NCBI GenBank assembly: GCA_030831705.1
Contig: JAURKO010000147.1
Span: 1 to 42,290, forward strand
DNA length: 42,290 nucleotides
Source of the DNA: Daejeonella sp.
GTDB lineage: Bacteria > Bacteroidota > Bacteroidia > Sphingobacteriales > Sphingobacteriaceae
Reading direction: 5' to 3'
The position numbers and the translations under genes were made by a program. The notes under the pieces were generated by a model. It was not told the origin of the DNA. It saw nothing but the letters and a program-made list of their open reading frames with translations, and ran no database searches. Shown here one piece after another: positions 1-42,290 of this stretch. How positions within the stretch are numbered: position 1 is the stretch's first letter; each line of letters begins with the position of its first letter.

Positions 1-34
1 ATTGGTTCATTAAAAGTATTCAGTAACTTAAACC

Positions 35-188
35 GATTCCAGCGGAGGCTGGAATCTCCTGAGCCTAACCAATCTTTGTCATTCCCACGAAAGTGGGAAC
101 CTCCAATTCCTTAACTTAATGTCATTCCCACGAAAGTGGGAACCTCCCAATCTTAAAATAATGACATTGGGCGAAAGCGGGAACCTCC
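35..188. repeat. Cluster of REP-like palindromic repeats (TGTCATTCCCAC-GAAA-GTGGGAACCTCC family)
   Basis: Identical 28-nt copies at 77-104 and 120-147, a degenerate copy at 162-188 (period 42-43 nt) and a related hairpin GATTCCAGC-GGAG-GCTGGAATC at 35-56. Another family member lies at 9474-9503. Confidence 0.85.
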
Positions 189-278
189 AACTATTACAAT
201 AATGATTACCCCTTCGGGGTCGAAGTGAAACATTATTCCGCTTATTAGTGATTCCAAAAGGGTCAAAAACTATAAAAC

Positions 279-305
279 AAAAAAAGGGCTCCATTAAGGA
301 ACCCT
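279..305 (-). terminator. Probable intrinsic terminator of the desaturase gene
   Basis: Imperfect AGGGCTCC/GGAACCCT stem followed on the minus strand by a T-run, about 20 nt after the stop codon. Confidence 0.5.
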
Positions 306-327
306 CATTAAATATAATTTCTTGTGT

Positions 328-1056
328 CTACACCTTTCTTAACCTTATAATATGTAGATGATGCATTAATTTGATGATCGGATAAGAAGGATCAAATTCA
401 AACCATTTTAAGGCAAAATTCACATTATTTGGTTTCTTATGGTGATTGTTCTGAAACAATTCTCCAAGCATCAAAAAGTCGAGTGGAAGAGAGTTCTTGC
501 TGTGATCATGATTATCATAATTTGAATAACCATATTTATGTCCGCACCAGTTAACTACCGCACCGTGAATTGGTCCCATTAGAAAATGAATTGGAAGTAA
601 TAAAAACATCCACCAATACTCCGCAAAATACACGTAAAAAGTTATGTAAAGCATGATAAAGATAAGGCGGGTAATCCATAGATCACCAATTTTATCTATA
701 AGCGGCCATGTTGGATAATTATCACGAAAGGCTGGTTCTGGTTCGGTTTTAAACCTGATGAAATCCAGATAAATATTTTTAGTCTGAACCATCATTCCAA
801 TCACATCTTTAAAGAAATGCGGCGAGTGAGGATCTTTTTCTGTATCACTGTAGGCATGATGCATGCGATGCATAATGGCATAAGCACGTGGATTAAGAAA
901 GGAAGATCCCTGAGCCAGGAAGGTAGATAGATAGAAAACCTTTTCCCAGAAAGGACTCATTTTGAACATTTTATGAGAAGAGTAGCGATGCAGGAAGAAT
1001 GTTTGAAAGAACAGGGACAAAAACCAGTGAGCAAGAAAAAAAATCAGAATTATCAT
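328..1056 (-). CDS. Membrane fatty-acid (acyl-CoA/lipid) desaturase, delta-9-like family
   Basis: His boxes HRYSSH, HRMHH and QNNHH; DPHSP motif; hydrophobic helices. Confidence 0.88.
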   Translation of the reverse strand: MIILIFFLAHWFLSLFFQTFFLHRYSSHKMFKMSPFWEKVFYLSTFLAQGSSFLNPRAYAIMHRMHHAYSDTEKDPHSPHFFKDVIGMMVQTKNIYLDFIRFKTEPEPAFRDNYPTWPLIDKIGDLWITRLIFIMLYITFYVYFAEYWWMFLLLPIHFLMGPIHGAVVNWCGHKYGYSNYDNHDHSKNSLPLDFLMLGELFQNNHHKKPNNVNFALKWFEFDPSYPIIKLMHHLHIIRLRKV

Positions 1057-1144
1057 AAATCAAAAAGGCTTCGGATAAAAAGCAAGCGAAAATAATTAAA
1101 TTATAACAGTTAATTATAGCTGAAATGTCACGAATTCATAGTTA

Positions 1145-1657
1145 TTATCGTCCAAAATCATCCTGAACTCTAACAATATCAGATTCATCAGAAGGATTTG
1201 AAGCATCGGTATGTTGCCAGATCTCTGCAATTACTCCCCAATCTTCAAGTCCGACAAGCCTGTGACGCTCTCCCTGTTTAAGTACAATCTGATCTCCCGG
1301 ATTGTATCTATTAAGTTCAGTCTCCTGGTCTGTAAAGCTCGAAATAACCCCTACAGTACCGCTTATTACCTGCCAGATTTCTGCCCTACGGTGATGATAC
1401 TGCCATGAAAGTCGGGTTTGTGGGGCTACGACTAAAATTTTCGGACTTAGTTTCCCTGAGATTTTAAGCTGGTCGACAGCAATTCCACTGAAGTAGGTAT
1501 CAGAAAATTTTTGAGCCTGAACCTCATTGATTACGAAGAAACCTCCCCATGGCCTCTGCAAATCCATCTGCAAAATTTCAAATCCCTGAAATTCCAGATC
1601 CTCTTTTACTTTCCTGAAATGTTGTTCTTTCTGCAGTATATCATTCATATTCTGCAA
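1145..1657 (-). CDS. Cupin protein, mannose-6-phosphate isomerase type II C-terminal-like
   Basis: RPWGGF, RLSWQYHHRRAEIW, HRL and DIVRVQDDFGR motifs. The start may be the ATG a few codons downstream. Confidence 0.8.
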   Translation of the reverse strand: MQNMNDILQKEQHFRKVKEDLEFQGFEILQMDLQRPWGGFFVINEVQAQKFSDTYFSGIAVDQLKISGKLSPKILVVAPQTRLSWQYHHRRAEIWQVISGTVGVISSFTDQETELNRYNPGDQIVLKQGERHRLVGLEDWGVIAEIWQHTDASNPSDESDIVRVQDDFGR

Positions 1658-1705
1658 TTATAATTCTAAAGCAGCATAAATGCAATTTGCAGATAAATTA
1701 AGTAC

Positions 1706-1793
1706 TCCTCTGGCTGGTGTTATCCACCAAGCAGTCCAAATTGCTTATGGCACGGCGATAACACGGAACATAGATAACACCGACCACCGGGGA
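1706..1793. repeat. Inverted pair of small palindromic repeats (TCCTCTGGTTGGTGTTAT family)
   Basis: TCCTCTGGCTGGTGTTATCCACCAAGCAG at 1706-1734 and inverted GATAACACCGACCACCGGGGA at 1773-1793; relatives at 9432-9458 and 18557-18586. Confidence 0.6.
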
Positions 1794-1805
1794 AACACCA
1801 GAGAA

Positions 1806-4244
1806 TTAATCTTTTTCAACTTTTTGCTCCAGTCTCAAAAATGCGCTTCTTCTGGGTGCCGGCACTTCAAAATCATCACCTTTTAAGCCCTTCCATAATA
1901 CCTCATTAAATAATCGGTCGTCATTTTTATCTACTTCAGCAAAATCGAAGCCTTCGGAAATTTTAGACCATTTTGAAGCAATTTTGTTCGTTTCATCCAG
2001 GCTCACCCGGTTTGGGACTGCTTTAAACTTTGTAAAATCAGGTTTACTGGTAAAACTTCTGAACATAGGCATTGCAGCTGCATCATACTGGCTCATCGGG
2101 GGTAAACCCAGAATGAGCTCAATTGTGCGTAACATTCCTGAAGTGGAATACATGGTGTTATCCAGGTAATTTCTTTTGGTATACGGACTAACAACCAATG
2201 CAATTGATCGGTGCGCATCAACATGATCTGGACCGTTTTGGGCATCATCTTCAAGAATAAATATTGCCGACTGCGCCCATATTGAGCTATTGCTAATATG
2301 TTCAATCAATTTACCAACTGCCAGATCATTATCTGCTACACAGGCATAAGGAGTTGGTTTACCTAGTCCAAGCCCTTGTGTATGGTCAGAACCCAAACGA
2401 ATGGTATTTAAAGATGGGACTGCATTTTTCGATAATAATACATCAAAGTCAGCTTTCCACTGTTCAAAACGCTCAACATCTTTCACATTCTGATCGTAAT
2501 AACCTGTAAACGTAGAGGCGACATGTGCTTCATCCAAAACGGGTATGTTACCTTTATCCTTATCAGCAAAAACACCATAGGTTCTAAATGAAACTCCATG
2601 TTTTTTGGCCATATCCCAAATAAATCCATCTTTATTATTGGCAATTGTACGGCGACCTAAACCATCATTTTGACCACCTCTGCGACCATAGGATGTTGGC
2701 CATGTCTTTTCCAGAAAGTCTGTTGCATAAGCTCCCAATGACCAGTTATGACCATCGGCACTAACCTCTGCATCTACATAAAAATTATCCAGCAAAACAT
2801 ATTCCCGCACAAGCTTATGTTGATTTGGCGTATATTTTTCTCCAAAAAGAGTCAGTGTAGAATCGCCATTCCCTTCTTTGATATCTCCAAAAACCTGATC
2901 ATATGTACGGTTTTCCTTTATTACGTAAAAAACATATTTAATTGGGGAAGGATCACCTACCTTTTTTGGTATAGGATTACCGGTTTCGCCATCAGCAATT
3001 AATTCTTTATCCTTTTGATAAGGAGTGTTCTTGAATACATTTCTGGAATATACCTCAAGGTCGCTGGCAGAAGGCTCATCAATCACACTCATTGTTCCCT
3101 TCATCAGACTACCGATATATTGCAATCTATTATTTGCCTGTGGAAGTTCTCCTCTATGTGATTCAGATTTTACATCAGGTCTGACGGGCTGTGGTCCCTG
3201 AGGGTTCGCGAATGAAGAAAAACCTTTACCATTACTCACAAATATCTTACTTCCAATCACTCTGACATTCGTAGGAAACCATCCGACAGGAATAAAACCT
3301 TTAGAAACACTTTTACCCTTCTGACTTACATTAAAAACTGCAAGACAATTATTATCCGCGTTAGCGATATACAAACTTTGTCCATCTTTTGATAAAGCCA
3401 AACCATTGGTTGTAGATCCGGTAAGGGAATTAGGGAATAAAGCGGTATTCAAAATTTCAACGACTTTTTTTGCCTTGACGTCTATCACAGATACACTATT
3501 GTCCTGAGAATTGGCTACATAAAGTATACTTCCTGATTTATTTAGAATTAATTCATTCGGATTGTAGGAAACATCAACAGAAGCCGTAATTTTTCTAAGA
3601 TTTGTGTCGAAAAATGCTACCTTTTTGCCTCCCCATAAAGAAATATATAATGTTTTCTTGTCAGGCGATAAAACACAGGTATAGCCTTCATTTCCAATGC
3701 TTTGCTGATGAATAATTTTATTAGTCTTCAGGTCGAAAATATACAGGGAATTATTCTCCTTGGTAACTACGTATAAAAGATTTCTGTCATCATCAATCTC
3801 CAAACCAACAGGTGAAATTTTCTCAGGCCAAGGCTTACCCAGTTTTAGCGTATCCCTAATGAGTAATTTTGAATTGGCGATTTCATATTTCAAAATCCAG
3901 TTATCATTCCCACCAGAAGCATAGAGAAAGCGGTCATCCCTGCTGAATTCCAGTCCGTAAAAAGATTTCGGAATTTCTACCTTATCTAACACTTTTTCTG
4001 TTTTCGGATCAATTAACTGAATAGTTTGAGTACTCTGTCCATTGTTCGTGACCGCAATAAATCTTTCGGATCCTGAAACTGCAATATTCAATGGCAAGTC
4101 ACCCAGCTCAACTGATCTACCGGCAGGAGACAATGACCAGCCATTGGGGAGCATAATTCTCTTAGAATTCAGCTGCTCATTTAGATTCTGCGCATTTGCG
4201 GCAAAGGCAAATAGCGTTAAGCCCAGAAAAAATATTTTTTTCAT
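1806..4244 (-). CDS. Secreted YncE-type beta-propeller / phosphoesterase (alkaline phosphatase superfamily) fusion
   Basis: Signal peptide; YVTN-like propeller repeats (LYVANSQDNSVSVID); C-terminal IKENRTYDQVFGD, SADGHNW and EDDAQNGPDHVDAHRS motifs. Confidence 0.85.
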   Translation of the reverse strand: MKKIFFLGLTLFAFAANAQNLNEQLNSKRIMLPNGWSLSPAGRSVELGDLPLNIAVSGSERFIAVTNNGQSTQTIQLIDPKTEKVLDKVEIPKSFYGLEFSRDDRFLYASGGNDNWILKYEIANSKLLIRDTLKLGKPWPEKISPVGLEIDDDRNLLYVVTKENNSLYIFDLKTNKIIHQQSIGNEGYTCVLSPDKKTLYISLWGGKKVAFFDTNLRKITASVDVSYNPNELILNKSGSILYVANSQDNSVSVIDVKAKKVVEILNTALFPNSLTGSTTNGLALSKDGQSLYIANADNNCLAVFNVSQKGKSVSKGFIPVGWFPTNVRVIGSKIFVSNGKGFSSFANPQGPQPVRPDVKSESHRGELPQANNRLQYIGSLMKGTMSVIDEPSASDLEVYSRNVFKNTPYQKDKELIADGETGNPIPKKVGDPSPIKYVFYVIKENRTYDQVFGDIKEGNGDSTLTLFGEKYTPNQHKLVREYVLLDNFYVDAEVSADGHNWSLGAYATDFLEKTWPTSYGRRGGQNDGLGRRTIANNKDGFIWDMAKKHGVSFRTYGVFADKDKGNIPVLDEAHVASTFTGYYDQNVKDVERFEQWKADFDVLLSKNAVPSLNTIRLGSDHTQGLGLGKPTPYACVADNDLAVGKLIEHISNSSIWAQSAIFILEDDAQNGPDHVDAHRSIALVVSPYTKRNYLDNTMYSTSGMLRTIELILGLPPMSQYDAAAMPMFRSFTSKPDFTKFKAVPNRVSLDETNKIASKWSKISEGFDFAEVDKNDDRLFNEVLWKGLKGDDFEVPAPRRSAFLRLEQKVEKD

Positions 4245-4337
4245 TTCTCTATTTTAATGTGTGTTTATTATAAAATGGATTTATAGCAATTGATAAAATT
4301 GAATTTGAACTAATTTCTCAATACTCAATTAAATATA

Positions 4338-5822
4338 CTATTTCTCCCACCAAAGCTTAACATTACTGTTATCACCGCCAATTGAAGCAACAGCAGCCTG
4401 AAGGTTACTTGCATTTAAAGACTGTAAATAGGTTGGATAAGGCACCCTTGAAGGAAATACATTTTCGGCCGGGATTCCTGTTCCTCTTGGTAAAACCGGA
4501 TAACCTGTACGGCGTTTTTCAAACCAGGATTGATAATCAACAAAAAAGTAAGCATAATATTTTTGTAGTATGATTTGTTCCAGCTGTTGAGCTGCAGTAC
4601 CGGTAGCATTGTACACCACACCCGCCGTATTCAAAAATCCAGCTGGCATGGTTGCACCCCATTGAACCATGGAAGCCATTATTCCCGCATCATAATGTGC
4701 CTTGGCTGTTCTTCCTGTATTAAAGCCCTTCAAAGCTAATTCAGCATTTATAAACTCAACCTCTGAGTAGGTCATCATCACACCAAGCAGCGGTGATGTT
4801 TTTAATACATCAGGATAACTTGAATTACGACCTACGATATATTCCAGACTTGTTGGATAGCCACTGTCAATTCCCTGATAAACACTTTGTCCGTTTACAA
4901 TAACAGGAGATACCCAGATAGCCCTTCTTGGATCATTGATTGCATTCATATGATTTAAAAAGAACTTTGTAAAATAAGTTCCATCTCTCCACTCCAGGGT
5001 ACGAGCCTGGAAATAAGGATTGAAATATGGAAATGTTCCAGGATATCTGAAAATTGCATCATCTGCATTAGCAGTAAAAACAGGATTTGCTGTTGGGTTA
5101 GCTAAGATTGAAGTGATTTGCTGATTTACATTAACTTCACCATCACGCTTAGATATTCTTAGCAATAATCTCAATCTGAGGGAATTGGCAAATTTTCTCC
5201 ATCTTTGAATACCTAAATTTCTACCTCCGGTCAACACATTCGCGTTATAAACCTGGTCGCCGCCATAAGTCAAGGCCTTAGTATCATCAAATAAGGTATT
5301 TGCAGTTTCAAGATCCTTTAAAATTTGTATGTAGATATCTTTTTGCTTATCAAAAGCCGGTGTAAAATTACCTTCAGAAGCCTTAATTGCTTGTGAATAA
5401 GGAACATCTCCATATAAATCAGTTAAGATAGAGTAAGCCCAGCTTTTATAAACCAGAGCAATTGCTTTGTAGTTATTTTCTTTAAGTCTATCCGAAATCT
5501 TATAGATGTCTTCTACATCAGTCAAACGATCATAAAAACCAGTCCATACTGCCTGACCTGGCTGCACTACATAGCGATGTAAACCCTGTCCGCCCGGACT
5601 TGCTCGTGGAGCATCAACCTGCATGAGTTCATGTGTAAAATTACGGGCTGCCTGAATAGAATTGTTCACTATTCGATATTGCATTTGGCCTAATAAGATT
5701 CCGGGTGTCACATCATTAGGTCGGTTAGGATCGGTATTTAATTCCTCAAATTTATCTGTACAAGAGAACAGAGAAGTGAATACTAAAAGTATTGAAGTAA
5801 CTATTTTGATTGAAAATTTCAT
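4338..5822 (-). CDS. susD: SusD/RagB family outer-membrane lipoprotein
   Basis: Lipobox LFSC, LNTDPN, LTDLYGDVPYSQA, KFANSLRLRLLLR; directly downstream of a SusC gene. Confidence 0.93.
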   Translation of the reverse strand: MKFSIKIVTSILLVFTSLFSCTDKFEELNTDPNRPNDVTPGILLGQMQYRIVNNSIQAARNFTHELMQVDAPRASPGGQGLHRYVVQPGQAVWTGFYDRLTDVEDIYKISDRLKENNYKAIALVYKSWAYSILTDLYGDVPYSQAIKASEGNFTPAFDKQKDIYIQILKDLETANTLFDDTKALTYGGDQVYNANVLTGGRNLGIQRWRKFANSLRLRLLLRISKRDGEVNVNQQITSILANPTANPVFTANADDAIFRYPGTFPYFNPYFQARTLEWRDGTYFTKFFLNHMNAINDPRRAIWVSPVIVNGQSVYQGIDSGYPTSLEYIVGRNSSYPDVLKTSPLLGVMMTYSEVEFINAELALKGFNTGRTAKAHYDAGIMASMVQWGATMPAGFLNTAGVVYNATGTAAQQLEQIILQKYYAYFFVDYQSWFEKRRTGYPVLPRGTGIPAENVFPSRVPYPTYLQSLNASNLQAAVASIGGDNSNVKLWWEK

Positions 5823-5851
5823 GTCTTTTGTGTTTTAAGAATAATTTTTGA

Positions 5852-8800
5852 TTAAAACTTAAATGTTAGGTTAGTACCCATTAAACGGTTTGAGGGAAAC
5901 TGGGTCAGCTCTACTCCCGGAGTTAAAGTTCCACTATCCAAATTTCCTCCTTCCGGATCAAATCCTGGAAATTTGGTGAAGTTGAACAGATCTCTACCCC
6001 AAATTGCAATAGATGTTTTTTGAACGCCTAATTTTCTGAGCACATTGGCAGGAAGACCAAATTCTAATCTTACTTCTCTGATCTTTAAGAAAGAAGCATC
6101 AAAAATATTAGTTTCTGCATTGCTGATTTGGTAATAGTTATCATAATAGGCACTAGCCTGAGCAACCACAGTATTTTTAACAAAAGTACCGTTCGCTAAT
6201 TTCACAACCCCATCCCCAATAATTCCGGCATCACGTCCGGGAAGAGTAACTTTTGTTTTTCCAAGGGTATTATTCTTATGGCTGGTTTGAGAATACATTT
6301 CCCCGCCGTATTGACCATCCATTAAAATACTCAGATTTATATTTTTATACCTGAATTCATTCATTAAACTGCCTTTCCAATCGGCAAAGGCATTACCCAT
6401 TTTACGCGCAACCTGGTCAAGCGGAGCAGGCAAACCATTGGCAGAGTTATAAATGATCTGACCATCAGGAGAACGCTGAAATCCCCTTCCGTACATATCT
6501 CCCATAAGTCCGCCAACACGCGCTTCAATACTTACATTCGAACCATGCTGATAGATGATTTGATTGGTTAAGCCCTCAGTTAATTCTTTTACATAACTGC
6601 GGTTTCTATTCCAAAGTAAAGTTGTGCTCCAGGAGAATTTATCCTTTAAAATTGGTTTTCCGTTTAATTGAACTTCCCAGCCTTTACTATTGATCAAACC
6701 TGCGTTAATTAATGCTGTAGAAAATCCTGTTACGGGATCCAGAGGAATGGATAGAATCTGGTTACGGCTATTGTTATTATAGTGAGCAACATCAAATCCC
6801 ACCCTGTTGTTAAAAAAACGCATATCCAAACCAAACTCATAACTGGCTGTTATTTCGGGTTTCAATTCAGCATTAAATAACTGATTAGGGTTTGTAAATG
6901 AATTACCATAAATACGATCATAATATCTGGCAGTTTGATAGGGTCTGGTATCATTACCTACCTGCGCCCAGGATGCTCTAAATTTAGAAAAGGTAATAAC
7001 CTTTGGAAGTTCAAAAATCTCATCCAGAATAAAGCTGGAACTTACCGAAGGATAGAAAAACGAATTATTCTTGAAAGGCAGCGTACTTGACCAGTCATTT
7101 CTACCAGTCAGATCTACATAAACTTTTTCATCATAAGCAATTTGAGTACTGCCGTACACGCTATTTATAGCCTTTCTGGTTCTAGATGGGTCAACCACTG
7201 CCTGGTCTAAACTATTGGAAATCTGATAAACACCAGGTTGAGCTAATTGATCTGCATAAACACCTGCAAAATCATACTGCTGATTCATCGTATTTGCACC
7301 GGCACTTGCAGAGATGGAAATTTTGGGTGTAATTTTATCCTTGAAAGAAAGCAATAAATCAGTGTTTGACTCATAGGAGAACACGTTTTGCTCACGGTAC
7401 ATTCCCCTTGGATATCTTGTCATACTGAATGGTCTCTGTTGTGACCGAAATTCATTGGCCATATCAACTCCAGTTCTTAACAAAAGATCAAACTTTTTTG
7501 AGATTTCATAAGTTGCAGAGACGTTTCCTATCAAACCATTTTTGTTCATTTTATTCAGCATTTCATACATACCCAGATAAGGATTATCCGGACCTGGATT
7601 GAATGGATTCTTTTGAACAACATTTTCTAAACCAGGTTGCCAGTAAGGCTTAAACCATTCAGGTCTGATGTTTGGCGTTGTACCAATGATCAGAAAATAC
7701 ATTAGGGTCTGATTGTTGTACCCTGCAATCGGAAGGTTGTCACTCTTTTTATTGGAGTAGTTAGCCCTACCGGTAATTTTTAATTTATCAGATACTTTTT
7801 GATTAAAAGATAATGTGGCATTTAATCTTTCAAATCCGGTATTCGGAACAATCCAGTCATTCTTTAAGTGCGTAACTGAAAGTCTGGCAGAGCTTTTATC
7901 AGAACCACCTTCAATAGACAGGTTATTACTTAAAGTCTGACCAGTACGGAAGAATCCCGAAATATAATCGTCATGTGCCACCCAGGGAGTTTTCTGGGTT
8001 GGTCTATTCCCCGGAGTGTTTGGATCATATTGAAAATAGCTTTGGCCTGCAAATTTGGGACCCCAGGCTCTACCAGCAGCTACGGTAGTACTGGTATTAA
8101 TTCCATCGGGACTATCTAAATAAGAGTAATAAGCACTAGTTCTACCTTCACCGTACTCAAACTGGTAATCTGGCCAGCGATTGACCTGTTCAATATTAAA
8201 GTTGGAATTAAAAGTAACCCCCAATCCTTTGCCCTTACGCTCTCCACTTTTTGTGGTGATGATAATTACCCCACCAGCTGCACGACTACCATAAAGTGCC
8301 GTTGCACCAGGTCCTTTTAGTACAGTTACAGTTTCTATATCATCAGGATTTATATCTGAAACACCTGAACCATAATCAACTGGACTATCCTGAGAGAGGT
8401 GAGAATTAAAACCGGTTCCAGTTATTTTGCTACTAATTGGCACACCATCAACTACAATTAACGCCTGGTTATTATCCAGGTTCAAAGAAGATTCACCTCT
8501 TAAAGTGATTCTAGATGAACCCATTGGTCCGGCGCCCGTTCCCTGAATATTTAAACCTGCAACCTTACCAGAAAGTGAGTTAATCCAATTATTGGTTTTG
8601 GCATCGACAACCGATTCGGCAGTAATCGTTTGAGCAGCAAAACCCAGTGATTTTTCTTCCCTTTTAATACCTAAGGCAGTTACAACAACCTCGTTCAAAA
8701 ATTTATTATCTTCAGCGAGAGTAATGGCATACTCTCTTCTGTTGTCCAACGGAATTTCAATCGTCGTAAAACCTATCGATGAAATAACTAGAATACCCTG

Positions 8801-9025
8801 ATTTTGCGGAATACTTAATTTAAATTCTCCGTTAACGTCAGTAGTGGTGCCATTAGTTGTTCCTTTTAAACGAACACTAACACCTGGAATAGGCTCATTG
8901 CCAATGTCTTTTACTTTCCCTGAAATTTGGGTCTGTGCAAATGCCTTTTCCTGAAAGTTCAGAAAGGAAAATGTAATTAATAAAATAAGTGCTTTACAAA
9001 AAAAAAGCTTGTAATGTTTTTTCAT
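5852..9025 (-). CDS. susC: SusC/RagA family TonB-dependent transporter
   Basis: N-terminal CarboxypepD_reg-like domain, EVVVTALGIKRE, plug motif INPDDIETVTVLKGPGATALYGSRAAGGVIIITTK, C-terminal Phe. Confidence 0.96.
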   Translation of the reverse strand: MKKHYKLFFCKALILLITFSFLNFQEKAFAQTQISGKVKDIGNEPIPGVSVRLKGTTNGTTTDVNGEFKLSIPQNQGILVISSIGFTTIEIPLDNRREYAITLAEDNKFLNEVVVTALGIKREEKSLGFAAQTITAESVVDAKTNNWINSLSGKVAGLNIQGTGAGPMGSSRITLRGESSLNLDNNQALIVVDGVPISSKITGTGFNSHLSQDSPVDYGSGVSDINPDDIETVTVLKGPGATALYGSRAAGGVIIITTKSGERKGKGLGVTFNSNFNIEQVNRWPDYQFEYGEGRTSAYYSYLDSPDGINTSTTVAAGRAWGPKFAGQSYFQYDPNTPGNRPTQKTPWVAHDDYISGFFRTGQTLSNNLSIEGGSDKSSARLSVTHLKNDWIVPNTGFERLNATLSFNQKVSDKLKITGRANYSNKKSDNLPIAGYNNQTLMYFLIIGTTPNIRPEWFKPYWQPGLENVVQKNPFNPGPDNPYLGMYEMLNKMNKNGLIGNVSATYEISKKFDLLLRTGVDMANEFRSQQRPFSMTRYPRGMYREQNVFSYESNTDLLLSFKDKITPKISISASAGANTMNQQYDFAGVYADQLAQPGVYQISNSLDQAVVDPSRTRKAINSVYGSTQIAYDEKVYVDLTGRNDWSSTLPFKNNSFFYPSVSSSFILDEIFELPKVITFSKFRASWAQVGNDTRPYQTARYYDRIYGNSFTNPNQLFNAELKPEITASYEFGLDMRFFNNRVGFDVAHYNNNSRNQILSIPLDPVTGFSTALINAGLINSKGWEVQLNGKPILKDKFSWSTTLLWNRNRSYVKELTEGLTNQIIYQHGSNVSIEARVGGLMGDMYGRGFQRSPDGQIIYNSANGLPAPLDQVARKMGNAFADWKGSLMNEFRYKNINLSILMDGQYGGEMYSQTSHKNNTLGKTKVTLPGRDAGIIGDGVVKLANGTFVKNTVVAQASAYYDNYYQISNAETNIFDASFLKIREVRLEFGLPANVLRKLGVQKTSIAIWGRDLFNFTKFPGFDPEGGNLDSGTLTPGVELTQFPSNRLMGTNLTFKF

Positions 9026-9282
9026 AATTCAGATTTGGAACTTTAGATGCATAAATGATTTGTCATCAAAAGTCCGTTTGGAATATTAAGTCTGAATTAG
9101 GTTAATATTTTGTTTGAGATAATAATTTAGGTTTTGGAAAAGCATGGTATTAAACCTGAAGTAGAGAAAAATAATTCTTATTCAATTGAAAATAAATTAG
9201 TTATAACTTAATTTAAGAATAGATTTACCTTAAATTAATCTAGACAAGATTAAGTTAATGTTTCAGAATAGTTTAATTAACC

Positions 9283-9721
9283 TTCGATATAAGCAGGGTA
9301 AAATAATACGGTTATAACACATCAGATAAGGCTCTGGATTCATAATAAGTTGTTAGTTAAAACCAATACTAGTGTGTTATAGGTTAGTTCAGCCCTTTCC
9401 TCCGGAGTATTTCCGGCAAGAAATCACGTTCTCCTTTGGTTGGTTATAACACCAACAACATGCGAAAAATCGTTGTCATTCCAGCTGGAAAGCTGGAACC
9501 TCCTCCGGCAAGGTTTATTTTACCTGGTGCTGTATTTCATCGGGAAGGGTAGGTCTGCCCAAGGACTATTGCCCCTGTAATTAAACCCGGGTGACAGCTT
9601 TAGCTTTTTGCCCAAGCAAAATTTTATCTCAAAAAGCAATGTATGGGCAAAAACTAGGGCAGAACACGGGCCTGGTGGGACCGAAGAGGCACAGACCCGG
9701 CTTTCTAAAAAAGATAAAATC
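9283..9721 (+). repeat. Copy 1 of dispersed two-armed non-coding element; centre holds two small palindromic repeats
   Basis: Left arm 9283-9432 matches 40533-40678 (45 nt identical at 9388-9432 and 40634-40678); right arm 9504-9721 matches 41858-42078. Confidence 0.9.
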
Positions 9722-9887
9722 TTCAATCAAAAATAGCGTGGCAAGATTTTATATCAATCTCAAGATAATTTGAAATAAGCCTACGTTTATTAATTATTCG
9801 ACAAAATTTTAGTCATTCGGCAGATTTTCCAGGCCTTTTGTCTAATGAGTCAAGTAAAGATTTATCAAATATTACTCGGCAAAAAAA

Positions 9888-10817
9888 TTAATTTCTCTTT
9901 GTAAAAAGAACTGAAATCACCTTCATGTGCGGAGCTGTTAGAATTGCAATTGACATAAAAAATATTGCTAATAATCTTTCCAAATTACCTTTGAAAATTA
10001 TAAACAAAATTGCAATCATCAGAAAGGAAAAGCCATTGGTTAACCATGATTTACGATAGATAAACCAATAATTTTTATTTTCCCAACCCAAAAATTTCTT
10101 TATTTCAGCCATGGAGAGTCCGGCATGCCAGATATTAAAATAAAAACCAAAACCTAGTAATATGGGCAAATTAAATACGATAAGCATTAAAAATGATAAT
10201 TGCAGCACTGACACTAATTGTGGTACGCCAAATTGTTGACTTTGATATAAATAGAATAAGAGAATGGGAACAAAAAAAAGAATGGATGCAATCAAAATTT
10301 CATTTTGATATCCGTAGAGCAATTGTAATTTTCCAATCTGCCCATCATCAAAACCCGGAAAACCGAGTAAAATAGCTTCAACCTGCGGGAATTGATAAAG
10401 CAGATAATTTAACAGAAACAAAAGGCCATATAAGGAAAATAAAATCCTGGTATTCAAACTGCTCTTTAATGAAAGTCCGTTCAAATCCATTTCTCCGAAA
10501 TGATAAGCTGATATTAAAATGAATAACAGAATAGATAGTTCAACACTGATTACCCAAAGTATGGCATATAGGACTGCAAAACCTAGGTAGAATAACAAAA
10601 ACCTGACCACTGATTTGAAATTCATTGCCTCCTTTCGTTCATGGTGATAGATAACATGGTCCAGTGAGCCATGTGGAATGCCTAAAAAAATAACACCTAA
10701 ACCGAAAAAAACAAGTTGAATTTCTAAACTTAAAGGATAGAAATTATTGATTAAAAACAAGACTATTGCAAGAATAAGAAATAAAGATCGACTGGATTTA
10801 AAGTTTAGCATGGACAT
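9888..10817 (-). CDS. blh: Brp/Blh beta-carotene 15,15'-dioxygenase (retinal synthesis)
   Basis: GIPHGSLDH, SAYHFGE, WHA and LTAPHM His motifs; multi-pass membrane protein downstream of a rhodopsin. Confidence 0.93.
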   Translation of the reverse strand: MSMLNFKSSRSLFLILAIVLFLINNFYPLSLEIQLVFFGLGVIFLGIPHGSLDHVIYHHERKEAMNFKSVVRFLLFYLGFAVLYAILWVISVELSILLFILISAYHFGEMDLNGLSLKSSLNTRILFSLYGLLFLLNYLLYQFPQVEAILLGFPGFDDGQIGKLQLLYGYQNEILIASILFFVPILLFYLYQSQQFGVPQLVSVLQLSFLMLIVFNLPILLGFGFYFNIWHAGLSMAEIKKFLGWENKNYWFIYRKSWLTNGFSFLMIAILFIIFKGNLERLLAIFFMSIAILTAPHMKVISVLFTKRN

Positions 10818-11943
10818 ACTTCAAGACCTGTTTTAAAAATAATCGCTTGGGTAAGGTAGAAAAAAGGCTAAACTCTTCAAACAATTTGGAACGCTCATCT
10901 AAGAAAGACAAAATTTTCAAGAATGAATTATTGACAAAAAGCTGATCCATAATCTTTGAAACCATCTCAGGTTGATCACGAATAATCTGTAGCAGTAGCG
11001 TATCGTAAAAATGGAACCTGCTTGAACTATTTGAATTAATTATGCTTTCATTATTATTGAGGAAGCATTCGATTAAATACTTAGTGTGCCTAGAAATACG
11101 GTTAAACGCATATCCTGTACTTGGTTTTACTGCGCCTCCTGCAGATCCAATCTGAATTATCCCTTCCTTATCACGTGCAGAAAAGTCAAAATCAGTCATT
11201 GGAATTTTTCCCTTTTCCTCTCTTATAATTTCGTAAGGGCAATCGAATTTTGAAGAAATATAACCTTTAAGATATGAATCATAAACCTCATCTGAATAGC
11301 AATCTTGTTTAGAAAACGAGGTGAATTCAATCAGTGCTTCAGTTTTTGAAAAAGGCAAAACATACATAAAATGTGCAGCCTGATCCTGGGGAATATTAAA
11401 ATCCATTATTGTAGCCTGATCAACACTAAAAACCTCTCGATCAGTTTTAATAAACCATCCTTTAAAATGTTGCCATAGTAAAATCTTAGTGCAATCAACA
11501 AAAGAATGATCAATAGTACTATTATAAACATGCTTGGCAACATACATGTTATTGAGCGTATGAACTTGTTTTAAATCATTGTCTGATTTAAATTTTATCA
11601 CCTCTTCAGATACTACCCTGACTCTGGAGGAATTCTGTATTAACTGGTTGTGATACTCGAAAAACTTTTCGCTATTTATATAATTATACCTGTATGGGCT
11701 TATAATTCCGGACAATTCAGAAGTTGATGAGCAAAATTTTAGTTCTGACCAATACTTTTCAACCAGAAAATCATATTCCGATTGCTTGTTAGTCCAGAAA
11801 CACCAGGATTTATGAATTATTGTTTGATTACTTTCAATTAATAAAATCTCACCGGTCTGTTCGGCAGGCAATTTTAACAATGCATTGATAAGCTGCATGC
11901 CTGCACAACCACCTCCAACAACAATAATATTAGCATCAATCAT
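10798..11943 (-). CDS. crtY: Lycopene beta-cyclase (CrtY-type)
   Basis: GGGCAG dinucleotide-binding motif, KSWCFW, QHFKGW, FMYVLPFS, E-x-G-x-IPM and GGAVKPSTGYAF. Confidence 0.9.
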   Translation of the reverse strand: MIDANIIVVGGGCAGMQLINALLKLPAEQTGEILLIESNQTIIHKSWCFWTNKQSEYDFLVEKYWSELKFCSSTSELSGIISPYRYNYINSEKFFEYHNQLIQNSSRVRVVSEEVIKFKSDNDLKQVHTLNNMYVAKHVYNSTIDHSFVDCTKILLWQHFKGWFIKTDREVFSVDQATIMDFNIPQDQAAHFMYVLPFSKTEALIEFTSFSKQDCYSDEVYDSYLKGYISSKFDCPYEIIREEKGKIPMTDFDFSARDKEGIIQIGSAGGAVKPSTGYAFNRISRHTKYLIECFLNNNESIINSNSSSRFHFYDTLLLQIIRDQPEMVSKIMDQLFVNNSFLKILSFLDERSKLFEEFSLFSTLPKRLFLKQVLKYVHAKL

Positions 11944-11959
11944 TCTAAAAAAGAAATAA

Positions 11960-11996
11960 AAAAGAAAAGGTATCCTAAGCGGATACCTTTTCTTTT
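11960..11996 (-). terminator. Intrinsic terminator between rhodopsin and crtY
   Basis: 16-bp perfect inverted repeat AAAAGAAAAGGTATCC/GGATACCTTTTCTTTT with a 5-nt loop and a T-rich tail on the minus strand. Confidence 0.85.
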
Positions 11997-12030
11997 GAAA
12001 TTAAATAAGAATCAACTTCTTTAGAAGCAA

Positions 12031-12804
12031 TTATGCTTTCTTCGCTTTTGCTGTTTCAGCAATTGCTACAGAGTAGATAACCAAACCGAAACCGATTTTG
12101 TTAATTGCATCAGCTAAGTTGTAGAATAAATCAATTGAACTAACTTCGAACATACCTGAAAGCAAGTTTCCTGGCAATACCATATATCCAATTGGATAGA
12201 TAGACCAACCTAAAGTAATGAAGATCTTTAACAAGAACATCGCATTTGCTAAAGCAGCGCTGTTTGATTCTTTTGTTAATCTAGAAACATCACCAGCAAA
12301 TACTTCGTAAACGATGTACAGGTAACCAAGAGTAGAAAGAACTCCCCACATGATGTTGTTGTCAATACCTGAAGTTTCACCGATAAATCCAAATATTAAC
12401 ATGGCTAATGCACAAACGATCAACTTAAATAAAGTTGAACTTTTAGCGCCAAATGGCTTTGTTAACAAGTAAAATTCTACACACATCAAAGGAACAGTTA
12501 GTGTCCAGTCCACATAGCGGAAAGCAGTTGGACTTTGACCTGTTGCAAGATAAAAATCTCTCATGTAGTAGTAGTGCACTGCAGCGATTCCAGTGATTAA
12601 ACCTGAAACTAGCAATGAGATTTTCCATTTTGGATCTACTGAGCCTCTTTCAACGAAAAAGAAAACTGCAGATGCCAACATAGCCATATAACCAATAAAA
12701 AAGGTTATTGCTATTGGGTCACCGTTTGTAATTTTTGCTAGAGCATCAGAGTCAGCAGCCATAGCACTTGTTGCATTAAGGAATAATGTTGACATAATAA
12801 ACAT
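12031..12804 (-). CDS. Proteorhodopsin-type light-driven proton pump (DTE motif, probably green-absorbing)
   Basis: Helix C RYVDWTLTVPLMCVEF gives D97/T101/E108 with M105; helix B His (AAVHY); helix G DAINK retinal lysine; adjacent to crtY and blh. Confidence 0.96.
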   Translation of the reverse strand: MFIMSTLFLNATSAMAADSDALAKITNGDPIAITFFIGYMAMLASAVFFFVERGSVDPKWKISLLVSGLITGIAAVHYYYMRDFYLATGQSPTAFRYVDWTLTVPLMCVEFYLLTKPFGAKSSTLFKLIVCALAMLIFGFIGETSGIDNNIMWGVLSTLGYLYIVYEVFAGDVSRLTKESNSAALANAMFLLKIFITLGWSIYPIGYMVLPGNLLSGMFEVSSIDLFYNLADAINKIGFGLVIYSVAIAETAKAKKA

Positions 12805-12813
12805 TTATGGTTT

Positions 12814-12873
12814 GACCTACTCGTAAGGCTTTTCAGATACGCCCAGTTTTTTTATAGTGCGGCTGCTAGCACT
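12814..12873 (-). promoter_or_regulatory. Candidate structured 5' leader RNA of the rhodopsin gene
   Basis: GC-rich patch in an AT-rich intergenic region: hairpin AGTGC-N8-GCACT, an A-run, then GGGCGTATCTGAAAAGCCTTACGAGTAGGTC ending 9 nt before the ATG. A related motif lies at 31806-31837. Confidence 0.55.
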
Positions 12874-13227
12874 TTGAAATACTATATTAAAAGTATGTAA
12901 TATTATTGATGAAATGCAAAAATATTTTACGAAAATATTTTTTTTTTAGGTATTTATAACAATTCTGTTCTTTTAAAGCGGTTATTTGATTAAAAAAATG
13001 AGAATTAAATGAAGATTGTTTACAACATCAACTAGATCAATTAATGGTTCTTTTTAGATAAAAAACCCAGACCCTAATAAAATGTTAAACTAAATTTAAT
13101 TAAAAAAAACAAAAAAGCAAGAGTGAATACAATAAAAATTAAGCCCGATCAATTTCAAACTTGAATAAGTCGTTTGAAATGCTGATAATTGCATCATTAG
13201 AATCCTATCAAAAGAAATCTATAAAAC

Positions 13228-13301
13228 GGGGGATTAGCTCATTTGGCTAGAGCGCTTCGCTGGCAGTGAAGAGGTGATCGGTTCGAATCCGATATTCTCC
13301 A
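13228..13301 (+). tRNA. tRNA-Ala (GGC)
   Basis: Cloverleaf with acceptor GGGGGAT/ATTCTCC (G3:U70), D-arm GCTC/GAGC, anticodon GGC at 13262-13264 and T-loop TTCGAAT; CCA not encoded. Confidence 0.97.
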
Positions 13302-13302
13302 C

Positions 13303-13335
13303 AAAAAGCTCTGGATACTTCCAGGGCTTTTTTTT
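13303..13335 (+). terminator. Intrinsic terminator after tRNA-Ala
   Basis: GCTCTGGA/TCCAGGGC stem followed by T8. Confidence 0.85.
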
Positions 13336-13688
13336 GTTAAAAGTGTAAACAAACATACAATTCCCATTAACCCAAGCTCAACTTTATTGCAAGTTAGCTT
13401 GCAGCATAGCCTAGCGGATAAAAAAATCGATTGAATGGGGCAAGAAACAATGGAATATTGGGATCCGATTCCACTCGTCGGCATTTTCTGTAATGCATGT
13501 CGAACTTAAAGATAAAATGAATTTTTGATCTGGTTTACTGTCGAAAACCATTTATTGACTTTCCTTTACACAAATTCAAATCCATTCAAACTACTTTCTC
13601 ATAATTTATTCACAATCAACAAATTTCTTCCAGCTTTTTTATAGCTTTAATCTTCGTGCGATTAGAAAATTTATAATAGTGTTCAACC

Positions 13689-15050
13689 ATGAAGAAAGAA
13701 ATAGCTATGCATAATTCCAGAAGAAAATTTATTCAAAATACCATGCTCCTGGGAGCCGGGATTACCATGCCACAGATCATGAGTGCTGCAGATTTTGGCC
13801 TCTTTACCCGTAAAATCAAGGCATCCGATCAGATCAACTTTGGTCTTATTGGGTGCAAAGGCATGGGATGGTCAAATATGAATGCACATTTGAAACTTCC
13901 GCAGGTGAACTGTATTGCGCTAGCGGATGTAGACCAAAGTGTGCTCGACCAGCGTACAGAAGATGTTTTCAAATTACGCGGTAAGCGCCCGAAGCAATAC
14001 AGGGATTACCGTAAGTTACTAGAAGACCCGGCAATCGATGTGGTCATCATCGGAACTCCAGATCATTGGCATTGCCTAAATATGGTCGATGCCGTTTCGG
14101 CAGACAAGCATGTATATGTTGAAAAGCCGATCGCCAATACCATTGAAGAATGTCAGATTATGGTTAAAGCACAACAGAGATATGGCAAAATAGTTCAGGT
14201 GGGACAATGGCAACGGTCCGGATCTCAATATGCCGAAGCCATTGACTATGTAAAATCAGGTAAACTCGGACAAATCAGGCTGGTCAAATGCTGGGCCTAT
14301 CAGGGCTGGATGAAGCCTGTTCCTAAATTAGCAGACGGTCCGGCACCTACAGGAGTTGATTATAACATGTGGTTAGGTCCGGCCCCAAAACGTGACTTTA
14401 ATCAAAATCGTTTTCATTTTAATTTTAGATGGTTCTGGGATTATGCCGGTGGCTTAATGACCGACTGGGGAGTACACGAAATTGATATTGCCTTATTTGC
14501 AATGGGTGTTCAGGCACCGAAATCAGTTATGGCTTCAGGAGGAAAATTTGCATATCCGGATGATGCTTCTGAAACTCCCGACACGCTTCAAACTGTGTAT
14601 GAGTATGAAGGATTTAACATGCTTTGGGAGCATGCAACAGGTATAGATGGCGGTAATTATGGTTCTACTGAAGGTATTGCCTTTATTGGGAACAATGCAA
14701 CACTTGTAGTCAACAGGGGTGGCTGGAAAGTTATTCCAGAAACAGAGAATAAGGATGGGAAAAAGGTTAACAAGGTTGAAGAAGTAGCACACCGTAAGCC
14801 TGAAAGAAATGCTCATGAAGCACATGCGATTAATTTTATAGATGCCATTACAACTAATGATGTGAGCCGCTTAAACTGCGGTATTCAAACCGGAAGTATT
14901 GCTGCTATAAATGCACAAATGGGTAACATTGCTTTTAAAACAGGGAAAAAAGTGTACTGGAATGAAGCAAAAAATGAATTTACTGATTCAGAAGCCAATA
15001 AATTAATGAAAGCTAAATACTATAATGGCTGGCAGGTTCCGAAGGTTTAA
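13689..15050 (+). CDS. Gfo/Idh/MocA family oxidoreductase with Tat signal
   Basis: SRRKFI twin-arginine motif, GLIGCKGMG, TPDHWH, YVEKP, DWGVHEID. The start may be 13707 (MHNSRR). Confidence 0.9.
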   Translation: MKKEIAMHNSRRKFIQNTMLLGAGITMPQIMSAADFGLFTRKIKASDQINFGLIGCKGMGWSNMNAHLKLPQVNCIALADVDQSVLDQRTEDVFKLRGKRPKQYRDYRKLLEDPAIDVVIIGTPDHWHCLNMVDAVSADKHVYVEKPIANTIEECQIMVKAQQRYGKIVQVGQWQRSGSQYAEAIDYVKSGKLGQIRLVKCWAYQGWMKPVPKLADGPAPTGVDYNMWLGPAPKRDFNQNRFHFNFRWFWDYAGGLMTDWGVHEIDIALFAMGVQAPKSVMASGGKFAYPDDASETPDTLQTVYEYEGFNMLWEHATGIDGGNYGSTEGIAFIGNNATLVVNRGGWKVIPETENKDGKKVNKVEEVAHRKPERNAHEAHAINFIDAITTNDVSRLNCGIQTGSIAAINAQMGNIAFKTGKKVYWNEAKNEFTDSEANKLMKAKYYNGWQVPKV

Positions 15051-15106
15051 TTTGAATGAAATCTGATTTAAAAAGATAACAACTTTGAGCATTTAACTCT
15101 TGTAAA

Positions 15107-15544
15107 ATGAAAAAACTAATTCTTATGACGCTTTTGTCAGCGTTATTTTGCTCTTGTAATCAGGATAGTAAATCCAGATCTCAAAGAGTTGAAAATAATT
15201 TAATGGACTCGGCTTCTGTCATCCAAAAGCCTACAGAAAACATTGATATTGTTCAGACATCTCCGAATCAGGCTAGGGTTCTCATGGAAAATGAGCATGT
15301 AAGAATTGTGGAGTATTTCATCAAGCCTGGAGATAAAGATGTCTGGCATACTCATCCTCCAAGATCTTCTTATGTTGTGGCTGGTGGAAAAGTTAAAGTA
15401 TACACAGAAAATGCTGAACCTAAAATTTCTGAAGTTAAAACTGGCACTTCATCCTGGGCAGATCAGGGGGCAAAACACTATGTAGAAAATATTGGAGACA
15501 CGGATATAAAAATCATATTAACAGAGATTAAGTCAATGGAATAG
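15107..15544 (+). CDS. Cupin-domain lipoprotein
   Basis: Lipoprotein-type signal (LFCSC); ENEHVRIVE...WHTHP...HYVENIG cupin motifs. Confidence 0.75.
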   Translation: MKKLILMTLLSALFCSCNQDSKSRSQRVENNLMDSASVIQKPTENIDIVQTSPNQARVLMENEHVRIVEYFIKPGDKDVWHTHPPRSSYVVAGGKVKVYTENAEPKISEVKTGTSSWADQGAKHYVENIGDTDIKIILTEIKSME

Positions 15545-15691
15545 GATTATAGGATGTTAGGATATTGAGATTGTAGGCTTAGCCATCTTATTTTAAAGTC
15601 GATCTGAATATTTATTTGGTAACTGTTTATCAAATTACACAGTCAATTTAATACTCTTTAATCCTATAATCTTAAAATCCTGTAAACCCTA
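15542..15691. repeat. Inverted arrays of degenerate octamers (TAGGATNN x5 / AATCCTNN x4)
   Basis: 8-nt periodic units at 15542-15581 and reverse-complement units at 15660-15691. Confidence 0.65.
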
Positions 15692-15781
15692 ACTCAGACA
15701 GTATATCCTGTATTTGTAATAATATTATTCAATTTCACAATTACAAGCTACCTTATATATATTTGCTAAAAATCCAAAAAC

Positions 15782-16282
15782 ATGAAAAAATTATTTGTTC
15801 TATTATTAGTGACAGGCCTCTACAGTGGATTCACTGCATGTGCTCAAAGGCCAAGCCCTCCGGCTAAAGTTTCTGAAACCACCTCAGCAGGTGTTAAAAT
15901 TACAGTTGATTACAGCCAGCCGGCAGTAAAAGGAAGAACTATTGGTAAAGAAATTGCTCCTTTTGGTCAAGTATGGCGAACAGGTGCTAATGAAGCTACC
16001 TGGATGGAAGTTAGCAAGGATGTAAAAATTGAAGGTAAAGCCTTGAAAGCTGGTAAATATGGTATCTGGACTATTCCTGGTGAAAAAGAATGGACCATCA
16101 TCTTTAACAGCAAATCTAACATTAGCGGCACCGCATACAGCCAAGCTGATGATGTAATGCGTGTAGTGGTAAAATCTGGCAAATCAGCAAGTTTTACTGA
16201 GCGTATGACTTTCAAGATCGCAAAAACAGGTGTTGTTTCACTGATCTGGGGCGACTACCAGATTAATTTTAACGTAAAATAA
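15782..16282 (+). CDS. DUF2911 domain secreted protein
   Basis: Signal peptide; RPSPP, VDYSQPAVKGR and VWRTGANEAT motifs; TATATTTG -7 promoter element at 15758-15765. Confidence 0.88.
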   Translation: MKKLFVLLLVTGLYSGFTACAQRPSPPAKVSETTSAGVKITVDYSQPAVKGRTIGKEIAPFGQVWRTGANEATWMEVSKDVKIEGKALKAGKYGIWTIPGEKEWTIIFNSKSNISGTAYSQADDVMRVVVKSGKSASFTERMTFKIAKTGVVSLIWGDYQINFNVK

Positions 16283-16292
16283 TTTCAAAGAG

Positions 16293-16336
16293 TCCCTTTT
16301 CCAGAACTTGATAATATTCATATTCTGGAAGAGGGA
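16293..16336. terminator. Hairpin, probable terminator between convergent DUF2911 and lpxB
   Basis: TCCCTTTTCCAGAA/TTCTGGAAGAGGGA inverted repeat. Confidence 0.6.
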
Positions 16337-16388
16337 ATTCTTTCATCTGACCAGGGTAACATATCCAGATCTGGGATATGGCTGTTAA

Positions 16389-17498
16389 TCAGGTATTCAA
16401 ATAATTAAACATCAGTTTGGCTGCCTTGTCGGATGCGCCCGGCTCTCCCATAATAATGGCTAGCTCATCATAATTAACAAGCATTTCTGTGCGATATAGG
16501 GGGTCGTTAAGAATCAGGTCCAGTTCATCTCCAATGACAATGCTGGTACATTGTTCCTGAATCAATTCCTTGACAATTGTCTGATCCATGACCAGATTTA
16601 CCAGGGATATATACTTAATTTTAACAAGCATGCGGGCAATTGCAATTGATAAAGGATTTCCTTTGTAAACAACCACCTGCGGTATTTTAAGTAAAGCAGT
16701 TTCAAGGGTTGCCGTACCGGAGGTAACAATGGCTGCCTTTGAATTCAGCAGCAGATTATAGGTCGCATTGAAGATTACAGCAATTTTTCTACCTTCCAAA
16801 TAAGTTGAATAATCTTCTTCACTAAAAGAAGGGGCGCCGGCAATTATAAACTGAAATTCAGGAAAACGATCTGCTATTTTGACCATTTCAGGCAGAACCC
16901 TTTCTAATTCCTGCTTCCTGCTCCCGGGCAGTAGCGCAACTATTGGCCTTAAATCCAGATTATTTTTAATCCTAAACAAATCATCCTGTGGATTAGAAGC
17001 TATGGCATCCAAAATCGGATTACCGACATAATCGACATCCATTCCCCATTTTTTATAGAAATCAACCTCAAAAGGCAGAATGCAGAACATGCGGTCTACA
17101 AATTTTCTGATCTTCAGGACTCGCTTCTGATTCCATGCCCAAACTTTAGGAGAGATATAGTAAAAGACCTTAAAACCTTTAAGCTTCGCAAAATTTGCGA
17201 TCTTCATATTGAACCCGGGGAAGTCAATCAGAATAATAACATCTGGCTGAAAGCTTAGAATATCCTGCTTTGCAGTTTTTATATTCTTGAAGATTGAATT
17301 CAAATTAGCAATAACCTCAACAAAGCCCATAAAAGCCATTTGAGAATAATGCATTGCCAATCCGGGAGAAACAGCCATCATTAAATCACCGCCAAAGTAT
17401 CTGAATTCAGCTTCAGGATCTTTGATTTTGAGCGCTTTCATAAGGTTAGATCCATGTAGATCCCCTGATGCTTCACCGGCAATTATGTAATATTTCAT
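16389..17498 (-). CDS. lpxB: Lipid-A-disaccharide synthase
   Basis: AGEASGDLHG, IDFPGFN, YISPKVWAW, LLPGSRKQE, SGTATLE. Confidence 0.97.
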   Translation of the reverse strand: MKYYIIAGEASGDLHGSNLMKALKIKDPEAEFRYFGGDLMMAVSPGLAMHYSQMAFMGFVEVIANLNSIFKNIKTAKQDILSFQPDVIILIDFPGFNMKIANFAKLKGFKVFYYISPKVWAWNQKRVLKIRKFVDRMFCILPFEVDFYKKWGMDVDYVGNPILDAIASNPQDDLFRIKNNLDLRPIVALLPGSRKQELERVLPEMVKIADRFPEFQFIIAGAPSFSEEDYSTYLEGRKIAVIFNATYNLLLNSKAAIVTSGTATLETALLKIPQVVVYKGNPLSIAIARMLVKIKYISLVNLVMDQTIVKELIQEQCTSIVIGDELDLILNDPLYRTEMLVNYDELAIIMGEPGASDKAAKLMFNYLNT

Positions 17499-17618
17499 GG
17501 ATGTATCTTACCTCAAAAAACAGAATATCGTTTTAATAGTTGCCGCCAATTATTCGTTCTCATGACATACGTTTAGAAATATTTCTATTCTCTACTTTCA
17601 TTTCTCACTTCTCATATC

Positions 17619-18392
17619 TCACATCCCAAAATCCCATGTATTCAAAATTGGAATAGCATGATGAGCAGTCATATCAAACTGCACAGGAACAACCGATACA
17701 TATCCGTTTTCCAGCGCCCAAACGTCTGTGTCTTCACCATGATCATTATTCTGAAAAACACCAGTTAGCCAGTAGTATTTTCTCTTATGTGGATCAAGAC
17801 GTTCATCAAATTCTTCGGCCCATTTTGCGTTGGCCTGGCGGCAAATTTTAATGCCTTTAATTGCATTTCCTTTTGGGAAATTCACATTTAGCAATGTCCC
17901 AAGTCCGAGGCCATGTGCAATTACCTCCTTTGTAATTATTTCAATATACTTTTTGCAATGGCTGAAATCAGCATCAAGTTCAAAATCATCTAAAGAAAAG
18001 CCGATAGAAGGAATACTTTCAATAGCACCTTCAACAGCAGCAGACATGGTCCCTGAATATAATATGTTAATGGAATTATTAAGGCCATGATTTATACCCG
18101 AAACACATAGATCAGGTTTTTTACCTTTAAAAACTTTATTTACAGCGAGTTTCACACAATCGACCGGTGTACCTGAGCATTTATACATCTCTACACCCTC
18201 GTAAAGGTCTACCCGATCAAGTCTGAGTGGCTTAGCAATTGTAATAGCATGCCCTGTGGCAGATTGAGGTCCGTCGGGGGCGACTACTACAACATTTCCA
18301 AAACCCTGCATTACTTCAATGAGGGCCTTTATGCCAGGAGCTGTAATTCCATCGTCGTTCACGACAAGTATAGTAGGTTTAGTTTTTTTCAT
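17619..18392 (-). CDS. surE: 5'/3'-nucleotidase SurE
   Basis: NDDGITAPGI, GTPVDCV, SGINHGLN, YSGTMSAA. Confidence 0.97.
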   Translation of the reverse strand: MKKTKPTILVVNDDGITAPGIKALIEVMQGFGNVVVVAPDGPQSATGHAITIAKPLRLDRVDLYEGVEMYKCSGTPVDCVKLAVNKVFKGKKPDLCVSGINHGLNNSINILYSGTMSAAVEGAIESIPSIGFSLDDFELDADFSHCKKYIEIITKEVIAHGLGLGTLLNVNFPKGNAIKGIKICRQANAKWAEEFDERLDPHKRKYYWLTGVFQNNDHGEDTDVWALENGYVSVVPVQFDMTAHHAIPILNTWDFGM

Positions 18393-18490
18393 TAAAGCAA
18401 AATTACGAAATTTTACTTTGGATTGGATGGTGATTAGTAGATGGGAATGCCAGCGAGTGCCGGGTTAAAACACCAGATTGTTAATGGCAA

Positions 18491-18520
18491 CAATCACAGG
18501 GAAATTACTCCCTGTGATTG
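18491..18520. terminator. Perfect 12-bp hairpin downstream of acs (probable terminator or stabiliser)
   Basis: CAATCACAGGGA-N6-TCCCTGTGATTG. Confidence 0.6.
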
Positions 18521-18556
18521 ATTCTAATGTGGATGGGTTATTAGCAGCAAATTCAA

Positions 18557-18586
18557 CCTGGTATGGAGAGAACACCAACCAGAGGA
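18557..18586 (-). repeat. Small palindromic repeat (TCCTCTGGTTGGTGTT family)
   Basis: Reverse complement reads TCCTCTGGTTGGTGTTCTCTCCATACCAGG, similar to 1706-1734 and 9432-9458. Confidence 0.55.
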
Positions 18587-18598
18587 GAACCGATAGAC

Positions 18599-20512
18599 TT
18601 ACAATTCAGAAGCACCATTCTTAATTTCTTCTACCACAGAAGGGTCAAGAAGGGTTGAAGTATCTCCAAGATTGGAAGTTTCTCCTTCAGCAATTTTTCT
18701 GAGTATTCTACGCATGATCTTACCGGATCTTGTTTTCGGCAGACCAGATACAAATTGTACTTTATCAGGTTTAGCAATTGCACCAATAATACGAGCTACA
18801 GTTTGTAAGATATCCCTTCTGGTCAGATCGTGATCGTGTGTAGAAGTTCCAAGGATAACATAGGCATAGATTCCCTGCCCTTTGATGTCATGAGGGTAAC
18901 CTACAACAGCACTTTCTACAACATCTGCATGCATATTAATTGCATTTTCTACCTCTGCGGTACCGATTCGGTGTCCGGATACGTTGATCACATCATCCAC
19001 ACGACCGGTAATACGATAGTATCCGTCCTGGTCTCTTAAACAACCATCACCGGTAAAATACATGTCTTTATAAGTGGAAAAATAAGTCAGACGGCAACGT
19101 TCATGATCCCCATAAGTTGTACGGATAATTCCAGGCCATGGAAATTTGATACATAAGTTTCCGCTTACATCATTACCTGATAGTTCGACACCCTGCTCAT
19201 CAACCAGACAAGGCTGCACGCCCGGCAAAGGTAACGTAGCATATCCTGGTTTTGTTGGAGTGATACCTGCAATAGGTGAAATAAGAATTCCGCTATTTTC
19301 GGTTTGCCACCAAGTATCAACAATCGGGCATTTACCTTTCCCGATCTTTTCATTATACCAGTGCCAGGCTTCCTCATTGATTGGCTCACCTACTGAACCT
19401 AGTTTAGTCAGTGAACTTAGATCTTTCCCTTTCAAAGGATCATCTCCAAAACTCATCAAAGAGCGAATAGCAGTTGGAGCTGTATAAAGAATATTTACTT
19501 TGTATTTATCTACGATTTCCCAGAAACGCCCGGCATCTGGCCAGGTTGGAACACCTTCAAACATAAGGGTGGTTGCCCCCTGAGATAATGGTCCGTAAAC
19601 GATATAAGAATGACCGGTAATCCAGCCAATATCCGCAGTACAGAAATGAACTTCACCCGGCTGATACTGAAAGACAGTCCTGAAGGTGTAACCTGTGTAC
19701 ACCATATAACCACCACAAGTATGGACAACACCTTTGGGTTTACCTGTTGAACCTGAAGTATACAATATGAATAATGGATCTTCTGCGTCCATTGGTTCTG
19801 CAGGACAATCGGGATTGCCCTGAGTTTCCACCTTTTTAATTTCATCTTCCCACCATAAATCACGCCCTTTAATCATAGAAACCGGTGTACGGGTACGGGT
19901 TAAAACAATTATTTTCTGAACAGAAGTACACTGTACAATGGCATCATCGATAATATTTTTAAGTGGGATATCCTTATTACCTCTGAAACCACCATCAGCA
20001 GTAATAACCAGATTGCACTGGGCATCATTAATACGATCAGCGATTGACTGAGCAGAAAATCCACCAAAAACTACAGAATGAATTGCACCAATCCGTGCAC
20101 AGGCCATTACAGCGATTGCAAGTTCAGGCACCATTGGCATATAGATACAGATTCTATCGCCTTTTTTTGCACCATTGTTTTTTAAGACGTTAGCAAACTG
20201 AACGACTTTGAAATGCAGTTCTTTATAAGTAAATGATCTGTAATGTTCTTCAGGATCATTGGGTTCCCAAAGCATTGCTACTTTATCAGCGTTGTGCTCA
20301 AGATGACGATCCAGGCAATTCTCCGTTATATTTAGCTTTGCACCAGAGAACCATTTAACATTGGGCTCTGTGAAGTTCCAGTCCAGCACACTGTCCCATT
20401 TTTTCTGCCAGTAAAAAGTCTCTGCAACCTCAGCCCAGAAATTCTCAGGTTCTGCAACACTGTAGGCGTACACACGTTTATAATCGTCAAAGGAATTAAT
20501 ACTAAGATTCAT
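18599..20512 (-). CDS. acs: Acetyl-CoA synthetase (acetate--CoA ligase)
   Basis: LYTSGSTGKPKG, DTWWQTE, GRVDDVINVSGHRIGTAEVE, LPKTRSGKIMRR. Confidence 0.97.
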   Translation of the reverse strand: MNLSINSFDDYKRVYAYSVAEPENFWAEVAETFYWQKKWDSVLDWNFTEPNVKWFSGAKLNITENCLDRHLEHNADKVAMLWEPNDPEEHYRSFTYKELHFKVVQFANVLKNNGAKKGDRICIYMPMVPELAIAVMACARIGAIHSVVFGGFSAQSIADRINDAQCNLVITADGGFRGNKDIPLKNIIDDAIVQCTSVQKIIVLTRTRTPVSMIKGRDLWWEDEIKKVETQGNPDCPAEPMDAEDPLFILYTSGSTGKPKGVVHTCGGYMVYTGYTFRTVFQYQPGEVHFCTADIGWITGHSYIVYGPLSQGATTLMFEGVPTWPDAGRFWEIVDKYKVNILYTAPTAIRSLMSFGDDPLKGKDLSSLTKLGSVGEPINEEAWHWYNEKIGKGKCPIVDTWWQTENSGILISPIAGITPTKPGYATLPLPGVQPCLVDEQGVELSGNDVSGNLCIKFPWPGIIRTTYGDHERCRLTYFSTYKDMYFTGDGCLRDQDGYYRITGRVDDVINVSGHRIGTAEVENAINMHADVVESAVVGYPHDIKGQGIYAYVILGTSTHDHDLTRRDILQTVARIIGAIAKPDKVQFVSGLPKTRSGKIMRRILRKIAEGETSNLGDTSTLLDPSVVEEIKNGASEL

Positions 20513-20734
20513 TTTTTTATTTTGTTCGGTAAATTAAATATCAGAGTACAATTATATCATATTCAGACATGTTAGCCTAATATAGCGGCAAAAAAATTAC
20601 ATTAAAGTTGGTAGCGTGGCGGCTATTAAATTAAAGTCTAAATTTATTGATAAAGTATTGCGTATCTAAATTTTTCTCCCGATATTTGCAAACTCTTTAA
20701 AGATTTGAATTTAATAATAGATACACTAACAGTC

Positions 20735-20968
20735 ATGTCGAGAATTTGTGATTTAACAGGAAAAATGGCGATGAACGGTTTTAACGTTTCCAATTCAAAC
20801 GTAAAAACCAAACGTAAATTTTATCCTAACCTGCATGTAAAAAAGTTTTACATCCCAGAAGAAGACAGATGGATCACGTTGAAAGTTTCTACTTCAGCGA
20901 TCAAAACCATCAGTAAAAATGGCATAACTGCTGTAATTAACAAATTCCTTAAAAAAGGATACATATAG
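20735..20968 (+). CDS. rpmB: 50S ribosomal protein L28
   Basis: MSRICDLTGK...NVSNSNVKTKRKFYPNL; start set at ATG 20735 rather than the upstream TTG. Confidence 0.96.
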   Translation: MSRICDLTGKMAMNGFNVSNSNVKTKRKFYPNLHVKKFYIPEEDRWITLKVSTSAIKTISKNGITAVINKFLKKGYI

Positions 20969-21059
20969 GGAGTTATAAGTATTAAGTTATAAGTTACATT
21001 GTTTAATACAAAAAAAATTAAGACTTAAAACTTACGAATCCAACTCAAAAGATAATACA

Positions 21060-21242
21060 ATGGCAAAGAAAGGCAACAGAGTTCAGGTTATTTTAGAATG
21101 TACTGAGCATAAGGAAAGTGGTATGGCTGGAATGTCTCGCTACGTAACCACAAAAAATAAAAAGAACACCACAGAACGCTTGGAATTAAAAAAGTTCAAC
21201 CCTGTGCTTAGAAAAGTAACTGTACACAAAGAAATTAAGTAA
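21060..21242 (+). CDS. rpmG: 50S ribosomal protein L33
   Basis: [17 protein letters not shown]...[21 protein letters not shown]. Confidence 0.97.
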
Positions 21243-21343
21243 TAAGTTATAAGTAATAAGTTATAAGTAATAAGTTGTAAGTTGTAAGTTAGAAGGGTTA
21301 TATTCAGAAATTTAAAACTTAAAACCTACAACTTAAAACTTAC
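21236..21343. repeat. Inverted heptamer arrays (TAAGTWR x8 / AACTTAM x5)
   Basis: 7-nt units at 21236-21291 and complementary units at 21309-21343; a shorter array of the same type lies at about 20969-21048. Confidence 0.8.
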
Positions 21344-21362
21344 AAACAAATAAAATACAGAA

Positions 21363-21530
21363 ATGGCAAAGAAAGTAGTTGCAACCCTGAAAACAGGTGC
21401 TGGTAAAGAATATTCAAAAGTTATAACAATGAATAAGTCGCCAAAAACTGGTGCTTATTCTTTCAAAGAAATTATCGTTCACAACGATCATGTGAAAGAT
21501 GCTATTGCTGGAGTTAATTCCTCCAAGTAA
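21363..21530 (+). CDS. DUF4295 family small protein (Bacteroidota ribosomal protein bL38); absent from the ORF track
   Basis: 55 aa MAKKVVATLKTGAGKEYSKVITMNKSPKTGAYSFKEIIVHNDHVKDAIAGVNSSK in the conserved rpmB-rpmG-DUF4295-ftsY order. Confidence 0.9.
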   Translation: MAKKVVATLKTGAGKEYSKVITMNKSPKTGAYSFKEIIVHNDHVKDAIAGVNSSK

Positions 21531-21551
21531 TCTTTCTTAATGTATTAACAG

Positions 21552-21586
21552 AAGCCGCCCGCGTGTAATCGCTGGGTGGCTTTTTT
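21552..21586 (+). terminator. Intrinsic terminator of the rpmB-rpmG-DUF4295 operon
   Basis: AAGCCGCCCGCG/CGCTGGGTGGCTT stem ending in T6. Confidence 0.85.
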
Positions 21587-21634
21587 CATTATAATATTGT
21601 TATCCGCCCCGGCAGATTTCTTAAATTTGGCACC

Positions 21635-22597
21635 ATGGGATTATTTGATTTTTTCAAGAAGAAAGAAAGCAATATTCAGGAACAAGTAGAACTGAATAAA
21701 AGCTTAGAAAAGACCAAGGAAGGTCTTTTTACAAAAATTACCAAAGCTGTAGTGGGTAAATCCACCGTTGATGATGATGTACTTGATGAACTTGAAGAAA
21801 TTCTTGTCAATTCTGATGTGGGTGTTCAAACTACCTTAAAGATTATTGATCGTATCCAGGCTCGTGTTGCCCGTGAAAAGTACATTAATACTACTGAACT
21901 AAATGAGCTTTTAAGATCTGAAATCCAGAGTCTTCTTTCAGAAAACAATAGTAACGATTTCAGAAACTTTGAATATGGTGACCATAAACCCTACGTAATC
22001 ATGGTAGTTGGTGTAAATGGCGTGGGAAAAACAACTACAATAGGTAAACTAGCGCATAAATTGAAAGTTGCCGGCAATAAAGTCGTTTTAGGTGCCGCAG
22101 ACACATTCAGGGCCGCTGCAGTAGATCAGTTAAAACTATGGGCAGAACGGGTAAATGTTCGAATCGTTGCTCAGCCAATGGGCTCAGACCCCGCATCTGT
22201 CGCTTTTGATACCCTACAATCTGCTGTAGCAAATGCAGATGATGTAGCAATTATTGATACAGCCGGTCGTTTGCATAATAAAGTTGCACTGATGAACGAG
22301 CTAACCAAGATTAAACAAGTGATGCAAAAAATTGTGCCTGGAGCTCCGCATGAGATCCTACTTGTTCTCGACGCCTCTACCGGTCAAAATGCCATTGAAC
22401 AATGCAAACAGTTTACTCAGGCAACCGAAGTAAATGCATTAGCTTTAACCAAACTAGACGGAACCGCAAAAGGTGGAGTTGTAATCGGAATATCTGATCA
22501 ATTTAAAATTCCGGTGAAATATATCGGTGTAGGGGAAGGAATAGATCATCTGCAATTATTTAACAAGAAAGAGTTTGTAGACTCCCTTTTTAAATAA
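21635..22597 (+). CDS. ftsY: Signal recognition particle receptor FtsY
   Basis: GVNGVGKTTT, DTFRAAA, DTAGRLH, TKLDGTAKGG. Confidence 0.97.
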   Translation: MGLFDFFKKKESNIQEQVELNKSLEKTKEGLFTKITKAVVGKSTVDDDVLDELEEILVNSDVGVQTTLKIIDRIQARVAREKYINTTELNELLRSEIQSLLSENNSNDFRNFEYGDHKPYVIMVVGVNGVGKTTTIGKLAHKLKVAGNKVVLGAADTFRAAAVDQLKLWAERVNVRIVAQPMGSDPASVAFDTLQSAVANADDVAIIDTAGRLHNKVALMNELTKIKQVMQKIVPGAPHEILLVLDASTGQNAIEQCKQFTQATEVNALALTKLDGTAKGGVVIGISDQFKIPVKYIGVGEGIDHLQLFNKKEFVDSLFK

Positions 22598-22612
22598 GCA
22601 TATAAATAAATA

Positions 22613-23947
22613 ATGAAGACTAAAGTTAATAAGACAGCCCCCCAAACAAAACCGAGAGTTAATGTTATTACATTGGGTTGTTCAAAAAATATTCATGATT
22701 CTGAAGTCCTGATGGGCCAGTTAAGGGGCAATCAGATGGATGTTGTTCACGAATCAGATAAACTTTTTGAAGATGATATTATTGTAATCAATACCTGCGG
22801 CTTCATTGATAATGCAAAGCAGGAATCGATTGATACAATTTTGCAATACAGCGAGCTAAAAGAGCAGGGAAAAATCTCTAAGCTTATCGTTACCGGATGC
22901 CTTTCTGAGCGCTACAAACCGGAGCTTGAAGCTGAAATCAAAAATGTGGATTCCTATTTTGGAACAAACGATCTACAACAACTCCTGAGTTCAGTGGGCG
23001 CAGATTACAAGCACGAACTTATAGGAGAACGATTGCTAACTACCCCATCACATTTTGCTTATTTTAAAATTGCTGAAGGTTGCAACAGACCTTGCTCCTT
23101 TTGTGCAATACCACTGATGCGGGGGAAACATGTTTCCAAGCCGATTGAAGATCTAGTGAAGGAAGCAAAATTCCTTGCAAAAAATGGAACCAAAGAACTA
23201 ATCTTAATTGCTCAGGATCTAACTTATTACGGCCTCGACCTTTATAACAAACGAAACCTTGCAGACCTGCTTCGTAATCTTTCGGATGTGGATGGAATCG
23301 AATGGATCCGACTTCAATATGCTTATCCTTCAGGCTTTCCGATGGACATTCTGGACGTGATGAACGAGCGTTCCAATATCTGCAATTACCTGGACATGCC
23401 ACTTCAGCATATCAGCGATTCGATGCTGAGCTCTATGAGGAGAGGAATAAGCAGACAGAAAACAATAGATCTTGTTGATTCTATTCGCGATAAAGTTCCT
23501 GACATCGCCCTACGCACAACCTTGATTTGCGGATATCCAGGAGAGTCAGAAAAAGATTTTGAAGAAATGAAAGATTGGGTGACTGAAACCCGTTTCGACA
23601 GACTTGGCTGTTTTACATATTCGCATGAAGAAAAAACACATGCCCACCTACTTGTGGATGATGTTCCAGAAGAAGTAAAGCAGGAGCGCGTTGAAACTAT
23701 TATGGGTATACAACAGGAAATTTCATTTGATGTTAATCAGGATAAAGTTGGTCGTACATTCAAGGTGCTGATTGATAAAAAGGAAGGTAATTATTTAACC
23801 GGTAGAACAGAATATGATTCTCCGGAAGTAGATAATGAGGTTTTGATTGATACCCGAATTAGCTATGCTACCCCGGGAAGCTTTGTACAAGTAAAAATTG
23901 ACCGTGCCGAAGATTTTGATCTCTATGGTCAGATAGTCAAAATTTAG
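22613..23947 (+). CDS. rimO: Ribosomal protein S12 methylthiotransferase
   Basis: LGCSKN, NTCGFI, radical SAM CNRPCSFC motif, C-terminal TRAM domain. Confidence 0.95.
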   Translation: MKTKVNKTAPQTKPRVNVITLGCSKNIHDSEVLMGQLRGNQMDVVHESDKLFEDDIIVINTCGFIDNAKQESIDTILQYSELKEQGKISKLIVTGCLSERYKPELEAEIKNVDSYFGTNDLQQLLSSVGADYKHELIGERLLTTPSHFAYFKIAEGCNRPCSFCAIPLMRGKHVSKPIEDLVKEAKFLAKNGTKELILIAQDLTYYGLDLYNKRNLADLLRNLSDVDGIEWIRLQYAYPSGFPMDILDVMNERSNICNYLDMPLQHISDSMLSSMRRGISRQKTIDLVDSIRDKVPDIALRTTLICGYPGESEKDFEEMKDWVTETRFDRLGCFTYSHEEKTHAHLLVDDVPEEVKQERVETIMGIQQEISFDVNQDKVGRTFKVLIDKKEGNYLTGRTEYDSPEVDNEVLIDTRISYATPGSFVQVKIDRAEDFDLYGQIVKI

Positions 23948-23989
23948 ATAGGGAAATTAAAATTCAATAATTTCAATTAATTTCGTTTC

Positions 23990-25582
23990 ATGAAGGCTAG
24001 TTATATTGAATACAGTGAAACGAGCAGCTTTTCAGAAGGCCTGATTCGCTATTTGAATAATGATCCGGACTTACTTCCATTCCAGTCATTTAGTCCGCAC
24101 CTACAGGGATTTCATGACTTAATAGCCTCAAAAAAAAATAATGCAAACCGGGAGCTACTTGTTGAAGTATTAAGGGAACAGTATTCAAAACTGCCAAAGA
24201 TATGTCATGAGCAAGTAGACAAAAACATCACCTTGCTGCTTCAGAAGGACACTTTTACTGTTTGTACTGGTCATCAACTTAACCTTTTTACCGGCCCATT
24301 ATATTTCATTTTTAAAATTGTTACTGCCATCAATCTTGCACGAGATTTAAAATCTAGCTTTCCAGATAAAAATTTTGTTCCTGTTTACTGGATGGCTACA
24401 GAAGACCATGATTTTGCTGAGATCAATCATACTTATATCTCAGAAAAGAAAATAAGCTGGGAATTGGAAGCAGCTGGAGCAACTGGCAGGTTGACACTAA
24501 CCGGGATTGAAAAAGCTGTCCAGGAATATCTCGCTGTATTGGGCGTTTCAGAAAATGCTGAGGATTTAGGCAATTTAATACGCTCAGCATATAAAGGCAA
24601 CACTAATCTTGCTGAAGCCAGCAGACAATTGGTTAATTCACTTTTTGAAGAGTTTGGATTGGTAATTCTGGATGCAGATGACAGAAGATTAAAAAGGGAA
24701 TTTTCAGGAATAATTGCTGAAGATATCATCGGGCGTAATAGCTTCAGAACGATTACAGATACCAATAAAAAACTTTCAGAAAAAGGAATTGAAGTGCAGG
24801 TAAATCCAAGAGAGATAAATTTTTTCTACCTATTGGAAGGCTTGAGAGAACGGATTGTATTTGAGGAAAATTCATATCGGGTTTTAAATACCATCATCAG
24901 TTTCAGTGAAGAGCAATTATTAAAAGAAATTCAGGATTTCCCAGAACGTTTCAGTCCGAATGTAGTCATGCGACCGCTATATCAAGAAGTAATTCTTCCC
25001 AATCTGTCCTATATTGGCGGTGGTGCAGAAGTTATTTACTGGCTGCAGCTTAAACAGAATTTTGACTATTACGGAATTGACTTCCCAATATTACTGTTAA
25101 GAAATTCTGCAATTTTCGCACCCCTTAATCTGGAAACAAAACTAAACCGACTAGACCTTGACCTTAAGGACATCTTTAAAAATTCAGAAAAACTTAAAAA
25201 GGAATGGGTTCTTAGCCATACCGAGCATAATCTTAATTTGCATGATGAAATGCAGGAGCTCAATTCCATTTTTGAAAAGATAAAATTGCGCACTTATAAA
25301 ATCGACCCAAGTTTGGGACCAAGTTCAGAGGCTGTAAATTCAAGATTACAAAAGGCTCTAAAAAATCTTGAAGCGAAATTAATAAAAGCGGAAAAAAGAA
25401 ATTTTGAAGATGCCCTCACCCAAATTGATGTCATCAAATCAAAGCTTTTTCCAAATGGCGGCTTACAGGAGCGTTCTGAAAACTTCGGTTTATTTTATGT
25501 GAAGTTCGGTAAAGATTTTATTCCATTCCTTATTAAGAACTTCAAGCCACTGGATTTGAAATTTACAATATTAGAAGAGTAG
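23990..25582 (+). CDS. bshC: Bacillithiol biosynthesis cysteine-adding enzyme
   Basis: TGHQLNLFTGPLY, YWMATEDHDFAEINH, FSPNVVMRP, GGGAE, LQER. Confidence 0.93.
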   Translation: MKASYIEYSETSSFSEGLIRYLNNDPDLLPFQSFSPHLQGFHDLIASKKNNANRELLVEVLREQYSKLPKICHEQVDKNITLLLQKDTFTVCTGHQLNLFTGPLYFIFKIVTAINLARDLKSSFPDKNFVPVYWMATEDHDFAEINHTYISEKKISWELEAAGATGRLTLTGIEKAVQEYLAVLGVSENAEDLGNLIRSAYKGNTNLAEASRQLVNSLFEEFGLVILDADDRRLKREFSGIIAEDIIGRNSFRTITDTNKKLSEKGIEVQVNPREINFFYLLEGLRERIVFEENSYRVLNTIISFSEEQLLKEIQDFPERFSPNVVMRPLYQEVILPNLSYIGGGAEVIYWLQLKQNFDYYGIDFPILLLRNSAIFAPLNLETKLNRLDLDLKDIFKNSEKLKKEWVLSHTEHNLNLHDEMQELNSIFEKIKLRTYKIDPSLGPSSEAVNSRLQKALKNLEAKLIKAEKRNFEDALTQIDVIKSKLFPNGGLQERSENFGLFYVKFGKDFIPFLIKNFKPLDLKFTILEE

Positions 25583-25591
25583 ATTATTAAC

Positions 25592-26677
25592 ATGGCCTAT
25601 CATACTTTCACTGAAAGCAATCTCAGGGATTTTACAAAATCCATTTTCCTTAAAATGGGCTGCTCTGCCAATGATGCAGATCTTGCTGCTGATGTACTCA
25701 TCAAAGCAGATTTGCGTGGTATCGATTCACATGGTGTTGCAAGATTAACCGGCTATGTTCGCCTTTGGGAAAAAGGAAGGATTAACCCCACACCAGATAT
25801 TAAAATTGTGCATGAAACCCCGAGTACAGCCACCATTGACGGCGACGCTGGATTGGGATTGGTTATAGCTCCTTTTGCAATGAAAGTGGCTATTGAAAAA
25901 GCAGAAAAATATGGTTCAGGCTGGGTATCTGTTAGAAATTCCAATCATTTTGGTATTGCGGCATATCATACCCTGTTGGCTGCCGAAAAAGATATGATCG
26001 GATTTGCAATGACCAATGCGAGTCCTTTGGTTGCCCCAACTTTTTCCAATGAACGAATGCTTGGTACAAATCCGATGTGCTATACATTTCCGGCCGGTAA
26101 ATATCCACCAGTTATTGTAGACATGGCAACCTCGGCAGCAGCTAATGGCAAACTTGAAATTGCTCAGCGGACCGGCAAACCAGTTCCTGAAGGCTGGATC
26201 CAGGATGCAAATGGACAGGCTTCAGTAGATCCTCACGAGTTAAAGAAGGGCGGCTCCCTCTTGCCTTTAGGAGGTGACAGAGAGCATGGTAGCCACAAAG
26301 GCTTCGGACTAAGCGCTACCGTAGATATTCTTTCTGCCGTGCTCTCAGGTGCTAATTACGGGCCCTGGGCACCTCCTTTTGTGTCATTTATGGAGCCCTC
26401 AGCAAATCCGGTTGGTTTGGGATTAGGTCATTTTCTAGGTGCAATGCGTGTTGATGGCTTCAGACCAGTTGACGAATTCAAAAATCATATGGATAATTGG
26501 ATAGAACGTTTCAGCTCAGCAAAACCAATAAGTGAAGATCAGCGAGTTATTATTCCTGGTGAGCCTGAGCTAGTCGCAGAAAAAGAGCGTACAATTAATG
26601 GCATCCCAATTATTGAAGAGGTTTGCAATGATCTGAACGGTCTTGCAGATAAATTAGGAATCGACCGACTACTTTAA
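25592..26677 (+). CDS. Ldh_2 family (malate/L-lactate dehydrogenase-like) oxidoreductase
   Basis: ADLRGIDSHG, NSNHFGIA, LGTNP, DMATS, HKGFGL, IPGEPE. Confidence 0.92.
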   Translation: MAYHTFTESNLRDFTKSIFLKMGCSANDADLAADVLIKADLRGIDSHGVARLTGYVRLWEKGRINPTPDIKIVHETPSTATIDGDAGLGLVIAPFAMKVAIEKAEKYGSGWVSVRNSNHFGIAAYHTLLAAEKDMIGFAMTNASPLVAPTFSNERMLGTNPMCYTFPAGKYPPVIVDMATSAAANGKLEIAQRTGKPVPEGWIQDANGQASVDPHELKKGGSLLPLGGDREHGSHKGFGLSATVDILSAVLSGANYGPWAPPFVSFMEPSANPVGLGLGHFLGAMRVDGFRPVDEFKNHMDNWIERFSSAKPISEDQRVIIPGEPELVAEKERTINGIPIIEEVCNDLNGLADKLGIDRLL

Positions 26678-26722
26678 TTATAGAAGCTCTTAAATTTTTC
26701 TTAATTACTTAGCAACTATTTC

Positions 26723-26807
26723 CTCTCGCTAAGACGCTAATACGCAGATAGCTACAGAATATAAAGATTGTCCATTTTAAATGGAATATTTTGCGTCTCT
26801 GCGAGAG
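26723..26807. repeat. Intergenic inverted repeat
   Basis: CTCTCGCTAAGACGC (26723-26737) pairs with GCGTCTCTGCGAGAG (26793-26807); internal palindrome TCCATTTTAAATGGA. Confidence 0.6.
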
Positions 26808-26927
26808 CTTTTCTCATTTTCTTTTCCCTCTGTCCAGTGCGCTCCCTACCAGCGCATGCGTGCCGAGTGTGCTTCTTTGTCTTTTCCTGAACACGCGATA
26901 TGTACGCACCAGCACCCCGCTGCTGGG

Positions 26928-27145
26928 CCCGATAAAAAACAGCTACAAGTATAATAAACCTTGCCGTTAGAGGTATCTTACAGCTATTCGGATTTTACAA
27001 TTAACTCGATTTTATGCCGGAAATACTCCGGAAGGCAGGGCTGTACCAGCCTATAAAACACAAGCACTGGTTTCAAAAAAATATCTAAGCTCCAGAAGCA
27101 TTTTCAACGAATTATAAACAATCTAATTTACCCTTCCTTCTTGAC
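26928..27145 (-). repeat. Copy 3 (inverted, diverged, right arm truncated) of the dispersed element; empty central site
   Basis: Minus strand reads CAGCCCTGCCTTCCGGAGTATTTCCGGCATAAAATCGAGTT, then 36 nt, then CGGCAAGGTTTATTATACTTGTAGCTGTTTTTTATCGGG, matching both arms of copies 1 and 2. Confidence 0.85.
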
Positions 27146-27332
27146 TACTTTTATTGATTGACATTCTTCATAAGAAACAACCTTGGATGATCAAGATTTC
27201 TGTCATACTTGATAGAAATTTGTCATTTTTCTGTCCCATTTAAATTATCAACCCCGATCAAAATAAACAATTTCAGATACTTGCAGAGCAATTCAAAAAT
27301 TGCTGAATATTTTTCAAAATACCCTGATCATC

Positions 27333-28130
27333 ATGAACCAAAGAATTGAAAAAATTAAAAATGCAACAGCTTCTTTAAGGCAGGAAATAGTCAATCATAA
27401 AGTGTATTCTATGATTGAAGATATTGACGACCTGAAAATATTCATGCAATACCATATTTATGCAGTATGGGATTTTATGTCATTACTCAAAGCGCTTCAA
27501 AACAATTTGACCTGTACAACTATTCCATGGTTTCCAAAGGGTTCTGCAGATACAAGAAATCTGATTAATGAAATTGTTGTTGGTGAAGAGTCTGATGTTG
27601 ACAGTTTTGGAGTCAGGAAAAGTCATTTCGAACTTTATCTTGATGCGATGCATCAATGTAATGCAGACACTTCAAAAATCGATCGATTTATAGACGAATT
27701 AAAGCAAAGTGGCGACTTTAATTCTGCTTATGAAGCATCTGACGCGCCCGATGAAGCCCGTGACTTTGTTGACTTTACATTTCAAATTATTGATAGTGAA
27801 AAGGCCTATTTACAAGCAGCAATTTTCACCTTCGGAAGGGAAGACCTCATACCCGGAATGTTTGTTACTCTGGTAAATGACATTCATAATAATTTCCCGG
27901 ATAGCATATCAATCTTTAAATACTATTTGGAAAGGCATATAGAAGTTGATGGGGATCATCATAGCCATCTCGCATTACAAATGACCTCAAACCTTTGCGG
28001 ATCAAATGATCAACTTTGGGAAGCGGCAGAAAAAGCATCAATAGAATCGTTACAAAAACGAATTAAGCTTTGGGATGGTGTATATAAACAATTACAAAAC
28101 AAAAGGAAAATTGAACCGAGCATGACCTGA
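27333..28130 (+). CDS. DUF3050 domain protein (heme-oxygenase-like diiron fold)
   Basis: HIYAVWDFMSLLK, EIVVGEESD, SHFELY, GREDLIP, YLERHIEVDGDHH; start set at ATG 27333. Confidence 0.85.
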   Translation: MNQRIEKIKNATASLRQEIVNHKVYSMIEDIDDLKIFMQYHIYAVWDFMSLLKALQNNLTCTTIPWFPKGSADTRNLINEIVVGEESDVDSFGVRKSHFELYLDAMHQCNADTSKIDRFIDELKQSGDFNSAYEASDAPDEARDFVDFTFQIIDSEKAYLQAAIFTFGREDLIPGMFVTLVNDIHNNFPDSISIFKYYLERHIEVDGDHHSHLALQMTSNLCGSNDQLWEAAEKASIESLQKRIKLWDGVYKQLQNKRKIEPSMT

Positions 28131-28212
28131 ACCATTTAAATTTGTATGGCAATCTGTGATAAAAAATTCATTTAACATATATTAGCAGTATATTCCACGT
28201 ACAACTAGGCAT

Positions 28213-30933
28213 ATGAAACTATCACGATTACTATTACTCGCATTTTTAATCTTATTTAAACCCGTATTCATTTTTGCACAGGATACCTTAAGTTTAAACA
28301 CTATTGTAGAGCGATCTCAAAAATTGATTGAAAACTACCCTGCTGAGAAAGTCTATCTGCATTTTGACAAGCCTTATTATGCCGTTGGAGATACCATCTG
28401 GTTTAAAGCTTATGTAGCTACCGGACAGGATTTGCCTTCCGACTTAAGTAAAGTATTATACGTTGACGTGATCTCAGAGAATGATACCCTTGTCAGATCC
28501 ATGAAACTTCCAGTGGTAAATACTTCGGCCTATGGCAGTATTACTCTTGATCCTTCAATTTATAAATCAAGCAATTATAGAATCAGAGCCTATACCTACT
28601 GGATGTTAAATTTTAGCGATCAATATTTCTTTACTAAAAACATTAAAGTCGGAAATGCCCTTAACCGAAATGTAATCACCAATATTTCCCTTAGCGGCGA
28701 GAATCCTGACACTTCCCCTTTGATCACAGCGAAAATTTCATATAAAGATCCCGAAGGGCGGCCATTAAGTAATAAAAAAATAGGCTGGAGTCTGATTTCT
28801 AAGTTTGAAACCGTTGCCAGAGGACGTGAAACTACTGATGCAGAGGGAAGAGTAACTTTAAAATTAAGTGCAGCACAAAAAGCAGTACTGGATACGGGAA
28901 TACTTGAGACGGTAATAGAAGTAGAAACCACAAAACTTATTACCTCTAAATTCCCTTTAAAAAATTCCTTTGCTGAAGCTGATATTCAATTTTTCCCGGA
29001 AGGCGGGGAATTAGTTGAAAATATCAGCAGCAAAATAGCGTTCAAAGCTATCCAGGAAAAAGGATTTGGAATCGGTGTTAAAGGTGAAATAGTTGATAAT
29101 GCAGGTAAAATTATTAGCAATATTCAGTCACAACACTTGGGTATGGGCTCATTTACAATCGTGCCTGAAAGTGGCAAGACATACAAAGCCAATCTGATTT
29201 TTTCAAATGGAATAAAGAAAACCGTTATGCTGCCCGAAACTAAATCTTCCGGCATTGCACTATCTGTTGTTAACTCAACGCCTGCAAATTTCATTATACA
29301 ACTATCAAGCAGCCCTTCATTCTTTGCCAAAAATCAGGATAAAAATTTTTATCTGATAGCCAGAAGTAAAGGGGTGATTTGCTTTGCTGCACAAACTAAT
29401 CTGGCAACAGCAACCATCGGTGCATCTATAGCCAAGAATAAATTTCCTACAGGAATAGTACAAATTACACTATTTACTAATAAAGGTGAGCCTCTAACCG
29501 AGCGACTTGTATTTGTCAATCATTCAGATGTGTCAAGTCTGATCATAAACTCCGATAAGAAAGTTTATGGCTCAAGACAACCTGTAAAAATGAACATTAC
29601 CGCCAAAACTAAAAATATTCCGGTTGAGGGGAATTTTTCACTAGCTGTGATTAATGAAACCAAAGTTCCTCATCCTGAAGATGAAGAAACAACAATCCTA
29701 AGTTCCTTTCTGCTATCTTCAGAATTAACCGGATATATTGAAAATCCCAATTATTATTTTAATCAAATCAATGATAAAAAAATGGCCGACCTTGATTTGC
29801 TGTTGCTTACCCAGGGATATCGTAAATTTTCATATGAGGAAATTACAAAAGGCATAGAACCCGCGATTAGTTTACTGCCCGAGCAAGGAATCGAGTTTTC
29901 TGGGATGTTACGTAGTTCAAATGGAATGCCGGTATCTAAAGGGAGTTTAAAACTTGTGGTACCTGAAAGTAGATTCTATGCTGAAACCACAACCAATTTG
30001 AAAGGGCAGTTCAAATTTGAAAAAGTAGTAATTACAGATTCGACAGAAGCAACCATCAGTGCCAGAACTTCAACAGCCGCCCAAAATATGATGATTATGT
30101 TGGATGGAACCGCATTTCCAACAGTTGGCAAAAATGTAAATCATCCAGATGAGGAGGTAAATATTGACAGCGCCTTGGCAACTTACCTTGACAATAGTAA
30201 GAAACAATACTTTTTGGCGACACAAATGCTGCAGGAAGTTGTAGTTAAATCTACAGCAATAAAAAAGGCAAGCCACATGGATCATCCTGCTCTTACAGGT
30301 CTAGGAACCCAACCAGATCATTTGATAGATGGTGAACGATTCAAAGGGTGTACCATCTTGTTAACATGTCTTCAAGGGGCAGTTGCTGGGCTGACTTTTA
30401 ATAATGACAACTTTTTTGTAACACGGGTTTTAAATTCTGGTTTAAGGGTACCCGTACAGATTTTTTTTAACGGTATGCCTGTTGATATTAACTTTTTAAA
30501 TACTATTAATCCGGCAAATGTAGATAATGTAGAAGTATTTTTGAGAGATGAATTAGGTTTGGTTAATCGAATGTACAATACTAATGGGGTTCTGGTTATT
30601 AACTCTAAAGTTGCACCCACCGGTACACCAATAAGTGCTGATGAGCTAAAGAAATTATTTCCTCAAAGCAATGTATTGACATTTAAACCTCAGGGCTATA
30701 TAAAAAAGAGAGAATTCTATTCCCCTAAGTATCTTAGTCCGGAGAGCCGAATCAATGGTTCCGATCTTCGTAGCACCATTTACTGGAATCCTAGAATCTT
30801 TACTGATAAAGATGGAACAATGGCTGTTGAATTTTATAATGGAGATAATAAGGGGAGCTACAAAGCGACTGTAGAAGGCACTGACATCGATGGAAATCTT
30901 TCCAGATATATTTACCGTTATAAGGTGGAGTAA
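28213..30933 (+). CDS. Large secreted protein with MG2-like N-terminus, carboxypeptidase-regulatory-like and TonB plug-like domains
   Basis: Signal peptide, EKVYLHFDKPYYAVGDTIWFKAY, QFFPEGG, LDLLLLTQG, plug-like INPANVDNVEVF and DLRSTIYWNP; no barrel evident. Confidence 0.8.
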   Translation: MKLSRLLLLAFLILFKPVFIFAQDTLSLNTIVERSQKLIENYPAEKVYLHFDKPYYAVGDTIWFKAYVATGQDLPSDLSKVLYVDVISENDTLVRSMKLPVVNTSAYGSITLDPSIYKSSNYRIRAYTYWMLNFSDQYFFTKNIKVGNALNRNVITNISLSGENPDTSPLITAKISYKDPEGRPLSNKKIGWSLISKFETVARGRETTDAEGRVTLKLSAAQKAVLDTGILETVIEVETTKLITSKFPLKNSFAEADIQFFPEGGELVENISSKIAFKAIQEKGFGIGVKGEIVDNAGKIISNIQSQHLGMGSFTIVPESGKTYKANLIFSNGIKKTVMLPETKSSGIALSVVNSTPANFIIQLSSSPSFFAKNQDKNFYLIARSKGVICFAAQTNLATATIGASIAKNKFPTGIVQITLFTNKGEPLTERLVFVNHSDVSSLIINSDKKVYGSRQPVKMNITAKTKNIPVEGNFSLAVINETKVPHPEDEETTILSSFLLSSELTGYIENPNYYFNQINDKKMADLDLLLLTQGYRKFSYEEITKGIEPAISLLPEQGIEFSGMLRSSNGMPVSKGSLKLVVPESRFYAETTTNLKGQFKFEKVVITDSTEATISARTSTAAQNMMIMLDGTAFPTVGKNVNHPDEEVNIDSALATYLDNSKKQYFLATQMLQEVVVKSTAIKKASHMDHPALTGLGTQPDHLIDGERFKGCTILLTCLQGAVAGLTFNNDNFFVTRVLNSGLRVPVQIFFNGMPVDINFLNTINPANVDNVEVFLRDELGLVNRMYNTNGVLVINSKVAPTGTPISADELKKLFPQSNVLTFKPQGYIKKREFYSPKYLSPESRINGSDLRSTIYWNPRIFTDKDGTMAVEFYNGDNKGSYKATVEGTDIDGNLSRYIYRYKVE

Positions 30934-31022
30934 CTATTTATACCACTATTTATCTATAATTAGTACATGAAACATAAGCTACATTAGTAGTATTATCATT
31001 GCTGTACTTCTTTCTTTCTGAC

Positions 31023-31256
31023 TTATACTTTTTTCTGTTTTACTGGACTTGCAAAGAACTCCTCAGGTTTTAGTCCGTAAAAACTACATATCTTATCTAA
31101 ATTAGTCAAGGTTATTTCTGTTCTGCCGTTCTCCCAGTTCGCATAAGAGTTACGGCTCAAATTTAAGTGATTGGCAACATGTTGCTGACTAAATCTATTA
31201 GCTACTCTTAGTTTTCGCAATAATATTCCAATTTCATATGGTTGAATTGCAAACAT
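31023..31256 (-). CDS. XRE-family helix-turn-helix regulator (77 aa)
   Basis: LRKLR...SQQHVANHLNLSRNSYANWENGRTE; start set at ATG 31256. Confidence 0.85.
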   Translation of the reverse strand: MFAIQPYEIGILLRKLRVANRFSQQHVANHLNLSRNSYANWENGRTEITLTNLDKICSFYGLKPEEFFASPVKQKKV

Positions 31257-31444
31257 CAGTATGATTAAAACTACAGAATGAAAAAATAGACTATTATTCT
31301 TACTGAAAAGTATCAAAAGCCATGCTTGTCATTAAATACGGATTTAATGATTATATTAGTTAATTGATTAGATTAAATGATTTTGTTGAACCTCAACACA
31401 AAATCTCCAAATAATTAACCAATACAACCAAAATCAATTTTAGT

Positions 31445-31678
31445 TTACTCTGACTCTGCTGAAGAAATTTTTCTGAAAAAGTCAGAAATGCTTATTTCAT
31501 ATAAATGGAGTAGTTTAAATAGTTTATAGAGTACTATATCTGTTTTACCACTTTCCCATTTTGCATAAGCATTCCTACTCATATTCAAATAGCTAGCTAC
31601 GTATTGCTGGCAAAATCCATGTTTTAACCTCAGTTTTTTCAGGAGTAATCCTGAAGAAACTAATAGGTTGCTTTGCAT
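31445..31678 (-). CDS. XRE-family helix-turn-helix regulator (77 aa), paralog of the adjacent gene
   Basis: LKKLR...CQQYVASYLNMSRNAYAKWESGKTD. Confidence 0.85.
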   Translation of the reverse strand: MQSNLLVSSGLLLKKLRLKHGFCQQYVASYLNMSRNAYAKWESGKTDIVLYKLFKLLHLYEISISDFFRKISSAESE

Positions 31679-31736
31679 GTTAAGATTTATTTAGAATATA
31701 ATTTATGGAAAAAGAATCAATATTTTATTTTGAAAA

Positions 31737-31755
31737 TGACATGCAAGGGTTGTCA
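31737..31755. promoter_or_regulatory. Candidate XRE operator TGACA-N9-TGTCA
   Basis: Palindrome in the divergent promoter region; a 13/19 match (31313-31331) lies at an equivalent distance upstream of the other XRE gene. Confidence 0.45.
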
Positions 31756-31805
31756 AAGCTTATTTTTTAAAAATTTATCTTCAGTTCAATGTTAGGCCAG
31801 CAGAA

Positions 31806-31837
31806 GGGTACGCCGAAAACCTTGAAAAGAGTAGGTT
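31806..31837 (+). promoter_or_regulatory. Candidate structured leader motif upstream of the peptide gene
   Basis: GGGTACGCCGAAAACCTTGAAAAGAGTAGGTT with an AACCT/AGGTT stem; resembles the rhodopsin leader at 12814-12844. Confidence 0.5.
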
Positions 31838-31855
31838 CATGAAAAAAAATATGTT

Positions 31856-31999
31856 ATGAAAAATCTAGAGATTGAACAATTGGCCTTGGTTGAGCTTAGT
31901 GAAACTGAGTCTAATGCCATTTATGGCGGAAGACTTCCTTGGTGGGCTTGGGCAATATGGGCAGCGGCTGTTATAATAGCTATAATCGCCGAAGGTTAA
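31856..31999 (+). CDS. Double-glycine-leader precursor peptide (bacteriocin-like), 47 aa; absent from the ORF track
   Basis: MKNLEIEQLALVELSETESNAIYGG|RLPWWAWAIWAAAVIIAIIAEG: ELS-x-x-E-x-x-x-I-x-GG leader, hydrophobic Trp-rich core, and a C39 peptidase in the same locus. Confidence 0.85.
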   Translation: MKNLEIEQLALVELSETESNAIYGGRLPWWAWAIWAAAVIIAIIAEG

Positions 32000-32004
32000 G
32001 AATT

Positions 32005-32053
32005 TAAATAATCTAGCCCGGCTTTTTTAAAATTAACCAGGCTAGATTATTTA
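32005..32053 (+). terminator. Hairpin after the peptide gene (terminator or mRNA stabiliser)
   Basis: 14-bp perfect inverted repeat TAAATAATCTAGCC/GGCTAGATTATTTA. Confidence 0.7.
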
Positions 32054-32066
32054 CAAATAATTTTAT

Positions 32067-32663
32067 ATGAAACACCTAATTTTAGTTACTATCTTTTTTT
32101 TAAAAATGTGTTTAGCTTGCCAAAGCCAGAACATAAATTCTAAGTCAGCCTTTGGCTTTGGAGCCGGAGCTAAACTCTCCCGATTAATTGTTGATAATCC
32201 AGAACTGAAGTCGTCCTACAATACAGGATTAAATCTAACAGCATTAACATATGAGTATAAAATTAATCCAAAAATTAGACTGGGGTTTAAAGTTGATTTA
32301 ATGTTTAATGATTTTTTATTGAGTAAAAATTCTATAAAAGAATCTACCAAGTACACAACAATGTTTGTTCCCATTAAATTTTCCTATTATCCTATCCAGG
32401 GCATACCTGTTGGAATATCATCATCCGTAGGTGCTACATATCTATTCAAGAAACAACAAATAGAATTAATGGCACCGGATGATTTAAGGAAGGTCTTCGG
32501 ATCATTTGAAGGAGAAGTATTCTTTGATAAGGCATTGAAGAATATAGTTTTAAGACCCTTTTTGAACTATGGACAGTCAGTAACCAATTTACTTTCAAAA
32601 GATTCAAACCCGCAAAGCAAGACTAATTACCAAGCTTTTTCATTTGGTCTGATAATTTTTTAA
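32067..32663 (+). CDS. Putative small outer-membrane beta-barrel protein (PorT/OMP_b-brl-like)
   Basis: Signal peptide, alternating beta-strand pattern (FGFGAGAKLS, YEYKINPKIRLG, FVPIKFSYY), terminal FSFGLIIF. Confidence 0.6.
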   Translation: MKHLILVTIFFLKMCLACQSQNINSKSAFGFGAGAKLSRLIVDNPELKSSYNTGLNLTALTYEYKINPKIRLGFKVDLMFNDFLLSKNSIKESTKYTTMFVPIKFSYYPIQGIPVGISSSVGATYLFKKQQIELMAPDDLRKVFGSFEGEVFFDKALKNIVLRPFLNYGQSVTNLLSKDSNPQSKTNYQAFSFGLIIF

Positions 32664-32673
32664 AAACTACACT

Positions 32674-33918
32674 ATGAATATTAATAGTTTACGTCTAAGT
32701 TTTATTTTGAAATTATCCATCATCAACTTGCTTATCCTGATGGTTAACTTTGATGTACTAGCACAAACCGATCATACGATCAAGGGTAATTTATTAGATT
32801 CTAAATTTAAAACACCCGTTGCCTTTGCAAATATTAAACTTCTAAAGGCTAATATTAGCTCCATGTCTAATAGTGAAGGTTTTTTTGCATTTAACTATGC
32901 ATCCTCCTCTGTAATGGACACCCTATTAATAACATGTATAGGTTATAAAAGCATAAAAATACCTTTGCAATTGTCCGCTACACTAGACTTCAAAGATTTT
33001 ATTCTGACACCTAATATGATTGCATTAAATGAAGTGGTTATCAGTTCATTAAATGCAAAATCTATTCTCAAGGAAGCAGTTAATACGTCAGCTAATCGTT
33101 ACCCATCTCCAGCTATATTTAAAGGATACTACCGGGAATCTGTAAAAAGGGATAGCTTCTTAACCAAATATGCAGATGGATTAGTTGAGTTTTATGTAGA
33201 GCGAAAAAAAGACAATAATTTAAAAACCGATTTGAGAGTATTGCAATCAAGAGCAAAAGAATTGCCAATTCAAGAAGAAGAAGAAAAAATTAATGAATTT
33301 AATTCTCTAATAAGTATAAATAAGATAATAAAATTCATATCTCTTACTGAGATTTCGCCATTAGATAGTAATCGCTTTGAATTCTATAACTACTCAATTT
33401 CTGAATTTTCTGAAGCAGGAAAAGCGCTCTATAGGATTGATTTTGAGCCTCAAAGCAATACAGATAAGGTTGTTCTTGGTGGAAAAATTTTCATAGATAA
33501 AAAAACAAAATTAATCTTAGCCATAGATTGTAAAGTGGCTGCAGGATCAGAAAAAAACTTAAAAACCTTTAATCTTTTAGGGACTAAAATAAGTGCAGTT
33601 TCAACTGGTCTTTATATCAGATTCGAATCAAATGAGAATTCTTACAGTGTAAAATATATAAAGGAAAGCCATGGAATGGTTTTTTCCGGCAAAAAGCTTA
33701 ACCAAAAAAATGAATTTACGAGTGAACTCCTTATAACAGGACTTCAGACAAACAACTTCATTCCGTTTACTAACGGAACTTACAATAAACGTTCACTATA
33801 TTCAAGAGGCAACCAGTATACTGATAACTATTGGGAAAATCCTAAACTGATTCCTAATGTTTCTCAAGAATCTATTTTTTTACAAAAATGGACAGGTAAT
33901 AACTTGTTAAATGAATAA
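32674..33918 (+). CDS. Carboxypeptidase-regulatory-like domain secreted protein
   Basis: Signal peptide; IKGNLLDSK...PVAFANI...SNSEGFF...ITCIGYKS...LNEVVI N-domain; GYYRE and YTDNYWEN. Confidence 0.78.
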   Translation: MNINSLRLSFILKLSIINLLILMVNFDVLAQTDHTIKGNLLDSKFKTPVAFANIKLLKANISSMSNSEGFFAFNYASSSVMDTLLITCIGYKSIKIPLQLSATLDFKDFILTPNMIALNEVVISSLNAKSILKEAVNTSANRYPSPAIFKGYYRESVKRDSFLTKYADGLVEFYVERKKDNNLKTDLRVLQSRAKELPIQEEEEKINEFNSLISINKIIKFISLTEISPLDSNRFEFYNYSISEFSEAGKALYRIDFEPQSNTDKVVLGGKIFIDKKTKLILAIDCKVAAGSEKNLKTFNLLGTKISAVSTGLYIRFESNENSYSVKYIKESHGMVFSGKKLNQKNEFTSELLITGLQTNNFIPFTNGTYNKRSLYSRGNQYTDNYWENPKLIPNVSQESIFLQKWTGNNLLNE

Positions 33919-34447
33919 GTTTAATGTATTGCAAAGAGGTTTTTCTGATTGTGGCCCTGCCTGTCTAGCTTCGGTTGCTGCATATTACGGACTTTTTGTT
34001 TCACTTGCAGAAATTCAAAAAAATACAGTTGTAAACAGAAATGGAACTACAATCAATGAATTAATTTTATCCGCAAAGAAATTAGGATTTATTGCAAAAG
34101 GTGTGAAAGGGAATATTGAATCCATAAAATTAATACCTAAACCGTTTATTGCACATTTAAAATTAAGAAATTCAATTTTCCATTTTGTATCAATCATTGA
34201 TTTAAACGATTCCGAATTATTAATGATGGATCCAGCAATAGGTAAAACAAAGCCTATTAAATACAGTGAGTTTTTGGCAGACTGGACAGGAGTTGTGGTA
34301 TTATTGGAACCTGGCAATGATTTTGTCCCGGGATATTACAGATCAGATCCTAAAAAAAAATATAGAATCATAGATTTAATTTTTAAGGCGTCAATTGCCC
34401 TTGTTATTTTTTTTGTTTGTTATATGCTTATCAAAGGATACTTTTAA
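33911..34447 (+). CDS. Stand-alone peptidase C39 with single C-terminal transmembrane anchor
   Basis: Q-x4-DCGPACL (catalytic Cys), FHFV (His), MDP (Asp), WTGVVVLL; ends after one hydrophobic helix with no ABC domains. Confidence 0.85.
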   Translation: MNKFNVLQRGFSDCGPACLASVAAYYGLFVSLAEIQKNTVVNRNGTTINELILSAKKLGFIAKGVKGNIESIKLIPKPFIAHLKLRNSIFHFVSIIDLNDSELLMMDPAIGKTKPIKYSEFLADWTGVVVLLEPGNDFVPGYYRSDPKKKYRIIDLIFKASIALVIFFVCYMLIKGYF

Positions 34448-34494
34448 AAATCATGTTTTAAAATCCTCTTAGAATATTCCTTTGTGCACTATAG

Positions 34495-35613
34495 TTAATT
34501 AATACCCCCCAATAATCTACTCCAGCGTACCTTGTCTAAGAAAGTTCCTTTGGCATTCCAGCTCATCCATACAAATAATGCCTTACCTACGATGTGGTCA
34601 TCAGGTACAAATCCCCAATAACGTGAATCAAGGGAATTATCACGGTTGTCTCCCATCATCCAATAGTAATTCATTTTGAATGTATAACTGTTTGTCTTCT
34701 TCCCATTAATCAGGATATCATTCCCTATTTTCTCAATGGTATTGCCTTCATATACAGAAATTACTCGCTCATAGATAGCATAATTAGTACTATCCAGTTT
34801 TACTGTCCAACCCTCTTTAGGTACGATTAAGGGACCAAAATTATCAGCATTCCATTTCATTGAAGGATTATGTGGGAATATTTGGGAATCAAATTCATTT
34901 GCTGGCCTGATGAAAGGATTGACACTCTTAACATTGGACCAGCCTTTAATTATATCTGCATCTGCAGCAGTCATATTAAAAATATACTCATCAGCTGACG
35001 AACGTTGTGCCTCTATATTCAAATCTTCAATAGCCTGAGGGTTAAAATCTGTTCCGTCAGATTTTACATAATAATATTTTTCGCCAAACACAGGAACCTC
35101 CGCAGGCTTATTATTCAAATAAACCCTTGCATCTTTGATCTGTAAAGTATCTCCACCTACGGCTAGACAACGTTTGATATAGTTTTCACGTTTATCAACC
35201 GGTCTTGAAAGCGGAGCATCCGCATCCATCGGGAAGTTAAAAACAACCACATCATTCCTCTTTACATCTCCTAATCCGGGAAGACGACGATAATCCCATT
35301 TAAGGCCTTCCCAGTATGCTTTTGTTCCGGTTATTGGCATGGTATGATGAGCAAAAGGGAAAGCTACAGGTGTAATTGGCAGCCTTGCTCCATAATTAAC
35401 TTTACTCACGAAAAGATAATCCCCAACGAGCAGTGTTTTTTCCATTGAACCTGTAGGAATCACATAAGCCTCAATGAAAAGTCCCCTGATCAAGGTAGCA
35501 GCTACTACTGCGAAAAGAATAGCGTCAAACCATTCTCTTCCGGCGCTTTTCTTTGCCCTCGCTTTTTTATCTTTCAATTTATTCTTATTCGTTAAACTCA
35601 TCCTTTGTTTCAA
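34495..35613 (-). CDS. lepB: Signal peptidase I
   Basis: IPTGSMEKTLLVGD, YIKRC, MMGDNRDNSLDSRYWG. Confidence 0.96.
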   Translation of the reverse strand: MKQRMSLTNKNKLKDKKARAKKSAGREWFDAILFAVVAATLIRGLFIEAYVIPTGSMEKTLLVGDYLFVSKVNYGARLPITPVAFPFAHHTMPITGTKAYWEGLKWDYRRLPGLGDVKRNDVVVFNFPMDADAPLSRPVDKRENYIKRCLAVGGDTLQIKDARVYLNNKPAEVPVFGEKYYYVKSDGTDFNPQAIEDLNIEAQRSSADEYIFNMTAADADIIKGWSNVKSVNPFIRPANEFDSQIFPHNPSMKWNADNFGPLIVPKEGWTVKLDSTNYAIYERVISVYEGNTIEKIGNDILINGKKTNSYTFKMNYYWMMGDNRDNSLDSRYWGFVPDDHIVGKALFVWMSWNAKGTFLDKVRWSRLLGGIN

Positions 35614-35618
35614 TAAAA

Positions 35619-36362
35619 TTAAATGCTAAAATCAAACATATCTGTGATATTAAAAAATCCAGTTTTTTCTTCAAGCCATTCCGCAGCCATTACGGCACCT
35701 AAAGCAAAACCTGCACGACTATGTGCTTTATGTTTAAACTCAATATCATCTACCTCCGAACTATAAATAACAGTATGAGTACCTGGGACATCCTCAATTC
35801 TGTGTGATTCAATCAATAATTGATCAGGCTTTGGAACCAATTCTTGACCTGAACCTATCAATTCATTTGTCCATTCATTCTTGCGGTTAAGTTCAGAAAT
35901 AATTCCTTCTGCAATAGTCATGGCAGTACCACTTGGCGAATCTAACTTTTCCGTATGGTGAATTTCCTCTACTTGAACTTCGTATTGAGGATACCTGTTC
36001 ATAATCTTAGCCAGCATTTTATTCACAAAAAAGAATACATTAACACCGATACTGAAATTAGATGCATACAAAAGCGTATTGTTACTCTCCTCACACTTAT
36101 TCTTCACTTCCTGCAAGTGGCCATACCAACCAGTTGTGCCTACAACAATTGGTAAATTGGCTTCAAAACAAATCTCAATATTACTCAAAGCTGAATCGGG
36201 TGTACTAAAATCTATGGCAACATCCGCCTTTTGCAAATTGGGAATACTCAAGTCATCCAAATTATCAATATTGATTTTCAGAACAATTTCGTGACCTCTT
36301 TCTATTGCAAATTTTTCAATGATACGGCCCATTTTACCATATCCAAGAATAGCTATTTTCAT
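35619..36362 (-). CDS. dapB: 4-hydroxy-tetrahydrodipicolinate reductase
   Basis: GYGKMG, VVGTTGW, ASNFSIGV, EIHHTEKLDSPSGTA. Confidence 0.96.
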   Translation of the reverse strand: MKIAILGYGKMGRIIEKFAIERGHEIVLKINIDNLDDLSIPNLQKADVAIDFSTPDSALSNIEICFEANLPIVVGTTGWYGHLQEVKNKCEESNNTLLYASNFSIGVNVFFFVNKMLAKIMNRYPQYEVQVEEIHHTEKLDSPSGTAMTIAEGIISELNRKNEWTNELIGSGQELVPKPDQLLIESHRIEDVPGTHTVIYSSEVDDIEFKHKAHSRAGFALGAVMAAEWLEEKTGFFNITDMFDFSI

Positions 36363-36385
36363 CTATTAAAATTAAATATACCTTT

Positions 36386-37012
36386 TCATAAACTCAACTT
36401 CAGTTTTAATCCCACAGCAGGGGGAAAAGCTGAAGCATATACTGGTACCTGACCTATAGCAGGTTGAATCCGTAATGACAACTCATCCGAAATATCAAAC
36501 CTGAAAAACTTAGCATCTACATAAGCATCAATGATAGTGACTGCATAAAATCCTAAGCCTGCCAAGACAGAAAGATCGCGGTCACGCCTATATGAATCCT
36601 TTATTTGAATAATTCCTTCATTAGTATAGGCTGAATATAGAGGATTTTGGGTTTTTTGCGGGTTAAGTTCACGAAACTGAGCCTCTTTCAGAAAAACCTG
36701 ATAGTTTCTGTTATTAAACTCAAAAACCAGTCCGATTCCTATAAAACCACCATAAACGAGAGGGACTTTCCACCAGCGTTTGTTATAAATTTGTCCTAGT
36801 CCGGGTAACATCAGCGATCTCATCGCTGCCCTTCTCGGCATTGCTTCGATAGCGAGTCGTGCAGAATCTTTTACAACCGGCGCTTTTTTAACCTGCACCT
36901 TACTACTATCAGAATTTCCGGAAAGATTTCCGCTAACCTGAGAAAGCGCATCAACTTGCGTTAAAAAACACAGAAAGATCAAACCCAATAGGATTTTCAA
37001 TTTCATTACCAA
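36386..37012 (-). CDS. DUF5683 domain protein
   Basis: SLMLPGLGQIYNKRWWKVPLVYGG and IIDAYVDA; usual position between parB and dapB. Confidence 0.85.
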   Translation of the reverse strand: MVMKLKILLGLIFLCFLTQVDALSQVSGNLSGNSDSSKVQVKKAPVVKDSARLAIEAMPRRAAMRSLMLPGLGQIYNKRWWKVPLVYGGFIGIGLVFEFNNRNYQVFLKEAQFRELNPQKTQNPLYSAYTNEGIIQIKDSYRRDRDLSVLAGLGFYAVTIIDAYVDAKFFRFDISDELSLRIQPAIGQVPVYASAFPPAVGLKLKLSL

Positions 37013-37902
37013 TCTAACATTTCCAGAATCCGATTCAGATCGTCATCAGACATGAAACCAATTTCTATAGAGCCTTTCCCATTCTCATTCAGCTTCAGTT
37101 TAACATTTGTACTAAACTTAGATGCCAAATCATCCTGAATCTTCATGTATTGAAAAGAAATTCCACTAGCCTTCGCAGGCTTTCTTCCTTTTCCAATAAT
37201 TTGCAATTGTCTAACTAATTCTTCTACTTTCCGAACCGAGAGTCCATGGTTTACTATTTCCTGAAACAGATATAACTGTTTATCAACATCTTCTACAGAT
37301 ACAAGTGCTCTAGCATGGCCCATAGAAATCTCTTTATCACGAATGGAAACCTGGATGACTGGCGGAAGCTTTAGTAGACGAAGGTAATTTGTGACAGTTG
37401 AACGATTTTTACTGACTCGCTCACCCAACTGTTCCTGCTTCAAATTACATTCATCGATCATTCGCTGAAAACTCAATGCAACTTCTATTGCATTTAAATT
37501 TTCGCGCTGTATATTTTCGATCAAAGCCATTTCCAACATCTGTTGGTCATTAGCTGTCCGGACATATGCCGGAATCTCAGTCAATCCTGCTAATTTAGCT
37601 GCCCTCAATCTACGTTCACCAGATATTAGCTGATAAGAATTCTGGCCAGACTGTCTGACGGTTATTGGTTGTATCAAGCCCTGTAATTTGATCGACTCTG
37701 CAAGTTCATGAAGTGCTTCAGAATCAAAATCAGTTCGGGGTTGAAATGGGTTTACCTGAACCTGACTAATCTTCACAGCACTTATGGAGCCCAATGAGAT
37801 AGATTCATTACTCAACTGTTGTCTGTTATTTTCCGGCAAATCAGAATCATCCAAAAGAGCTCTTAAACCCCTTCCTAATCCGGTTTTCTTTTGGTATATC
37901 AT
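37006..37902 (-). CDS. parB: Chromosome partition protein ParB
   Basis: GLGRGL, NPFQPR, ISGERRLRA, LIENIQRENL, HTH. Confidence 0.96.
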   Translation of the reverse strand: MIYQKKTGLGRGLRALLDDSDLPENNRQQLSNESISLGSISAVKISQVQVNPFQPRTDFDSEALHELAESIKLQGLIQPITVRQSGQNSYQLISGERRLRAAKLAGLTEIPAYVRTANDQQMLEMALIENIQRENLNAIEVALSFQRMIDECNLKQEQLGERVSKNRSTVTNYLRLLKLPPVIQVSIRDKEISMGHARALVSVEDVDKQLYLFQEIVNHGLSVRKVEELVRQLQIIGKGRKPAKASGISFQYMKIQDDLASKFSTNVKLKLNENGKGSIEIGFMSDDDLNRILEMLDW

Positions 37903-37903
37903 A

Positions 37904-38707
37904 TTATACTAAAGCTTGTTTTACAGCCTCCTCCTTTGAAACAAGTCCGTTTTTACGGATAATCTCTCTAGCTAAATTAAGGTAATTGATTGCTCCCTTA
38001 CAATTTGCATCATGCATTATCACCGATATCCCGTAACTTGGAGCCTCACTTAAACGTGTATTTCGCTGTATGATTGTATCAAAGACAAGATCTTGGAAAT
38101 GAGTCTTTACCTCCTCAACTACCTGATTTGAAAGTCGAAGCCTCACGTCATACATGGTCAGTAATATTCCTTCTATCTGAAGATTTGGATTTAATCGACT
38201 TTGAACTATTTTAATGGTGTTCAACAATTTACCTAATCCTTCTAGTGCAAAATATTCGCATTGAACAGGAATAATTACTGAATCGGCGGCAGTTAAGGCA
38301 TTAATAGTTATTAAACCAAGCGATGGAGAACAATCTATGATAATAAAATCATAATTATCCCGGATCTTATCCAAAACCGCCTTCATTTTATACTCCCTGT
38401 TGGTTAAATTGATCATCTCAATTTCAGCACCAACCAGATCAATGTGAGCGGGCAGAAGATCAAGATTCGGGGTCTCTGTATTTTGAATAGCTTCTAAAGG
38501 ATCTATTTCATTAATTATACATTCATATATGCTGGCTTTAATCGTTCGCGGATCAAACCCTATACCTGATGTTGAATTTGCCTGAGGATCAGCATCAACC
38601 AAAAGCGTACGGTACTCCAACACCGCTAAACTCGCTGCAAGATTTATTGCAGATGTAGTTTTTCCAACACCCCCCTTTTGATTTGCTAATGCGATAATTT
38701 TGCTCAT
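37904..38707 (-). CDS. parA: Chromosome partition ATPase ParA/Soj
   Basis: NQKGGVGKTT, DADPQAN, DCSPSLG, PVQCEYFALEG; start set at ATG 38707 (MSKIIA). Confidence 0.96.
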   Translation of the reverse strand: MSKIIALANQKGGVGKTTSAINLAASLAVLEYRTLLVDADPQANSTSGIGFDPRTIKASIYECIINEIDPLEAIQNTETPNLDLLPAHIDLVGAEIEMINLTNREYKMKAVLDKIRDNYDFIIIDCSPSLGLITINALTAADSVIIPVQCEYFALEGLGKLLNTIKIVQSRLNPNLQIEGILLTMYDVRLRLSNQVVEEVKTHFQDLVFDTIIQRNTRLSEAPSYGISVIMHDANCKGAINYLNLAREIIRKNGLVSKEEAVKQALV

Positions 38708-38870
38708 CTTAAAAAAATAATTACAAATAAGTGATACTAAAAAGACTAAATAATAAAATGGTGGCAATTGAAAACACTACTTTTGTACCATTAAATAAGA
38801 CTTTCCAATAAAATCTAAGATACAAACTTAAAACTATTTACACCGCGAGGCGATTTTCGTTTTGCACATC

Positions 38871-38879
38871 TTATCCACA
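38871..38879 (+). promoter_or_regulatory. Consensus DnaA box TTATCCACA
   Basis: Single perfect 9-mer in the parA divergent intergenic region. Confidence 0.35.
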
Positions 38880-38881
38880 AA

Positions 38882-39403
38882 ATGACAACAATTATTTCCG
38901 GAACAAATCGAGAAGGCAGTAACTCGCTGAAACTCGCGAAATATTACCATAGCCAATTGACAAACAAAGGGTTTGATTCAGAAATAATTTCACTTGCTGA
39001 TCTTCCTGGTGATCTGATTAGCTCAGATCTGTATGGAAAACGCAGCGAAGCCTTTCAAGGTATCCAGGAAAAAATATCTGCAAGCAGCAAATTCATATTC
39101 GTAATCCCAGAGTATAATGGCAGCTTCCCGGGAGTTTTGAAAACTTTTATTGATGCCTGTTCTTTTCCGGAAAGTTTTTTTGGGAAAAAGGCGGCCCTTG
39201 TCGGACTTTCAAGTGGTAAATATGGGAATATTCGAGGAATCGACCATTTCACAGGAATATGTCATTATATCAATATGCATGTCTTGCCCTTGAGAATTCA
39301 TATTCCGAACATTAACAAGGAATTTGACGAAAAAGGAAATCTATACCTGGAAGACACTATAAAGTTTACCGATCAGCAGATTGAAAGGTTTATTGAATTT
39401 TAA
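38882..39403 (+). CDS. NADPH-dependent FMN reductase
   Basis: ISGTNREGSNS and PEYNGSFPGVLKTFID. Confidence 0.9.
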   Translation: MTTIISGTNREGSNSLKLAKYYHSQLTNKGFDSEIISLADLPGDLISSDLYGKRSEAFQGIQEKISASSKFIFVIPEYNGSFPGVLKTFIDACSFPESFFGKKAALVGLSSGKYGNIRGIDHFTGICHYINMHVLPLRIHIPNINKEFDEKGNLYLEDTIKFTDQQIERFIEF

Positions 39404-39406
39404 ACT

Positions 39407-39463
39407 AACGCTGACAGGGTTTAAAACCCTGTCAGCGTTTTTTTTCAGAACCCTGTCAGCGTT
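39407..39463. terminator. Terminator between convergent genes, with duplicated right arm
   Basis: AACGCTGACAGGGTT pairs with AACCCTGTCAGCGTT, which is present twice (39425-39439, followed by a T-run, and 39449-39463). Confidence 0.8.
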
Positions 39464-40388
39464 AATTGTTAAACCTTATCCATCCCTCTCCCTCATAGCC
39501 AAAAAAGAACTGTTTCTGGTTAATTATTTCTGCCATAATCTCAATGCTGTCAGTAATGCGAGGCCCAGACCTGTTGAAATACTGATTACCATCTGTTATA
39601 TAGATTCTGTTTTGCTGAACTGCTCTCAACGCGCTCCATCCAGGTAATTCCAGCATGATTGATATCTCCTGAAGCGTTCTATCAACCGGAAACCCACATG
39701 GCATTAGTACAATGATATCTGGGTCCTCCTTCTGAATTTCCTCAAAGCTAACATAAGCAGAATGTGTTCCTTTTTCTGTTAAAACCGGAACACCCCCAGC
39801 AATTTCAATAATTTCAGGTGTCCAGTTTCCGGCAATCATCAGCGGTGAAAGCCATTCAATACAGGCAACTTTGGGTTTCTCGGTTATGAACTTTAGTTTA
39901 TGATGTATGATATTTATTCGTTCTTCAAATAATTCCAGTAAATAAGCTCCGGTTGTTGCTACACCTAGCTGATTCGCAAGTTTTTCGATATCACTATAAA
40001 TATCAGATAAGCCCTGAGGCTGAAGAGAAATAACCTGACAATCCTTTTCCAGCAAATTACTTAACGAAAGTTCCACATCTTTAAGACTCACAGCACAAAC
40101 TTCACATTGAGCCTGAGTAATTATAATATCGGGCGCAATACTTCTTAAAAGTTCTTTATCAATTGTATAAATGGAAAGTGACTCAGAAAGAATTTCTCTC
40201 ACCTGCCTATCTATTTCGGAGCTGCTACTCCCTGGTAAAAATTTTGCAGAGGAACAAACAGGCAAATTTTTAACGGTTGAAGGATAATCACATTCATGTG
40301 AGCGACCAACAAGTTGGTTTTCCAATCCTAATGCACAAATAATCTCTGTGGCTGCGGGTAATAGAGAAATAATTTTTCTTTCCTGCAT
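39462..40388 (-). CDS. BtuF-like (cobalamin/iron-siderophore class) substrate-binding protein without signal peptide
   Basis: IISLLPAATEIICALG, VGRSHECDYP, PDIIITQ, FNRSGPR. Confidence 0.85.
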   Translation of the reverse strand: MQERKIISLLPAATEIICALGLENQLVGRSHECDYPSTVKNLPVCSSAKFLPGSSSSEIDRQVREILSESLSIYTIDKELLRSIAPDIIITQAQCEVCAVSLKDVELSLSNLLEKDCQVISLQPQGLSDIYSDIEKLANQLGVATTGAYLLELFEERINIIHHKLKFITEKPKVACIEWLSPLMIAGNWTPEIIEIAGGVPVLTEKGTHSAYVSFEEIQKEDPDIIVLMPCGFPVDRTLQEISIMLELPGWSALRAVQQNRIYITDGNQYFNRSGPRITDSIEIMAEIINQKQFFFGYEGEGWIRFNN

Positions 40389-40532
40389 CTCTTTTCAATT
40401 TTGGCAAATGTACAATTATTAAAAAAAATGCCCTGGTCTTAAGTCCACATGGAAATGGCATCATTCTAAAATCTGAAAAATTCCAACAGAAGAAAGGTTA
40501 AATAAGAAGTTTATCAATTAACTTTAGCTGAG

Positions 40533-40704
40533 TTCGATAAAAAGAAGGTCAAAATAATACGGTTAAAATAGATCAGACTCTAGAGCAACAAAAATTTGTT
40601 TCATGAAAGCAATACCTGTGTGTTATAGGTCATTTCAGCCCTTTCCTCCGGAGTATTTCCGGCAAGAAATCACGTTCTATGTCAAACTTACGCATAGCCG
40701 GAAG
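40533..40704 (+). repeat. Copy 2, left arm of the dispersed element, up to the cassette insertion point (attI-like)
   Basis: Homologous to 9283-9432 and to the inverted copy at about 26977-27145. Confidence 0.88.
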
Positions 40705-41850
40705 TTAGTGGCAATTAAACCAAACGTCAAGTAAAAAGTCTAAACGAGATATATTAAAATAAAAATGAGACAAGTAATTTTACTTATGACAATTCTGATT
40801 ACACTTATTTCGTGTAACAAAGATGACAATTCAACAACAATTGCTGACAAACCAAGTGAGCAAAAAACAGTAAATCTAACAGTTGACGGAAACGCAAGAA
40901 ATTTTATAGTATATCTTCCAACAGGTTACAACAATGCAGGAAAAATGCCAATGATTTTTGCCATTCACGGAGGAAGTGGAACGCCTGAAGGAATGATAAA
41001 CATTGCTAATTTTAAAACTATTGCAGATAGAGACAAAGTTGTATTGGTTTATCCTGCAGGAATTCAAAATAATTGGAACGATGGAAGACCAACAACACCA
41101 AATCAATTGGGAATTAACGATGTTAATTTTTTCAACCAAATGTGTGATTATATGATTACAAATAATTCGGTTGATGTAACAAAAATCTATGCAACAGGAA
41201 TTTCTAATGGAGGTTTTATGTCTTCACGTTTGGGCTGTGAATTAAGTAATAGAATTGCCGCTATTGCGGTGGACGCTGCAACAATAGAAGCAAAAACGAT
41301 TGCCCCGAGTTGTAATCCAGGCAGACCAGTTCCTGCTATTTATATTCACGGAACAACCGACCCTCTTGTTCCTTTTACAGGCGGACAAATGACAGCGGGC
41401 GGAACAGCAGGCGGAACTATTTTATCACATTTTCAAGCCATAGACAAATGGGTAGGAATTAATGGTTGCAACACAATACCAACAATAACAGACTTGCCAG
41501 ACATTGCAAATGACGGAACAACAATTAAACAAAGAGTTTACTCAAGTGGAATTAACGGAAGTGAAGTAGTGAGTTACGTAGTTTTAAATGGCGGACATAC
41601 TTGGCCACAAGGTTATCAGTATTTGAATGAAGCCATTATTGGAAAGACAAGTCAAGATATGAACGCTTGTGAAGTAATTTGGACATTTTTTAGACGATTT
41701 AAACGACAATAAAAATTAACTGCCACTAATAGGGGTTTTGCAAAAAAGCGGGTTAGGTGCTAAATTAGAAAATTCGGAATTCTAATAAACAGTTGTGGTA
41801 AACCGAACATTTGTACTTCTAAATCCGCTTCTTCGCAGAGCCCCAAAACG
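40705..41850 (+). mobile_element. Integron-type gene cassette (single gene plus attC-like site), no integrase nearby
   Basis: Begins at G|TTAGTGGCAATTAA (40704-40718). Just after the stop codon TTAACTGCCACTAAT (41716-41730) is its 13/15 reverse complement. Ends at G|TTAGGC (41850-41856). Confidence 0.75.
40765..41712 (+). CDS. PHB-depolymerase-family (LpqP-like) alpha/beta-hydrolase lipoprotein
   Basis: Lipobox LISC, IHGGSG oxyanion loop, GISNGG nucleophile, HGTTDPLVP, GGHTWP. Confidence 0.88.
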   Translation: MRQVILLMTILITLISCNKDDNSTTIADKPSEQKTVNLTVDGNARNFIVYLPTGYNNAGKMPMIFAIHGGSGTPEGMINIANFKTIADRDKVVLVYPAGIQNNWNDGRPTTPNQLGINDVNFFNQMCDYMITNNSVDVTKIYATGISNGGFMSSRLGCELSNRIAAIAVDAATIEAKTIAPSCNPGRPVPAIYIHGTTDPLVPFTGGQMTAGGTAGGTILSHFQAIDKWVGINGCNTIPTITDLPDIANDGTTIKQRVYSSGINGSEVVSYVVLNGGHTWPQGYQYLNEAIIGKTSQDMNACEVIWTFFRRFKRQ

Positions 41851-41856
41851 TTAGGC
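41724..41856 (+). other. attC-like recombination site
   Basis: 133-nt imperfect palindrome: CACTAAT, then GGGGTTTTGCAAAAAAGCGGGTT pairing with AATCCGCTTCTTCGCAGAGCCCC, then GTTAGGC (GTTRRRY). Confidence 0.75.
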
Positions 41857-41857
41857 G

Positions 41858-42078
41858 TCCGGCAAGGTTTATTTTACCCTTGGTTTGTATTTCATTGGAA
41901 CCGACAGCCCGGCAAAAGGACCATTTGCTTTTGAAAAAAACCCGGGTGGCAGCTCTAGCTTTTTTGCAAATTAATATTTCATCTTATCTTGTGAATCTGT
42001 TGCAAAAAACTAGTGCAGAACACGGGAGTATCGTGACCGAAGAAACACAAGCCCTGCTTTCTAAATCAAGACAAAATC
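41858..42078 (+). repeat. Copy 2, right arm of the dispersed element
   Basis: Homologous to 9504-9721 (TCCGGCAAGGTTTATTTTACC...ACCCGGGTG...GCAGAACACGGG...GACCGAAGA...CTTTCTAAA). Confidence 0.88.
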
Positions 42079-42100
42079 AGTCTAAGTAATCAAAAATATA

Positions 42101-42290
42101 TTATTGAGGTCCGTTAGTTTGTTCTCCCTGTTTAAGATCATCATTTGTCACGCCCCGTTTTTTCTTTGGCGCCTGCATGGTTAACTTTCCAAAACGATAA
42201 CTAAAACTAGCCCCAAAAGAGCGAAATGGTATTGAGAAATTACTTCTTTGAACAAAATCTGCTCCTATAATACTCGAACGGAAATTTTTA
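42101..42290 (-). CDS. C-terminal fragment of an outer-membrane beta-barrel / TonB-dependent receptor (runs off the window)
   Basis: Open frame KNFRSSIIGADFVQRSNFSIPFRSFGASFSYRFGKLTMQAPKKKRGVTNDDLKQGEQTNGPQ-stop, a typical Bacteroidota barrel C-terminus. Confidence 0.7.
   Translation of the reverse strand, partial: KNFRSSIIGADFVQRSNFSIPFRSFGASFSYRFGKLTMQAPKKKRGVTNDDLKQGEQTNGPQ

What the first reader, a model, noticed from the sequence alone, without database searches (positions are those of the whole stretch)
12814..12873. Same structured leader motif upstream of the rhodopsin gene and the GG-peptide gene
The rhodopsin leader (sense) is GGGCGTATCTGAAAAGCCTTACGAGTAGGTC and the peptide leader (31806-31838) is GGGTACGCCGAAAACCTTGAAAAGAGTAGGTTC. 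Both show GGG..GAAAA-RCCT-loop ending GAGT-AGGT, both are in sense orientation 9-18 nt before the ATG, both are GC-rich patches in AT-rich DNA, and both are preceded by an AGCAG. Each gene is short and followed by a strong hairpin. This is a candidate cis-regulatory RNA (riboswitch, protein-binding site or stabiliser) on unrelated genes; I cannot assign it to a named family.
Basis: partly seen in the sequence, partly recalled or inferred. Interest (0 to 1): 0.72.

Follow-up and report, generated by a model that had tools for sequence, protein, structure and literature searches.

The report
Known DUF805 leader RNA on rhodopsin
Both genes carry copies of a small knotted leader RNA already catalogued in Rfam (the DUF805/DUF805b clan), which sits about 20 bases before start codons across Bacteroidota and likely helps ribosomes start translation in bacteria that do not use Shine-Dalgarno signals; the motif is known, but its function is untested.

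Summary
The shared motif is real but catalogued. The peptide leader (31803-31837) is Rfam DUF805b, above cut-off. The rhodopsin leader (12810-12877) matches its clan sister DUF805 over the full model, 3.5 bits under cut-off. A third copy lies on contig C22. This scan met the family before on other DNA.

Covariation supports an RNA pseudoknot core and a second, abutting 5' pseudoknot in the long form that the rhodopsin gene carries. The core ends 20 nt before the start codon in both genes once the rhodopsin start is corrected to 12795; the family mean is 21-22 +/- 3.5 nt. Downstream genes share no pathway, and only 25 of 71 rhodopsin genes carry the leader, patchily.

Best reading (0.5, inferred): a portable translation-initiation enhancer acting through bS1 or the 30S platform. 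Rivals: mRNA stabiliser, repressor-binding site, riboswitch. The shared AGCAG is not positionally equivalent. The second pseudoknot and a predicted loop-E module may be undescribed; the original supplement was unreadable.

The parts
12810..12877 (-). Long-form (DUF805-type) leader RNA upstream of the rhodopsin gene: two abutting predicted H-type pseudoknots
   Evidence: RF03081 47.6 bits, model 1-68, E 6.8e-8, gathering score 51.1
12856..12873 (-). 5' module hairpin P0: AGUGC (12873-12869) with GCACU (12860-12856), 8-nt loop
   Evidence: the only helix in the centroid fold; stem conserved while the loop varies in 8 of 8 same-genus rhodopsin leaders
12844..12865 (-). 5' pseudoknot helix: loop CAG (12865-12863) with CUG (12846-12844), joined through an A-rich linker (12855-12847)
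   Evidence: family covariation at the equivalent columns, 80 of 85 and 76 of 85 Watson-Crick against shuffle means of 67.9 and 65.9; the register in this copy is inferred from complementarity
12816..12843 (-). Core pseudoknot: P1 GGC (12843-41) with GCC (12829-27); P2 CU (12836-35) with GG (12817-16); GAA (12834-32) and AGUA (12821-18) are predicted to extend P2 as a loop-E/sarcin-ricin-type module
   Evidence: loop-E module inferred from the sequence signature only
12888..12895 (-). TACTTTTA, candidate Bacteroidota -7 promoter element (one mismatch to TAnnTTTG), 14 nt before P0
   Evidence: TAnnTTT(A/G) lies 55-65 nt before P2 in 8 of 8 same-genus and 5 of 7 shown genus-g8 rhodopsin leaders; AT-rich DNA, so weak
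12031..12795 (-). Microbial rhodopsin gene, 254 aa from the conserved second ATG; D-T-E pump motif and Met at the tuning site (residue roles recalled)
   Evidence: PF01036 E 7e-41; start from relatives; translation
11960..11996 (-). Terminator-like 16-bp hairpin followed by a U run, between rhodopsin and the lycopene cyclase gene
   Evidence: fold z -5.89, 0 of 200 shuffles as stable
31803..31837 (+). DUF805b core pseudoknot: P1 AAGG (31804-07) with CCUU (31820-23); P2 GCC (31812-14) with GGU (31834-36); GAA (31815-17) and AGUA (31830-33)
   Evidence: RF02914 36.8 bits, above gathering score 35.6, E 5.8e-7
31856..31999 (+). 47-aa peptide with a double-glycine-type leader; a C39 peptidase gene lies at 33911-34447
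   Evidence: translation; no Pfam or NCBIfam hit for the peptide itself; C39 hit; GG-leader assignment from the sequence
32005..32053 (+). Strong hairpin behind the peptide gene
   Evidence: fold z -5.33; not called as a classical terminator by the consensus scan

Best explanation
Both leaders are copies of the catalogued DUF805/DUF805b leader RNA, a compact pseudoknot that ends 20 bases before the start codon and likely acts as a portable enhancer of translation initiation. Shown: identity with the Rfam clan; two helices (P1, P2) forming an H-type pseudoknot by covariation; a second 5' pseudoknot in the long form; sense orientation; a spacing of 21-22 +/- 3.5 nt through an A-rich spacer; unrelated downstream genes; patchy presence on rhodopsin genes. 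Inferred: the invariant GAA and AGUA strands extend P2 as a loop-E (bulged-G) module, giving a rigid protein-recognition surface; the fold would sit at the 30S mRNA exit side, just outside the ribosome footprint, and would be bound by bS1 or the platform proteins, loading the subunit onto the A-rich initiation region in a phylum whose ribosomes do not read Shine-Dalgarno sequences. It would then be a constitutive booster that accessory genes needing much product (rhodopsin, secreted peptides, lipoproteins) pick up independently.
For: Narrow distance: ATG-ORF at 15-30 nt in 68 of 97 Bacteroidota pattern matches against 3 of 23 in other phyla and 5 of 97 on the opposite strand; 104 of 113 long forms at 14-30 nt; 21 of 23 at 15-25 nt in a set found with the 5' module alone. 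No fixed distance to a promoter: 4 TAnnTTTG hits within 19 nt among 112 long forms, the rest scattered; 8 of 119 long and 8 of 68 short copies start within 35 nt of an upstream same-strand stop, i.e. look operon-internal. Spacer 51-58% A, A at -3 in 68 of 105 long forms, matching the Bacteroidia initiation determinants, and bS1 stimulates SD-less initiation in F. johnsoniae (PMC13000457, passages). Precedent: the tisB 5' pseudoknot is needed for S1 and 30S binding (PMC7708055, abstract). RNase J not found in 101 of 101 phylum genomes searched, against 8 of 14 controls over cut-off. One locus (L534) has the 5' module followed by AGGAGGT 5 nt before an ATG in place of the core (single case, 42-codon ORF).
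Against: No experiment shows ribosome or bS1 binding. The spacer length equals the median Flavobacterium 5' UTR (24 nt, PMC9723704, passage), so it could be only the shortest gap that leaves the start site free, which fits a stabiliser as well. In the rhodopsin leaders the element lies about 8 nt behind a candidate start of transcription, as a 5' stabiliser would. The third copy (C22) is followed by ATG-TAA and lies 215 nt from the next peptide gene, 9 of 113 long forms lie beyond 30 nt, and 29 of 97 Bacteroidota matches (some of them chance hits) have no start at 15-30 nt. 46 of 71 rhodopsin genes do without it. High expression of the downstream genes was not measured.
Confidence: 0.5

Rival explanations
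1. mRNA stabiliser: the pseudoknot(s) cap the 5' end, or a processed end, and block 5'-end-dependent decay; the 20-nt spacer is only the room the ribosome needs.
For: In rhodopsin leaders a -7-like element lies just before the 5' module; RNA-library contigs of four studies cover the leader together with the coding region; both genes end in strong hairpins; spacer equals the typical 5' UTR length (PMC9723704).
Against: No RNase J match in 101 phylum genomes or over cut-off in this genome; no positional link to TAnnTTTG in the wider set and some copies abut upstream stops; a stabiliser would not need a tight upper limit on distance to AUG or invariant unpaired bases. Protection against RNase E 5' entry was not tested.
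Confidence: 0.2
2. Binding site of a dedicated RNA-binding regulator (repressor or activator) that controls translation of a dispersed set of envelope and stress genes.
For: Invariant GAAAA and GAGUA (23 of 32 matches found with the 5' module alone carry them exactly) would give a protein-recognition surface; many downstream products are small membrane or secreted proteins.
Against: Copy number ranges from 0 to 16 per genome without a shared core regulon; the core pattern also occurs with the same spacing in viral contigs (48 of 123 matches, chance hits included); no candidate regulator was sought or seen next to the copies.
Confidence: 0.14
3. Orphan riboswitch: the pseudoknot binds an ion or metabolite and switches translation of the downstream gene.
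For: Compact H-type pseudoknots with invariant loop bases are typical of small aptamers such as preQ1-I and SAM-II (recalled); the 5' module gave a faint preQ1 match, 11.7 bits, E 9.2; a nearly fixed unpaired A/G sits inside the 5' pseudoknot helix (82 of 85).
Against: 52 of 104 long-form genes with a Pfam hit fall into 30 different families, none above 5, and none is a queuosine, SAM or cofactor pathway gene; 8 of 52 in the other set have any hit; no terminator or sequestering helix between element and start (A-rich spacer); the last loop base, the ligand-pairing C in preQ1-I (recalled), is A 62, C 22, G 1 of 85.
Confidence: 0.12
4. A DNA element (promoter part, operator or recombination site), or a chance likeness of two GC-rich patches.
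For: Nearest-neighbour folding does not find the core (z +0.9 and -0.5); a GTTRRRY heptamer (31791-31797) precedes the peptide copy.
Against: 0 of 100 shuffles give a match; non-nested covariation, with G-U accepted and C-A not seen (P2 types CC/GG 86, CU/GG 23, CU/AG 9, UC/GG 1, CC/AG 0 of 119), is a property of the sense RNA strand; the folding program cannot form pseudoknots.
Confidence: 0.03

Closest known systems
DUF805b RNA motif, Rfam RF02914 (clan CL00115, type Cis-reg); attribution to Weinberg et al. 2017 (PMC5737381) is recalled and echoed in earlier scan notes, the name is not in that paper's main text
   Same: Peptide leader and C22 copy score above the gathering threshold over all 35 model positions; same P1, GAAAA and GAGUAGG; Rfam 14.3 already lists the family as pseudoknotted (PMC11539752, Table 4 passage).
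   Different: Nothing of substance for the peptide copy. The rhodopsin core alone scores only 16.9 bits on this model.
DUF805 RNA motif, Rfam RF03081 (clan CL00115)
   Same: Rhodopsin leader matches all 68 positions at E 6.8e-8: 5' hairpin, A-rich linker, core.
   Different: 47.6 bits, under the 51.1 cut-off; 8-nt loop UAGCAGCC pairing with CUG instead of the common AGNCCAGNNN with CGG; downstream gene is a rhodopsin, not a DUF805 protein (DUF805 proteins follow only 5 of 104 long forms). Whether Rfam's own annotation holds the 5' pseudoknot could not be seen (cmscan prints nested pairs only).
tisB 5' pseudoknot of E. coli (PMC7708055, abstract read); timP pseudoknot (PMC11228461, search listing only)
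   Same: A leader pseudoknot upstream of the initiation region that promotes translation through S1 and 30S binding: the closest functional precedent for the proposed mechanism.
   Different: No sequence relationship tested; tisB has a sequestered ribosome-binding site and a standby site about 100 nt upstream, whereas this element lies 20 nt from an open, A-rich, SD-less start and recurs on many unrelated genes.
preQ1-I riboswitch aptamer, Rfam RF00522
   Same: The 5' module has the same outline: short stem, loop, A-run, loop-tail pairing.
   Different: 11.7 bits against a cut-off of 39; ligand-contact position not conserved; no queuosine genes downstream.

Membership tests
DUF805b (RF02914), peptide leader | Covariance-model score at or above the gathering threshold (35.6 bits) | tested here: met
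   36.8 bits, model 1-35; C22 copy 46.8 bits
DUF805b (RF02914), peptide leader | P1 stem closing a loop that ends in CCGAAAA, followed by a tail ending GAGUAGG | tested here: met
   alignment; P1 register holds in 63 of 97 Bacteroidota matches against 0-20 for other registers
DUF805b (RF02914), peptide leader | Pseudoknot between loop and tail | tested here: met
   GCC:GGU in this copy; third pair Watson-Crick in 61 of 83 against a shuffle mean of 30.1 +/- 3.7, maximum 45
DUF805b (RF02914), peptide leader | Sense position in the leader of a protein-coding gene | tested here: met
   20 nt before ATG 31856
DUF805b (RF02914), rhodopsin leader | Score at or above the gathering threshold | tested here: not met
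   16.9 bits, E 0.045; the copy belongs with the long form
DUF805 (RF03081), rhodopsin leader | Score at or above the gathering threshold (51.1 bits) | tested here: not met
   47.6 bits; filed therefore as a clan CL00115 long-form variant just under the cut-off, not as a formal RF03081 member
DUF805 (RF03081), rhodopsin leader | Full-length significant match with 5' hairpin, A-rich linker and core | tested here: met
   model 1-68, E 6.8e-8, best match of the clan; 0 of 14 control genomes match at E 1e-4
preQ1-I riboswitch (RF00522) | Model score, conserved ligand-pairing C, queuosine genes downstream | tested here: not met
   11.7 bits against 39; last loop base C in 22 of 85; no such gene in 104; the role of that C is recalled
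Shine-Dalgarno sequence | Unpaired purine tract a few bases before the start codon | tested here: not met
   GAGUAGG ends 20 nt before AUG and its GG is paired in P2; Bacteroidia ribosomes do not read SD (PMC13000457)
Sarcin-ricin / loop-E (bulged-G) module | AGUA strand opposite a GAA strand next to a Watson-Crick pair | tested here: met
   AGUA-G opposite C/U-GAA in all three copies; exact in 23 of 32 matches found without fixing these bases; AGUA as signature in PMC13085918 (passages); GAA partner strand recalled
Sarcin-ricin / loop-E (bulged-G) module | S-turn geometry with sheared G-A, trans U-A and bulged-G triple | not testable with these tools
   needs a structure or chemical probing
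S1-dependent translation-enhancing pseudoknot (tisB type) | S1 or 30S binding depends on the pseudoknot | not testable with these tools
   needs binding and toeprint assays

The most novel reading that the evidence does not exclude
The DUF805 clan is a natural, portable, structure-based ribosome-recruiting element (an IRES-like substitute for the Shine-Dalgarno sequence) of Bacteroidota: a loop-E-reinforced pseudoknot, doubled in the long form, that docks on bS1 or the 30S platform at a fixed distance from AUG; some freshwater lineages have swapped a palindromic operator in the rhodopsin leader for it, trading regulated for constitutive high expression.
Probability: 0.35. Interest if true: 0.8.

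Novelty: new member of a known kind. Interest (0 to 1): 0.3.

Why it matters
As a discovery the motif is ordinary: one copy is a routine Rfam hit and the scan has met the family several times. It matters because the family has no known function and is common (DUF805b match in 90 of 151 genomes of this family). If it recruits ribosomes, it would supply a missing positive signal for how Bacteroidota give chosen genes strong translation without Shine-Dalgarno pairing, and a 35-70 nt expression part for Bacteroides and Flavobacterium genetics. The rhodopsin gene offers a clean natural test, since near-identical genes occur with and without the leader.

Tried and rejected
Literature: 'DUF805' + 'RNA motif' gave 0 papers; 'DUF805' gave 13, 12 listed, of which I opened one, an alignment benchmark; 'RF02914' gave 1 machine-learning paper, listing only; searches for a structured translation enhancer in Bacteroidia and for rhodopsin leaders showed no study of this RNA. 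The library lacks most subscription papers. The supplements of PMC5737381 and PMC13085918 could not be read, so the original description of the motif, which may already hold both pseudoknots and ligand tests, was not seen. Single-sequence folding misses the core and is uninformative. A shared AGCAG as part of the motif was rejected (different positions). The long form as a phage feature was rejected: 1 match in the whole viral collection. A rhodopsin-specific regulatory role was rejected: 25 of 71 genes, 2 of 29 outside the family, and 1 rhodopsin among 104 long-form genes. RNA contigs end at 12880, 12868, 12853 and 12854 and leave 10700-11973 and 12884-13156 uncovered; contigs cannot show a start, the ends differ and no DNA run was laid, so this is not counted as a mapped start site. 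Expression of the peptide gene was not examined. The sigma-70 scan is not suited to this phylum and gave 7 sites against 3.9 expected. The careful tree did not finish; the quick tree is cited. Shuffle controls ignore relatedness, so they overstate significance. Rows set aside before counts: 5 matches with unnamed and 3 with sister-group record titles (classed by hand from titles), 53 of 138 parsed rows without a strong 5' hairpin with a 10-nt loop, one locus with too little upstream DNA, and one short protein left out of the tree; the mean and s.d. use only distances of 13-33 nt. The 'short' set still holds a few long forms.

Full report
Observation. Both strings are present as quoted. The host is taken to be a Bacteroidota member by inference: SusC/SusD-type genes in the window and the record titles of the motif's carriers. 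The rhodopsin gene (PF01036) lies before lycopene cyclase and beta-carotene dioxygenase genes; the peptide gene has a double-glycine-type leader and a C39 peptidase gene nearby. Five of eight same-genus rhodopsin genes lack the first ATG and keep the second, so the start is 12795 and the gap from GAGTAGG to ATG is 20 nt in both genes.

Identity. A gathering-threshold Rfam scan of the window returns a tRNA and DUF805b (RF02914) at 31803-31837, 36.8 bits against 35.6. The rhodopsin leader matches the clan sister DUF805 (RF03081) over all 68 positions at 47.6 bits, E 6.8e-8, under the 51.1 cut-off. The C22 copy scores 46.8 on DUF805b. DUF805b matches occur in 90 of 151 genomes of the family (58 over cut-off, 0 of 14 controls), DUF805 in 25 of 150 phylum genomes (18 over cut-off). 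Earlier notes of this scan report the same family on other DNA at least six times; none joined it with rhodopsin in a word search.

Core structure. An exact pattern fixing only CCGAAAA and GAGTAGG was run on the species-genome collection; 124 loci came from 1 of 64 parts. Of 97 matches in records titled as Bacteroidota, 83 can form P1, 66 have a Watson-Crick pair extending CC:GG and 68 have an ATG-ORF 15-30 nt downstream; of 23 matches in other phyla the counts are 7, 4 and 3, and one of those, labelled Firmicutes, looks like a true copy. The extension pair is Watson-Crick in 61 of 83 against 30.1 +/- 3.7 in shuffles. With the register fixed, all three P1 pairs hold in 63 of 97 against 0-20 in other registers, with four pair types at two positions. 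In 119 long forms the P2 dinucleotides are CC/GG 86, CU/GG 23, CU/AG 9, UC/GG 1. This is an H-type pseudoknot on the sense RNA strand; Rfam already lists DUF805b as pseudoknotted (PMC11539752, passage). The shuffles ignore relatedness. The invariant GAA and AGUA flank P2 on opposite strands with the signature of a sarcin-ricin/loop-E module (AGUA signature in PMC13085918, passages; geometry recalled). That would lengthen P2 to about 7 stacked pairs and explain the conserved 'unpaired' bases structurally; it is a prediction.

Long form. From 122 metagenome loci, 1 viral locus and 29 genome loci, 138 parsed copies gave 119 with a strong 5' hairpin. In the 85 with a 10-nt loop, loop bases 4 and 5 pair with the last two bases before P1 in 80 and 76 cases, against shuffle means of 67.9 +/- 1.8 and 65.9 +/- 1.5; these were the only 2 of 30 column pairs with significant mutual information. 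The long form is thus two pseudoknots with no linker. In the window the equivalent is CAG:CUG; relatives show CAU:AUG and UGG:CCG at the same place. A pattern for the 5' module alone gave 35 places in 29 of 401 phylum genomes and none with the reversed control; of 32 distinct matches in the fetched loci, 23 are followed by an exact core, 2 by one-change variants, and 21 of the 23 have a start 15-25 nt on. This confirms the core and the spacing without fixing them in the query.

Context. Distance to AUG averages 21.8 +/- 3.5 (70 matches) and 21.2 +/- 3.5 nt (106 long forms) within the main peak; the opposite-strand control gives 5 of 97. Spacers are 51-58% A. The Bacteroidota -7 element is not placed at a fixed distance in the wider set, and some copies start within 35 nt of an upstream stop, although in rhodopsin leaders a TAnnTTT(A/G) lies close before the 5' module. 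Of 104 proteins behind long forms, 52 have a Pfam hit, in 30 families (DUF805 5, TRL 5, SCO4226-like 4, DUF1842 4, outer-membrane barrels 3, aquaporin 2, rhodopsin 1 and others); 8 of 52 in the other set have any hit. No pathway is shared. RNA-library contigs from four freshwater studies cover the rhodopsin gene and reach into the leader, one to 12880; they show presence in RNA libraries, not a start site.

Rhodopsin link. The leader is on 25 of 71 rhodopsin genes examined: 8 of 8, 12 of 12 and 3 of 3 in three genera of this family, 0 of 19 in six other genera, and 2 of 29 outside the family. On the quick tree the label needs 6 changes, at least 3 forced by strong branches; the window's clade is nested among 84-89% identical rhodopsins without it. 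Twenty of the 46 genes without it carry the palindrome TGTTTAA-N15-19-TTAAACA (up to 2 mismatches); 3 of the 25 with it do, all with 2 mismatches. So the leader is an exchangeable module, not a rhodopsin regulator.

Mechanism. Bacteroidia ribosomes sequester the anti-SD and rely on upstream adenines, and bS1 stimulates SD-less initiation (PMC13000457, abstract and passages). A leader pseudoknot that works through S1 and 30S binding is established for tisB (PMC7708055, abstract). A rigid fold tied to the start codon rather than to the promoter, on unrelated genes, in a phylum where RNase J was not found in 101 genomes searched, is best read as a translation-initiation enhancer (0.5). One locus has a Shine-Dalgarno-like AGGAGGT in place of the core, a suggestive single case. 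Against: the spacer equals the median Flavobacterium 5' UTR of 24 nt (PMC9723704, passage), the C22 copy lies 215 nt from its peptide gene behind an ATG-TAA, and nothing was tested at the bench. Stabiliser (0.2), regulator-binding site (0.14) and riboswitch (0.12) remain open.

Verdict. Real, structured and cis-positioned, but catalogued: the peptide copy is a formal DUF805b member, the rhodopsin copy a long-form clan variant just under Rfam's cut-off. My searches showed no functional study; the supplement that likely describes the motif could not be read, so the 5' pseudoknot may already be published. Interest 0.3; 0.8 if ribosome recruitment is shown.

Noticed in passing
L175-L186, L487, L488, L499-L501, L508, L512, L514, L515 (rhodopsin leaders of relatives): Palindrome TGTTTAA-N15-19-TTAAACA upstream of 20 of 46 rhodopsin genes that lack the DUF805 leader, across several families; candidate operator of a (possibly light-responsive) transcription regulator. 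Absent from the window's own leader.
   Followed up: partly
L001:1501-1535 (G000:C22:4353-4387): Third DUF805b copy, followed 4 nt later by ATG-TAA and 215 nt later by two bacteriocin-like double-glycine peptide genes; upstream lie a peptide ABC transporter and a small putative regulator.
   Followed up: partly
window 31839-31859 (+): A six-codon upstream ORF starts 3 nt after the motif and its stop overlaps the peptide start (ATGA); role unknown.
   Followed up: no
L534:1501-1570: 5' pseudoknot module followed by AGGAGGT 5 nt before an ATG instead of the core; the ORF has 42 codons.
   Followed up: partly
L210, L212, L216: Four copies with a 49-58 nt spacer hold a U-rich/A-rich hairpin between motif and start codon.
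   Followed up: no
window 31790-31803 (+), L001, L022, L039: Leaders of double-glycine peptide genes in this genus share a short TGYT...CAGCA stretch just before the core that could form a small hairpin; in the window it overlaps a GTTRRRY heptamer (31791-31797).
   Followed up: no
L490-L498, L502-L507: Rhodopsin genes of families f24 and f32 have neither the DUF805 leader nor the palindrome; many show GGAAC at a similar place upstream, perhaps an alternative-sigma promoter.
   Followed up: no
window 33911-34447 (+): Stand-alone 178-aa C39 peptidase matching only the N-terminal part of bacteriocin ABC transporters.
   Followed up: no
L304: An apparently true DUF805b copy, 24 nt before a start codon, in a record titled as Firmicutes; transfer or binning error.
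   Followed up: no
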